Part shown: piece after piece, positions 1 through 35,441 of the stretch | How the letters are laid out: the number at the start of each line of letters is the position of its first letter | How positions within the stretch are numbered: position 1 is the stretch's first letter | From: an uncultured bacterium | GTDB lineage: Bacteria; Patescibacteriota; Microgenomatia; UBA1400; UBA12108 | Direction of reading: 5' to 3' | Assembly (NCBI GenBank): GCA_963981525.1 | Contig: CAXCDZ010000002.1 | Coordinates: forward strand, 1-35,441 | Length of the DNA stretch: 35,441 nucleotides | Notes under the pieces: model-generated | The model's input: the letters and a program-made list of their open reading frames with translations, nothing else | Database searches by the model: none | Told to the model about the DNA's origin: nothing | Position numbers and translations under genes: made by a program

Positions 1-953
1 GTGCGGATACCGCCGTCGTATCCTAGGGGGCGAGCAACGAGTGGCCAGACCTCCTCAGAGATTTTGAGTTGATCTTCCCTGAGTCCTGAGTCCTTGAGAG
101 CGGACGGCAAGAGGAACTGCTTGGCGATGGTGATCTTTTCCTCATCACTATAACTAGGCATCTGAATAAGCTCCAAACGATCGAGGACGGCGGTGGCGAC
201 ATTCGTCGTGTTATTGGCAGTAGCAACGAAAAGGACCTGGGAGAGGTCGAGTGGGTAGTCTAGGTAATGGTCAAGAAAACGATTATTCTGAGTAGGGTCG
301 AGAAGCTCTACTAGCACTCCCATGATGTCAGCTCTCTCATCTACCCCTACCCTGTCAATTTCGTCGAGTAAGATAACTGGATTCATGGAGCCGGCTTCGC
401 GCAGAGCTTTGACGATGTTGCCTGGCTCGGCTTCTAAGAATAGCCTGGATCGACCGCGCAAATCACGAGCAGAACCTAGGCCACCAAAAGGAATGCGGGC
501 AAACTTGCGCCCCAAGACTTCGGCGAGGGCGTAGGCGAAGGTGGTCTTCCCGGTCCCTACAAGTCCTACGAGAAAAATGGCAGGAGCCTTGACTGCATCA
601 ACGTGTCCAGTGTCCCTTCTGAGTTTGAGGGTAGCCAAGTACTCAATAATGCGATCCTTGGGTTCTTGCATGCCGTGATGACTCTTCTCCATTTGGGAGG
701 AGGCGTTGACGATATCTAGCTTGTCGGTGGAGTAAGTATCCCAGGGAATAGTGGTGATATTGTTGATGTAGTGGGCGATGCGATCGTATTCTTGAGAATA
801 GATACCAGTATCGACCATGCGTTTGAGGCGGGTGAGCATGTCTACTGATTTTTCGCGAAGTGCGTCGGGAAGCTTGGCCTCACTAACCTGAGCCTCTAGT
901 TTGACGAGTTCTGTAGCAAGGCCCGCTTGATTACTGGTGGCAGTGGTGGTCAT
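1..953 (-). CDS. lon: Lon-type ATP-dependent protease, N-terminal part with AAA+ module; the C-terminal part lies beyond the left edge
   Basis: Own translation of the minus strand from ATG (cat at 951-953): MTTTATSNQAGLATELVKLEAQVSEAKLPDALREKS... Contains Walker A GLVGTGKTT and Walker B VILLDEIDRV. Also LVELLDPTQNNRFLDHYLDYPLDLSQVLFVATAN and LDRLELIQMPSYSDEEK, the classic LonA signature string. Missing from the ORF track because there is no stop codon in the window. Confidence 0.85.
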   Translation of the reverse strand, partial: MTTTATSNQAGLATELVKLEAQVSEAKLPDALREKSVDMLTRLKRMVDTGIYSQEYDRIAHYINNITTIPWDTYSTDKLDIVNASSQMEKSHHGMQEPKDRIIEYLATLKLRRDTGHVDAVKAPAIFLVGLVGTGKTTFAYALAEVLGRKFARIPFGGLGSARDLRGRSRLFLEAEPGNIVKALREAGSMNPVILLDEIDRVGVDERADIMGVLVELLDPTQNNRFLDHYLDYPLDLSQVLFVATANNTTNVATAVLDRLELIQMPSYSDEEKITIAKQFLLPSALKDSGLREDQLKISEEVWPLVARPLGYDGGIR

Positions 954-960
954 GAGGTCA

Positions 961-2079
961 TTATCGCACAACTCTAATGAGCATACCAACAACGGTGAGA
1001 TCGTAGATTTCTTTTGAGTCTTTTGGTTCCATAGCGATACATCCTCCCGTCATGGTGTCTCCGATGTAGTAGCCATAGCGATAGAATGGCTTGCCAAAAT
1101 CATCCACGGCATATGCGATCTCGTGTAACCCTAGATAAGCACCAACGTCATTGGCATATGTGAATCCCATCCAGTATGGCATCCAGACATTGTATATATC
1201 TGAAAAGGCCTTGGGGGCTTTGTTGAGGATGTGATACTCGCCCACAGGAGTAGGGTAATCATTGCCAGTTGAAATGTGATATTCTTTGTACAAATTACTG
1301 TTGATGAAAAAATACATCTTTTGCTGAGAGAGATCCACCTCTAAGTAGCGATCTGCCAGTTCGCCACGCGAACTAGGACCATCGTCCACACCAAGAATAA
1401 CTGAGTTAGTTGAGTCACCCATAAAACGATAGTTGATAGCTCTTTGAGCGTTTTCGTAGGCTGCTTGAGGGCTGAAAAACTGCTTTTGCTTGGCAGTTAG
1501 ACGCGAGGTGATGTAGCTGATAAGGATTGGTTTATCGATTTCTGGAGGAATACTCGAATCAATTGTGGTGGGATTGATGAGCTGGCGAAGAACAGTGCTC
1601 GCGAGCGTAATATCGGAGAATTCTCTGCCATTCTTGATGCTAACTGTGATTGGTCTACTATGAATGTTGTGGAGTTGGCGGTTGTATGCAGAGAGATTCT
1701 TGTCCTGGATGTTACGAATAACATATGGAGGAACAAATGAAATTGAAGACTCATCACCAAGTACTCTAGTATCTGAGTTGAGATTATCAAGATTGATGAC
1801 ATATTCCTGAGGTGGGTTGATGTATTGAACCGTACCCCTACTTGTGTTGTAAGAAGTCCTGGGAATGGGATTCTTGGCAATTGGTATAACTAGCTCAGAC
1901 TCTAGATCTGCTAACTCAGCTGTGGTGAGAGAGTATTCTTGATCAGGAAGAATGAGGGTGATGGTGGTAGTGGGAGTCGGTGGTTGGTTGATGGTTCGGT
2001 AGTATGCGAAGGCCTTATAGGTGAGAGAGGAAGATACAAGAATCAATAAGGCTAAGCCAATGATGATTCTGGTGCGCAT
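961..2079 (-). CDS. Membrane-anchored protein with a C-terminal L,D-transpeptidase (YkuD)-like domain
   Basis: 372-aa ORF starting at ATG 2077-2079. N-terminal hydrophobic anchor IIIGLALLILVSSSL. The C-terminal ~130 aa (YHISTGNDYPTPVGEYHILNK...GLHEIAY...TGGCIAMEPKD) has the His...Gly-Cys arrangement of YkuD domains. Confidence 0.6.
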   Translation of the reverse strand: MRTRIIIGLALLILVSSSLTYKAFAYYRTINQPPTPTTTITLILPDQEYSLTTAELADLESELVIPIAKNPIPRTSYNTSRGTVQYINPPQEYVINLDNLNSDTRVLGDESSISFVPPYVIRNIQDKNLSAYNRQLHNIHSRPITVSIKNGREFSDITLASTVLRQLINPTTIDSSIPPEIDKPILISYITSRLTAKQKQFFSPQAAYENAQRAINYRFMGDSTNSVILGVDDGPSSRGELADRYLEVDLSQQKMYFFINSNLYKEYHISTGNDYPTPVGEYHILNKAPKAFSDIYNVWMPYWMGFTYANDVGAYLGLHEIAYAVDDFGKPFYRYGYYIGDTMTGGCIAMEPKDSKEIYDLTVVGMLIRVVR

Positions 2080-2132
2080 GACAATAGCTTACAGCATGTG
2101 GCCAGTAGCGTATAGAAGGTTAAACCCCTGTA

Positions 2133-4259
2133 TTAGCGGCGAGGAGGTCGACTGCCGTTATCACGAAGCTCAGTGAGAGAGACCATTGAGAGGTCGATCC
2201 TGCCCTGATCATCAACTCCTTTGACGTAGACTTTGACTTTTTCGCCAACTTTGACGAGTGCCGAGGCGTCCTGGACGAATTCTTTGCTCATCCTGGAGAC
2301 GTGGACTAGTCCCTGTTTGCCGCCCATGATCTCGACGAAACAACCGTAGTTCTCGACTCTAACGACTGTGCCTTCGTGCTCTTCTCCCGCTTCGGGGACG
2401 TGAACGATGCCTTTGATGGTTCGGACTGCTTTGTCGATTGATTCTTGATCAGGTGAGCTGACGTTAACAACGCCTACTCCAGTGTCATCACTGATGTCGA
2501 TCTGAGCGCCCGTGTCGGCCATGATGGCTTTGATGATTTTGCCACCTGGTCCGATGACTCCACCGATCATATCCATGGGAATCTCGAACTGCTCGATCTT
2601 GGGAGCGTATTTGGAGAGAGTAGCACGTGGTGTGTCGATTGCAGCTACCATCACGTCCATGATCTCGAGCCTGGCTACCTTGGCTTGGGCGAGTGCTCGC
2701 TCAAGAACGTCGAAGGTGATACCTGCTACCTTGATGTCCATCTGAAGCGCGGTGATACCATCTCTGGTTCCTGCGACCTTGAAGTCCATGTCACCGATGT
2801 GATCTTCGATCCCTTTGATGTCGGTAAGCACAACGTGCTTATCACCATCAGTCATGAGACCCATCGCAATACCTGCAACTGGCTTCTTGAGAGGAACTCC
2901 TGCGGACATAAGTGAGAGAGTAGAACCACAGACTGAGGCCTGCGAGGTACTACCATTACTACTCATGACCTCGGAAACGACCTGGATCGTGTAAGGGAAG
3001 TCAGCTTGAGAAGGCAACATTGGGAAGAGCGCACGCTCAGCGAGTGCTCCGTGTCCAATCTCACGACGACCGGGGAATCCGTAACGTCCTGGGTCACCGT
3101 ATGAGTAAGGAGGTGCATTGTAGTGATGGATGTAGTGCTTGTTTTCTTCGCTTTCCATACTCTCGATGATCTGGCCGAGTGCGGGAGATCCGAGTGTAGT
3201 GACTGAGAGAACCTGAGTCTCACCCCTCTGGAACATGGCAGAGCCATGAGTGCGAGGGAGAAGATCTACTTCGGCTGTGAGCTCACGAATCTTAGTGAGT
3301 TCGCGTCCGTCTAATCTAACCTCATCTGTGATAGTCATTTTGCGAGCAAGCTTGGTAAAGACGTCGTTAACAACCTTTTCGATCTCACTGTTAGTGAGTG
3401 CGCCTTCTACTGGTTCTGCATCATCTGCGGGGAACTGAGCTACTGCGATCTCGTGGATATCTTTTTTGTCGAAACCATCTTGGCCGAGAGCCTTTTTGAG
3501 AAGAGGTTCGACTGCTTTCTCGACTTCTGCAACTTTTGCTGCGTCGAGCTCAGCTGGCAATGGAAACTCAGCTTTTTTTGAACCAACTTCTTTGACGAGA
3601 TCATTGATCACGCCAACTAACTTCTTGACTTCAGCTTGAGCTTGTTTCATGCCTTCGAGGGTCTCTTCTTCTGTTGCCTCATTGGCACCGGCCTCGACCA
3701 TGACGACTCCATTGTCGCTGGCAGAGACGATAAGATCGAGCTTGCTACTCTCACGCTCCTCGTATGTGGGGTTGACCATGTATTTGCCATCAACTAAGCC
3801 CATGCGCACTGCTGCGATTGGACCTGCCCAAGGGATGTCAGAGATGCTTAGTGCGGCTGAGACTCCAACGAGAGCTGGCATGTCTGCGTCGTTTGCACCA
3901 TCTGCTGAGAGAACGGTAGCAACTACCTGGATGTCTCTTTTGACGTGAGTTGGGAATAGAGGTCTGATGGAGCGATCGATGATCCTGCCTTTGAGGATGG
4001 CCTCATCTCGAGGACGACCATCGCGTTTGACCCAGCGGCTACCTTTGATCTTGCCGCCAGCATATAGCTTTTCGGCGAACTCGACGGAGAGCGGGAAGTA
4101 AGGGAGGTGGGTGTCACGATCTGCCATACAGGCGGTGACGTGAACAACAGTCTCGCCATAAGTGACGAGGACAGCTGCGTTAGTAAGAGAGGCGAACTTA
4201 CCTGTTTCGAGGGTAAGATCTTTACCACCTAATTGGGTGGTGACTTTTGTTGATTTCAT
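2133..4259 (-). CDS. pnp: Polyribonucleotide nucleotidyltransferase (PNPase)
   Basis: 708 aa. Two RNase PH-like halves (RIDGR-type LDGRELTKIR, GSAMFQRGETQ) followed by KH (GGVIGPGGKIIKAI) and S1 (GTVVRVENYGCFVEI) domains. Sits in the conserved rpsO-pnp arrangement. Confidence 0.97.
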   Translation of the reverse strand: MKSTKVTTQLGGKDLTLETGKFASLTNAAVLVTYGETVVHVTACMADRDTHLPYFPLSVEFAEKLYAGGKIKGSRWVKRDGRPRDEAILKGRIIDRSIRPLFPTHVKRDIQVVATVLSADGANDADMPALVGVSAALSISDIPWAGPIAAVRMGLVDGKYMVNPTYEERESSKLDLIVSASDNGVVMVEAGANEATEEETLEGMKQAQAEVKKLVGVINDLVKEVGSKKAEFPLPAELDAAKVAEVEKAVEPLLKKALGQDGFDKKDIHEIAVAQFPADDAEPVEGALTNSEIEKVVNDVFTKLARKMTITDEVRLDGRELTKIRELTAEVDLLPRTHGSAMFQRGETQVLSVTTLGSPALGQIIESMESEENKHYIHHYNAPPYSYGDPGRYGFPGRREIGHGALAERALFPMLPSQADFPYTIQVVSEVMSSNGSTSQASVCGSTLSLMSAGVPLKKPVAGIAMGLMTDGDKHVVLTDIKGIEDHIGDMDFKVAGTRDGITALQMDIKVAGITFDVLERALAQAKVARLEIMDVMVAAIDTPRATLSKYAPKIEQFEIPMDMIGGVIGPGGKIIKAIMADTGAQIDISDDTGVGVVNVSSPDQESIDKAVRTIKGIVHVPEAGEEHEGTVVRVENYGCFVEIMGGKQGLVHVSRMSKEFVQDASALVKVGEKVKVYVKGVDDQGRIDLSMVSLTELRDNGSRPPRR

Positions 4260-4274
4260 GGAATGTAACTGGGC

Positions 4275-4544
4275 TTATTTTGCGAGGTCGAGAGTCTTGA
4301 TGAGGGTGCGATAGCGATCCTCGGCTTTACCTCTTAAGTAGTTGAGGAGCCGACGACGCTTACTAACCATCTTCAAAAGTCCCCTACGGGAGTGATTGTC
4401 CTTCTTGTGAGACTTCAAGTGGAGTGTTAACTCTTTGATTCTCTCAGTGAGGAGGGCAATCTGAACTTCGGGTGAGCCAGTATCTCCTTTCGTGGTTGCA
4501 AACTTTGTAATTAATTTTGACTTGTTTTTTTGTTGTAATGCCAT
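4275..4544 (-). CDS. rpsO: 30S ribosomal protein S15
   Basis: 89 aa with [51 protein letters not shown], the typical S15 sequence. Located directly upstream of pnp. Confidence 0.97.
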
Positions 4545-4555
4545 AGATGGTGGGG

Positions 4556-4584
4556 ATTATACAAGGGAGAGAGGGATTGTGCAA
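4556..4584 (-). promoter_or_regulatory. Putative sigma70-type promoter for rpsO-pnp (TTGCAC-N17-TATAAT)
   Basis: On the minus strand, TTGCAC is at 4584-4579, a 17-nt spacer follows, and TATAAT is at 4561-4556. The rpsO ATG lies 11 nt downstream and no SD is visible. Confidence 0.5.
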
Positions 4585-4590
4585 TTGGAG

Positions 4591-5475
4591 TTATTTGGAA
4601 GGAGTGCTGCCCTTGAAGATTTTGGGTTTGAGCCAGTCAGGCTGCCCCACTTCGCTCTTAGGAGCTTCGCTGGGGGTCTTTGCTTCGCTTCGAGGTGCGG
4701 GAATGGGCTCGACGATGGGCATGTTGTTGACAACTTTGGCGACAGGTTGGACCGGAGCAGGAGCTGAGCGTCTGGCACCGGTGCGATAGAGAACGGCGAG
4801 AGCCTCGAAGGTGTCTGCGGTCATCTTGGGACTCGCGAGTCCATTTGTGGCTTCTTCGATACCCTGCATGAGGTTGCTGGCGATATCCTGATCAAGTGGG
4901 AGCTTGAGCTCCTGGAGAACGGCGGTGATTAACTCACTATTACTGCTACCTGCGTCAGTGAGGTTGATGGCGCCAAATGTGCCGGCAATGTTACTGAGGT
5001 TAACCAGCTTATCTTTGACAAACAATTCGTGCTCTTTTTCTGCAATAGGGCCGAGTTTGGCTAGATTTTCGGCGCCAATGACGATAATTAGATCAGCAGA
5101 GGCTCCTGATGTGCCAAAAATGATGTCGTTTTTGGTGATGGGAGCGGCATTTGCCTGGGGAGCAAGAACTAGATTGAGATGACCGCCCTCGACGTTGCTC
5201 GTGACTTTGTCAACTGCGTTCTCGGGTAAGTTAACGGTGATGACCAGGTTGTTACCACCAACACTAGAGGTGATTTTGTCTAGACCGACTAGATGAGAGT
5301 CTCTGACTACAGGCTGGGAGCTAGATATGATAGAGGCTTGCTTGCCAGCTTTGACCAGTGAAAGATAGAGTGCGAGACCGGAAGCTACGACGTCTTTTGT
5401 AGCCTCAAGAGGAAGGGCAACGAGAATAGTTTTGGCTTCGGTTATTTTTTGTGCTAAATTCTTGATGTCACTCAT
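4591..5475 (-). CDS. Hypothetical protein: degenerate DHH-family (NrnA-like) fold with catalytic motifs lost, plus a Pro/Ala-rich tail
   Basis: 294 aa. The layout resembles an NrnA N-domain: KTILVALPLEATKDVVASGLALYLSLVKAGK in place of H-x-PDGDxxGS, DLIIVIGAE in place of motif II, VNLSNIAG in place of DHH, and ASNLMQGIEEATNGL in place of GIxTDTGxF. No DHHA1 GGGH motif. The position between infB and rpsO matches where accessory translation/RNA genes sit in Firmicutes-like operons. Confidence 0.45.
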   Translation of the reverse strand: MSDIKNLAQKITEAKTILVALPLEATKDVVASGLALYLSLVKAGKQASIISSSQPVVRDSHLVGLDKITSSVGGNNLVITVNLPENAVDKVTSNVEGGHLNLVLAPQANAAPITKNDIIFGTSGASADLIIVIGAENLAKLGPIAEKEHELFVKDKLVNLSNIAGTFGAINLTDAGSSNSELITAVLQELKLPLDQDIASNLMQGIEEATNGLASPKMTADTFEALAVLYRTGARRSAPAPVQPVAKVVNNMPIVEPIPAPRSEAKTPSEAPKSEVGQPDWLKPKIFKGSTPSK

Positions 5476-5510
5476 AGTTATTAAGCCTTATATAGTAACG
5501 AATCAGTGTA

Positions 5511-7001
5511 TTAATCGACTGATTCTGATTTCTTATAGGCTATAATAACAGCTTTCTCTGTGATGTCAAGCTTGGGAGAGAGGATGATTCCGCATTCGTT
5601 CCCTGCCTTGATCTCGTGGATCTTTTCTTTGCCGGTTCTAATTGACTTGATCCGAGCGTTTTTGAGCTCTTTACTCCCCTTTTTCTTGAGGTGGACTGTG
5701 TCTCCAACCGTGAGCTTGCCTGACTCAACTGTGCAGCCTGCGACTATAGACTCATTGATTTGGAAAATTTTGAGCACTTTTGCCTGTCCTAGCTCTTCTT
5801 CGTCGATCGTGGGCTCGAGGATGCGCAGCACTCTTTTCTCAAGATACTCGAGAAGTTCATAGATGACCTGATAGGTCTTGACGATTACTCCGTCAGTTTC
5901 TGCGATGTTTTTTGTATGACTGCTGACTTTGATAGCAAAACCGAGAATGATGGCGCCAGTAGAAGTCGCAAGATGAATATCTGCATCGGTAATGCTGCCA
6001 GTACCAGAGGAGATAAGATTGATCTCAGGAGTAAGGCTGGATTTGATTGCTTCGAGAGAGCCTAGGGAGTCTGATTTGAGGATCAGATTAAGGCGATCAG
6101 TGGGTTCAGCGGGTGAATCCAACAGGGACTCTCCTCCCGCCTCTGGCGTCCCAACTTGGCTTTCTGCCAGGTCTCCTGTCGAGGAGAGTCCCTGGGCGTC
6201 GGATACAATGTGTGGGCCGGTGGTGACGACCTCACCAACATGAGGGAGAGAGTTAAAACCAAGAATCTGAGCTGGTTGACCTGGGGTGACCTGTTTGAGC
6301 GAGAGTCCAGAGGGGGAAATAAGAGCGCGGACTTTGCCACTAGCTGAAGAAGTGCTAATCTCGTCGCCGACCTTGAGAGTCCCTTCCTTGACTACGACCG
6401 ATACTTTGACTCCCCTTTTCATGTCTTTTTGGGCTTCGATGATAGGGGCAGTGAGGACGGCGTCTCTCAGATCTTTTAGCTCCTCTAGTTCGGCAATCAG
6501 GATAATCTGCTCAAGAAGTGAGTCAACTCCCTTGCCTTCTTTGGCTGAGATCTCGACAACTGGAGTGTTGCCGCCGTATCCTTCGACAAAAACCTGGAGT
6601 TCGGTGAGTTCGGCTTTGGCCTTATCTGCGGTGACGTGAGGACGATCCATCTTGTTGATGGCAACGAGGAAGGGGATTTTGGCATCAGTAAGATGTTTGA
6701 CGGATTCTTTGGTCTGGGGTTTGACTCCGTCGTCGGCGGCGACGATCAGGATAGCTAGATCAGCGACGGCAGCACCGCGGGAGCGCATCTCACTAAAAGC
6801 TGCGTGACCAGGAGTATCGATAAATGTGATTGCCTTACCCTGATATTCTGCCTGATATGCACCGATGCCCTGGGTAATACCACCGACTTCGCCGGCTTGG
6901 ACGTGCGCATCGCGAATGTAGTCTAGGAGAGTAGTTTTGCCGTGATCAACGTGACCAAGAATAGCTACGACGGGAGGTCTGCCGATATTACTTTTTGCCA
7001 C
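5511..7001 (-). CDS. infB: Translation initiation factor IF-2, minimal form that starts almost at the G domain
   Basis: G domain motifs AILGHVDHGKTT, DTPGH and NKMD, followed by the IF2 domain II/C1/C2 pattern. The longest ORF starts at ATG 7127 but would overlap nusA by 140 nt. The GTG at 6999-7001, preceded by GAGGAAAAAGAGC, overlaps nusA by only 14 nt and is chosen here. The choice of start is uncertain. Confidence 0.85.
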   Translation of the reverse strand: MAKSNIGRPPVVAILGHVDHGKTTLLDYIRDAHVQAGEVGGITQGIGAYQAEYQGKAITFIDTPGHAAFSEMRSRGAAVADLAILIVAADDGVKPQTKESVKHLTDAKIPFLVAINKMDRPHVTADKAKAELTELQVFVEGYGGNTPVVEISAKEGKGVDSLLEQIILIAELEELKDLRDAVLTAPIIEAQKDMKRGVKVSVVVKEGTLKVGDEISTSSASGKVRALISPSGLSLKQVTPGQPAQILGFNSLPHVGEVVTTGPHIVSDAQGLSSTGDLAESQVGTPEAGGESLLDSPAEPTDRLNLILKSDSLGSLEAIKSSLTPEINLISSGTGSITDADIHLATSTGAIILGFAIKVSSHTKNIAETDGVIVKTYQVIYELLEYLEKRVLRILEPTIDEEELGQAKVLKIFQINESIVAGCTVESGKLTVGDTVHLKKKGSKELKNARIKSIRTGKEKIHEIKAGNECGIILSPKLDITEKAVIIAYKKSESVD

Positions 7002-8238
7002 GCTCTTTTTCCTCGGCGGCTTTTTCGTCTTGGTATCTCTTGAGACGATCTGCTTCTTCTTTTGCCTGATCAGCTCTCTTGTAGAAGCGAGCGATTGCCT
7101 TGACGATCTCGACTGGACCACGATCATCTACTTCTCTGATCTCGTCTTCCATCTTCTCGTGTTTGGCTTCGAGAGCTTTGACTGTGGTAATACCCTTTTC
7201 AAGGAGGTGATTACGGATCTTAGAGGACAAACCAAGTGAGTCGAGCTCAAACTCTTCTTGACCAGTAGTGGAGACGGCAACTTTGGTCTCACCATCACCC
7301 TTGAGGTCGATTTTGTAACCTGTGAGCTTGGCAGCTAACCTGGCATTCTGGCCGCCTTTACCGATCGCGAGGGAGAGCTGGTCTTCGGGGACGACGATGG
7401 TTGCTTGCTTATTGTCCTCGTCGATTGTGACAGAGAGGTTTTCGGCAGGGGCGAGCGCGGAGGCGATGTACTCGTCGATCTTGTCAGAATACTCGACAAT
7501 ATCGATCTTCTCACCGTTGAGCTCATTGATGACGGCCTGGACTCTGACTCCTTTTTGGCCGACGCATGATCCGACTGGATCTACTCCATCTTGAGTGCTT
7601 TTGACGGCGAGTTTGGTGCGGTGACCTGCTTCTCTGGCAATGGCAACGATCTCGACTGCGCCTGAGCCTACTTCGGGGACTTCGCGGGCGAAGAGTTCTT
7701 TGACTAGCTCTGGAACTGCACGGGAGACGATTATCGCCTTGCCCTTATAAGTTTCTCTAATCTCGAGAATGTAGACTGCAATCCTCTGGTTGAGGCGGTA
7801 ATATTCGTTAGCGATAGCTTGGTCGGTTGGCATAAGAGCCTGACCGCGACCGATGTCAACGACGACGTGGGGACCTTCGAACCTGAGAACCATACCGGTA
7901 ATCATGGAGTCGATCTTACCTTCGTACTCACTGATGATGGCGTCTTTCTCGGCTTCCCTGACTCTCTGGAGAATGACTTGTTTGGCAACTTGAGCGGCAA
8001 TCCGACCGAATCCAGCAGGGGTGGCGTCTTTGCCATCCTTCTTGACTGAGATGGCACCTGTTTCACCATCAACTGCGACCTCATATGCATCGATGTCTTC
8101 TTCGGCAATATCGAAGTCACGGCGAAGGGCTGCCTGGATGGCCTGTCTGATACTGTCGATGATAACTTCTGGCTCTATGCCTCGCTCGGAACTAATTGCA
8201 GTGAGTGCGAGTGCGAAGTCTGATCTAATTTGTGCCAT
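6988..8238 (-). CDS. nusA: Transcription termination/antitermination factor NusA
   Basis: N-terminal domain (ISSERGIEPEVIIDSIRQAI), S1, two KH domains (GSCVGQKGVRVQAV, LAIGKGGQNARLAAKLTG) and a C-terminal HhH-like segment. Start set at ATG 8236-8238 (MAQIRSDF), which has AAGGAG 6 nt upstream. The track ORF extends 11 codons further. Confidence 0.93.
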   Translation of the reverse strand: MAQIRSDFALALTAISSERGIEPEVIIDSIRQAIQAALRRDFDIAEEDIDAYEVAVDGETGAISVKKDGKDATPAGFGRIAAQVAKQVILQRVREAEKDAIISEYEGKIDSMITGMVLRFEGPHVVVDIGRGQALMPTDQAIANEYYRLNQRIAVYILEIRETYKGKAIIVSRAVPELVKELFAREVPEVGSGAVEIVAIAREAGHRTKLAVKSTQDGVDPVGSCVGQKGVRVQAVINELNGEKIDIVEYSDKIDEYIASALAPAENLSVTIDEDNKQATIVVPEDQLSLAIGKGGQNARLAAKLTGYKIDLKGDGETKVAVSTTGQEEFELDSLGLSSKIRNHLLEKGITTVKALEAKHEKMEDEIREVDDRGPVEIVKAIARFYKRADQAKEEADRLKRYQDEKAAEEKERGKK

Positions 8239-8320
8239 AACTACTCCTTTGGAGTAAATCCAAAATAACAAATAACAAATTTCAAATTGCTTAGTGAGGG
8301 TTTAGCTCACAACATCTGGG

Positions 8321-8329
8321 ATTATAGCA
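8321..8329 (-). promoter_or_regulatory. Possible extended -10 element (TGCTATAAT) for nusA-infB
   Basis: The minus strand reads TGCTATAAT about 85 nt upstream of the nusA ATG. A GC hairpin (GCCCTT-N8-AAGGGC, 8339-8358) lies just upstream, after the stop of the preceding gene. Confidence 0.35.
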
Positions 8330-8379
8330 CCCTCCTTCGCCCTTGGCTACGGAAGGGCACGGCAAGGTATAAATATCTC

Positions 8380-9150
8380 TTAAAAGGAGAAAGTCTCAAG
8401 GAAGCGTACGAGAGGAGAGTCTTCGGTGCTGGTGGTACTCACAATCTCACCGGTCTCGGCAGAGACGACTGATTCTTGATTGTAAAGGCGTTTGAAAAGG
8501 CCAAGGAATTTCTTTTCCTGCTTAACTGCAAAACGATATGATGGGACGTCACCGATGTCTTCGAGCTCTAGCTCCTGATTTTCAGAGGAGAGTGAGAGTC
8601 CACTGGCACGGAGATTCTCAGCAGCTACGTCTGGGAGGACTGAGACGATCTTTTCTGTTCCATCAGGTCTGGTGATGATGATTTCGTTATCGTCACCGAT
8701 GCTGACGGGGAACTCGGTTTTGGTGCGAAACTTACTCTGCATGATTTCGAACTTACCTTCTTCGTCTGAACCTAGTTCGAGATACTTGCCGTCACGTCGC
8801 TCAACTTTGAGTTTCTCTCCTGGCTCGAGCTCTAGTTCTTTGCGGCGAATAACTTGACCTTCTTTATTCATGACAGCTTGTTTAACTTGCATAACAGAAC
8901 CTTCTTTGATCTCGAGTTGTGATTTGACCCTTTGCTGATAAGTCTCTTGAGACTGGACTCTTGCTTCGGTTGCCTGCTCGAACCTGACTTGTACTTGTTG
9001 CGCGTCTGGTGTGCCTAGAACTGAGCTATCTACCTCAACAAGAGTGCCAGAACGATCAATGAGCCAGTCGGCACGAGCCTGATCTACAGAAGAAAAAATA
9101 GTAATCAAGAGAAGTGAGCCGACAACGATAAAAGTGTTTCTAATGGTCAT
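8380..9150 (-). CDS. Secreted or membrane-anchored hypothetical protein
   Basis: Start set at ATG 9148-9150 (MTIRNTFIVVGSLLLITIFSSVDQARA, signal-peptide-like), with GGAGG 6 nt upstream. The longer track ORF (to 9336) would overlap dnaJ by 140 nt. No recognisable catalytic motif. Sequence is charged and rich in Glu/Lys. Confidence 0.6.
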   Translation of the reverse strand: MTIRNTFIVVGSLLLITIFSSVDQARADWLIDRSGTLVEVDSSVLGTPDAQQVQVRFEQATEARVQSQETYQQRVKSQLEIKEGSVMQVKQAVMNKEGQVIRRKELELEPGEKLKVERRDGKYLELGSDEEGKFEIMQSKFRTKTEFPVSIGDDNEIIITRPDGTEKIVSVLPDVAAENLRASGLSLSSENQELELEDIGDVPSYRFAVKQEKKFLGLFKRLYNQESVVSAETGEIVSTTSTEDSPLVRFLETFSF

Positions 9151-9196
9151 GAGTGCCTCCGATAACTTAGTACTACCTATAGGTATAGCACAATTA

Positions 9197-10081
9197 TCAT
9201 GACTGGCCCAGCTCATGAGCGAGTTTCTCAATGAGTTTGCGGGCTTTGCGGCTGGTTCTTTTGGGGAGCATGACCTTGAGCTTGATGTAAAAGTCGCCCC
9301 TAGCACTACTTCTGAGATGTTTGACTCCTTTGCCACTTAGCCTAACAGTGGACGAGGGTTGGGTGCCAGCTCTCACCTTGAGCTTGAGCTCTCCGTCGAG
9401 TGTGGGCACCGTTGTCTGACCACCGAGGATTGCCATGGTCATCGGGATCTCGTGATAGGTGTAGACGTCCACGCCCTCGCGGCGGAAGAGTTTGTGATCA
9501 TCCACATTAATACTGACGTCAAACTCGTTGTAGCGAATGCGGGTACCGTCATCGGCACCGGCTGGGATCCTGACAGTGAATTCTTTGCCCTGATGGACGA
9601 AGCGTTTCTCGACTCCCTCGACTGCTTCCATGAACTTGATGGTGAGGGAGTAATGTGGCTTGACTCTTTTCTGACTACCAAAAGGGTTGGCGCCGCCAAA
9701 GAAACTCTCAAAAACGTTAAATGGATCGGAAAATCCGCCGGCACCGCGGAAAAGATCCTCGAATCCTCCGCCACCAGACGAATAGGAGTATGTGAAAGGA
9801 CCGGAGCGCTGCTGCTGGCCACCGGCACCGCGAGCGCCACCAAAACCAGCTGAGGGATCAAAAGCAGCGTGACCGAACTGGTCATACTTACCCCTCTTGC
9901 CCTTGTCGCTGAGGATCTCGTATGCTTCGTTGATTTCTTTAAACTTGGCTTCTGCACCCTTGTCCTTGTTCTTATCGGGGTGCCATTTGAGGGCGAGTTT
10001 GCGGTATGCAGTCTTAAGCTCGGATTCTGAGGAGTCTTTTTTTACCCCGAGGACATCGTAGTAGTCGCGTTTGCTGGTCAT
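9197..10081 (-). CDS. dnaJ: J-domain co-chaperone, DnaJ/CbpA-like, without the Cys-rich zinc-finger domain
   Basis: J domain ([33 protein letters not shown]), a G/F-rich linker and C-terminal substrate-binding beta domains. There are no CxxCxGxG repeats anywhere in the 294 aa. Confidence 0.9.
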
Positions 10082-10087
10082 AACATG

Positions 10088-10136
10088 ATTCTAACATCGA
10101 GAAGATGAACTAGCAATAAGAAGATGTGAGTGCTAA
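10088..10136 (-). promoter_or_regulatory. dnaJ promoter (TTGCTA-N17-TAGAAT) overlapped by a CIRCE-like inverted repeat
   Basis: The minus strand reads TTAGCACTC-ACATCTTCT-TATTGCTAG (10136-10110), against the CIRCE consensus TTAGCACTC-N9-GAGTGCTAA. The left arm matches 9/9 and the right arm 6/9. The right arm contains the -35 TTGCTA. The -10 TAGAAT (10093-10088) lies 6 nt before the dnaJ ATG. Confidence 0.6.
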
Positions 10137-10505
10137 GTGGTGCCGAATTGGCGGTCACCGGCATCCCCTAAGCCAGGGACAATATACTTATTCTTATCGA
10201 GATGATCGTCAACTGAGGCGGTGGTAATAATTACATCGGGATGGGCCTCATTGAGAGCTATGATGCCCTCGGGTGAAGAGATCATTGTAATCATATGAGA
10301 TTGATTTTCCTGAGAGATCCTTTGTGGCTTCGTAGACTAAGAGAGGTGTAAGGCTGTGAACAGCGGCGCGAAAAGTGGCCATGTCAGTGTCCTTATTGCG
10401 CATGATGGATAGATGCTGGCGGACCAAGGGATGATCAACGATGTTGACATGGAGATCTGCGCTGTTTTGGGCGGTCTGGAGCATGGTTAGGTCGGAATAA
10501 GGCAT
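10133..10505 (-). pseudogene. upp: Uracil phosphoribosyltransferase remnant with an internal deletion and a frameshift
   Basis: The N-terminal fragment ([45 protein letters not shown]) is in one frame. The C-terminal fragment ([48 protein letters not shown]) is in another frame and ends at TAG 10133-10135. About 100 central residues, including the PRPP loop (DPMLATGGS), are absent. Confidence 0.8.
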
Positions 10506-10541
10506 GGGTGTGATTATAGATCATTTATAGTATCTAAAATG

Positions 10542-10766
10542 CTAATAAAGTGGATCGTGAGGGGTGAAGCGGCGACCCTGAGTCTGACCGTCCTCATCGT
10601 ACAGACAGACAAACATCATGCACTGCCCCACTGTGCAGTTAATACAGTCATCGTACAGATGTACTACCGAACCGTTATCTGTACTCCCCCCTAATGACTC
10701 ACATAATCCAGTATTCTTACCTGTTGGCAGATCGTGAAAGAATAGTTGTGAGTCAATTTCGGGCAT
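10542..10766 (-). CDS. Hypothetical small Cys-containing protein (74 aa)
   Basis: ORF only. Contains five Cys (LCESL, DDCINCTVGQCMMFVCLYDEDG). No SD. Its start overlaps the end of the 25-codon ORF upstream. No family recognised. Confidence 0.3.
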   Translation of the reverse strand: MPEIDSQLFFHDLPTGKNTGLCESLGGSTDNGSVVHLYDDCINCTVGQCMMFVCLYDEDGQTQGRRFTPHDPLY

Positions 10767-10830
10767 AAAAAAAGAGCCATTTCTGGCTCGTGGTCCGCGT
10801 GTTTTGTGATGATGGTTTGCCTAGGTTCAT
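10753..10830 (-). CDS. Candidate 25-aa small ORF (MNLGKPSSQNTRTTSQKWLFFYARN) with a strong SD
   Basis: AGGAG lies 7 nt upstream of ATG (cat 10828-10830). A good promoter lies about 15 nt further upstream. This is the only part of track ORF 10753..11013 that does not overlap the HAD gene. Confidence 0.3.
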   Translation of the reverse strand: MNLGKPSSQNTRTTSQKWLFFYARN

Positions 10831-10850
10831 TTTTTTGCTCCTAGAATTAC

Positions 10851-10880
10851 ATTCTATAGAACAATGGTGGGGAGAGTCAA
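10851..10880 (-). promoter_or_regulatory. Putative promoter TTGACT-N18-TAGAAT driving the small-ORF locus
   Basis: On the minus strand, TTGACT is at 10880-10875 and TAGAAT at 10856-10851. It lies in the only sizeable intergenic gap downstream of the HAD pair. Confidence 0.45.
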
Positions 10881-10902
10881 CGAGAAGATTGGTGTTGTTG
10901 GT

Positions 10903-10928
10903 GTTACTATGTTTCGAAACATGGTAAC
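10903..10928. repeat. 26-nt near-perfect palindrome GTTACTATGTTTCGAAACATGGTAAC, copy 1
   Basis: Identical to 12589-12614. The two arms are 12 nt each with one T/G mismatch and centre on TTCGAA. Lies 22 nt upstream of the -35 of the small-ORF promoter and 9 nt after the HAD stop. Confidence 0.85.
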
Positions 10929-10936
10929 AAAAAGGG

Positions 10937-11794
10937 TTAGTTAATAAATTGTTGCAAGATTTTGATAATTCCATTCTCATCAACTGAGTTGCCGACAATA
11001 TAATTGCCTTCACTCTTAGACTTAACTAGATCTTGGAGTTCTTGCTTGGCGTTGCCCATGGCACCAGCGTAGCCACATAACTCGATGAACTGCCAATCAC
11101 TAGGACTATCTCCGACTCCCAAATAATCTGACATGGGAATGTTGAGAGAACTAGCAATACTAATTGCAGCTTCTTTTTTGCTAATACCGTGTGCCGTAAC
11201 GATCCCGAATTGGAGAGGTAGGATTACTGGGTGGACTCCCCAACTGGTTTTGACGAGGTCGTCAAACTGAGACATGATACTAACCACTCTCTCCTTATCC
11301 TTTTCGTTGAGTGCGATGGGCATGATTTTGGTGATCTTTTGCTTCCCAGCCTCCACAACCAAATCATCCACTATGACGGGATCTTGCTGGAGAACGTGAC
11401 GATGGCCTGGAGTAATACCGTCTGCGACTTGACTCTCTTGAATGTAGTAGTTGTCTACTGTGTAGAACTCGGTATAAACATTTTCCTCTAATAACTTCTT
11501 GATAACCTGAGTGGCCGAGTCGAAATCTAGATTATATTCTGCAACAACTTTACCTGCAATTGGATCAATAATAACCCCTCCTCCATCTGTGATGTGGAGA
11601 TTGTCGAGACCAGCGTCCTCGATAATCTTATCTATCGAGAAGTGTGGCTTGGCTGTGCAGAGAGTGATGGGAATACCGAGAGACTTGACTCGCTTGAGCT
11701 CGGCAATTACGTCAGGGTGAGGCCATGGAGAGTTGTAATCTATCTTCTCTCCAACAATAACTCCGTCGACGTCGAGAATTATTCCTTTGATCAT
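10937..11794 (-). CDS. HAD-superfamily hydrolase, Cof/subfamily IIB-like
   Basis: Motif I DVDGV near the N-terminus (MIKGIILDVDGVIVGE), motif II TLCTAKP, and a C-terminal GVGDSPSDWQF...GNA motif pattern. Its ATGA start/stop overlaps the upstream HAD gene. Confidence 0.8.
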   Translation of the reverse strand: MIKGIILDVDGVIVGEKIDYNSPWPHPDVIAELKRVKSLGIPITLCTAKPHFSIDKIIEDAGLDNLHITDGGGVIIDPIAGKVVAEYNLDFDSATQVIKKLLEENVYTEFYTVDNYYIQESQVADGITPGHRHVLQQDPVIVDDLVVEAGKQKITKIMPIALNEKDKERVVSIMSQFDDLVKTSWGVHPVILPLQFGIVTAHGISKKEAAISIASSLNIPMSDYLGVGDSPSDWQFIELCGYAGAMGNAKQELQDLVKSKSEGNYIVGNSVDENGIIKILQQFIN

Positions 11795-12561
11795 GTAGTT
11801 TTTCTTTCTGGCAATTTGCCTGATAATAATAAATCTATTGTATGAGCTAAGCCATCTTCATCTACTGATGGCGCAATGTAGTCTGCAATCTGTTTGAGAT
11901 CATGTGTGGCATTACCCATAGCAACTTTGTATCCTGCAGAGTTGAGAAGTGGAATATCATTATTATAGTCACCAACTGCAACAACTTCACTTTTGTTGAG
12001 ATTGAGTATTTGCAATAGATGTTTCATTGCAGATTCTTTTGTTGCTTCTTTGTGAGTGATGTGAATATCAACCTTTCCCTCATTCCATGATCCAGCGCTA
12101 TGGTATGCAATACCATCCACCTTGCTCAGTTTCTCAAGAATCTCGTCTTGATGTTGAGGTAATGTGTTCATGAGATAGATAACTCTCTCTGAACCTGTGA
12201 CTACTTTGTCTATTGCGGAAACTCCTTTTAGCTCATCTCCAAAGAGGATTTCAAATGAATAGGGTTTGCAAAGCTTGACTACCTGACTAACTTGCTTCTC
12301 TAATAGGCGTTTCTCCCACAATGTTTCTTTGCTAACTGGATTAATTATTTGAGTTCCACCAGAAATAATACATGGGTCAACCAGCCCAAGTTTTTCGAGA
12401 ATTGGCTTGGCGTTAGTTATTGGCCTGCCTGTCGCAGCGCAGACAATAATTCTTTCTTTGGCTTTGGCAACGGTGCTAATAACAGCTGATGATGGCACAC
12501 CATCTGTCTGCAGTGGTATTGCCGTGCCGTCGAGATCAAAAACTATTGCCTTATATTGCAT
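11791..12561 (-). CDS. HAD-superfamily hydrolase, Cof-type (subfamily IIB)
   Basis: MQYKAIVFDLDGT, CAATGRP, and AVGDYNNDIPLLNSAGYKVAMGNA are classic Cof motifs. Start set at ATG 12559-12561, because the track start at 12582 is a TTG. Confidence 0.85.
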   Translation of the reverse strand: MQYKAIVFDLDGTAIPLQTDGVPSSAVISTVAKAKERIIVCAATGRPITNAKPILEKLGLVDPCIISGGTQIINPVSKETLWEKRLLEKQVSQVVKLCKPYSFEILFGDELKGVSAIDKVVTGSERVIYLMNTLPQHQDEILEKLSKVDGIAYHSAGSWNEGKVDIHITHKEATKESAMKHLLQILNLNKSEVVAVGDYNNDIPLLNSAGYKVAMGNATHDLKQIADYIAPSVDEDGLAHTIDLLLSGKLPERKTT

Positions 12562-12588
12562 GTGGAGAATTATAACAGGCAAGATGTT

Positions 12589-12614
12589 GTTACTATGTTT
12601 CGAAACATGGTAAC
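12589..12614. promoter_or_regulatory. 26-nt palindrome copy 2, overlapping the -35 region of the HAD operon promoter (candidate operator)
   Basis: Same 26-mer as 10903-10928. TATAAT (minus strand, 12574-12569) lies 14 nt from the palindrome and 7 nt before the HAD ATG. Confidence 0.55.
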
Positions 12615-12656
12615 GCTACTATTGTTCAAATAATGGCAATGATTGGGTATGGAAGT

Positions 12657-12690
12657 TAATAATATAATGATTCGAATCATTATATTATTA
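12657..12690. repeat. Perfect 34-nt AT-rich palindrome TAATAATATAATGATTCGAATCATTATATTATTA
   Basis: Self-complementary over its whole length. The centre ATGATTCGAATCAT resembles the centre ATGTTTCGAAACAT of the 26-nt palindrome. Lies 14 nt after the HIT stop codon, and no U-tract follows. Confidence 0.8.
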
Positions 12691-12703
12691 GAATTGCTGA
12701 TAA

Positions 12704-13168
12704 TTATGAGAGGGATTGGCGGAGGCGAGTGGCGTAATCCAGGCGATCTGCTGGATCAGAGAGAATTTTGCTTCCAGCATGAACATTGAAGTCATCCCCC
12801 TCAAATCTTGGAAACACATGAAAGTGATAGTGAAAGGCATGTTGATCCCCTGCTGGCTCATTGTTCTGGAGGGTGGTGATGCCGTCACAGCTGTAGACCT
12901 CTTTCATGGCGAGAGCTACCTTTTTGGCAAGTTGTGTGATGTGTCCTGCTAGCTCGTCGGGGAGGTCGTAGATATTCTCATAATGTTTGTTAGGAACTAT
13001 GATTACGTGACCTGGATTGTTTTTGCGTCGGAATGAGTTGATGAAAGCACTAACTTGCTTGTCTTGATATACGAGGTCTTGCTGGAGAAGGAGTGTGTGT
13101 TTATTCTCGACCCCTTCTACTCCTAGGCAGATTGGACAGATGTATTCAGAGGGAGTGTGGTTGTGCAT
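12704..13168 (-). CDS. HIT-family (histidine triad) nucleotide hydrolase/transferase
   Basis: HAFHYHFHVFPR contains the HxHxHxx triad. Also has GHVIIVPNKH and an N-terminal CPIC motif. 154 aa. Confidence 0.85.
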   Translation of the reverse strand: MHNHTPSEYICPICLGVEGVENKHTLLLQQDLVYQDKQVSAFINSFRRKNNPGHVIIVPNKHYENIYDLPDELAGHITQLAKKVALAMKEVYSCDGITTLQNNEPAGDQHAFHYHFHVFPRFEGDDFNVHAGSKILSDPADRLDYATRLRQSLS

Positions 13169-13183
13169 GGAAGTATTGTAGCA

Positions 13184-13209
13184 ACAAAAAACCCCGCATT
13201 GCTGCGAGG
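13184..13209 (-). terminator. Rho-independent terminator after dnaK
   Basis: The minus strand reads CCTCGCA-GCAA-TGCGGGG followed by TTTTTTG, beginning about 30 nt after the dnaK stop. The stem is 7 bp with one G-U pair, and the loop is a GNRA tetraloop. Confidence 0.7.
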
Positions 13210-13242
13210 CTTTCCTTAATAAACAAACTGTTGTTAACAGTG

Positions 13243-15180
13243 CTACTTCTTTTTCTTTTTATCCTCTTTTTTTTCGTCACCGCCTTCGTCGACGACTTCG
13301 CCTTCTTCGGGCTGGTCATCTTTGGGTCCTTCGGTGGACTCAGGACCTGTCTGGTCGGAGCCAGACTCGGCTTCGGCGGCAGCTTTGTAGAGCTTTTCTC
13401 CATATTTGGAGAGTGACTCACTGGCCTTCTTGATCGCTTCGTCGATGGACTCGAGAGTGGCGTCATCCTTAGCCTTGACCTCTTTGAGTTCTTTGAGCGC
13501 GTCCTCGATCTCCTGCCTCTCAGCTTCCTCGATCTTGTCACCAGCATCCTTGAGAGTTTTCTCAGTCTGGAAGATCAGAGACTCGGCCTCGTTGTTCTTG
13601 TCGACGAGATCCTTTTTCTTTTTGTCTTCGTCGGCATATTTCTCGGCATCTTGACGCATCTTCTCGACCTCATCCTCGGAGAGGTTGGTGGCGTTTTTGA
13701 TGGTGATCTGTTGCTCTTTGCCGGTACCCTTGTCTTTCGCACTGACATTCAGGATGCCGTTGGCATCGATGTCAAAAGTGACCTCGATCTGAGGGATACC
13801 ACGAGGGGCTGGCGCTATCCCGTCGAGCACGAATCTACCGAGTGACTTGTTGTCTGCTGACATTGGACGCTCACCCTGCAGGACGCTGATATCAACCTGA
13901 GGTTGATTATCGGCGGCAGTTGAGAAAGTCTGACTCTTGCTGGTAGGTACAGTCGTGTTGCGCTCGATGAGAGGTGTCATGACCTGACCCATGGTCTCGA
14001 TACCGAGAGTGAGGGGTGAGACATCGAGGAGTAGTACATCGTTGACATCACCTGAGAGGATACCAGCCTGGATCGCGGCACCGAGTGCGACGACCTCATC
14101 TGGGTTGACGCCCTTGTGAGGCTCACGACCGAAGAAGTCCTCGACGGCTTTGCGCACTAGAGGCATGCGAGTCTGACCACCGACAAGGATGACCTCGTTG
14201 ATGTCAGTGGTTTTGAGTTTGGCGTCTTTGAGGGCTTTTTTCACTGGCTCGATGGTGCGCTTGACCAGGTCACCGGTGAGTTCCTCGAGCTTGGCCCTGG
14301 TAAGAGTCATAGTGAGGTGGAGAGGTTGGCCGTTACTACCTTGTGAAATGAAGGGTTGATTGATCTCGGCAGACTTACTACTACTGAGCTCGATCTTGGC
14401 CTTCTCGGCAGCGTCACGGATGCGCTGGAGAGCTTGCATATCTTTGTCTAACTCGACGTTGTGCTCTTTTTTGAACTCGGCAACGATCCAGTCGATAATG
14501 ACATGGTTAAAGTCGTCTCCACCGAGGAATGTGTCCCCGTTGGTACTCTTGACCTCGAAGACTCCGTCCCCGATCTCGAGAATAGAGATATCGAATGTAC
14601 CTCCACCGAGGTCGTAGACAGCGATCTTGCCTGACTTCTTCTTATCCAGGCCATAGGCGAGGGCGGCGGCTGTGGGCTCGTTGACGATACGTTTGACCTC
14701 TAGACCTGCGATCTGACCAGCTTGTTTGGTAGCCTGGCGCTGTGAGTCATCGAAGTATGCAGGAACGGTGACGACGGCATCGGTGACTTTTTCTCCCAAG
14801 TAGGCTTCGGCGTCGACCTTGGCTTTTTGGAGGATTTTGGCACTGATTTCTTGGGCGGTGTAGGTCTTGTCGCCGACTTTGACTGCGACTGAGCCTGCCT
14901 TACCTTCGACGATTTCGTAGGGGACTTTGCCCTGAGTGTCTTTGACCATTTTGTCGGTCATTTTGCGGCCGATGAGACGCTTGATACTGAAGATGGTTTT
15001 GGCGGGATTGAGGATCATCTGATTTTTGGCGACTGTGCCGACGAGACCTTTTTCTGGCTCGACGATACTAGGGATGATGTTGGCTCCTTCTGAAGTGGGG
15101 ATGACCTTAGCCTTGCCCCCCTCCATAACTGCGACGACTGAGTTAGTGGTACCTAGGTCGATTCCGATGGTTTTGCTCAT
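13243..15180 (-). CDS. dnaK: Molecular chaperone DnaK (Hsp70)
   Basis: 645 aa with [17 protein letters not shown] and [11 protein letters not shown] motifs and an acidic/Lys tail. AAGGAG SD lies upstream. Confidence 0.98.
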
Positions 15181-15244
15181 ATTTATTTTCTCCTTATTAG
15201 AGTAATTTTTAATTTGTATAAATAATTTTTATATTAATACCAAT

Positions 15245-15307
15245 AGGGTCTGACCCTTTTGGGCTGCTTTTCATGTCTTTGACTTGAGTCCTTTAGGGTC
15301 AGACCCT
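15245..15307 (+). repeat. Palindromic repeat element, copy A (AGGGTCTGACCCT...AGGGTCAGACCCT)
   Basis: Shares CAATAGGGTCTGACC...TTTTGGGCTGCTTTTC...GAGTCCTTTA(A)GGTCAGACCCTTT with copy C (26410-26471). Has 13-nt terminal inverted repeats. Overlaps the last ~12 codons and the stop codon of grpE. Confidence 0.85.
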
Positions 15308-15765
15308 TTGGAAGAGCCGCTACCAATGACGACGGAGGCTGTGCGGAGGACACGATCATGGAGTTTGTATCCCGTGCGAGTGGTGGCGATGATTTGACCT
15401 TGTTTGCCAGCCACGAGCTCGGAGCACTCCATGCAGGTGGGATCGAAGTCTCCTGATGTGTCGACTTTTACTACCCCCTCTTCCTGGATAATCTTGTCAA
15501 GCTGGGCCAAGAGCATTGAGATCCCCTGGTCGTTGAGACTCTGATCTGAGAGATCAAGGTTGTCACGAAGATCAAGGAGCTTGGTGATGAGATTGGCGGT
15601 TGCGAACTTGATTACGTGTGAGGAGTCGCGCTGGAAACGTTTTTCGAGATTGGCGTAGTCGGCCACTGCGCGAGCGAGTTTGGCCTCTAGAGCCTGGATC
15701 ATAGGATCAGGTGAGTTAGTATCTTTGGCCGGGGTTGGGGTTGGTTTGTGATCTTTTTTTGTCAT
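15271..15765 (-). CDS. grpE: Nucleotide exchange factor GrpE (compact, 164 aa)
   Basis: Coiled-coil N-terminal part (ALEAKLARAVADYANLEKRFQRD) and a C-terminal beta domain (GYKLHDRVLRTASVVIG). Located between hrcA and dnaK. The last residues SSKGSDPKGLKSKT and the TGA stop come from repeat copy A. Confidence 0.9.
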   Translation of the reverse strand: MTKKDHKPTPTPAKDTNSPDPMIQALEAKLARAVADYANLEKRFQRDSSHVIKFATANLITKLLDLRDNLDLSDQSLNDQGISMLLAQLDKIIQEEGVVKVDTSGDFDPTCMECSELVAGKQGQIIATTRTGYKLHDRVLRTASVVIGSGSSKGSDPKGLKSKT

Positions 15766-15767
15766 AG

Positions 15768-16511
15768 TTAACTCCAGGTAGCTGAGATCTCGTCAATGAG
15801 ACCGCCCATGTGTCTAAGCATGGGGTAAATAAACGGATAATTGAGTCTGGCTGGACCGATGACACCGAGTGTGCCGGTGAGATCACCTGCTGTGAAGTCG
15901 ACGTAAGCCATCCCGCAGGAATAGAGATGATCGATCCCGAAGTCGTCACCGACGATGATGTGGATGGGATCTGAGTCAAGTAGGGTGATCTTGGTAAATA
16001 AGTCTGTGAGTTCGCGGTGGGACTCGACCATCGAGAGGACGGCGCGGGTAACGTCGATGTCGTAGAACTCGGGGAGTGAGAGAATGTTGGCGTATCCGGA
16101 GGAGTAGACGCTACCATCTGAGGTGACAGCGACGCCGATGGTACCTGTCTTTTCGCTAAGTAATCTCGTTGACTCGCGAAGGAGGAGAGAGAGCTCGTTA
16201 CGGTTGTCCCAGATGCGTTCTTTGACATCTACCTCTTCTGTAACGGGGAGGTGATCCTCTGTCATGAGCTCGGAGACGTAGAGTTTGAGTGAGAGGGGAG
16301 GGGGGATGCGGCCTGCAGAGGTGGGGGGCTGTTGGAGGTAGCCCATGTCCTCGAGTCTGACCATTTCGTTGCGGATAGTAGCGGGGGAGACTCCGAGATT
16401 GAACTTCTTGTCCAATGTATCGGAACCTACTGGCTCACCAGTGGTGGTGTATTCCTCGACGATCGCTTTGATGATCGTGATCTGGCGAGGGCTAAGTGGT
16501 TTTGTACTCAT
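15768..16511 (-). CDS. hrcA: Heat-inducible transcription repressor HrcA (compact)
   Basis: Winged-helix N-terminus LSPRQITIIKAIVEEYTTTGEPVGSDTL...VSPATIRNEMVRLEDMGYLQQPPTSAGRIP. Start set at ATG 16509-16511, because the track ORF extends over the promoter and CIRCE. The stop lies 2 nt before the grpE ATG. Confidence 0.9.
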   Translation of the reverse strand: MSTKPLSPRQITIIKAIVEEYTTTGEPVGSDTLDKKFNLGVSPATIRNEMVRLEDMGYLQQPPTSAGRIPPPLSLKLYVSELMTEDHLPVTEEVDVKERIWDNRNELSLLLRESTRLLSEKTGTIGVAVTSDGSVYSSGYANILSLPEFYDIDVTRAVLSMVESHRELTDLFTKITLLDSDPIHIIVGDDFGIDHLYSCGMAYVDFTAGDLTGTLGVIGPARLNYPFIYPMLRHMGGLIDEISATWS

Positions 16512-16558
16512 ATTTCGGCTTTGCTCAATATAAATATTTCTGGCTAGCTCAATACTAG

Positions 16559-16595
16559 TTAGCAGTATAATAGCGAGAGTGCTAGCAGTTGTCAA
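16559..16595 (-). promoter_or_regulatory. hrcA-grpE-dnaK promoter (TTGACA-N17-TATTAT) with an embedded CIRCE operator
   Basis: The minus strand reads TTGACA (16595-16590), a 17-nt spacer, then TATTAT (16572-16567). CIRCE-like CTAGCACTC-TCGCTATTA-TACTGCTAA (16585-16559) compares with the consensus TTAGCACTC-N9-GAGTGCTAA at 8/9 and 7/9 for the two arms. Confidence 0.75.
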
Positions 16596-16604
16596 CAGGG
16601 AAAT

Positions 16605-18443
<1,839 letters not shown>

Positions 18444-18473
18444 GTCTGTTAGAGTTTGTCCTTTTTAGCCAAT

Positions 18474-18546
18474 AAGGACTCTCCTTTCACCTGCTGGTGA
18501 GCCCTTCTTGATTTGCAATCAGGAATTCCTGTTAAGGAGAGTCCTT
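18474..18546 (+). repeat. Palindromic repeat element, divergent copy F (AAGGACTCTCCTT...AAGGAGAGTCCTT)
   Basis: Has the same flanks as the family (CAATAAGG... and ...CCTTTG) and the same 13-nt terminal inverted-repeat architecture. The interior differs and contains two small hairpins (CACC-TGCT-GGTG and TGATT-TGC-AATCA). Lies between the murJ stop and the lepA start. Confidence 0.65.
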
Positions 18547-18550
18547 TGTA

Positions 18551-20203
18551 TTATACCGCGGATTCACCTGACTCGAGAGGTTCTGTGGATTTGGCGAGTG
18601 CCTTATGCCAGTTGCCGAGCTTGCCGAAGAGTTTGACGAAGATCGAGAGCTCGGGAACACGCAAGAGATATGAGAGTGAGATATAGACTGAGATACCGAT
18701 CACGGTGACGGTGATGGTGAGGAGGATAAGAGGGAAAGTCCGCGTGGTATCAAAGATCATTTGATCAAGGAATCTGAGAGGGATCCAGAGGGAGAGAGTC
18801 GTGATTGCGGTGAGCGTGAGCATGCGAAGGAGAGGTTTTGCGAGGTTAGCTAGATTAAACTGAGCGAGGCGATAGAGGGCGAGGGTGAGAATGATGGTCT
18901 CGAGAATCGAGGCGACGGTGATAGCGGTTGCCATACCAATTATGCCTGAGCGTAGAATGATCAGAAGATAATAACTGAGACTGATGTTAACGGTGGTTGA
19001 GATGAGGTTAATGATCAGGGGAGTTTTGGTATTGTGGAGAGCGTAGTAGACCCTGACGATGACGTGGGTGAGGGAACGAGCTGCGACTGAGATGGCAAGG
19101 ATCGCGACTAGCTTAGCTGTAGTAACAGTCTCGCTCCACGGAAAAGAGTCAGCACCGTATGCAAGGCGGACGAGAGGAATACGTAGAATGAGAAGGATCG
19201 CTGAGGCGGGGAGGGCGAGATACATCATTTCGAGAATGGTGCGATTGACCATACGAGCAAGGTGTTTGAGTGTGCCACTATCTGCCTCTTTGGTTAAGAA
19301 TGGGAGAGAAGCCTGTCCGATAGGAATACCAATGAGGCGGATCGGGAGACCGGAGAGCTGCTGGGCGATGGCCATCATAGTGACTGTGCCAGATGAAAGG
19401 AGAGTAGAAAAAACGATGATGGCAGTCTGCTCAACCTGGATCAAAGAAAGCGTGAGGGCGCGTGGGAGCATGAGTCTGGTCATTTCTCGGATTGTGCCCG
19501 TACCTTTACCCCAAGTGAATTGGTAACGGAAACCTAGTTTGAGAGCGAGGGGGATCTGGGCTGCAAGATGAAGAATCGCACCGATAACGACGCCAACTGC
19601 AGGACCATAAATGCCGAGGGTGGGACCCAGAACGACGATACCAATGATAATGCCGAGATTATAGAGAATTGGAGAGAGGGCGGGAATGAGGAAGCGCTTG
19701 TGAGACTGGATAATCCCAGTGAGGAAACTGGAGAAACCAAAAAATAACTGAGCAAGAGCCATGATGCGAGTGAGAGAAGTCATGAGATCAAGCTGGGCAG
19801 AATCGAAGCCACGTCCAATCATGGCACTAAGAGGGCGCGCAAAAACTAGAATAGCAATCGAGAGTGCCATCATACCGAGCATGACGTAACTAATCATGGA
19901 GGAGGCGATGATGTTGCTCTTTTTTCTATTACTGATGTGTTTGGAAAAAATGGGAATGAATGCTGAGGAGAGAGCGCCGACAATGATAATCTGAAAAACC
20001 ATGTCTGGAAGACGGAATGCCGCCCAGAAAACATCCACGAGCTCCTTGGTGTTATAGAAGTAGCTGATGAGTAGTCTGGTACGGATGACTCCAAGCAGTG
20101 CGGAGAGTAAAGTCGCGACCATGATGATGGTGGCGGCAGAGAGGATCGAGGAGTTTTGTTTTTCGAGTAAATGCTGACCGTTACGAACGAGGCGTTTGAA
20201 CAT
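18551..20203 (-). CDS. murJ: Lipid II flippase MurJ (MviN family)
   Basis: 550 aa and polytopic (about 14 hydrophobic segments). The N-terminus SILSAATIIMVATLLSALLGVIRTRLLISYF...AFRLPDMVFQIIIVGALSSAFIPIFS is typical of MurJ. Confidence 0.88.
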   Translation of the reverse strand: MFKRLVRNGQHLLEKQNSSILSAATIIMVATLLSALLGVIRTRLLISYFYNTKELVDVFWAAFRLPDMVFQIIIVGALSSAFIPIFSKHISNRKKSNIIASSMISYVMLGMMALSIAILVFARPLSAMIGRGFDSAQLDLMTSLTRIMALAQLFFGFSSFLTGIIQSHKRFLIPALSPILYNLGIIIGIVVLGPTLGIYGPAVGVVIGAILHLAAQIPLALKLGFRYQFTWGKGTGTIREMTRLMLPRALTLSLIQVEQTAIIVFSTLLSSGTVTMMAIAQQLSGLPIRLIGIPIGQASLPFLTKEADSGTLKHLARMVNRTILEMMYLALPASAILLILRIPLVRLAYGADSFPWSETVTTAKLVAILAISVAARSLTHVIVRVYYALHNTKTPLIINLISTTVNISLSYYLLIILRSGIIGMATAITVASILETIILTLALYRLAQFNLANLAKPLLRMLTLTAITTLSLWIPLRFLDQMIFDTTRTFPLILLTITVTVIGISVYISLSYLLRVPELSIFVKLFGKLGNWHKALAKSTEPLESGESAV

Positions 20204-20224
20204 AGCAATAAGTGTACTACAAGA

Positions 20225-20280
20225 TCTGTCCTTTTGGGGCTGCTTTTCGGGCTTGAAGCCTCGAGTCCTTTAAGGACAGA
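20225..20280 (+). repeat. Palindromic repeat element, copy B (TCTGTCCTT...AAGGACAGA)
   Basis: The interior TTTTGGGGCTGCTTTTCGGGCTTGAAGCCTCGAGTCCTTT is nearly identical to copies C and D. The terminal stems changed in a compensatory way. Lies in the divergent murJ/rpsT intergenic region. Confidence 0.85.
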
Positions 20281-20315
20281 CCTTCTGACGGCTTACAGAA
20301 CACAACCATTGGTAG

Positions 20316-20345
20316 TTGCAGTCATGCCTGCCTCTGGGGTATACT
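20316..20345 (+). promoter_or_regulatory. rpsT promoter TTGCAG-N18-TATACT, 7 nt before the ATG (leaderless-type)
   Basis: TTGCAG is at 20316-20321, TATACT at 20340-20345, and the ATG at 20353. There is no SD between them. Confidence 0.55.
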
Positions 20346-20352
20346 ACGCTCC

Positions 20353-20676
20353 ATGCCAATAACAAAATCAGCAATCAAAAAACTCCGTGTGGATAAACGC
20401 AGAGTTCTTATTAACCGCCCGGTAAAGGCGAGAATGAAGACTGCTCTTAAGAATGCACGAGCTAACCCAACTCCAGAAACAATCAGCAAACTCTACTCTG
20501 CACTAGACCGAGCAGTCAAGACCAACATCACGACCCGAAACACTGCAGCAAGACTCAAGGCTCGCTTAGCCAAGTCAATGAAAGCTAAAAAGCTTGAGAG
20601 TCCATTTGGCAAGAAAGCAGTCAAGCCCACAACCGCGAAAAAAGTAGTGAAGAAACCTGTTAAAGCAAGTAAATAA
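20353..20676 (+). CDS. rpsT: 30S ribosomal protein S20
   Basis: 107 aa. MPITKSAIKKLRVDKRRVLINRPVKARMKTALK is the canonical S20 N-terminus. Lys/Ala-rich. Confidence 0.93.
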   Translation: MPITKSAIKKLRVDKRRVLINRPVKARMKTALKNARANPTPETISKLYSALDRAVKTNITTRNTAARLKARLAKSMKAKKLESPFGKKAVKPTTAKKVVKKPVKASK

Positions 20677-20721
20677 TCTAAGTTGGTGGAATGTTCTAAA
20701 CGGTTGGTATAAGATGAGGGT

Positions 20722-21303
20722 ATGGTTAAGTTGCCCGCTTTTTTTGGTAAAAACAAATCAATCAATCTATTGCCACGTGATAGCTTTGAGTCAAGCACGA
20801 TTGGTGTGGTTCTGGAGTGGGCGCTGGCTTTTGGTAAGTGGGCGGTAATTATCACCCAATTAGTAGTGATGGTGACTTTTTTGTGGAGGTTTGGATTAGA
20901 TCGTAAACTCACGAACATCAGAAGAGATATTGCGCAAGAAGTGGCAGTGGTGAAGTCGTATGAAGAGCTGGAGGAGAAGTTCTTACTAACCCAAAGGAGT
21001 GTTAATTATGCTGGCGAGGTCCTTAGTAGGCAGGCTGAGGTGGTGGATCTGGTCAAGCTCGTCCAGTCACTGACACCGAATGACGTATGGTATGAACGCT
21101 TTTCACTAAATCCAACCACTATCACGATCACAGCATATTCGGCTTCACTGAATGGGTTTAGTCGTTATCTGTCAGCTCTACAAAAAGAGCCAGCATTCAC
21201 GAATGTGAATGTGGCGAGTATTGAGAACGGTGGAGGCAAGGAGGCACAGCTCTCGTTTAATGTGACTTTGACCTATGCGGAAGCTAAGAAGGGCAAAAAA
21301 TGA
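20722..21303 (+). CDS. pilN: PilN-like type IV pilus assembly (alignment) protein
   Basis: 193 aa. N-terminal INLLPRD motif, then one TM (WAVIITQLVVMVTFLW), a coiled coil and a C-terminal ferredoxin-like segment (VWYERFSLNPTTITITAYSASLNGFSRYLSALQKEPAF), which is the PilN architecture. Confidence 0.7.
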   Translation: MVKLPAFFGKNKSINLLPRDSFESSTIGVVLEWALAFGKWAVIITQLVVMVTFLWRFGLDRKLTNIRRDIAQEVAVVKSYEELEEKFLLTQRSVNYAGEVLSRQAEVVDLVKLVQSLTPNDVWYERFSLNPTTITITAYSASLNGFSRYLSALQKEPAFTNVNVASIENGGGKEAQLSFNVTLTYAEAKKGKK

Positions 21304-21980
21304 CGCAGAAAACAAAGATGGCTAGTTCGAGAGCAAGAAAGTATTCGCTGGATCTATCTCGCTATTATCGCAAACCATCCACTCAGGTATCGCTCTCGAT
21401 TGTTCTGTCGTTTTTTATTGTGGCATTCTTCTTACTTGTGGCAATCAAGCCAACACTAGTCACGATTACGAAGCTAAAGCTCGAAATTGAAGAGTCAGAG
21501 ACTACACTAGTTAAGCTCACGGCCAAGGCCGAGTCTCTCACCCAAGCAGCGCGCGTTTGGGAGACGATCCAGCCCGCTTTGCCGTATGTCAAGACTAGTA
21601 TTCCACAGGAAGGTGTGGAGTACAACAAACTGACCAAATCTATCGAGATCCTGGCACAGGAAAGTGGAGTGGAGATAACGAGTATGACACTCGGTGAGTC
21701 ACTCCTGTATTCGCAGATATTAGAGGTATATGCGGGAAAGAATCAAGAGGTGGTCGAGATGCCAATCACAATTAGAGTGGTCGGGAGCTTCCCACAGACA
21801 CTGGGATTCATGGAGAGCGTGCTTAAGTTGGACCGGTTGATGGGAGTTGAGTCGGTGACTGTGAATCGAGAGGTAAAAGGGATTGACGCAAGTGTGGTGG
21901 GAATGGCAATCAATGGAAATGTGCAGTATTTGGCCAACACAAAAATGCTAAACAAAGCAATTAATCCGGAGGGCAAGTAA
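21300..21980 (+). CDS. pilO: PilO-like type IV pilus assembly protein
   Basis: 226 aa. One TM (VSLSIVLSFFIVAFFLLVAI), a coiled coil, then PITIRVVGSFPQTLGFMESVLKLDRLMGVESVTV, which matches the PilO core pattern. ATGA overlap with pilN. Confidence 0.65.
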   Translation: MTQKTKMASSRARKYSLDLSRYYRKPSTQVSLSIVLSFFIVAFFLLVAIKPTLVTITKLKLEIEESETTLVKLTAKAESLTQAARVWETIQPALPYVKTSIPQEGVEYNKLTKSIEILAQESGVEITSMTLGESLLYSQILEVYAGKNQEVVEMPITIRVVGSFPQTLGFMESVLKLDRLMGVESVTVNREVKGIDASVVGMAINGNVQYLANTKMLNKAINPEGK

Positions 21981-22264
21981 TGTCAAGAAAAAGCACAGTT
22001 ATGGTTAAGAGGTCGATCTATCAGATGGGAGTGGTAACGGTGACAGCGAGTGTAATCTGGATTGGGGTGGCGATCTATCAAACCCTAGTCACACCAGTCG
22101 ACGTCAATGTGCCAGTTGAGATGCTAAAACCACTCTCTCCCGTGCTTAGTGGAGAGACATTAACTGAACTCACGACAAGAAGACAGATGGAAAACCAAGA
22201 TTGGAGCTCACTAAGCAAGGTGCAGGTGCGTGAGTCCAGTAGTTCTGGAGTAGCACAACGATAG
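21980..22264 (+). CDS. Small single-pass membrane protein (94 aa), operon member
   Basis: TAATG overlap with the pilO-like gene. One TM (VVTVTASVIWIGVAIY). No recognised family. Confidence 0.5.
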   Translation: MSRKSTVMVKRSIYQMGVVTVTASVIWIGVAIYQTLVTPVDVNVPVEMLKPLSPVLSGETLTELTTRRQMENQDWSSLSKVQVRESSSSGVAQR

Positions 22265-22288
22265 CTTTGTTGATAGGATAAAAATACG

Positions 22289-23605
22289 ATGAATTTTTTA
22301 ACCAGGCGATTACCAACAATACTAGGACTACTAATTCTCGTGGGAATCGGATGGGGGTTGTGGGGATATATTCAGAATAGTCGACCAATAATCTCTGAAA
22401 GCATCAGGCCTCAAAAAGTGCGAGTGACGAATGTGGCTGACAACAAATTCTCGGTGTCATGGATAACTAGTGAAATGAGTATGGGAAAGATTGAGTACGG
22501 GGGAGAGGGAGAGAAACTATCACTTGTGGCTGGGGATGACCGAGGAGGAGTGAGTGAGCTCCATACAGTCCACCACGTAACAATCAGAGATTTGCAGCCC
22601 AACACTTCATATACATTCCGGGTTATTTCTGGCCAGACGGGGGCGAAGTTTGATAATAATGGTAGCCCATACTCTGTGACTACAGGCAAGGTGATCGGGG
22701 CAACACCGGTGGCGAAGAGTTTTTATGGCACAGTTAAGGATGTGGGAGCGGACGGGGCGATCGTGTATATCGCGCTCCCGAATGCAGAGCCAGTTTCGAC
22801 AATTGTGACAACGAGTGGGAGTTATTCGATACCGGTCTCGACGATTAGGTCTGGGGATGGGAAAAGTTATGTGAATTATAATGAGCAGACCACGGTGGCG
22901 AGCGTGAGTGTGGAGGACGGAAATCAGAGCGCGGTAGCGACAATTTTGATGAGTGGAGTAACTCCAGTACCAACAATTACGATGGGTCAAGACTATGACT
23001 TTCGTAATAATGTGGCAATTGAGCCTGAGGTCGCGCAGGTAGAACCAGGAACGACCCCAGAACCTATCTCGATCCTGAACGTCGAGCCTTTGCAGGTTGC
23101 GAGTGTGGGGAGCGCGGAGATTACGATTCTTAACCCGGGAATAGACGGAGAGGAGCTAGCGACTACCCTACCCGAGTTTCGAGGGCTTGCGCCAGCTGGT
23201 GAGGATCTCTCGATCACGCTGTATGCAAAGGTTAACTATAGCGATACCGCACTAACGGATATGGACGGGACATGGGAGTGGACACCACCAGAAGAACTAA
23301 CCGATGGACAGCATGAGATTATGGTTTCTTATATCGATAGTGAAGGTTATGAGCAGAAATCATCGCGAAGCTTCTTTGTTTCTGGATCACTAGCTCAGAG
23401 CGGGGATCCTGCTTTTGAGTCGACTCCTTCATCTGGAGTCTATGCGAGTCCGAGCCCCTCGACAATGGCGACAGAGAGTGCACGAGTGAGTAACCCGTCA
23501 ACAGAGTCGGGAGTGCCGGTGAGTGGGATAATTGACCATACCCTATTGACGGGAGCTCTAGGAATCGTCATTATGGTACTAGGAGCTCTAACACTAGCTC
23601 TATAA
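22289..23605 (+). CDS. Surface protein with an N-terminal anchor, a fibronectin type III-like domain, Ig-like repeats and a C-terminal hydrophobic anchor
   Basis: 438 aa. N-terminal TM LPTILGLLILVGIGWGLWGYI. FN3-like VRVTNVADNKFSVSWITSEMSMGKIEYG...HHVTIRDLQPNTSYTFRV. Ig-like segment with TDGQHEIMVSYIDSEG. C-terminus PVSGIIDHTLLTGALGIVIMVLGALTLAL. Confidence 0.65.
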   Translation: MNFLTRRLPTILGLLILVGIGWGLWGYIQNSRPIISESIRPQKVRVTNVADNKFSVSWITSEMSMGKIEYGGEGEKLSLVAGDDRGGVSELHTVHHVTIRDLQPNTSYTFRVISGQTGAKFDNNGSPYSVTTGKVIGATPVAKSFYGTVKDVGADGAIVYIALPNAEPVSTIVTTSGSYSIPVSTIRSGDGKSYVNYNEQTTVASVSVEDGNQSAVATILMSGVTPVPTITMGQDYDFRNNVAIEPEVAQVEPGTTPEPISILNVEPLQVASVGSAEITILNPGIDGEELATTLPEFRGLAPAGEDLSITLYAKVNYSDTALTDMDGTWEWTPPEELTDGQHEIMVSYIDSEGYEQKSSRSFFVSGSLAQSGDPAFESTPSSGVYASPSPSTMATESARVSNPSTESGVPVSGIIDHTLLTGALGIVIMVLGALTLAL

Positions 23606-23625
23606 AACACTGAGGATTATTGACA

Positions 23626-25416
23626 ATGCCCGATGATACACAACTAACACCACCCACGCCAGAAGCTAAGGTTGTGGATAATCCGCAAGATGTGATTGAC
23701 GAAGTACTAGGTGGAGATGAACAAAAGGGAGATAAGGATATAGTACATAGGGAGATAGAGGAAGACAAAGTAAAAGAAGCCATGCCAGTTGTAGAAGAAG
23801 TGGAAAAAGTAGAGACTCCAGAAAAAGTACCAACTGAGTTACTGACTCCACCACCAAGTATGCCAACCCCTCCCCCTATGCCGGAACCTGAGAAGCCTGA
23901 ACCAGAGAAGTTGCCGCCACTATCACCTCCCTCAGAATTACCCCCAACTACGCCAAACAAACAGGATGTCCCACTCGCTTTTGCAGGGACTCCGGCTCCA
24001 GTTACAGCTCCAACTAGCGCACCTACCCCACCCATAAAACCACTGGTTGGTAGTCCTCCACCGGCTATGCCACCTGGATTAACTCCCAAAAAGATGGTGG
24101 AGCCCAAGAAGAGTAATAAGAAGAAGGTGATGGGGATCGTGGCGGGAGTGGCACTACTGCTGGCCGCGGTGGTCGGGGGATTGAGTGGATACAAATATCT
24201 ACAAGAGCCTGTAATAATAATGAGCAACTATGCTGATAGGTTAATTAGACAAAGAGAGAAAAGTGGTGGTTGTGTTGGGGCAGCATGTATGGCACCAGAA
24301 GTTAAAGAAATTGCACGAAAAGCGTCTAGTGGTGATAGTGCTTCTCAAGCATACTTGGATAGTTTGAAAGATGATAGAGCTGGCTCTACTGGATCAAATA
24401 CGTTGGCAATATTGGAGATGACGGAAATAGCAAATGGAGATAAAGACGTAGGGGATCTGGGTGATGGGAGAGGAGAGTTTGATGTAACTAGTGGTGTAGA
24501 TGACGCTGTTAGGTACTGTAATGAACATGGTGGGTCGAATTGTGATACTGCGACTGGTATGGGTAGTTTTTTGCAAAATGCAAATGTTAATTTATACAAC
24601 GAGTATCAAAGAATTTTGGCAAGTAATGGAAGCGCTGGACTTACAGATTTAAGTGATGAAGACAAAGGAATAGCAAGTTTGTGTGGCGAGAATCACGGCA
24701 AAGTTGTGGGAATAGATAGTTGGCCGGCTGGATTTAGTGTTGACGATGGGCGAGTGACGGCGATTGATTGTAGACTCAACGTAAGCGGGAAGTACGTGGG
24801 TAAAGCATATTATGACTCCTCAGCAAGGAGTGTGAGTGATCTTTATAGTAATGGTAATAATGTAAATGGCTGTGCTGGACTTACTGGACTTACTGGACTT
24901 ACAAGAACATCGGATGGAGAGTCCCATCGTGGAGGATTTGTGGGTTGTAATGGATCTCAGAATTGTTTCTGCAGTGGAGGTGTTGAAGTGGGTGGTCAAT
25001 ATACTTCTGGCAAGCTGGAGTGCTTTGATGATTATGCGGGAGATTCGTGTGCATATGAGAGAACTGGCACATATACTGCTCCAAGCTCACCGCCAGATTC
25101 ACCTCCTGATACCCCTCCTAATACCCCCGCAACTCTCATGTGTAGCTCGATAGCAAAAGATGTGGTGTCACCGAAGATCGGGGATAAGGTCGTGTTTACT
25201 TGTGCAGGTGCCGTGACTCCGACAGATGCAACTGCCCTTACGTACGAGTTTAGATACAGACGTAATGCAGGTGAGTGGTTTGATCTTACTGCGACTGGGA
25301 CAAAGACTGAGTTTACGATTGCGCTGGCCGGAGATTACGACGTACAGTGCAAAACGTGCGGAACAATTGATAATGCGTCAGTTTGTGATCCAACATGGGT
25401 AGGCGCAAGCCAATAA
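23626..25416 (+). CDS. Large single-pass membrane protein: acidic/Pro-rich cytoplasmic N-region, Cys-rich extracellular region, C-terminal Ig-like domain
   Basis: Start set at ATG 23626, with GAGGA 9 nt upstream. The track start at 23620 is a TTG. TM VMGIVAGVALLLAAVVGGLSGY is preceded by KKSNKKK. At least 20 Cys lie downstream. A PSSPPDSPPDTPPNTP linker precedes the terminal domain. Confidence 0.6.
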   Translation: MPDDTQLTPPTPEAKVVDNPQDVIDEVLGGDEQKGDKDIVHREIEEDKVKEAMPVVEEVEKVETPEKVPTELLTPPPSMPTPPPMPEPEKPEPEKLPPLSPPSELPPTTPNKQDVPLAFAGTPAPVTAPTSAPTPPIKPLVGSPPPAMPPGLTPKKMVEPKKSNKKKVMGIVAGVALLLAAVVGGLSGYKYLQEPVIIMSNYADRLIRQREKSGGCVGAACMAPEVKEIARKASSGDSASQAYLDSLKDDRAGSTGSNTLAILEMTEIANGDKDVGDLGDGRGEFDVTSGVDDAVRYCNEHGGSNCDTATGMGSFLQNANVNLYNEYQRILASNGSAGLTDLSDEDKGIASLCGENHGKVVGIDSWPAGFSVDDGRVTAIDCRLNVSGKYVGKAYYDSSARSVSDLYSNGNNVNGCAGLTGLTGLTRTSDGESHRGGFVGCNGSQNCFCSGGVEVGGQYTSGKLECFDDYAGDSCAYERTGTYTAPSSPPDSPPDTPPNTPATLMCSSIAKDVVSPKIGDKVVFTCAGAVTPTDATALTYEFRYRRNAGEWFDLTATGTKTEFTIALAGDYDVQCKTCGTIDNASVCDPTWVGASQ

Positions 25417-26387
25417 ATACTATGATTAAAATAAAAAACAAGAAAAAGAATATTGCTCTGATCGTAGGGGGGATATTTGCGACGATCATGCTTGCTGTGT
25501 TGGTCGTGTACTCGATTAACAAGCCAGCAACAGAGCAAGTAGCGCCAAGTCCAGTCCCCACTGCGCAGCCAATTGTAGTAAATGAAGTTACTCTTCCTGA
25601 CGTCTGTTCACTGAGCTTTTCGGTGAGTGAGATGGTGCCGCCAGTTTGTAATGAGGCGTGTAATGACACAACACTTATCTGCCCCACTGACCAAGAATGT
25701 ATCTATGCTGATGCGTCTGACACGACTGGATTATGTAGATTGCCGGCATATCCGGATAGTGCGACCTGCACCCCACCTGGAGAATCCCCAACTCCTTCTC
25801 CTTCGATTACTCCATCCCCATCTCCATCAGATAGTCCAAATGCTCTACTAGACTGTGTTGTGAAGCGAGTTTATGAAGATGACTCGCAGAATGCTGCGGG
25901 AGTGTATTATCTAAACCGAGAGATCACGGACACTAACACCTTAACTAATGGACAAGTAATCGTGTACAACATAGTAGTTGCTAACACGGGTGACGGAGAA
26001 GTGTCTGAGACGACGATAGAGGATGTGCTCTCAAGCAACCTCACTTATATGGACGCAAGTAGCGGGTGTACGTATGACTCGACGAGTCGTAAGGTAACGT
26101 GTGCGGTGGGAACAGTGCCGGGTAACACTGAGACGAGTAAGTCGATTAGAGTGAGTGTGGCAACATCTGGAACAACCTCGATCAATAACCGAGCAGATGT
26201 GTTCTCGACCAATGGTCAGCGCGATGTTTGTGAGATCACAGTCGGTACCACTGGCGTAATCGAACAGCCACCCTCTCCCGTACCAAGCTCGCTACCTGAA
26301 GCTGGAGTGATGGAGGTGACGACTGCAACACTATCTATTGGAGTACTACTGCTACTGGTTGGTGGACTTGGGTTGCTACTACTATAA
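25395..26387 (+). CDS. Surface protein with a Cys-rich knot, Pro/Ser linker, DUF11-like repeat domain and an LPEAG plus hydrophobic C-terminus
   Basis: 330 aa, with an alternative ATG at 25422 (MIKIKNKKKN). N-terminal anchor IALIVGGIFATIMLAVLVVY. DUF11-like VYNIVVANTGDGEVSETTIEDVLSSNLTYMDAS. The C-terminus LPEAGVMEVTTATLSIGVLLLLVGGLGLLLL looks like a sorting signal. Confidence 0.65.
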   Translation: MGRRKPINTMIKIKNKKKNIALIVGGIFATIMLAVLVVYSINKPATEQVAPSPVPTAQPIVVNEVTLPDVCSLSFSVSEMVPPVCNEACNDTTLICPTDQECIYADASDTTGLCRLPAYPDSATCTPPGESPTPSPSITPSPSPSDSPNALLDCVVKRVYEDDSQNAAGVYYLNREITDTNTLTNGQVIVYNIVVANTGDGEVSETTIEDVLSSNLTYMDASSGCTYDSTSRKVTCAVGTVPGNTETSKSIRVSVATSGTTSINNRADVFSTNGQRDVCEITVGTTGVIEQPPSPVPSSLPEAGVMEVTTATLSIGVLLLLVGGLGLLLL

Positions 26388-26409
26388 AGAAAGTCTTTAA
26401 TTCCCAATA

Positions 26410-26471
26410 GGGTCTGACCTTTTTGGGCTGCTTTTCGGGCTTGAAGCCTCGAGTCCTTTAAGGTCAGACCC
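26410..26471 (+). repeat. Palindromic repeat element, copy C (GGGTCTGACCTT...AAGGTCAGACCC)
   Basis: Lies between convergent stop codons (26387 on plus, 26481 on minus). The interior TTTGGGCTGCTTTTCGGGCTTGAAGCCTCGAGTCCTTT is shared with copies B and D. Confidence 0.9.
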
Positions 26472-26480
26472 TTTAGTCCC

Positions 26481-29027
26481 CTATTTCCAGGATGGGAAGA
26501 GGGAGAAAGCTGTGTCCCAGTAAGCTTGTGGCATGGGAAAACCATAATAAAATGGAGAGATCAGCAAGAAGACGATAAGCGCGAGAGTAATGATGATGAG
26601 GCGCGTGCGAGATGAGAGAGTCCCAAGCCAAGAAGCAAGAATGATCATAAGAAAAGTAGCAGACGGAAGATAGTGATAGAAAAACATGATACGGGGAGAG
26701 AAGATCCAGGGGATCGTTAGTATTGCGTATAGAGTATAGAGTATGAAGTATGGGAACTTTTTGATTTTGGGCAGCTGCAAGATGAGAGCAACAAGGCCTA
26801 GCCACAACAAGATAGGATTGGACTGGGAGTAGATGTTGCTGATTTTGTCGCCGTACTCCACAAAATACCAAACTGGACGTAAGGAGAAGATCCACTGCCA
26901 AGGCAGTGACTGATAAGCGTGCGTGGCAACTAGGTTGGTGTGGTAGTACCACATCTGACGATGGAGCTCAAAAAACTGAGCCCAAGTGTAACCAGAAAGG
27001 AAAAATGGTGAGTAAGAAAGAAGATAGATACAAAGCGAAATTAAGACCAAGCGAATAGAAAGCAGTAAGTTACGAACACTCGCTAAAGCAAGGTTCGTAA
27101 CTTTGATATCTCTCAAATAGATGAGGGCGAGAGGGAGAACTCCGTAGAGTGCGGACCATTTGGAGGCGAGGGCGAGTCCGTAAAGTATGGCGCTTTTTTT
27201 CCAGCTCTTTGTGAGTGCGTAGTTGAGTGACCAGATAAAAAAGGTGAGCATGTAGATGTCGTTCATTCCGATTCTGCTTTGGACCAGATGCAGACCTTCG
27301 ATCGTGAGGAGGAATGCAGCGAGTGCGGCGGTAGAGCGCGAACGAAAGAGTGAGAGAGTGAGCCGATAAACTCCGTAAATACTCACTACTCCAAGAATGG
27401 CAGAGAAGAATCTCCAGGCGAAGGCAGTATCTCCAAAAGTTGCGAGTCCGAGAACCATGCCGTACTTGGCAACAGGAGGATGCGTCCACTCGTAGGCAAA
27501 ACCTTCTGGTGGAGTAGCCCACCAGATCCATGCTTCGAGATTATTGGAGAGTATTTCTTGGGCAGTAAAAGCATGGTAGACCTCGTCGAAGATGTGTTGC
27601 GGGGGACTACCGAGATTAACTAAGCGGAGGAAGAGTGCGAATATGAGAATCGAGGTGAGGAGTCTGTTTTTCTTAATCCAGGCTAAAAACTCTTTAATAG
27701 CTTTGGGCCAGTCCCAGAAAACTGCGAGGGAGAGAGTCGTGAGAGTAGTCGCGACAGAGGCGAGATTACCCCAGACAATATGCATAGGCCAGGTCTGATC
27801 GTGTAGTACCCAAGAATATGCGGCCCAGAGATTGAATGAAAAGAGAGTAGTGAGGAGCATGTAAGGAACAATCAGCCAAGAAGAGGTGAGAGTCGCGAGT
27901 GCGAGGAAAGGGAGTGCGAAAAGGAGGTGTCTTTCGTGCATCCGGGTAGTAAAGGTGAAAAAGGCTGCAAGGATAGTGCCGATAACTCTCGGGGCGTGGG
28001 AGCGATCCCATCCAGTGCGCGCCCAGAGCCTGAGAGTGTTAAGGGAGAGTAAGGAGAAGAAGAGTTGCCCCCATGACTGGAGAGTGAGGCCCAAAACCAA
28101 GTGATTATCAGGGGGCCATGAGGAGAGTGGAGAGCGAATATTCCAGAGATTAAAGGCGTTAATAGAGGTGTAGGGATAGGTACTTGCCTGCTCGAGAGTC
28201 TTGTCTAAAAGGAAGCGAAAAGCACCAAATGGAGTGGAGTTAACAAAGAGTGCGGGGAGGAGAAAAAGTAGTATGGCGTATAGCGTATAGAGTATTAAGT
28301 ATGGGAACTTGGGACGATGAGGGGACTTGATTAATATAATTGCGAAAACTGGGAGGGTGAGAATGACAATGGGTTTGAAGGCAACGGCGAGAGAGAGAAG
28401 AAGTGTGGCGTATAGCGTATGGCGTATAGCGTATGGGAAACGAAGAGATCTAAGAAAGTAAATGAGAGAAATAACTGCTAGTAGTGCTGGTAAGGAATCT
28501 GTCTGGCCCCACCAGGAGGTGTCACCGATAAAAGCTGGAGAGAGAATGAGGAGGGAGACTAAAAGATCGGACCTTTTTAGGCGGCTTTTCGGGCTTGAAG
28601 CCTCGAGTCCTTTAAGGTCCGACCTTCTTGCGATCGAATGTATCACTGCAATTAGACCGAGCTCGATAAGAGTGAAGAATGATTTGAAGACAATTGAGAA
28701 AGAGAGGGAGAAATAGGAAGAAAGATGGGAAATGAGTGCAAAAAGATAAACTGGGAGAGGAAGATAGTCACACCAAGTTGAGGCAAAAAACTCGGTCGGG
28801 CCAAGCTCCAGAATAAGTCTGCCCCATGCTGAGTAGGTGCCGATATCGTAGGGCTGGGCGGGTAAGGTGATAGCAAAAACTCGGATAGCGATGGCAATGA
28901 TGAGGACAATATATCCAAGATACTGCAAGGTCGGACCTTTTTGGGCTGCTTTTCGCGTCTTGCGACTCGAGTCCTTTAAGGTCCGACCTTGAGTCCGACC
29001 TTTAGAGATTTTTTGCCACATGGTCAT
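26481..29027 (-). CDS. Two-module GT-C membrane glycosyltransferase: N-terminal COG5542/Gpi18-like module fused to a C-terminal GT39 (PMT-type) module
   Basis: 848 aa and polytopic. The C-terminal half starts with the typical PMT N-terminus (LIFALFLRLVNLGSPPQHIFDEVYHAFTAQE) and ends with the PMT C-terminal pattern (YHTNLVATHAYQSLPWQWIFSLRPVWYF). The N-terminal half has YDIGTYSAWGRLIL...WCDYLPLPVYLF and YPYTSINAFNLW, as in ArnT/PIG-V-like GT-C proteins. The start is uncertain, because the first ~35 codons are repeat copy E. Confidence 0.75.
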   Translation of the reverse strand: MTMWQKISKGRTQGRTLKDSSRKTRKAAQKGPTLQYLGYIVLIIAIAIRVFAITLPAQPYDIGTYSAWGRLILELGPTEFFASTWCDYLPLPVYLFALISHLSSYFSLSFSIVFKSFFTLIELGLIAVIHSIARRSDLKGLEASSPKSRLKRSDLLVSLLILSPAFIGDTSWWGQTDSLPALLAVISLIYFLRSLRFPYAIRHTLYATLLLSLAVAFKPIVILTLPVFAIILIKSPHRPKFPYLILYTLYAILLFLLPALFVNSTPFGAFRFLLDKTLEQASTYPYTSINAFNLWNIRSPLSSWPPDNHLVLGLTLQSWGQLFFSLLSLNTLRLWARTGWDRSHAPRVIGTILAAFFTFTTRMHERHLLFALPFLALATLTSSWLIVPYMLLTTLFSFNLWAAYSWVLHDQTWPMHIVWGNLASVATTLTTLSLAVFWDWPKAIKEFLAWIKKNRLLTSILIFALFLRLVNLGSPPQHIFDEVYHAFTAQEILSNNLEAWIWWATPPEGFAYEWTHPPVAKYGMVLGLATFGDTAFAWRFFSAILGVVSIYGVYRLTLSLFRSRSTAALAAFLLTIEGLHLVQSRIGMNDIYMLTFFIWSLNYALTKSWKKSAILYGLALASKWSALYGVLPLALIYLRDIKVTNLALASVRNLLLSIRLVLISLCIYLLSYSPFFLSGYTWAQFFELHRQMWYYHTNLVATHAYQSLPWQWIFSLRPVWYFVEYGDKISNIYSQSNPILLWLGLVALILQLPKIKKFPYFILYTLYAILTIPWIFSPRIMFFYHYLPSATFLMIILASWLGTLSSRTRLIIITLALIVFLLISPFYYGFPMPQAYWDTAFSLFPSWK
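26718..26759. repeat. 42-nt intragenic repeat, copy X (encodes KFPYFILYTLYAIL)
   Basis: 39/42 identical to 28269-28310. The flanking sequence is unrelated at the nucleotide level. Confidence 0.85.
28269..28310. repeat. 42-nt intragenic repeat, copy Y (encodes KFPYLILYTLYAIL)
   Basis: 39/42 identical to 26718-26759. A related degenerate copy lies at 28403-28440 and contains a perfect 14-nt tandem duplication, GGCGTATAGCGTAT x2 (28407-28434). Confidence 0.85.
28567..28622 (+). repeat. Palindromic repeat element, copy D, inside the GT-C coding sequence
   Basis: TCGGACCTT...TTTTCGGGCTTGAAGCCTCGAGTCCTTT AAGGTCCGA. Translated in-frame on the minus strand as RRSDLKGLEASSPKSRLKRSDL. Confidence 0.9.
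28927..29005 (+). repeat. Palindromic repeat element, copy E, plus a 15-nt partial duplication at the LCP/GT-C junction
   Basis: AAGGTCGGACCTT...AAGGTCCGACCTT (28927-28990) is followed by GAGTCCGACCTTTAG. The inner hairpin differs from the other copies (GTC-TTGC-GAC instead of GGCT-TGA-AGCC). Read on the minus strand as GRTQGRTLKDSSRKTRKAAQKGPT in the long GT-C ORF. Confidence 0.85.
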
Positions 29028-30009
29028 GAATTTCTTCCCAATTATTAACTGGCACTAAGACCCACTGCCCTTGGTACGGGGAGCGATTTTTGGGAGTCAA
29101 GAAGAGTTCGTCAAGGTTAAATGAGTCAAGGGAGTTGTCGAGCTTAGAGTAAGTCAAGAAGAAGCGGAGAAGACCACCAAACTCATCATCCTGAATATTG
29201 GTTTCGAGTGAGGAGCGAAAGCTTGCTAGTAGTGCTTGGAGAGTGTCGAGTGAGAGGAAGGTGTTGGAGGAGAGGAGTTTGTCCTGGAAAGCCTGAATAA
29301 TCTGCTGCTGCCTCCTTGAGCGAGCAAAGTCTGTACCCTCGTCTCCCTCGGCATGGCGGGAGCGAGCAAACTTGAGTGCGGTCGCGCCATCCATGTGAGT
29401 CATGCCGAGATCGAAAAAGAGATGTTCGTAGCGATCTGACTCTGGCTCTGCTGTTTCTTTGCCGGGAATGGGATACAGCTTATCATCTAGAACTGCCTGA
29501 ACATCGATATCAACGCCACCTACTAGATCGATTGCCTGAGTAAAACCGGCAAAATCGAGGGCAAGAGCATAGTGGACTGGTTGGCCCAAGACTTCGCTGA
29601 TGGCGGAGCTTGCGAGATCTAGTCCCCCGCCCTCCCTCCTTTGTTCTCCGTAGTGATAGGCAGTGTTGAGTTTGGCTACCATCGTGTCAACCCAGATATC
29701 GCGAGGAACACTAAGAAGGCTGATCTCGTGAGTTTGGTGATCAAGAGAGATGAACATCATACTATCTGTGAGATCGCCTGCAGAGTGGTCGCCGCCGCCG
29801 ATCCCGAGAAATGCGATGTTGGTTCTATTATCAGTGACAGAGAGAAGGGTTTCTGGGTTCTCGACAAAACCAGAAACAAAGCCAGCGTTCTGACGAGAGC
29901 GAAAATACATAAAGCCAAGAATCGTGAGAGCGACGACAAAAAGCCCGAGAAGCACCCATGGAAACAGACGACGAGTAACAACTGGCGGAGAGTTAACTTC
30001 GGGATCCAC
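29002..30009 (-). CDS. LytR-CpsA-Psr (LCP) family cell-envelope glycopolymer transferase
   Basis: 335 aa. N-terminal TM (LFPWVLLGLFVVALTILGFMYF), then NIAFLGIGGGD...LTDSMMFISLDHQTHEISLLSVPRDIWV...KLNTAY, which are typical LCP core motifs. GTG start at 30007-30009, 3 nt after the tpiA stop. Confidence 0.85.
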   Translation of the reverse strand: MDPEVNSPPVVTRRLFPWVLLGLFVVALTILGFMYFRSRQNAGFVSGFVENPETLLSVTDNRTNIAFLGIGGGDHSAGDLTDSMMFISLDHQTHEISLLSVPRDIWVDTMVAKLNTAYHYGEQRREGGGLDLASSAISEVLGQPVHYALALDFAGFTQAIDLVGGVDIDVQAVLDDKLYPIPGKETAEPESDRYEHLFFDLGMTHMDGATALKFARSRHAEGDEGTDFARSRRQQQIIQAFQDKLLSSNTFLSLDTLQALLASFRSSLETNIQDDEFGGLLRFFLTYSKLDNSLDSFNLDELFLTPKNRSPYQGQWVLVPVNNWEEIHDHVAKNL

Positions 30010-30012
30010 CTG

Positions 30013-30684
30013 CTATCCCCTAAGCGCGTCGTAGCGATTAAGAAGATTGATAAAGGTACTACTGGAGAGAGCAGCGGAACTAACGAGAACTCCGTCAAGA
30101 TTGAGCTCTAGCAACCCCTCTAGATTACCTGCATTAACTGAACCACCATAGAGGGTGGGTCGACCAGAAGAAAGAGTGCGGATAAGGTCGCAGGTTTCCT
30201 GAATATCAGAGAGTGCGGCAGTTTCGGTGCCGCCAATGTCGGCAGGAGGTTCGTAGACGAAGGTGGATTTTTTGATCAATGAGTCATCTAGTGCGGAGAG
30301 CTGAGGGCTGAGGTCATCTTTGCTCAAACAAATTACAGGAGTGATCCCGTTTTCGACTAATTCGCGGGCTTTGGCGGCAATTTGAGCATACGACTCTTCT
30401 AAATGGGTGCGTCGCTCGGAATGCCCGATGATACAGTACTCTACACCCATATCAGCAAGCTGGGAGGCTGAGACTTCGCCGGTGTAGGAGCCCGCTGGAA
30501 AAGGTGAGACGTTTTGGGCGGCGAGGGTGAGGGGTGGAGTGACAAGGTGGAGATGGGGGAAAGCCGGGGCAATGGCGACGTGGGCAGAAGTATTAACTAG
30601 TGAGGGTGAGACAGCACTAACCCAGTCTTTGACTTCTGAGGTGAGTTTGTTGGATTTGAAGGTGGCGAGAAACAAAAATTTCAT
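30013..30684 (-). CDS. tpiA: Triosephosphate isomerase (compact, 223 aa)
   Basis: Catalytic Lys in ATFKSN, IIGHSERR, YEPPADIGG and GGSV motifs. Start set at ATG 30682-30684 (MKFLFLATFK), with GGAG upstream. The track ORF is 20 codons longer. Confidence 0.88.
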   Translation of the reverse strand: MKFLFLATFKSNKLTSEVKDWVSAVSPSLVNTSAHVAIAPAFPHLHLVTPPLTLAAQNVSPFPAGSYTGEVSASQLADMGVEYCIIGHSERRTHLEESYAQIAAKARELVENGITPVICLSKDDLSPQLSALDDSLIKKSTFVYEPPADIGGTETAALSDIQETCDLIRTLSSGRPTLYGGSVNAGNLEGLLELNLDGVLVSSAALSSSTFINLLNRYDALRG

Positions 30685-30773
30685 TTTTGGGTGCTCCAGT
30701 ATTTCAGTAATGCAGTGTTCCAGTACATAAGTAGTATATCGCATGAGAGGGATTTGGGGTATTATTGATCCTT

Positions 30774-32744
30774 ATGACTGATTACCTGGAGCAATTAAAC
30801 GAACAGCAGCTGGAGGCAGTGGAACATTCTGGCACTCCCCTACTGATCCTTGCGGGAGCTGGGAGTGGAAAGACTAAGACTCTGACTGCTAAGGCTACTC
30901 ACATGGTCAAGCAAGGTCTTGCTCAGCCTGATGAGATCTTGCTAGTGACGTTTACGAACAAGGCAGCTGGGGAGATGAGGGAGAGAGTGAATAAGGCTGC
31001 GGGAACTACCCTTCCGAATGTGGGCACGTTCCACTCGATGAGCTCAAAGATTTTGCGCAAAAGTGGACATGTGATTGGGATCAATCCAGGATATGTAATC
31101 TATGATGCGGGTGATCAGCAGGATCTTATCAAGGCAATACTGGTTGACCGAAAGATAGATCCAAAGCGATATAAGCCCAGGGCGCTGGCGGCAGCAATCA
31201 GTGGGACCAAGCAGGAACTGTTGAGTCCCGGAGATTATGACGGGATCGCGATGGGAATGTTCCAGGAAGTTGTGGCTGAGGTGTACCGTGAGTACCAGAA
31301 GAGACTCGGCGAGTACTCGGCTCTCGACTTTGACGACCTGATGACCCAGACTGTGCGACTGCTACGTGAGTCGCCAGAAACACTCGCAAGGTACCAAGAA
31401 CAATTTAAGGAAATCATGGTGGATGAGTATCAAGACACTAATACCGCACAGTATATTCTTACGAAGCTGCTATCGGGGAACAACCGGCGACTCACGGTGG
31501 TGGGAGATGCGTCACAGTCGATCTACAAGTGGAGAGGGGCAGATTATCGGAATCTAATGAAACTGCGAAAGGACTACTCTGACCTAACTGAGATCAGGCT
31601 AGAGCAAAATTATCGCTCCACACAAACTATCCTGTCAGCAGCAACTTCCGTGATTACGAATAATAAGAGTCATCCAATCCTGAAGCTATTCACTGATCTA
31701 GGGGAAGGCGAGAAGATACGAGTAATTGAGGGGTATTCAGCCCAAGATGAGGCTGCCAAGGTTGAGAACGAGATCCAGAACCTAAACCTCGACGGCTATG
31801 CATGGGAAGAGATCGCGATCTTGTACAGGACAAATGCGCAGAGCAGAGCTTTTGAGGAGATGTTTGTCCGGAGTGGGATCCCATATATTCTCGTGGGAGG
31901 GACGAAGTTCTACGAAAGGAAAGAAGTTAAGGACGTCTTGGCATATATCCGAGTAATGCTAAATCCAGATGACAAGGTGTCTTACAGGCGAGCGGAGAAG
32001 AATGGGAAGCGGAGGCTAGCCTCGATTATGTTGGACCGAGATGAATATATGGAAAATGATCCTTCGGCAGGCTCAGGACAAGGTCATTCTGCAGAACAGA
32101 TTCTTGAACATGTGCTTGAGAAAACTAAGTACCTGGATAAGTTTGATGAGGAAGTTGAGGAGGAGTTGGCCAGAATCGAGAATGTCAGGGAGTTGCAGGC
32201 CGTGGCAAGTGAGTTCTCTACTCTCCCTGAGTTTTTGGAAAATGTTGCACTAGTCCAAGCTGAGTATTATGCGGATGAGAAGGTAAAGAGGAGTAAGCAA
32301 GCTGTGACTCTGATGACACTGCATGCGGCAAAGGGACTGGAGTTCCGGGCAGTGTTTATGGTGGGGCTAGAAGAAGGACTATTCCCCCACTCAAGAGCGC
32401 TAGAGGATAAGAGTGAGATGGAGGAGGAGCGCAGACTAATGTATGTGGGGATTACGAGAGCAAAGGAAAAATTATTCCTAAGTTATGCGACTAACAGGAT
32501 GATCTGGGGTAAATCAGGGTTACAGATGAAGAGTCGGTTTATAGAGGAGATAGATTCGCAGTTGATAACTGCGACGTTTTCTAGTGCTCCAGTGTCTCAG
32601 TACTCCAGTAGGAATGCTAGGAAGTGGAAAGTGCCGGAAATGAAAACTAAGAAAACTGGCATCAGAATTGACGCTCTTGGGGACGAGACTCTGGAGAGTT
32701 TTCTCTCGGGTGATCTTTCGGTGGATGAACTCTTGAGTCGGTAG
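30774..32744 (+). CDS. pcrA: UvrD/PcrA/Rep-family ATP-dependent DNA helicase
   Basis: Motifs LILAGAGSGKTKTL (I), TFTNKAAGEM, VDEYQDTN (II), VGDASQSIYKWRGA, QNYRST, LMTLHAAKGLEF and MYVGITRAK. Start set at ATG 30774, because the track start at 30765 is a TTG. Confidence 0.93.
   Translation: MTDYLEQLNEQQLEAVEHSGTPLLILAGAGSGKTKTLTAKATHMVKQGLAQPDEILLVTFTNKAAGEMRERVNKAAGTTLPNVGTFHSMSSKILRKSGHVIGINPGYVIYDAGDQQDLIKAILVDRKIDPKRYKPRALAAAISGTKQELLSPGDYDGIAMGMFQEVVAEVYREYQKRLGEYSALDFDDLMTQTVRLLRESPETLARYQEQFKEIMVDEYQDTNTAQYILTKLLSGNNRRLTVVGDASQSIYKWRGADYRNLMKLRKDYSDLTEIRLEQNYRSTQTILSAATSVITNNKSHPILKLFTDLGEGEKIRVIEGYSAQDEAAKVENEIQNLNLDGYAWEEIAILYRTNAQSRAFEEMFVRSGIPYILVGGTKFYERKEVKDVLAYIRVMLNPDDKVSYRRAEKNGKRRLASIMLDRDEYMENDPSAGSGQGHSAEQILEHVLEKTKYLDKFDEEVEEELARIENVRELQAVASEFSTLPEFLENVALVQAEYYADEKVKRSKQAVTLMTLHAAKGLEFRAVFMVGLEEGLFPHSRALEDKSEMEEERRLMYVGITRAKEKLFLSYATNRMIWGKSGLQMKSRFIEEIDSQLITATFSSAPVSQYSSRNARKWKVPEMKTKKTGIRIDALGDETLESFLSGDLSVDELLSR
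32060..32082 (+). repeat. Short GC-rich repeat TCCTTCGGCAGGCTCAGGACAAG, copy inside pcrA/uvrD
   Basis: 21/23 identical to 34719-34741. Translated in-frame as PSAGSGQG in a variable part of the helicase. Confidence 0.75.
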
Positions 32745-32802
32745 GTCAGCATATCGGTTTGTCGGTGTGTCAGTTAATCAATAAATCAGATAGAATAAGA
32801 GT

Positions 32803-33849
32803 ATGCAGGTGAAAAAAATCATAGAAATGCCAAGTGGATGGAATAAATTAGCTGGACATCCGATGCAGGCATGGGAGTGGGGAGAGTTTCGCAAGGAAAC
32901 TGGTGTAGGAGTGGTGAGATACGGCGTGTTTGAGTCGGGCGAGAATAACTCGCCCCTACGTGAAGTAATCCAGGTAACGATCCATCCGATCCCGCATACA
33001 TCATGGAGTATTGGTTACTACCCCAAGGGAGGTGAGTTAACTGGAGATGTAGAACAAGCACTAGAGGAGATTGCGAGAGAGTATCGATGTATCTATATTA
33101 GGTGTGAGCCGATGGTAGAAAAGGGAGATAGGGATGTAGTACATGGGGAGATGGGGAGAAAGAAATACGTAAGAGGGAGGAGTCTGTTTACGCCACACAA
33201 CTTTGTACTAGATGTAACCCCAAGTGAGGAAGAAATCCTAAAAGGAATGAAACAAAAGACGAGATATAACATCAGGCTGGCTGGGAAAAAAGGAGTGAAA
33301 GTTAAGGTTGATAACTCTGATAAGGCCTTTGAGAGGTATCTTGAGCTAACTGAGGAAACGACGAGTAGACAGGGCTTTTATGCACACGGTCCTAGATATC
33401 ATTCCACTATGTGGAAAGTTCTAGGAAAATCTCAAATAGCAAATAGCAAAAAACAAACAGGGTTAACAGCAGAATTAATAACTGCCAAATATGAGGGGAA
33501 GATCATCACGGCGTGGGTATTATTCGCCCACAATGACACGCTCTACTATCCTTACGGCGCCTCGACTCGCGAACATCGGAATCTGATGGCGAATAATCTA
33601 GTGATGTGGGAGGTGATTAAGCTCGCGAAAAGTAAGAAGCTAAAGAAGCTGGATATGTGGGGAGCACTCGGGCCAGAACCTGATAAGAGTGATCCTTGGT
33701 ATGGATTTCATAAATTTAAGGCAGGATACGGAGGGCGACACGTGACGTATATGGGGACGTGGGACTATGTGGCACGACCGCTACTCTATTACCCACTGCG
33801 AGTGGTGGAGTGGGCTAGATGGAAGGTGTTGAGACTCAAGAAGAAGTAG
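32803..33849 (+). CDS. FemAB/FemX-family peptidoglycan interpeptide-bridge aminoacyltransferase
   Basis: 348 aa with QAWEWGEF, KTRYNIRLAGKKGV and LYYPYGASTREHRNLMANNLVMWEVIKLAKSKKLKKLDMWG...YGFHKFKAGYGG, the characteristic FemAB family pattern. Confidence 0.85.
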   Translation: MQVKKIIEMPSGWNKLAGHPMQAWEWGEFRKETGVGVVRYGVFESGENNSPLREVIQVTIHPIPHTSWSIGYYPKGGELTGDVEQALEEIAREYRCIYIRCEPMVEKGDRDVVHGEMGRKKYVRGRSLFTPHNFVLDVTPSEEEILKGMKQKTRYNIRLAGKKGVKVKVDNSDKAFERYLELTEETTSRQGFYAHGPRYHSTMWKVLGKSQIANSKKQTGLTAELITAKYEGKIITAWVLFAHNDTLYYPYGASTREHRNLMANNLVMWEVIKLAKSKKLKKLDMWGALGPEPDKSDPWYGFHKFKAGYGGRHVTYMGTWDYVARPLLYYPLRVVEWARWKVLRLKKK

Positions 33850-33850
33850 A

Positions 33851-34045
33851 AGTTTTGGGCCATATTCGAAGCGAATAACAAACAAAATTAGTGAACTGCG
33901 CATCACTGGCAAAAATGCAATCCGCCTACTTTATTGTCGAGCTGGTAATAAGTATGTGATATTGCATGGATTTAAGAAAAAAACACAGAAACTACCAAAA
34001 AAAGAACTGGAGATCGCAATCAAAAGAGCAAATTATCTTGATTGA
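33851..34045 (+). pseudogene. 5'-truncated HigB/Gp49-like (RelE/ParE superfamily) toxin remnant
   Basis: Own translation: ...ISELRITGKNAIRLLYCRAGNKYVILHGFKKKTQKLPKKELEIAIKRANYLD*. This matches the C-terminal two-thirds of Gp49-type toxins (ELRI...iRllY...vlLHgFkKKtqktP..Ele.A). There is no ATG/GTG/TTG in frame back to the in-frame stop at 33830, and the frame runs into the femX 3' end. Confidence 0.7.
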
Positions 34046-34070
34046 CACTTTATTATATATATGTTATAAA
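34042..34070 (+). promoter_or_regulatory. Consensus-like promoter TTGACA-N17-TATAAA, 7 nt before the antitoxin ATG
   Basis: TTGACA is at 34042-34047, overlapping the toxin-remnant stop TGA at 34043-34045. TATAAA is at 34065-34070 and the ATG at 34078. No SD is present. Confidence 0.6.
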
Positions 34071-34077
34071 CATCCTT

Positions 34078-34374
34078 ATGAAAACAAAGAATCAAAACTA
34101 TAACAAGTTTAAGCGAGAAATGTTGGGTGGCCGACCTGGACTAAGAGCGCTATATGCCAAGTCAGAGGCCAAACACATCTTAATATGTGAAGCAATTGAC
34201 GCTAGGCTTGCAATGGATATGACGCAAACTGAGTTAGCTAGAAAAATGGGAACTAAGCAAACAGTGATCTCTCGGTTTGAAAGTGGATTAGCTAATCCTA
34301 CATATGATTTTTTGGTGAAGCTAGCATCTGCTCTGGGTCGCAAATTGACTATTAGTTTGCCGCAGGCTATTTAG
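34078..34374 (+). CDS. XRE-family HTH protein, HigA-like antitoxin
   Basis: 98 aa. MTQTELARKMGTKQTVISRFESGLANPTYDFLVKLASALGRKL is a Cro/C1-type HTH. It follows the toxin remnant directly. Start set at ATG 34078, because the track start at 34042 is a TTG inside the -35 box. Confidence 0.8.
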   Translation: MKTKNQNYNKFKREMLGGRPGLRALYAKSEAKHILICEAIDARLAMDMTQTELARKMGTKQTVISRFESGLANPTYDFLVKLASALGRKLTISLPQAI

Positions 34375-34711
34375 TGCGTTCGACGCTGATTTCACACTCG
34401 GTGACCATGGCGGCGATTGCGCCGATCACGACAAGAGGAGCTGCCAAGACTGCGCCAATGACGCCAACAGTGACTGGCATGACGAAGATGGTTTTGCCCT
34501 TACTGTCTCTGACTGTGATCCTTCTGACATTGCCCTCTTTGATGAGTTCTTTGATCTTTTTGGTGACTTGCTTGCCCTTGAGCTTGTAGGTTTCTTCGGT
34601 GGACTTTTTGGTAATCTTTTTACGGGTAGTCTTCTTTTTTGTTGTGGTTTTCCCCGAAGGCTTTCGGGACTTCGCGGATTTTGATTTTGCTTGCTTTTTT
34701 GCTGCTGGCAT
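34367..34711 (-). CDS. DUF4342-like small protein with a Lys-rich N-terminal tail
   Basis: 114 aa. YKLKGKQVTKKIKELIKEGNVRRITVRDSKGKTIFVMPVTVGVIGAVLAAPLVVIGAIAAMVTECEISVER matches my recollection of the DUF4342 pattern. AAGGAG SD is supplied by the short repeat at 34719-34741. The 3' end overlaps the antitoxin convergently by 8 nt. Confidence 0.6.
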   Translation of the reverse strand: MPAAKKQAKSKSAKSRKPSGKTTTKKKTTRKKITKKSTEETYKLKGKQVTKKIKELIKEGNVRRITVRDSKGKTIFVMPVTVGVIGAVLAAPLVVIGAIAAMVTECEISVERTK

Positions 34712-34718
34712 GTGACTC

Positions 34719-34741
34719 TCCTTCGGCTTGCTCAGGACAAG
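34719..34741 (+). repeat. Short GC-rich repeat TCCTTCGGCTTGCTCAGGACAAG, intergenic copy
   Basis: 21/23 identical to 32060-32082. On the minus strand it forms the hairpin GCTTG-TCCTGAG-CAAGC, immediately followed by CCGAAGGAGA, which is the SD of the DUF4342 gene. Confidence 0.75.
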
Positions 34742-34785
34742 CTTATTTATTTATAACTGATATATCTATTGTAATCGAAATTCTC

Positions 34786-35064
34786 TTATAATCCAAAAGT
34801 TTCTATGAGGCGGTACGCGACAAAGGCGGGCCAGAGAAGAACTTTGACAATTGTGGAGACTAGTTCTGAAGAAACTGGCATGTGCTGGAAGTAGTAGAAA
34901 GCTGCGCCGATTATGCCAAGGCCGTAGATGGCACTGCCAGAATTGTTGTGGCAGCGTGGTTTGCAGCCACCGCAGCCTTTGTGTGCACCGATTGCATTCG
35001 TTAGCTCTTCGAGCTTTTCTTCCCAGTTAACTTTGTCTTTGGTGGTCTTTTTTGCTGTTGGCAT
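34786..35064 (-). CDS. Small membrane protein with a Lys-rich N-terminus and a CGGCKPRC motif (92 aa)
   Basis: Start set at ATG 35062-35064 (MPTAKKTTKDK), with AGGAG 7 nt upstream. Has two hydrophobic segments (AIYGLGIIGAAFYYF and VKVLLWPAFVAY). No family recognised. Confidence 0.5.
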   Translation of the reverse strand: MPTAKKTTKDKVNWEEKLEELTNAIGAHKGCGGCKPRCHNNSGSAIYGLGIIGAAFYYFQHMPVSSELVSTIVKVLLWPAFVAYRLIETFGL

Positions 35065-35124
35065 TTTTTCTCCTATAAGCAGATATTTATAATAGTATTC
35101 TAGCATTACTGGTATACTGAATAT

Positions 35125-35441
35125 ATGGCAAGAATTAAACGTACACACCACAAGTCTCCTTTTGCGGAGTATTTTAACTATCTCTCGAAAATTGATCGAG
35201 GGAAGAGATACTCTAAAGAATACGGATCGATCCTAATCCTTTCCCTGATGGAAGAGGTGGGTGAGATGGCAAGAGCGTATCTAGCAGAGCATGGGCGCAA
35301 ACCACTGAACCTAGCAGCTCAAAACGATGAGTCATATGAGCAGGAACTGGGAGATCTGGTAGTGACGATCCTCCGGTTTGCCCGCACGAAAGATATTGAT
35401 TTGCATGGGCGAGTAATGGATACACTGACGAAGATTGAGAA
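35125..35441 (+). CDS. MazG-like nucleotide pyrophosphohydrolase domain protein, 3' end beyond the right edge
   Basis: Own translation from ATG 35125: MARIKRTHHKSPFAEYFNYL...LSLMEEVGEMARAYLAEHG...SYEQELGDLVVTILRFARTKDIDL. This is the EExGE...ExxD four-helix MazG signature. TATACT lies 6 nt before the ATG. Confidence 0.65.
   Translation, partial: MARIKRTHHKSPFAEYFNYLSKIDRGKRYSKEYGSILILSLMEEVGEMARAYLAEHGRKPLNLAAQNDESYEQELGDLVVTILRFARTKDIDLHGRVMDTLTKIE

Follow-up and report, generated by a model that had tools for sequence, protein, structure and literature searches.

The palindromic repeats found along the 35-kb window (the whole 35,441-nt stretch of DNA analysed) probably form a superfamily of non-autonomous, hairpin-forming mobile DNA elements that are 61-88 nt long from stem to stem. 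The host group is uncultured marine Microgenomates (CPR/Patescibacteria), to which the superfamily is likely to be specific. The superfamily is previously undescribed, being set apart from the RPE repeats of Rickettsia by size, host and description, not by sequence comparison. The best reading of the data is an RPE/REPIN-like selfish element that is moved as a folded single strand. The occupancy of coding sequences and the evidence for mobility are the main points of the present analysis, and both were missed in the original prediction made from the letters of the window.

Copies, subfamilies and the common handle

Seven repeat copies were found in the window: five T1, one T2a and one T2b (Table 1). 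The original prediction had counted six in 35 kb; these six lie where it had placed them and have the stems it quoted, but the T2b copy had escaped it. The prediction also gave the six a shared core, which is true of the five T1 copies, but the copy at 18474-18546 is T2a and has in common with them only the design of the 13-bp outer stem and the CCAAT left flank. The two shorter stems listed at 20225 and 28567 are complementary, as proposed, but reach 13 bp when one A.C mismatch is included (20221-20284 and 28563-28626). The T1 covariance model gave exactly five T1 matches in the window (82-100 bits, E 1e-22 to 1e-27) and only 25-34 bits on the reverse strand, hence the common polarity of the copies noted at the outset is robust. 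Across all loci the T1 and T2 matches scored 75-101 bits and the reverse strands 17-34 bits.

Table 1 Repeat elements of the window and the genes that host them.
Feature	Position	Strand	Stem or gene detail	Model score	Context
T2b element	6118..6199 (copy 6124-6193)	+	CAGGGACTCTCCTC, 6123-6136 paired with 6181-6194; two inner hairpins	77.9 bits, E 8e-17	Within infB (minus strand), in frame; encodes QGLSSTGDLAESQVGTPEAGGESL, domain II-C1 linker
T1 element	15239..15313	+	15245-15257 / 15295-15307	84.5 bits	Final 11 codons and TGA stop of grpE; dnaK start 64 nt downstream
T2a element	18468..18552	+	18474-18486 / 18534-18546; inner hairpins A and B	97.5 bits	Intergenic, murJ stop / lepA start
T1 element	20215..20290	+	13 bp, 20221-20233 / 20272-20284; one A.C mismatch	94.3 bits	Divergent spacer, murJ start (20203) / rpsT start (20353)
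T1 element	26403..26478	+	26409-26421 / 26460-26472	100.2 bits	Flanked by convergent stop codons (26387, 26481)
T1 element	28557..28632	+	28563-28575 / 28614-28626; one A.C mismatch	89.7 bits	In 848-aa GT-C glycosyltransferase ORF, in frame; RRSDLKGLEASSPKSRLKRSDL in loop between conserved membrane segments
T1 element	28918..29002	+	28927-28939 / 28978-28990; right arm partly duplicated at 28993-29002	82.5 bits	Near N-terminus of 848-aa GT-C ORF; frame differs from copy 28557..28632 (GRTQGRTLKDSSRKTRKAAQKGPTLQ)
infB (IF-2)	5511..7127	-	Gene callers: start at 7001		Host gene
grpE	15271..15765	-	164 aa here vs 147 aa in element-free sister species		Host gene
GT-C glycosyltransferase fusion	26481..29027	-	GT87-like N-terminal half and PMT/GT39 C-terminal half		Host of two T1

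Together, the window and related metagenome contigs gave 31 distinct copies of subfamilies T1, T2a, T2b, T3 and T4, with T3 and T4 coming from the contigs. All subfamilies have in common a handle composed of the left flank CC-W-A-T, the 13-bp outer stem RRGG-N5-CCYY and the right flank NNGG, inside which is a subfamily-specific core with one or two small hairpins. Among 29 copies, the C residues at -5 and -4 are present in 22 and 27, respectively, A at -2 in 22 and GG at +3/+4 in 18. The T2 model also picks up T1 and T4 copies in unchanged orientation. Most arm variants are near-palindromic (e.g., GGTC-N-GACC, GGAC-N-GTCC and GGAG-N-CTCC), and no correlation was seen between the variable 5 nt of the stem and the flanking sequence, as a guide/target idea would have it.

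The absence of a match to any named family was borne out. Rfam gave no matches over the whole window at the gathering threshold and only noise at E<=10 over a 4-kb stretch containing five elements, and a literature search found no CPR equivalent of the repeats. When 185,579 species-representative genomes were scanned with the T1 pattern, five chance-like matches came back, in unrelated taxa and none with flanking stems; the number expected by chance, a hand estimate, is about equal to these five. In a metagenome scan only 5 of 14 loci were real, and T1 and T2a were absent from viral contigs. The LepA protein of the host has best named matches of 67-70%, and the host is Microgenomates-like. A tRNA/tmRNA scan found none and, compared by eye, T2 did not fit the hammerhead three-way junction (CUGANGA/GAAA consensus).

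Covariation of the stems

The compensatory changes claimed for the outer stems are real. In the 13-bp outer stem of T1 (nine copies) 97.4% of cells are paired and 5 of 13 pairs have changed on both sides, whereas in that of T2 (16 copies) all cells are paired and 7 of 13 pairs have changed on both sides; neither stem has a pair changed on one side only. For both subfamilies none of 500 shuffles reached the observed score, and slid controls were 13-57% paired. With paired substitutions above both the shuffled and the slid controls, there is active maintenance of the hairpin or of the perfect inverted repeat. The claimed covariation of the inner hairpin fared less well in T1, where one pair is indeed changed on both sides but the signal is weak (79% paired, mostly register shifts).

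What has made the arms covary is a separate matter. Arm identity could result from a mutational process (template switching/quasipalindrome correction, gene conversion between arms or re-synthesis at transposition) rather than from selection on the fold, an explanation compatible with mobile elements that we consider possible, although we would not bet on it. The 208 cells of the T2 outer stems contain no one-sided changes, no G.U pairs and no mismatches, each change being a full Watson-Crick swap with the transversion pairs CG<->GC and UA<->AU included, and mutational arm-copying fits this pattern as well as selection does. Three T1 copies of the window have nearly identical 38-nt cores (0-2 differences) and stems that differ at about 3 of 13 positions per arm; thus change is quicker in the stems than in the unpaired core and affects both arms every time. 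Arm duplications are seen at window 28993-29002 and at L035:2441-2456. Arguing against arm-copying are the A.C mismatch retained at the identical stem position in three T1 copies and the covariation of T2 inner hairpin B (4 of 7 pairs doubly changed, plus a conserved U.G). Moreover, a decaying T1 at the ftsK end (L001:21031-21106) has several uncompensated stem mismatches, and hence correction is not automatic at resident copies.

Selection on an RNA fold would also give covariation above the controls. The copies could then be functional structured RNAs or cis-regulatory hairpins (terminators, RNase processing sites, attenuators or small RNAs), as their strong predicted folds (-27 to -41 kcal/mol, z-scores -3.3 to -6.8) would allow, and some lie 17-64 nt upstream of start codons (lepA, murJ and dnaK) while the T2 3' arm contains AAGGAG in the gene sense. 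We nevertheless judge this explanation very improbable, because 22 of 31 copies overlap ORFs with in-frame read-through, no U-tract follows the stem, Rfam is silent and a sister species keeps the same operons yet has empty orthologous positions. Moreover, the strand present in mRNA has the less stable fold in 21 of 26 copies, although this modest preference of the two-strand folding energies for the plus version is confounded by G-richness. The conserved G.U pairs are on the strand antisense to the genes, and G.U is never used in the T2 outer stems, which would be unusual for selection at the RNA level. Likewise, with the missing U-tract, the ORF overlap and the empty orthologous sites, there is no support for the earlier suggestion that the copies are gene-independent transcript ends or processing sites. 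A promoter and terminator scan stayed at the level of chance, its intrinsic terminators being only arm fragments (12 found, 11.6 expected), and the flanks are TTGG/ATTGG rather than T-runs.

Gene occupancy, turnover and orientation

Four of the seven window copies are within or overlap minus-strand ORFs with the frame kept (the infB linker, the two GT-C sites and the grpE end). Indeed, each window copy is within or beside a minus-strand gene and none is inside a plus-strand gene, and thus the statement that polarity holds regardless of neighboring gene orientation was misleading. The infB ORF reads through T2b, and the GT-C ORF reads through its two T1 copies in two frames, with conserved GT-C motifs on both sides. 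When peptides encoded by the elements were searched for, they turned up in Wzy_C ligases, nucleotidyltransferase-like and ATP-citrate-lyase-like proteins and IF-2; an example of a predicted peptide is SDLKGLEASSPK. One ORF (L017, 4816-6189) contains three elements and an O-antigen-ligase gene (P0031) contains four or five. In every case the intragenic copies are stop-free in the host frame and preserve the downstream frame, and the T1 frame that contains a stop (TAA) is never the frame used by host genes. Opposite window 28918-28999, the L027 orthologue of the GT-C gene has a clean gap of 78 nt (26 codons). The stop-free frames, the 78-nt insertion and the unused TAA frame are signs of selection for translatability. 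Judged from the reading frames, intragenic copies probably lengthen loops, linkers or termini by about 21-29 hydrophilic residues, and they are likely to persist only where the frame stays open. The LepA of the window exceeds its close homologues by 16-21 residues, which are ordinary loop indels, not elements.

The mitochondrial byp elements disrupt the reading frame, and the ribosome passes over them. These elements and the bypassed segment of T4 gene 60 resemble the present repeats as short, hairpin-forming mobile insertions in coding sequences, and in the gene sense both arms of the repeats encode nearly the same codons (RSDL...RSDL), which could let a ribosome take off at one arm and land at the other, across a strong hairpin. 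However, that intragenic copies go untranslated, by ribosome hopping between the arm codons or by RNA removal, is barely conceivable. Unlike byp, the present elements leave the frame open in all cases; the only insertion that was measured cleanly is a whole number of codons, the TAA-containing frame is avoided, no stop codon follows the take-off site, and bypass or splicing would make selection for translatability unnecessary. As the frame is always open, translation through the elements is the simpler reading.

The positions of the copies turn over between close relatives. The sister species (L036) is syntenic, with an IF-2 79% identical, but gave no T1 or T2 matches across 21.5 kb of syntenic DNA, and its grpE-dnaK junction, infB linker and ftsK end are empty sites. 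A T4 copy at the yidC/band-7 junction is present in L034 and absent in L030. Elements also replace one another: strain L005 has T2a in place of the right half of T1 at window site 26403..26478, and one Wzy-gene site contains T1 in L017 and T2a in L023, the incoming T2a being identical to a copy 510 bp away. In L034 a truncated T4-like element is followed by T2b. No direct repeats were found beside any of 29 copies, and comparisons of filled and empty sites gave no target-site duplication, their exact boundaries being blurred by divergence between the filled and empty sequences. The arms themselves are not a duplicated palindromic target, as non-palindromic arms match at 13/13 positions when inverted vs 10/13 when direct and their center bases also disagree. 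No transposase or RAYT/Y1 gene was present in the Pfam lists for ~190 kb of loci or in the scanned window ORFs, and no long autonomous element bounded by arms, or solo arm, was present in the window, L001, L004 or L036.

The plus version is on the G-rich strand in each of the 31 copies, that is, they have a single orientation relative to GC skew. In L037 the dnaA/dnaN-rnpA region shows no switch of the skew, and no copy sits in a gene having a G-rich coding strand, hence the orientation is not assignable to replication over transcription. Such strictness at all loci, the mostly near-palindromic arms (as a symmetric dimer would read) and a handle conserved over subfamilies with unrelated cores would suit host-recruited double-stranded DNA motifs bound by a dimeric protein, either KOPS/Chi-type architecture signals or REP-like gyrase/nucleoid-protein sites, that are not selfish. 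We think this unlikely in the extreme, if marginally less so than the RNA explanation, given that copies are wholly absent from 21 kb of the matching chromosome region of the sister species, that positions are polymorphic between strains, that copies are within essential coding sequences (up to four or five per gene), that one copy is decaying and that the family has a narrow distribution.

We return to the selfish element moved as a folded single strand. Such elements probably insert between genes and, unusually often, within genes, and an enzyme supplied in trans would recognize the handle on the folded single strand. The hairpin would be kept because copies that lose it stop spreading, and insertion, being strand-specific, would point to DNA that is single-stranded at the replication fork or within transcription bubbles. 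A mechanism following IS200/IS605- or RAYT-like single-strand logic, rather than a cut-and-paste DDE transposase, is a tentative suggestion. Still more speculative, and in our view rather unlikely, is an undescribed CPR single-strand transposition system in which only the handle is recognized, one arm is re-synthesized from the other at each round, integration involves one strand and elements home into each other and into coding loops. Re-synthesis of an arm at each round would explain why the stems change faster than the cores yet without wobble or one-sided change. If true, such a system would be a regular source of new protein segments, IF-2 included, despite extreme genome reduction.

Rickettsia offers the best-known case of palindromic selfish DNA colonizing genes in frame, and an independent, structurally different case, in CPR bacteria of free-living communities, suggests that this outcome recurs in small, gene-dense genomes having little intergenic space. 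As the family is modular, polymorphic among co-occurring strains and present in public time-series metagenomes, its turnover, its orientation bias and the origin of new peptides in essential proteins are directly measurable. On the practical side, the repeats give rise to chimeric contigs (P0026), and the proteins predicted from CPR metagenome-assembled genomes are inflated or altered by them.

Comparison with known systems

The palindrome-associated elements of the IS200/IS605 type, with single-strand 'peel and paste' transposition (described in part in PMC3116915), make no target-site duplication, are recognized as folded single-stranded DNA and show a strong orientation bias to strand asymmetry; their left and right ends have a hairpin each, and their target is a defined tetranucleotide. 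The present elements share the lack of duplication, the orientation bias and, as proposed here, recognition of folded single-stranded DNA, but one long hairpin joins both of their ends, a target motif is not definable and TnpA was not found. An integron attC site would have R''/R' boxes (RYYYAAC...GTTRRRY) and lie at the 3' end of a cassette in an array beside intI. This assignment was discarded, as the left flank is sometimes GCCCAAC but the right flank lacks GTTRRRY, several copies are inside single ORFs and the loci contain no integrase.

REPINs and REPs are mobilized by RAYT tyrosine (Y1/HUH) transposases (Bertels & Rainey 2011, PMC3116915). Like the present elements, whose inverted arms are mostly near-palindromic, a REPIN is a non-autonomous hairpin, predicted in single-stranded DNA or RNA, made from two inverted arms that are themselves short palindromes with a conserved motif at the 5' foot, and new copies insert into or beside old ones (PMC3116915). 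However, REPs are extragenic by definition, whereas about 70% of the copies here touch ORFs; the 13-nt arms are too short to form hairpins of their own and the GTAG motif is absent. The RAYT gene (PF01797), usually flanked by repeats in those systems, was not seen in ~190 kb here.

The classical bacterial MITEs, which occasionally make in-frame fusions (ERIC, BOX, Correia/NEMIS and QMITE), resemble the present elements in their terminal inverted repeats, small size, open frames through the element and 3'-terminal gene extensions (PMC10969869, PMC3184786). Compensatory base changes are reported for some MITEs, such as bcr1 (PMC3184786). The present elements differ in that they have no target-site duplication, nor a parent IS with the same ends in the sequence searched, and in that their terminal repeats vary between copies rather than forming a fixed transposase-binding site and their orientation bias is complete.

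The RPEs are palindromic repeats of ~105-150 bp in Rickettsia (Ogata et al. 2000, as summarized in PMC10969869 and PMC3184786). The likeness is that of small palindromic repeats with several lineage-specific families per reduced genome, a large fraction of which lie in frame in unrelated protein-coding genes, housekeeping genes included, with a recurring peptide per family and no associated transposase known (PMC10969869, PMC3184786). Of the features that define RPEs we find both a palindromic repeat predicted to form a hairpin and frequent in-frame insertion with a recurrent peptide. The differences are that the elements here are 61-88 nt long and have a CPR host rather than Rickettsia, that they are modular, with one handle (CCWAT plus the 13-bp stem) enclosing unrelated cores, and that they show a strict orientation (31/31 copies) together with mutual replacement or nesting.

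Hairpin repeats and their stems

The six repeat copies of the original prediction, and the stems quoted for them, were all confirmed in place. Folded as plus-strand single strands these copies form long hairpins (-28 to -41 kcal/mol, z-scores -3.3 to -6.8), and none of 200 shuffles folded as well. Membership of one family held for five of the six, the T1 subfamily, of which a covariance model found exactly five window copies (82-100 bits, E 1e-22 to 1e-27). The sixth, assigned to subfamily T2a, matches them only in outer stem design and left flank. As the T1 model scored only 25-34 bits on the opposite strand, the common polarity claimed for the copies is real. A seventh element, T2b, is a relative of T2a. 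The source contig has an eighth copy about 9 kb past the left end of the window (L001:21031-21106), a degenerate T1 (71 bits) that overlaps the ftsK stop codon, has several uncompensated stem mismatches and lies in the orientation of the seven window copies.

Hairpin elements of the window
Element	Position	Strand	Basis and features
T1	15239-15313	+	covariance model
T1	20215-20290	+	covariance model
T1	26403-26478	+	covariance model
T1	28557-28632	+	covariance model
T1	28921-28996	+	covariance model
T2a	18474-18546	+	13-bp outer stem design and left flank as in T1; unrelated interior with two inner hairpins
T2b, seventh element, relative of T2a	6124-6193	+	hairpin scan

Compensatory changes had been claimed for both the terminal stems and the small inner hairpin, and the claim stands for the outer stem. 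Nine T1 copies, aligned by MAFFT rather than fitted to the model, had 97.4% of outer-stem cells paired, with 5 of the 13 pairs changed on both sides and a sole non-pair, A.C, at a single position in three copies. In the 16 T2 copies, whose alignment was fitted to the model and so favours structure, pairing was 100%, 7/13 pairs were changed on both sides and there were no G.U pairs. Neither subfamily had a pair changed on one side only. The whole T2 structure was 93.5% paired versus 82% in shuffles (0/500 reached the observed value) and 38-55% in slid controls, and double changes were seen in 4/7 pairs of its inner hairpin B. Covariation is weak in the T1 inner hairpin, which is only 79% paired and changes mainly by register shifts. 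In three T1 copies of the window the cores are almost identical but the stems differ; hence, the stems evolve more quickly than the unpaired core, and both arms always change. This pattern fits two readings: the fold is under selection and the core is constrained in sequence, or one arm is copied from the other.

Other palindromes are found nearby. A near-perfect palindrome of 26-28 nt, GTTACTATGTTTCGAAACATGGTAAC, occurs twice (10899-10930 and 12585-12614, 97% identical), bracketing two HAD-hydrolase genes (ORFs 10937-11794 and 11791-12582). The pair, which is unrelated to the hairpin elements, looks like a putative operator pair for a dimeric regulator. About 2.2 kb past the right end of the window (L004:14884-14943), two 26-nt palindromes in tandem, TTTGAGGTCACAAATTGTGACCTCAA and a closely similar variant, lie near Bro-N/ORF6N genes and likewise look like putative operators.

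Residence in coding sequences

The elements are not a structural RNA independent of genes, and they invade coding sequence, including infB. Four of the seven window copies overlap minus-strand ORFs, and the remaining three are intergenic and adjoin minus-strand genes. The T2b copy lies in the variable linker of infB between domain II and C1, as a 24-codon insert that reads QGLSSTGDLAESQVGTPEAGGESL, and grpE takes its final 11 codons and its stop from the T1 at 15245. An 848-residue GT-C glycosyltransferase ORF (26481-29027, minus strand) holds two T1 copies in two different frames, read as RRSDLKGLEASSPKSRLKRSDL and GRTQGRTLKDSSRKTRKAAQKGPTLQ, with conserved family motifs flanking the copies on both sides. 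In the sense of the genes, two frames of T1 are open and the third has a TAA. All six frames of the window T2b copy are open. The predicted element-encoded peptides include SDLKGLEASSPK, TLLNRNSR and LQVEKGSPAGER.

The GT-C ORF is itself a fusion of two GT-C glycosyltransferase modules, the N-terminal half being GT87/DUF2029-like, a type that stands alone as proteins of about 440 residues in other bacteria, and the C-terminal half PMT/GT39. It also has three direct DNA repeats that are 73-76% identical (26702-26756, 28253-28307 and 28385-28439), each coding for a hydrophobic stretch with the pattern KFPY(L/F/A)I(L/R)(Y/H)TLYA(I/T)L. One of these corresponds to an 8-residue insertion relative to P0001, a 65%-identical orthologue, and the three may represent another intragenic repeat, a non-palindromic one.

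Relatives, insertion and turnover

The best named homologues of the window LepA are from Woesebacteria/Microgenomates (67-70% identity), and the host is a Microgenomates-like CPR bacterium. When 185,579 species-representative genomes were scanned with the T1 pattern, five matches came up, about the number estimated for chance, none of which had the stems. A metagenome collection gave five genuine loci. Carrier proteins were sought with the concatenated element-encoded peptides, which gave four kinds: Wzy_C O-antigen ligases, nucleotidyltransferase-like proteins, ATP-citrate-lyase-like proteins and IF-2. Their contigs contained more copies and two extra subfamilies, T3 and T4, bringing the distinct copies to 31, of which 22 lie in or overlap ORFs; one Wzy gene houses up to four or five. 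Among 29 copies compared, the left flank had C at -5 in 22 and at -4 in 27 and A at -2 in 22, and the right flank had GG at +3/+4 in 18. The handle common to all subfamilies is CC at -5/-4, A at -2, a 13-bp stem RRGG-N5-CCYY and GG at +3/+4. The T2 model also picked up T1 and T4, in the same orientation. A TraG/AAA_10-like ORF of 1221 residues (L038:1-3479 and L039:1-3488) hosts two kinds of intragenic parasite, a T2b hairpin element and an intein (Intein_splicing plus LAGLIDADG).

Orthologous sites differ in occupancy, which is evidence that the elements are mobile. A 65%-identical glycosyltransferase orthologue lacks exactly 78 nt (26 codons) at the N-terminal T1 of the window gene. A sister-species contig (L036; IF-2 79% identical, gene order from lepA to ftsK unchanged) had zero T1 or T2 matches at E<=1 over its 21.5 kb. 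Its grpE-dnaK junction is 9 nt versus 99 nt including T1 in the window, the linker in its infB is 33 nt shorter and has an unrelated sequence, and its ftsK end is without the degenerate T1. At the level of strains, elements also replace or abut one another. At the site of window position 26409, L005 has T2a in place of the right half of the T1, and the same Wzy codon region has T1 in L017 versus T2a in L023, with the remnant CCCAATCAG kept; the arriving T2a is identical to a copy 510 bp away. In L034 a truncated T4-like element is followed by T2b, and partial duplications of an arm are found at window 28993-29002 and L035:2441-2456.

A related genome has repeated occurrences of another palindrome, CGATCCCGGA...TCCGGGATCG (L035:1369-1405, 3459-3496 and 3484-3607), including in the yidC/band-7 spacer, the site of a T4 element in another species. 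Separately, protein P0026 (on an ENA contig of 2438 bp) joins a Wzy ligase N-terminus to an ATP-citrate-lyase-like C-terminus exactly at T2a. This protein most likely reflects a chimeric assembly induced by the repeat, and CPR bins that carry these repeats call for caution.

Strand preference and known systems

The plus version, the polarity named in the original prediction, lies on the G-rich strand at every locus and is antisense to the host gene in every intragenic copy. By a rough tally, about 20 kb of genes with a G-rich coding strand had zero copies versus about four expected. Folding is slightly more favourable for the plus version in 21/26 copies as RNA and 20/26 as DNA, and this version also carries the conserved G.U/G.T pairs. 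These data mildly favour the non-mRNA strand as the one that would fold, a reading confounded by G-richness. GC skew is positive over the whole window and 53 kb of its contig irrespective of gene direction. In the related contig L037 (1-21296), which spans the divergent dnaN-dnaA and rnpA-yidD-yidC region, it stays negative across that region, without the sign change expected at oriC.

Several observations contradict each of three readings, namely a functional RNA, a host DNA site and recoding. The evidence best supports a superfamily of lineage-specific, non-autonomous mobile elements that depend on the hairpin; it tolerates lying in frame within coding DNA and is filtered for this. The repeat finding is real; the invasion of coding sequences, infB included, adds interest beyond the original prediction, and the lack of a gene-independent structural RNA takes some away. 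The associated sequence, about 190 kb, yielded no transposase-like gene, and our literature search found no account of such elements in CPR bacteria. Classical MITEs have target-site duplications, which are absent here. The elements resemble REPINs in architecture and nesting behaviour (PMC3116915), but REP sequences are defined as extragenic and no RAYT was found in those 190 kb. Rickettsia palindromic elements behave alike (PMC10969869, PMC3184786) and differ from the present elements in size and host.

Follow-up and report, generated by a model that had tools for sequence, protein, structure and literature searches.

How does a DNA repeat that also occurs between genes come to lie, in frame, inside the gene of a membrane enzyme? 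The question is raised by a gene for a GT-C membrane glycosyltransferase in the 35,441-nt stretch of DNA analysed here (the window). An earlier note on this DNA had recognised copies of a short repeat in the gene, here called D and E, and had likened their behaviour to that of Rickettsia palindromic elements (RPEs). We conclude, with a probability of roughly 0.8, that this repeat, named F1, is a short non-autonomous, hairpin-forming interspersed repeat, and that copy D goes back to a single insertion event.

Two inserts in a membrane glycosyltransferase

The host gene occupies positions 26481..29027 on the minus strand and encodes an ORF of 848 aa with two modules, an N-terminal PimE/ALG6-like module and a C-terminal module of the PMT/PMT_2/PMT_4TMC type. 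A fold search of the protein against the PDB confirmed the GT-C fold (Pmt4, Pmt1/2, ALG6, PimE, ArnT) and gave no information on the loop that holds D. Its start codon is probably the ATG at 29021; there the gene shares 20 nt with the LCP gene upstream of it, in the window as well as in the related loci L121 and L122. Translation may instead begin at an internal TTG downstream of copy E.

According to the alignment of all copies, D extends over 28558..28630 on the plus strand, with 28567-28622 as its core. Its minus strand encodes, in the frame of the gene, residues 134-156 (RRSDLKGLEASSPKSRLKRSDLL), the copy being read as RRSDLKGLEASSPKSRLKRSDL over residues 134-155, inside the 848-aa ORF. 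Copy E (28922..28994, plus strand) covers residues about 10-34 and is read as GRTQGRTLKDSSRKTRKAAQKGPT (residues 10-33); a 12-nt partial duplication of its arm (GTCCGACCTT, about 28993-29004) leads to an extra 'GRTQ'. The earlier note was right that E uses a frame other than that of D and that both peptides are basic and hydrophilic. It had also stated that D is read through the 848-codon ORF without a break of the frame, and indeed about 690 residues downstream of D align with homologues, with a pLDDT above 90.

In an alignment with about 58 homologues of 780-810 aa, D and E both appear as gaps in the latter. Relative to P0002 (L122), the closest homologue without D and E, D adds a net 18 aa and E a net 22 aa. 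The site of D is a short K/R-rich turn between helices, and the same turn is short and K/R-rich in the homologues; E follows the conserved N-terminal MWQKISK and precedes the first transmembrane helix. The clean in-frame insertion into a loop that had been proposed for D is thus recovered. We also looked for the same peptide in homologues free of the repeat. Among the 120 GT-C homologues listed, 'GLEASS' is found in two proteins only, the window protein and P0004, and the DNA of P0004, the sole other carrier, contains the nucleotide repeat at the same codon as D.

The AlphaFold model of the GT-C protein is confident overall (mean pLDDT 91, pTM 0.89). Only residues 1-30 (pLDDT 51-55) and 136-150 (57-74, and below 50 at 141-143) are modelled with low confidence, so that the placement of the D insert in the model, which the earlier note had suggested, yields a low-confidence segment in a confident structure. 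With the inserts as the only low-pLDDT segments, their positions are, on the model, compatible with the fold. Copy D would add about 18-22 basic, probably disordered residues in the turn that follows the long helix 110-135, and E about 22 residues ahead of the first transmembrane helix, leaving the enzyme otherwise intact. The loop with D is probably cytoplasmic, as judged from the positive-inside rule, K/R counts and a parity-consistent topology derived from the AlphaFold helices.

Could the insert be an artefact of assembly or sequencing, e.g., a chimeric join at a repeat? The sequences stem from metagenome assemblies, in which repeats can misjoin contigs. However, both flanks of D are colinear, in-frame, conserved GT-C sequence, the same site is filled in the independent JGI contig L121 from another organism, and other copies are present in four independent JGI assemblies. 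We regard an artefact as barely credible.

Copies in and between genes

F1 is an imperfect palindrome of 72-73 nt with the termini CCAATAGGGTCTGACC...GGTCAGACCCTTTGG, as defined by the alignment of all copies. The 35-kb window holds five copies, all on the same strand, which match their own profile HMM with E-values of 1e-19 to 2e-23. Mutual likeness of the copies is just 77-93%, which gives no hint that they multiplied very recently. In addition to D and E, copy C (26404..26476, plus strand) is intergenic, between the stop codons of a DUF11 gene (26387) and of the GT-C gene (26481). Copy B (20216..20288, plus strand) is located between the divergent genes murJ (minus) and rpsT (plus), and copy A (15240..15311, plus strand) overlaps the 3' end of grpE. 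For copy C, exactly three of the six frames are free of stop codons, one on the plus and two on the minus strand, just as a hand translation in the earlier note had given.

F1 is very rare in public data, where it was found at five metagenome loci. Further copies, 83-94% identical, occur on contigs that have no other nucleotide similarity to the window. A scan of a collection of genome contigs with a loose F1 pattern (17 specified bases and a variable gap) listed at least 120 loci, all of which are chance matches according to nhmmer. Viral contigs were scanned for F1 as well as for a second family, F2, and gave no match.

F2 is likewise palindromic and about 80 nt long. The conserved segments of 78-81 nt that represent it were also considered as possible descendants of a tRNA; no tRNA was found in them. 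Two copies of F2 map to the window, and the seven F1 and F2 copies together reach nhmmer E-values of 1e-19 to 1e-30. The copy of subtype a (18470..18550, plus strand) is intergenic, between lepA and murJ. That of subtype b, F2b (6119..6198, plus strand), is inside infB, the gene for IF-2 (5511..7001, minus strand; called product P0121, 496 aa). It is read as AQGLSSTGDLAESQVGTPEAGGESLL, all six of its frames are open, and it falls into the hypervariable linker between domains II and III of IF-2.

Hence four of the seven copies in the window overlap a gene. The case of grpE (15271..15765, minus strand) differs from the others in that the C-terminal tail is rewritten: the last 12 codons and the stop come from copy A (KGSDPKGLKSKT), while at the empty site in L128 the protein terminates in ...GNGEK. 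Outside the window, both families occur in frame on metagenome contigs unrelated to it. L125 and L123 encode a Wzy-like protein with three in-frame copies, and further copies lie at the C-terminus of a Polysacc_synt flippase-like protein and in the tail of a TraG-like ATPase. The RPE-like behaviour proposed for D therefore extends to other coding sequences, namely grpE and infB in the window and three genes on unrelated contigs. A third palindrome, of 37 nt and encoding TPGVKGAHTPGV (the TPGV palindrome), occurs in a GT-C gene (L130) and in a Collierbacteria infB (L131), the two copies agreeing at 35 of 37 positions. It has the size of a REP and yet lies inside genes, those for GT-C proteins and IF-2 in other Microgenomates.

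All intragenic copies are either stop-free and a multiple of three in length, or supply the stop themselves (grpE). This regularity would be needless if the insert were an intervening sequence, comparable to an intron or intein and removed from the mRNA or the protein. Such a reading agrees with the compact, stable hairpin and its well-defined ends, and insertions in rRNA genes are a known trait of CPR bacteria. Yet group I and group II introns and inteins are all far larger than 72 nt, and an intron match in Rfam is absent; we consider excision highly improbable.

A different reading places selection on the protein: a short linear motif such as SDLKGLEASSPKSSPKRSD would be selected and duplicated between proteins, and the likeness of the DNA would be secondary. 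One frame does prevail where F1 lies inside genes: it is used by D and its orthologue in L121, in the tails of grpE and of the flippase-like protein, and by the L123 copy in the Wzy-like gene. Against this stands copy E, which reads the same DNA in a second frame, and so does F2b, which is used in two frames in different proteins. The same DNA is, moreover, noncoding in the spacers that hold B, C and L125b, and its variation tracks base pairing rather than codons. Among 1.84 billion protein cluster representatives there was no motif-bearing family: a phmmer search with the 35-aa D segment had a single match, P0241, a repetitive protein with no relation to it. Proteins with the insert probably fall into clusters whose representatives lack it. 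A profile of the two frame peptides of F1 retrieved nothing at E<=10 from a database of 5.8 billion proteins; with only 48 columns, and likely too little information per half, this result does not imply absence. Taken together, we hold a protein-level module to be very improbable.

Hairpins, strand orientation and turnover

The copies are predicted to fold, as RNA, with -27 to -41 kcal/mol (z -2.9 to -7.4). Copy D reaches -28 to -31 kcal/mol (z -2.9 to -4.4), and copy E a z of -7.4. In F1, compensatory changes are seen at 5 of 17 consensus pairs; none of the 12 pairs of the outer stem is broken in any copy, and two pairs of the inner stem are each broken in one copy. In F2, compensatory changes affect 8 of 26 pairs, the internal hairpin included. 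The stems are conserved through compensatory changes in both families. G-U pairs give the plus strand a better fold than the minus strand. All 14 F1 and F2 copies from the window, L121, L123 and L125, intergenic ones included, have the same strand on the G-rich strand, and this uniform orientation holds even across a dnaA region.

The hairpins could also be functional RNA or DNA modules kept by the host (stabilising or processing mRNA, acting as weak terminators or as protein-binding palindromes), with the intragenic copies as a by-product. Pairing that is maintained by compensation down to the internal stems, and the better folding of the plus strand through G-U pairs, would both fit such modules, as would the four copies in short intergenic spacers adjoining gene ends. 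The D copy shared by two genomes points the same way: its core is about 93% identical, while the flanking gene is just 68% identical. For the reading as an inserted repeat, this difference calls for an extra assumption: the sequence is under constraint, the copies convert one another, or the hot spot was hit independently in the two genomes.

However, no Rfam family was matched at the gathering threshold, the best E-value matches being far under the gathering scores, and neither strand carries a U-tract or T-run after the stem, as an intrinsic terminator would. Copies in the middle of essential genes are hard to reconcile with a terminator or cleavage site, which would be harmful there. The same gene junctions are, furthermore, free of copies in syntenic relatives. 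In about 34 kb of syntenic DNA (L122, L128), which contains not a single copy, the sites of A, C, D, E and F2b are empty, and in L122 the two genes abut at the position of copy C. Finally, one site can hold either family: of two strains that are 98.4% identical over 8.7 kb, one has F1 and the other F2 at the same codon of the Wzy-like gene, and the swap lies within a divergent tract of about 320 nt that begins inside the element. On this comparison, the difference is recent turnover. We therefore judge host-kept modules unlikely and return to the interspersed repeat.

The inserts are in frame with respect to homologues and empty sites, they are copies of a repeat, they are present in some relatives and absent from others, their hairpins are conserved by compensatory changes, and all copies have one strand orientation. 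We regard these five points as established at the level of sequence comparison. At the five pairs of filled and empty sites there is no consistent target-site duplication, the ends and flanks of E being ambiguous, and no conserved target motif next to the copies is definable, including any fixed flank of 4-5 nt.

Origin of the inserts and comparison with known systems

F1 would have spread in a narrow clade of Microgenomates (CPR) alongside its sister family F2. Since these genomes are gene-dense, many copies land in genes. Survivors would be those insertions that add a multiple of three in a stop-free frame to a permissive segment; here, these would be an N-terminal tail, a short K/R-rich and probably cytoplasmic turn, C-terminal tails and interdomain linkers. 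We infer that the elements are selfish DNA that moves or once moved, and that the peptides are carried along as neutral additions.

The window and the compared loci contain no mobility gene, neither a transposase nor a RAYT nor any other. The route of mobilisation is put forward by inference only, as neither a transposase nor a target-site duplication was found. A strand-specific route via a hairpin of single-stranded DNA is possible, with the odds somewhat against it. A further and doubtful step would be to unite F1, F2 and the TPGV palindrome in a class of Microgenomates mobile elements not described so far, which would move strand-specifically as single-strand hairpins and would insert, or be exchanged like cassettes, only into a permanent lagging-strand template. 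Such a restriction would follow if these genomes replicate one way, as has been proposed from the G/C strand disparity of whole chromosomes.

Palindromes that encode protein have hitherto been regarded as peculiar to Rickettsia, apart from scattered cases in a few other bacteria. In Microgenomates, whose genomes are likewise tiny and gene-dense, no fewer than three unrelated element families now show the same behaviour. This recurrence suggests that, wherever coding density is high, selfish hairpin repeats will in general come to persist in frame. It also points to a tangible origin for the many lineage-specific insertions in CPR proteins that have lacked an explanation; if the strand-specific class is real, the elements would be a significant source of them. 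Inserts of this kind inflate protein lengths, can blur alignments and domain boundaries, and can rewrite termini, as in grpE. The uniform orientation ties the elements to the unexplained strand disparity of whole chromosomes, and element orientation could accordingly serve as an independent marker of the direction of replication.

Among known systems, REP/BIME elements are mobilised by RAYT transposases; REPs measure 20-40 nt, are extragenic and carry a GTAG or CGTC tag (PMC3733652). F1 and F2 share with REP/BIME and IS200/IS605-type elements a conserved hairpin; these elements have no target duplication, and none that was consistent emerged at the five site pairs compared here. The uniform orientation of F1 and F2 would fit a single-strand, replication-coupled mobilisation. 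They differ from REP/BIME in that they are 72-81 nt long, begin with CCAAT, are tagless and are often intragenic. IS200/IS605-type elements insert strand-specifically, 3' of a fixed target of 4-5 nt; F1 and F2 are uniform in orientation in 14 of 14 copies, and no conserved tetranucleotide or pentanucleotide was seen beside them. A Y1 transposase gene was not seen in the window or the compared loci.

Bacterial MITEs with intragenic in-frame copies have been described, e.g., ERIC, the QMITEs of Coxiella and the MITEs of Anabaena (PMC10969869, PMC5896051). Like these, F1 and F2 are small and multicopy, have terminal inverted repeats and neither coding capacity nor a transposase ORF of their own, and in some cases form in-frame fusions with host ORFs. 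The comparison of filled and empty sites gave no consistent target-site duplication of the kind that flanks MITEs. F1 and F2 differ from MITEs in that a single hairpin, its internal stems conserved, runs through the entire element. Neither the 35-kb window nor the compared loci yielded a parent insertion sequence with the same terminal inverted repeats.

The closest likeness in behaviour is to the RPEs, of which ten families (RPE-1 to RPE-10) are distinguished and whose hallmark is the presence of copies in frame in genes (Ogata et al. 2000 and 2002, as summarised in PMC10969869). In both cases, interspersed palindromic repeats with a predicted long hairpin populate a small, gene-dense genome in several families, with no associated transposase known. 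Intergenic copies are accompanied, unusually often, by in-frame copies in unrelated housekeeping genes, and the peptides occupy positions that the fold tolerates. At roughly 100-150 bp, RPEs are about twice the size of F1 and F2 (72-81 nt); the TPGV palindrome has just 37 nt. F1 and F2 also share a single orientation relative to the G-rich strand; we know of no description of uniform strand orientation for RPEs. The Microgenomates/CPR host belongs to an unrelated phylum, and the resemblance concerns behaviour only, with no kinship of sequence expected. Our results thus support the view that a behaviour known from RPEs recurs in a new lineage with new families of elements.

Palindromic families and their hairpins

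Five copies of an imperfect palindrome, family F1 (consensus CCAATAGGGTCTGACCTTTTTGGGCTGCTTTTCGGGCTTGAAGCCTCGAGTCCTTTAAGGTCAGACCCTTTGG), were delimited in the window by repeat alignment, all in one orientation on the plus strand: copy A at 15240-15311, B at 20216-20288, C at 26404-26476, D at 28558-28630 and E at 28922-28994. The copies score E = 1e-19 to 2e-23 against their own profile, and no match at such scores was obtained in 120 unrelated genome loci. A second palindromic family, F2, is about 80 nt long with ends CCAAYARGGACTCTCC...GGAGAGTCCYTNGG (CCAAYARGGACTCTCC...GGAGAGTCC in a second listing).

Each F1 copy forms one long hairpin (-27 to -41 kcal/mol, z-scores -2.9 to -7.4), in which G-U pairs give the plus strand the higher stability. 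Compensatory changes occur at 5 of 17 consensus pairs, and the outer stem is found in the variants TCTGAC/GTCAGA, TCGGAC/GTCCGA and TCTGTC/GACAGA; none of its 12 pairs is broken in any copy, and two inner-stem pairs are broken in one copy each. In F2, covariation is seen at 8 of 26 pairs and extends to an internal hairpin. The stem is not followed by a U-tract, and an Rfam search matched no family.

A perfect palindrome of 28-30 nt, TGTTACTATGTTTCGAAACATGGTAACA, also occurs twice in the window (10899-10930 and 12585-12614), just upstream of the minus-strand genes for HIT (12704-13168) and for a HAD hydrolase (10937-11794). The other HAD gene begins directly next to the second copy. These palindromes look like operators. 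A further perfect palindrome of 34 nt lies at 12657-12690.

Insertions in the GT-C glycosyltransferase gene

The minus-strand ORF 26481-29027 (848 aa) encodes a GT-C glycosyltransferase of two modules, which matches PMT, PMT_2 and PMT_4TMC in its C-terminal half. Its AlphaFold model matches the structures of Pmt4, Pmt1/2, ALG6, PimE and ArnT, and its homologues, 780-810 aa in length, stem from Microgenomates/Woesebacteria-type CPR bacteria. The earlier note had read copy D (core 28567-28622) as in frame with this ORF, copy E as using a different frame and copy C as open in three frames. All three readings hold: D is translated as RRSDLKGLEASSPKSRLKRSDL (residues 134-155), E as GRTQGRTLKDSSRKTRKAAQKGPT, and in C exactly three frames lack stop codons, two of them on the minus strand and one on the plus strand. 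At 28993-29004, 12 nt of the copy E arm (GTCCGACCTT) are duplicated in tandem, which adds four in-frame codons and gives GRTQGRT.

In an alignment with approximately 58 homologues, D corresponds to a gap in all but one sequence, with a clean net gain of 18 aa (query ...HSIARRSDLKGLEASSPKSRLKRSDLLVSLLILSPA vs ...TRLTKS---KLLPFLLLLSPA in P0002, the closest homologue free of both copies), and E to a gap in every sequence, with a net gain of 22 aa (query MWQKISKG[RTQGRTLKDSSRKTRKAAQKGPT]LQYLGY vs MWRAISKAKSFKYLL). The exception at D is P0004 (67% identity, D site RRSDPKGLEASSPKSSPKGSDLL); in the DNA of its contig, L121, the repeat is present at the codon where copy D lies. The earlier note had named a homologue sharing the peptide but lacking the repeat as evidence against insertion; of 120 GT-C homologues listed, the sole other carrier has the repeat in its DNA. 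By these alignments, D and E are true insertions. Between the window and L121, core identity of copy D is about 93%, vs 68% for the flanking gene, which points to constraint on the element, conversion among copies, or independent insertion at a hot spot. NCBI labels P0004 'Thermoprotei archaeon'; the TIM-LCP-GT-C synteny of L121 and the 67% identity of P0004 to the protein of the window point to a Microgenomates bacterium, so that the contig has probably been mis-binned.

In L121 and the syntenic relative L122 as in the window, the GT-C gene starts at an ATG that leaves a 20-nt overlap with the LytR-CpsA-Psr gene upstream of it, and the MW.KI motif preceding E is conserved among homologues. 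As judged from sequence, the start codon is placed upstream of E; an internal TTG after E is a much less likely start.

The AlphaFold2 model (input alignment of 80 sequences) reached a mean pLDDT of 91 and a pTM of 0.89. Low pLDDT is limited to two stretches: residues 1-30 (51-55), where E lies, and residues 136-150 (57-74, dropping below 50 at 141-143), where D lies. Homologues have at the D site a very short K/R-rich turn between a long helix (110-135) and the helix 146-161. A topology can be drawn with this turn in the cytoplasm, in which all K/R-rich loops are inside (197-200, 235-240, 338-341, 437-454), the conserved polar motifs are outside (D61, WGQxD 173-177, TYPYT...WPPD 283-315, TRMHER 360-366), and the chain is back inside where the PMT module follows, as it has to be. 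Of the cytoplasmic loop proposed earlier, the loop or turn is supported by AlphaFold and by the homologues; its cytoplasmic side may reasonably be inferred, since the topology model sorts loops, motifs and chain end in this way.

The GT-C gene further contains a 55-nt repeat with many GCGTATAG units in three copies (26702-26756, 28253-28307, 28385-28439), encoding FPYFILYTLYAIL, FPYLILYTLYAIL and FPYAIRHTLYATL, each at the beginning of a transmembrane helix. The C-terminal copy alone fits the consensus of the family (PY.....LY), and all three together occur in none of the other homologues. The repeat looks like the outcome of intragenic conversion, or like another in-frame repeat.

Copies in other genes and contigs

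Copy A extends into the 3' part of grpE (15271-15765, minus strand), to which it contributes the final 12 codons and the stop codon (KGSDPKGLKSKT). In the relative L128, GrpE ends in ...GNGEK without the element; copy A replaces this natural C-terminus. One F2 copy is intergenic, in the lepA/murJ spacer (18470-18550); the other (6119-6198) lies in frame in the hypervariable domain II-III linker of infB, where it is read as AQGLSSTGDLAESQVGTPEAGGESLL and all six frames are stop-free. A third, near-perfect palindrome of 37 nt, CACRCCCGGTGTG-AAGGGTGCCCA-CACACCGGGYGTG, encodes TPGVKGAHTPGV and is identical at 35 of 37 positions between the GT-C gene of one Microgenomates locus (L130, 10450-10486) and the infB linker of Candidatus Collierbacteria (L131, ~10789-10825); the peptide is present in homologues of both proteins, seven of GT-C and four of IF-2. 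In-frame palindromes thus recur in Microgenomates.

A specific metagenome scan for the elements yielded five loci in total, four of which (L123, L124, L125, L127) represent a single locus in overlapping strain variants. This locus has nothing but the F1 and F2 copies in common with the window, at 83-94% identity. It encodes a Wzy_C protein with three in-frame copies, a Polysacc_synt protein ending in an F1-encoded tail (SGSDLTGLEAPSSKSSPKRSDPKGLL, then stop), and a TraG/VirB4-like ATPase (L125, 10372-13143, minus strand) whose C-terminal tail contains an F2 copy. An intein bearing a LAGLIDADG domain splits the ATPase. L123 and L125 are 98.4% identical across 8.7 kb, and at one codon of the Wzy-like gene the former has F1 (5043-5115) and the latter F2 (3642-3722); their only divergent tract, of about 320 nt and bordered within the first ~9 nt of the element, has probably recombined. 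In the closest relatives (L122, L128), some 34 kb of syntenic DNA is free of copies, vs seven in the 35-kb window.

Orientation, mobilisation and relation to known elements

All 14 copies from the window, L121, L123 and L125, four of them intergenic, share one orientation on the G-rich strand. GC skew is positive throughout the window (1-35441), independent of gene direction, and ranges from +0.19 to +0.28 in L125 (1-13246), with no flip over the rnpA-yidC-jag / dnaA-dnaN region. The pattern is that of the whole-chromosome G/C strand disparity reported for UBA1400 Microgenomates, where it was tentatively attributed to unidirectional replication (PMC7143001).

The copies are best explained as selfish, non-autonomous palindromic repeats. 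The behaviour suggested for copy D by the earlier note, that of Rickettsia palindromic elements (RPEs), is supported by in-frame copies in grpE, infB and genes of other contigs. Intragenic copies would persist only where frame, freedom from stops and protein architecture permit. F1 and F2 would be mobile, given that relatives differ in carrying them, that copies on unrelated contigs are highly identical, and that two near-identical strains differ in having F1 or F2. The window itself is a housekeeping region (pnp, infB, nusA, dnaJ, dnaK, grpE, hrcA, lepA, murJ, rpsT, pilNO, tpiA, uvrD, femAB) with no transposase. A classical route by terminal inverted repeats and a transposase may apply; like MITEs, F1 and F2 have terminal inverted repeats, but neither a parent insertion sequence in the window and the other loci nor, in comparisons of filled and empty sites and in the flanks, a consistent target duplication or a target motif was found. 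Because pairing is conserved, no consistent duplications are seen and orientation is strictly uniform, a strand-specific single-strand route is a reasonable guess, albeit at somewhat less than even odds.

REP sequences are defined as extragenic, 20-40 nt long and tagged by GTAG or CGTC (PMC3733652), and on this definition F1 and F2 were ruled out as REPs. RPEs are ~150-bp palindromic repeats in ten families, nearly half of whose copies lie in frame within unrelated genes, predicted to be compatible with the protein fold (PMC10969869); in-frame fusions also arise from ERIC elements, Coxiella QMITEs and Anabaena MITEs (PMC10969869, PMC5896051). F1 and F2 resemble RPEs in their in-frame behaviour within genes, but they are half the size and belong to an unrelated phylum, and they cannot be classed among the RPE families. 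In a full-text search of a limited library, no paper tied CPR/Patescibacteria to MITEs, REPs or protein-coding palindromes. We regard the elements as several new families of a known kind, in a lineage where they are apparently undescribed; their relevance lies mainly in CPR genome evolution and in the link between orientation and strand disparity.
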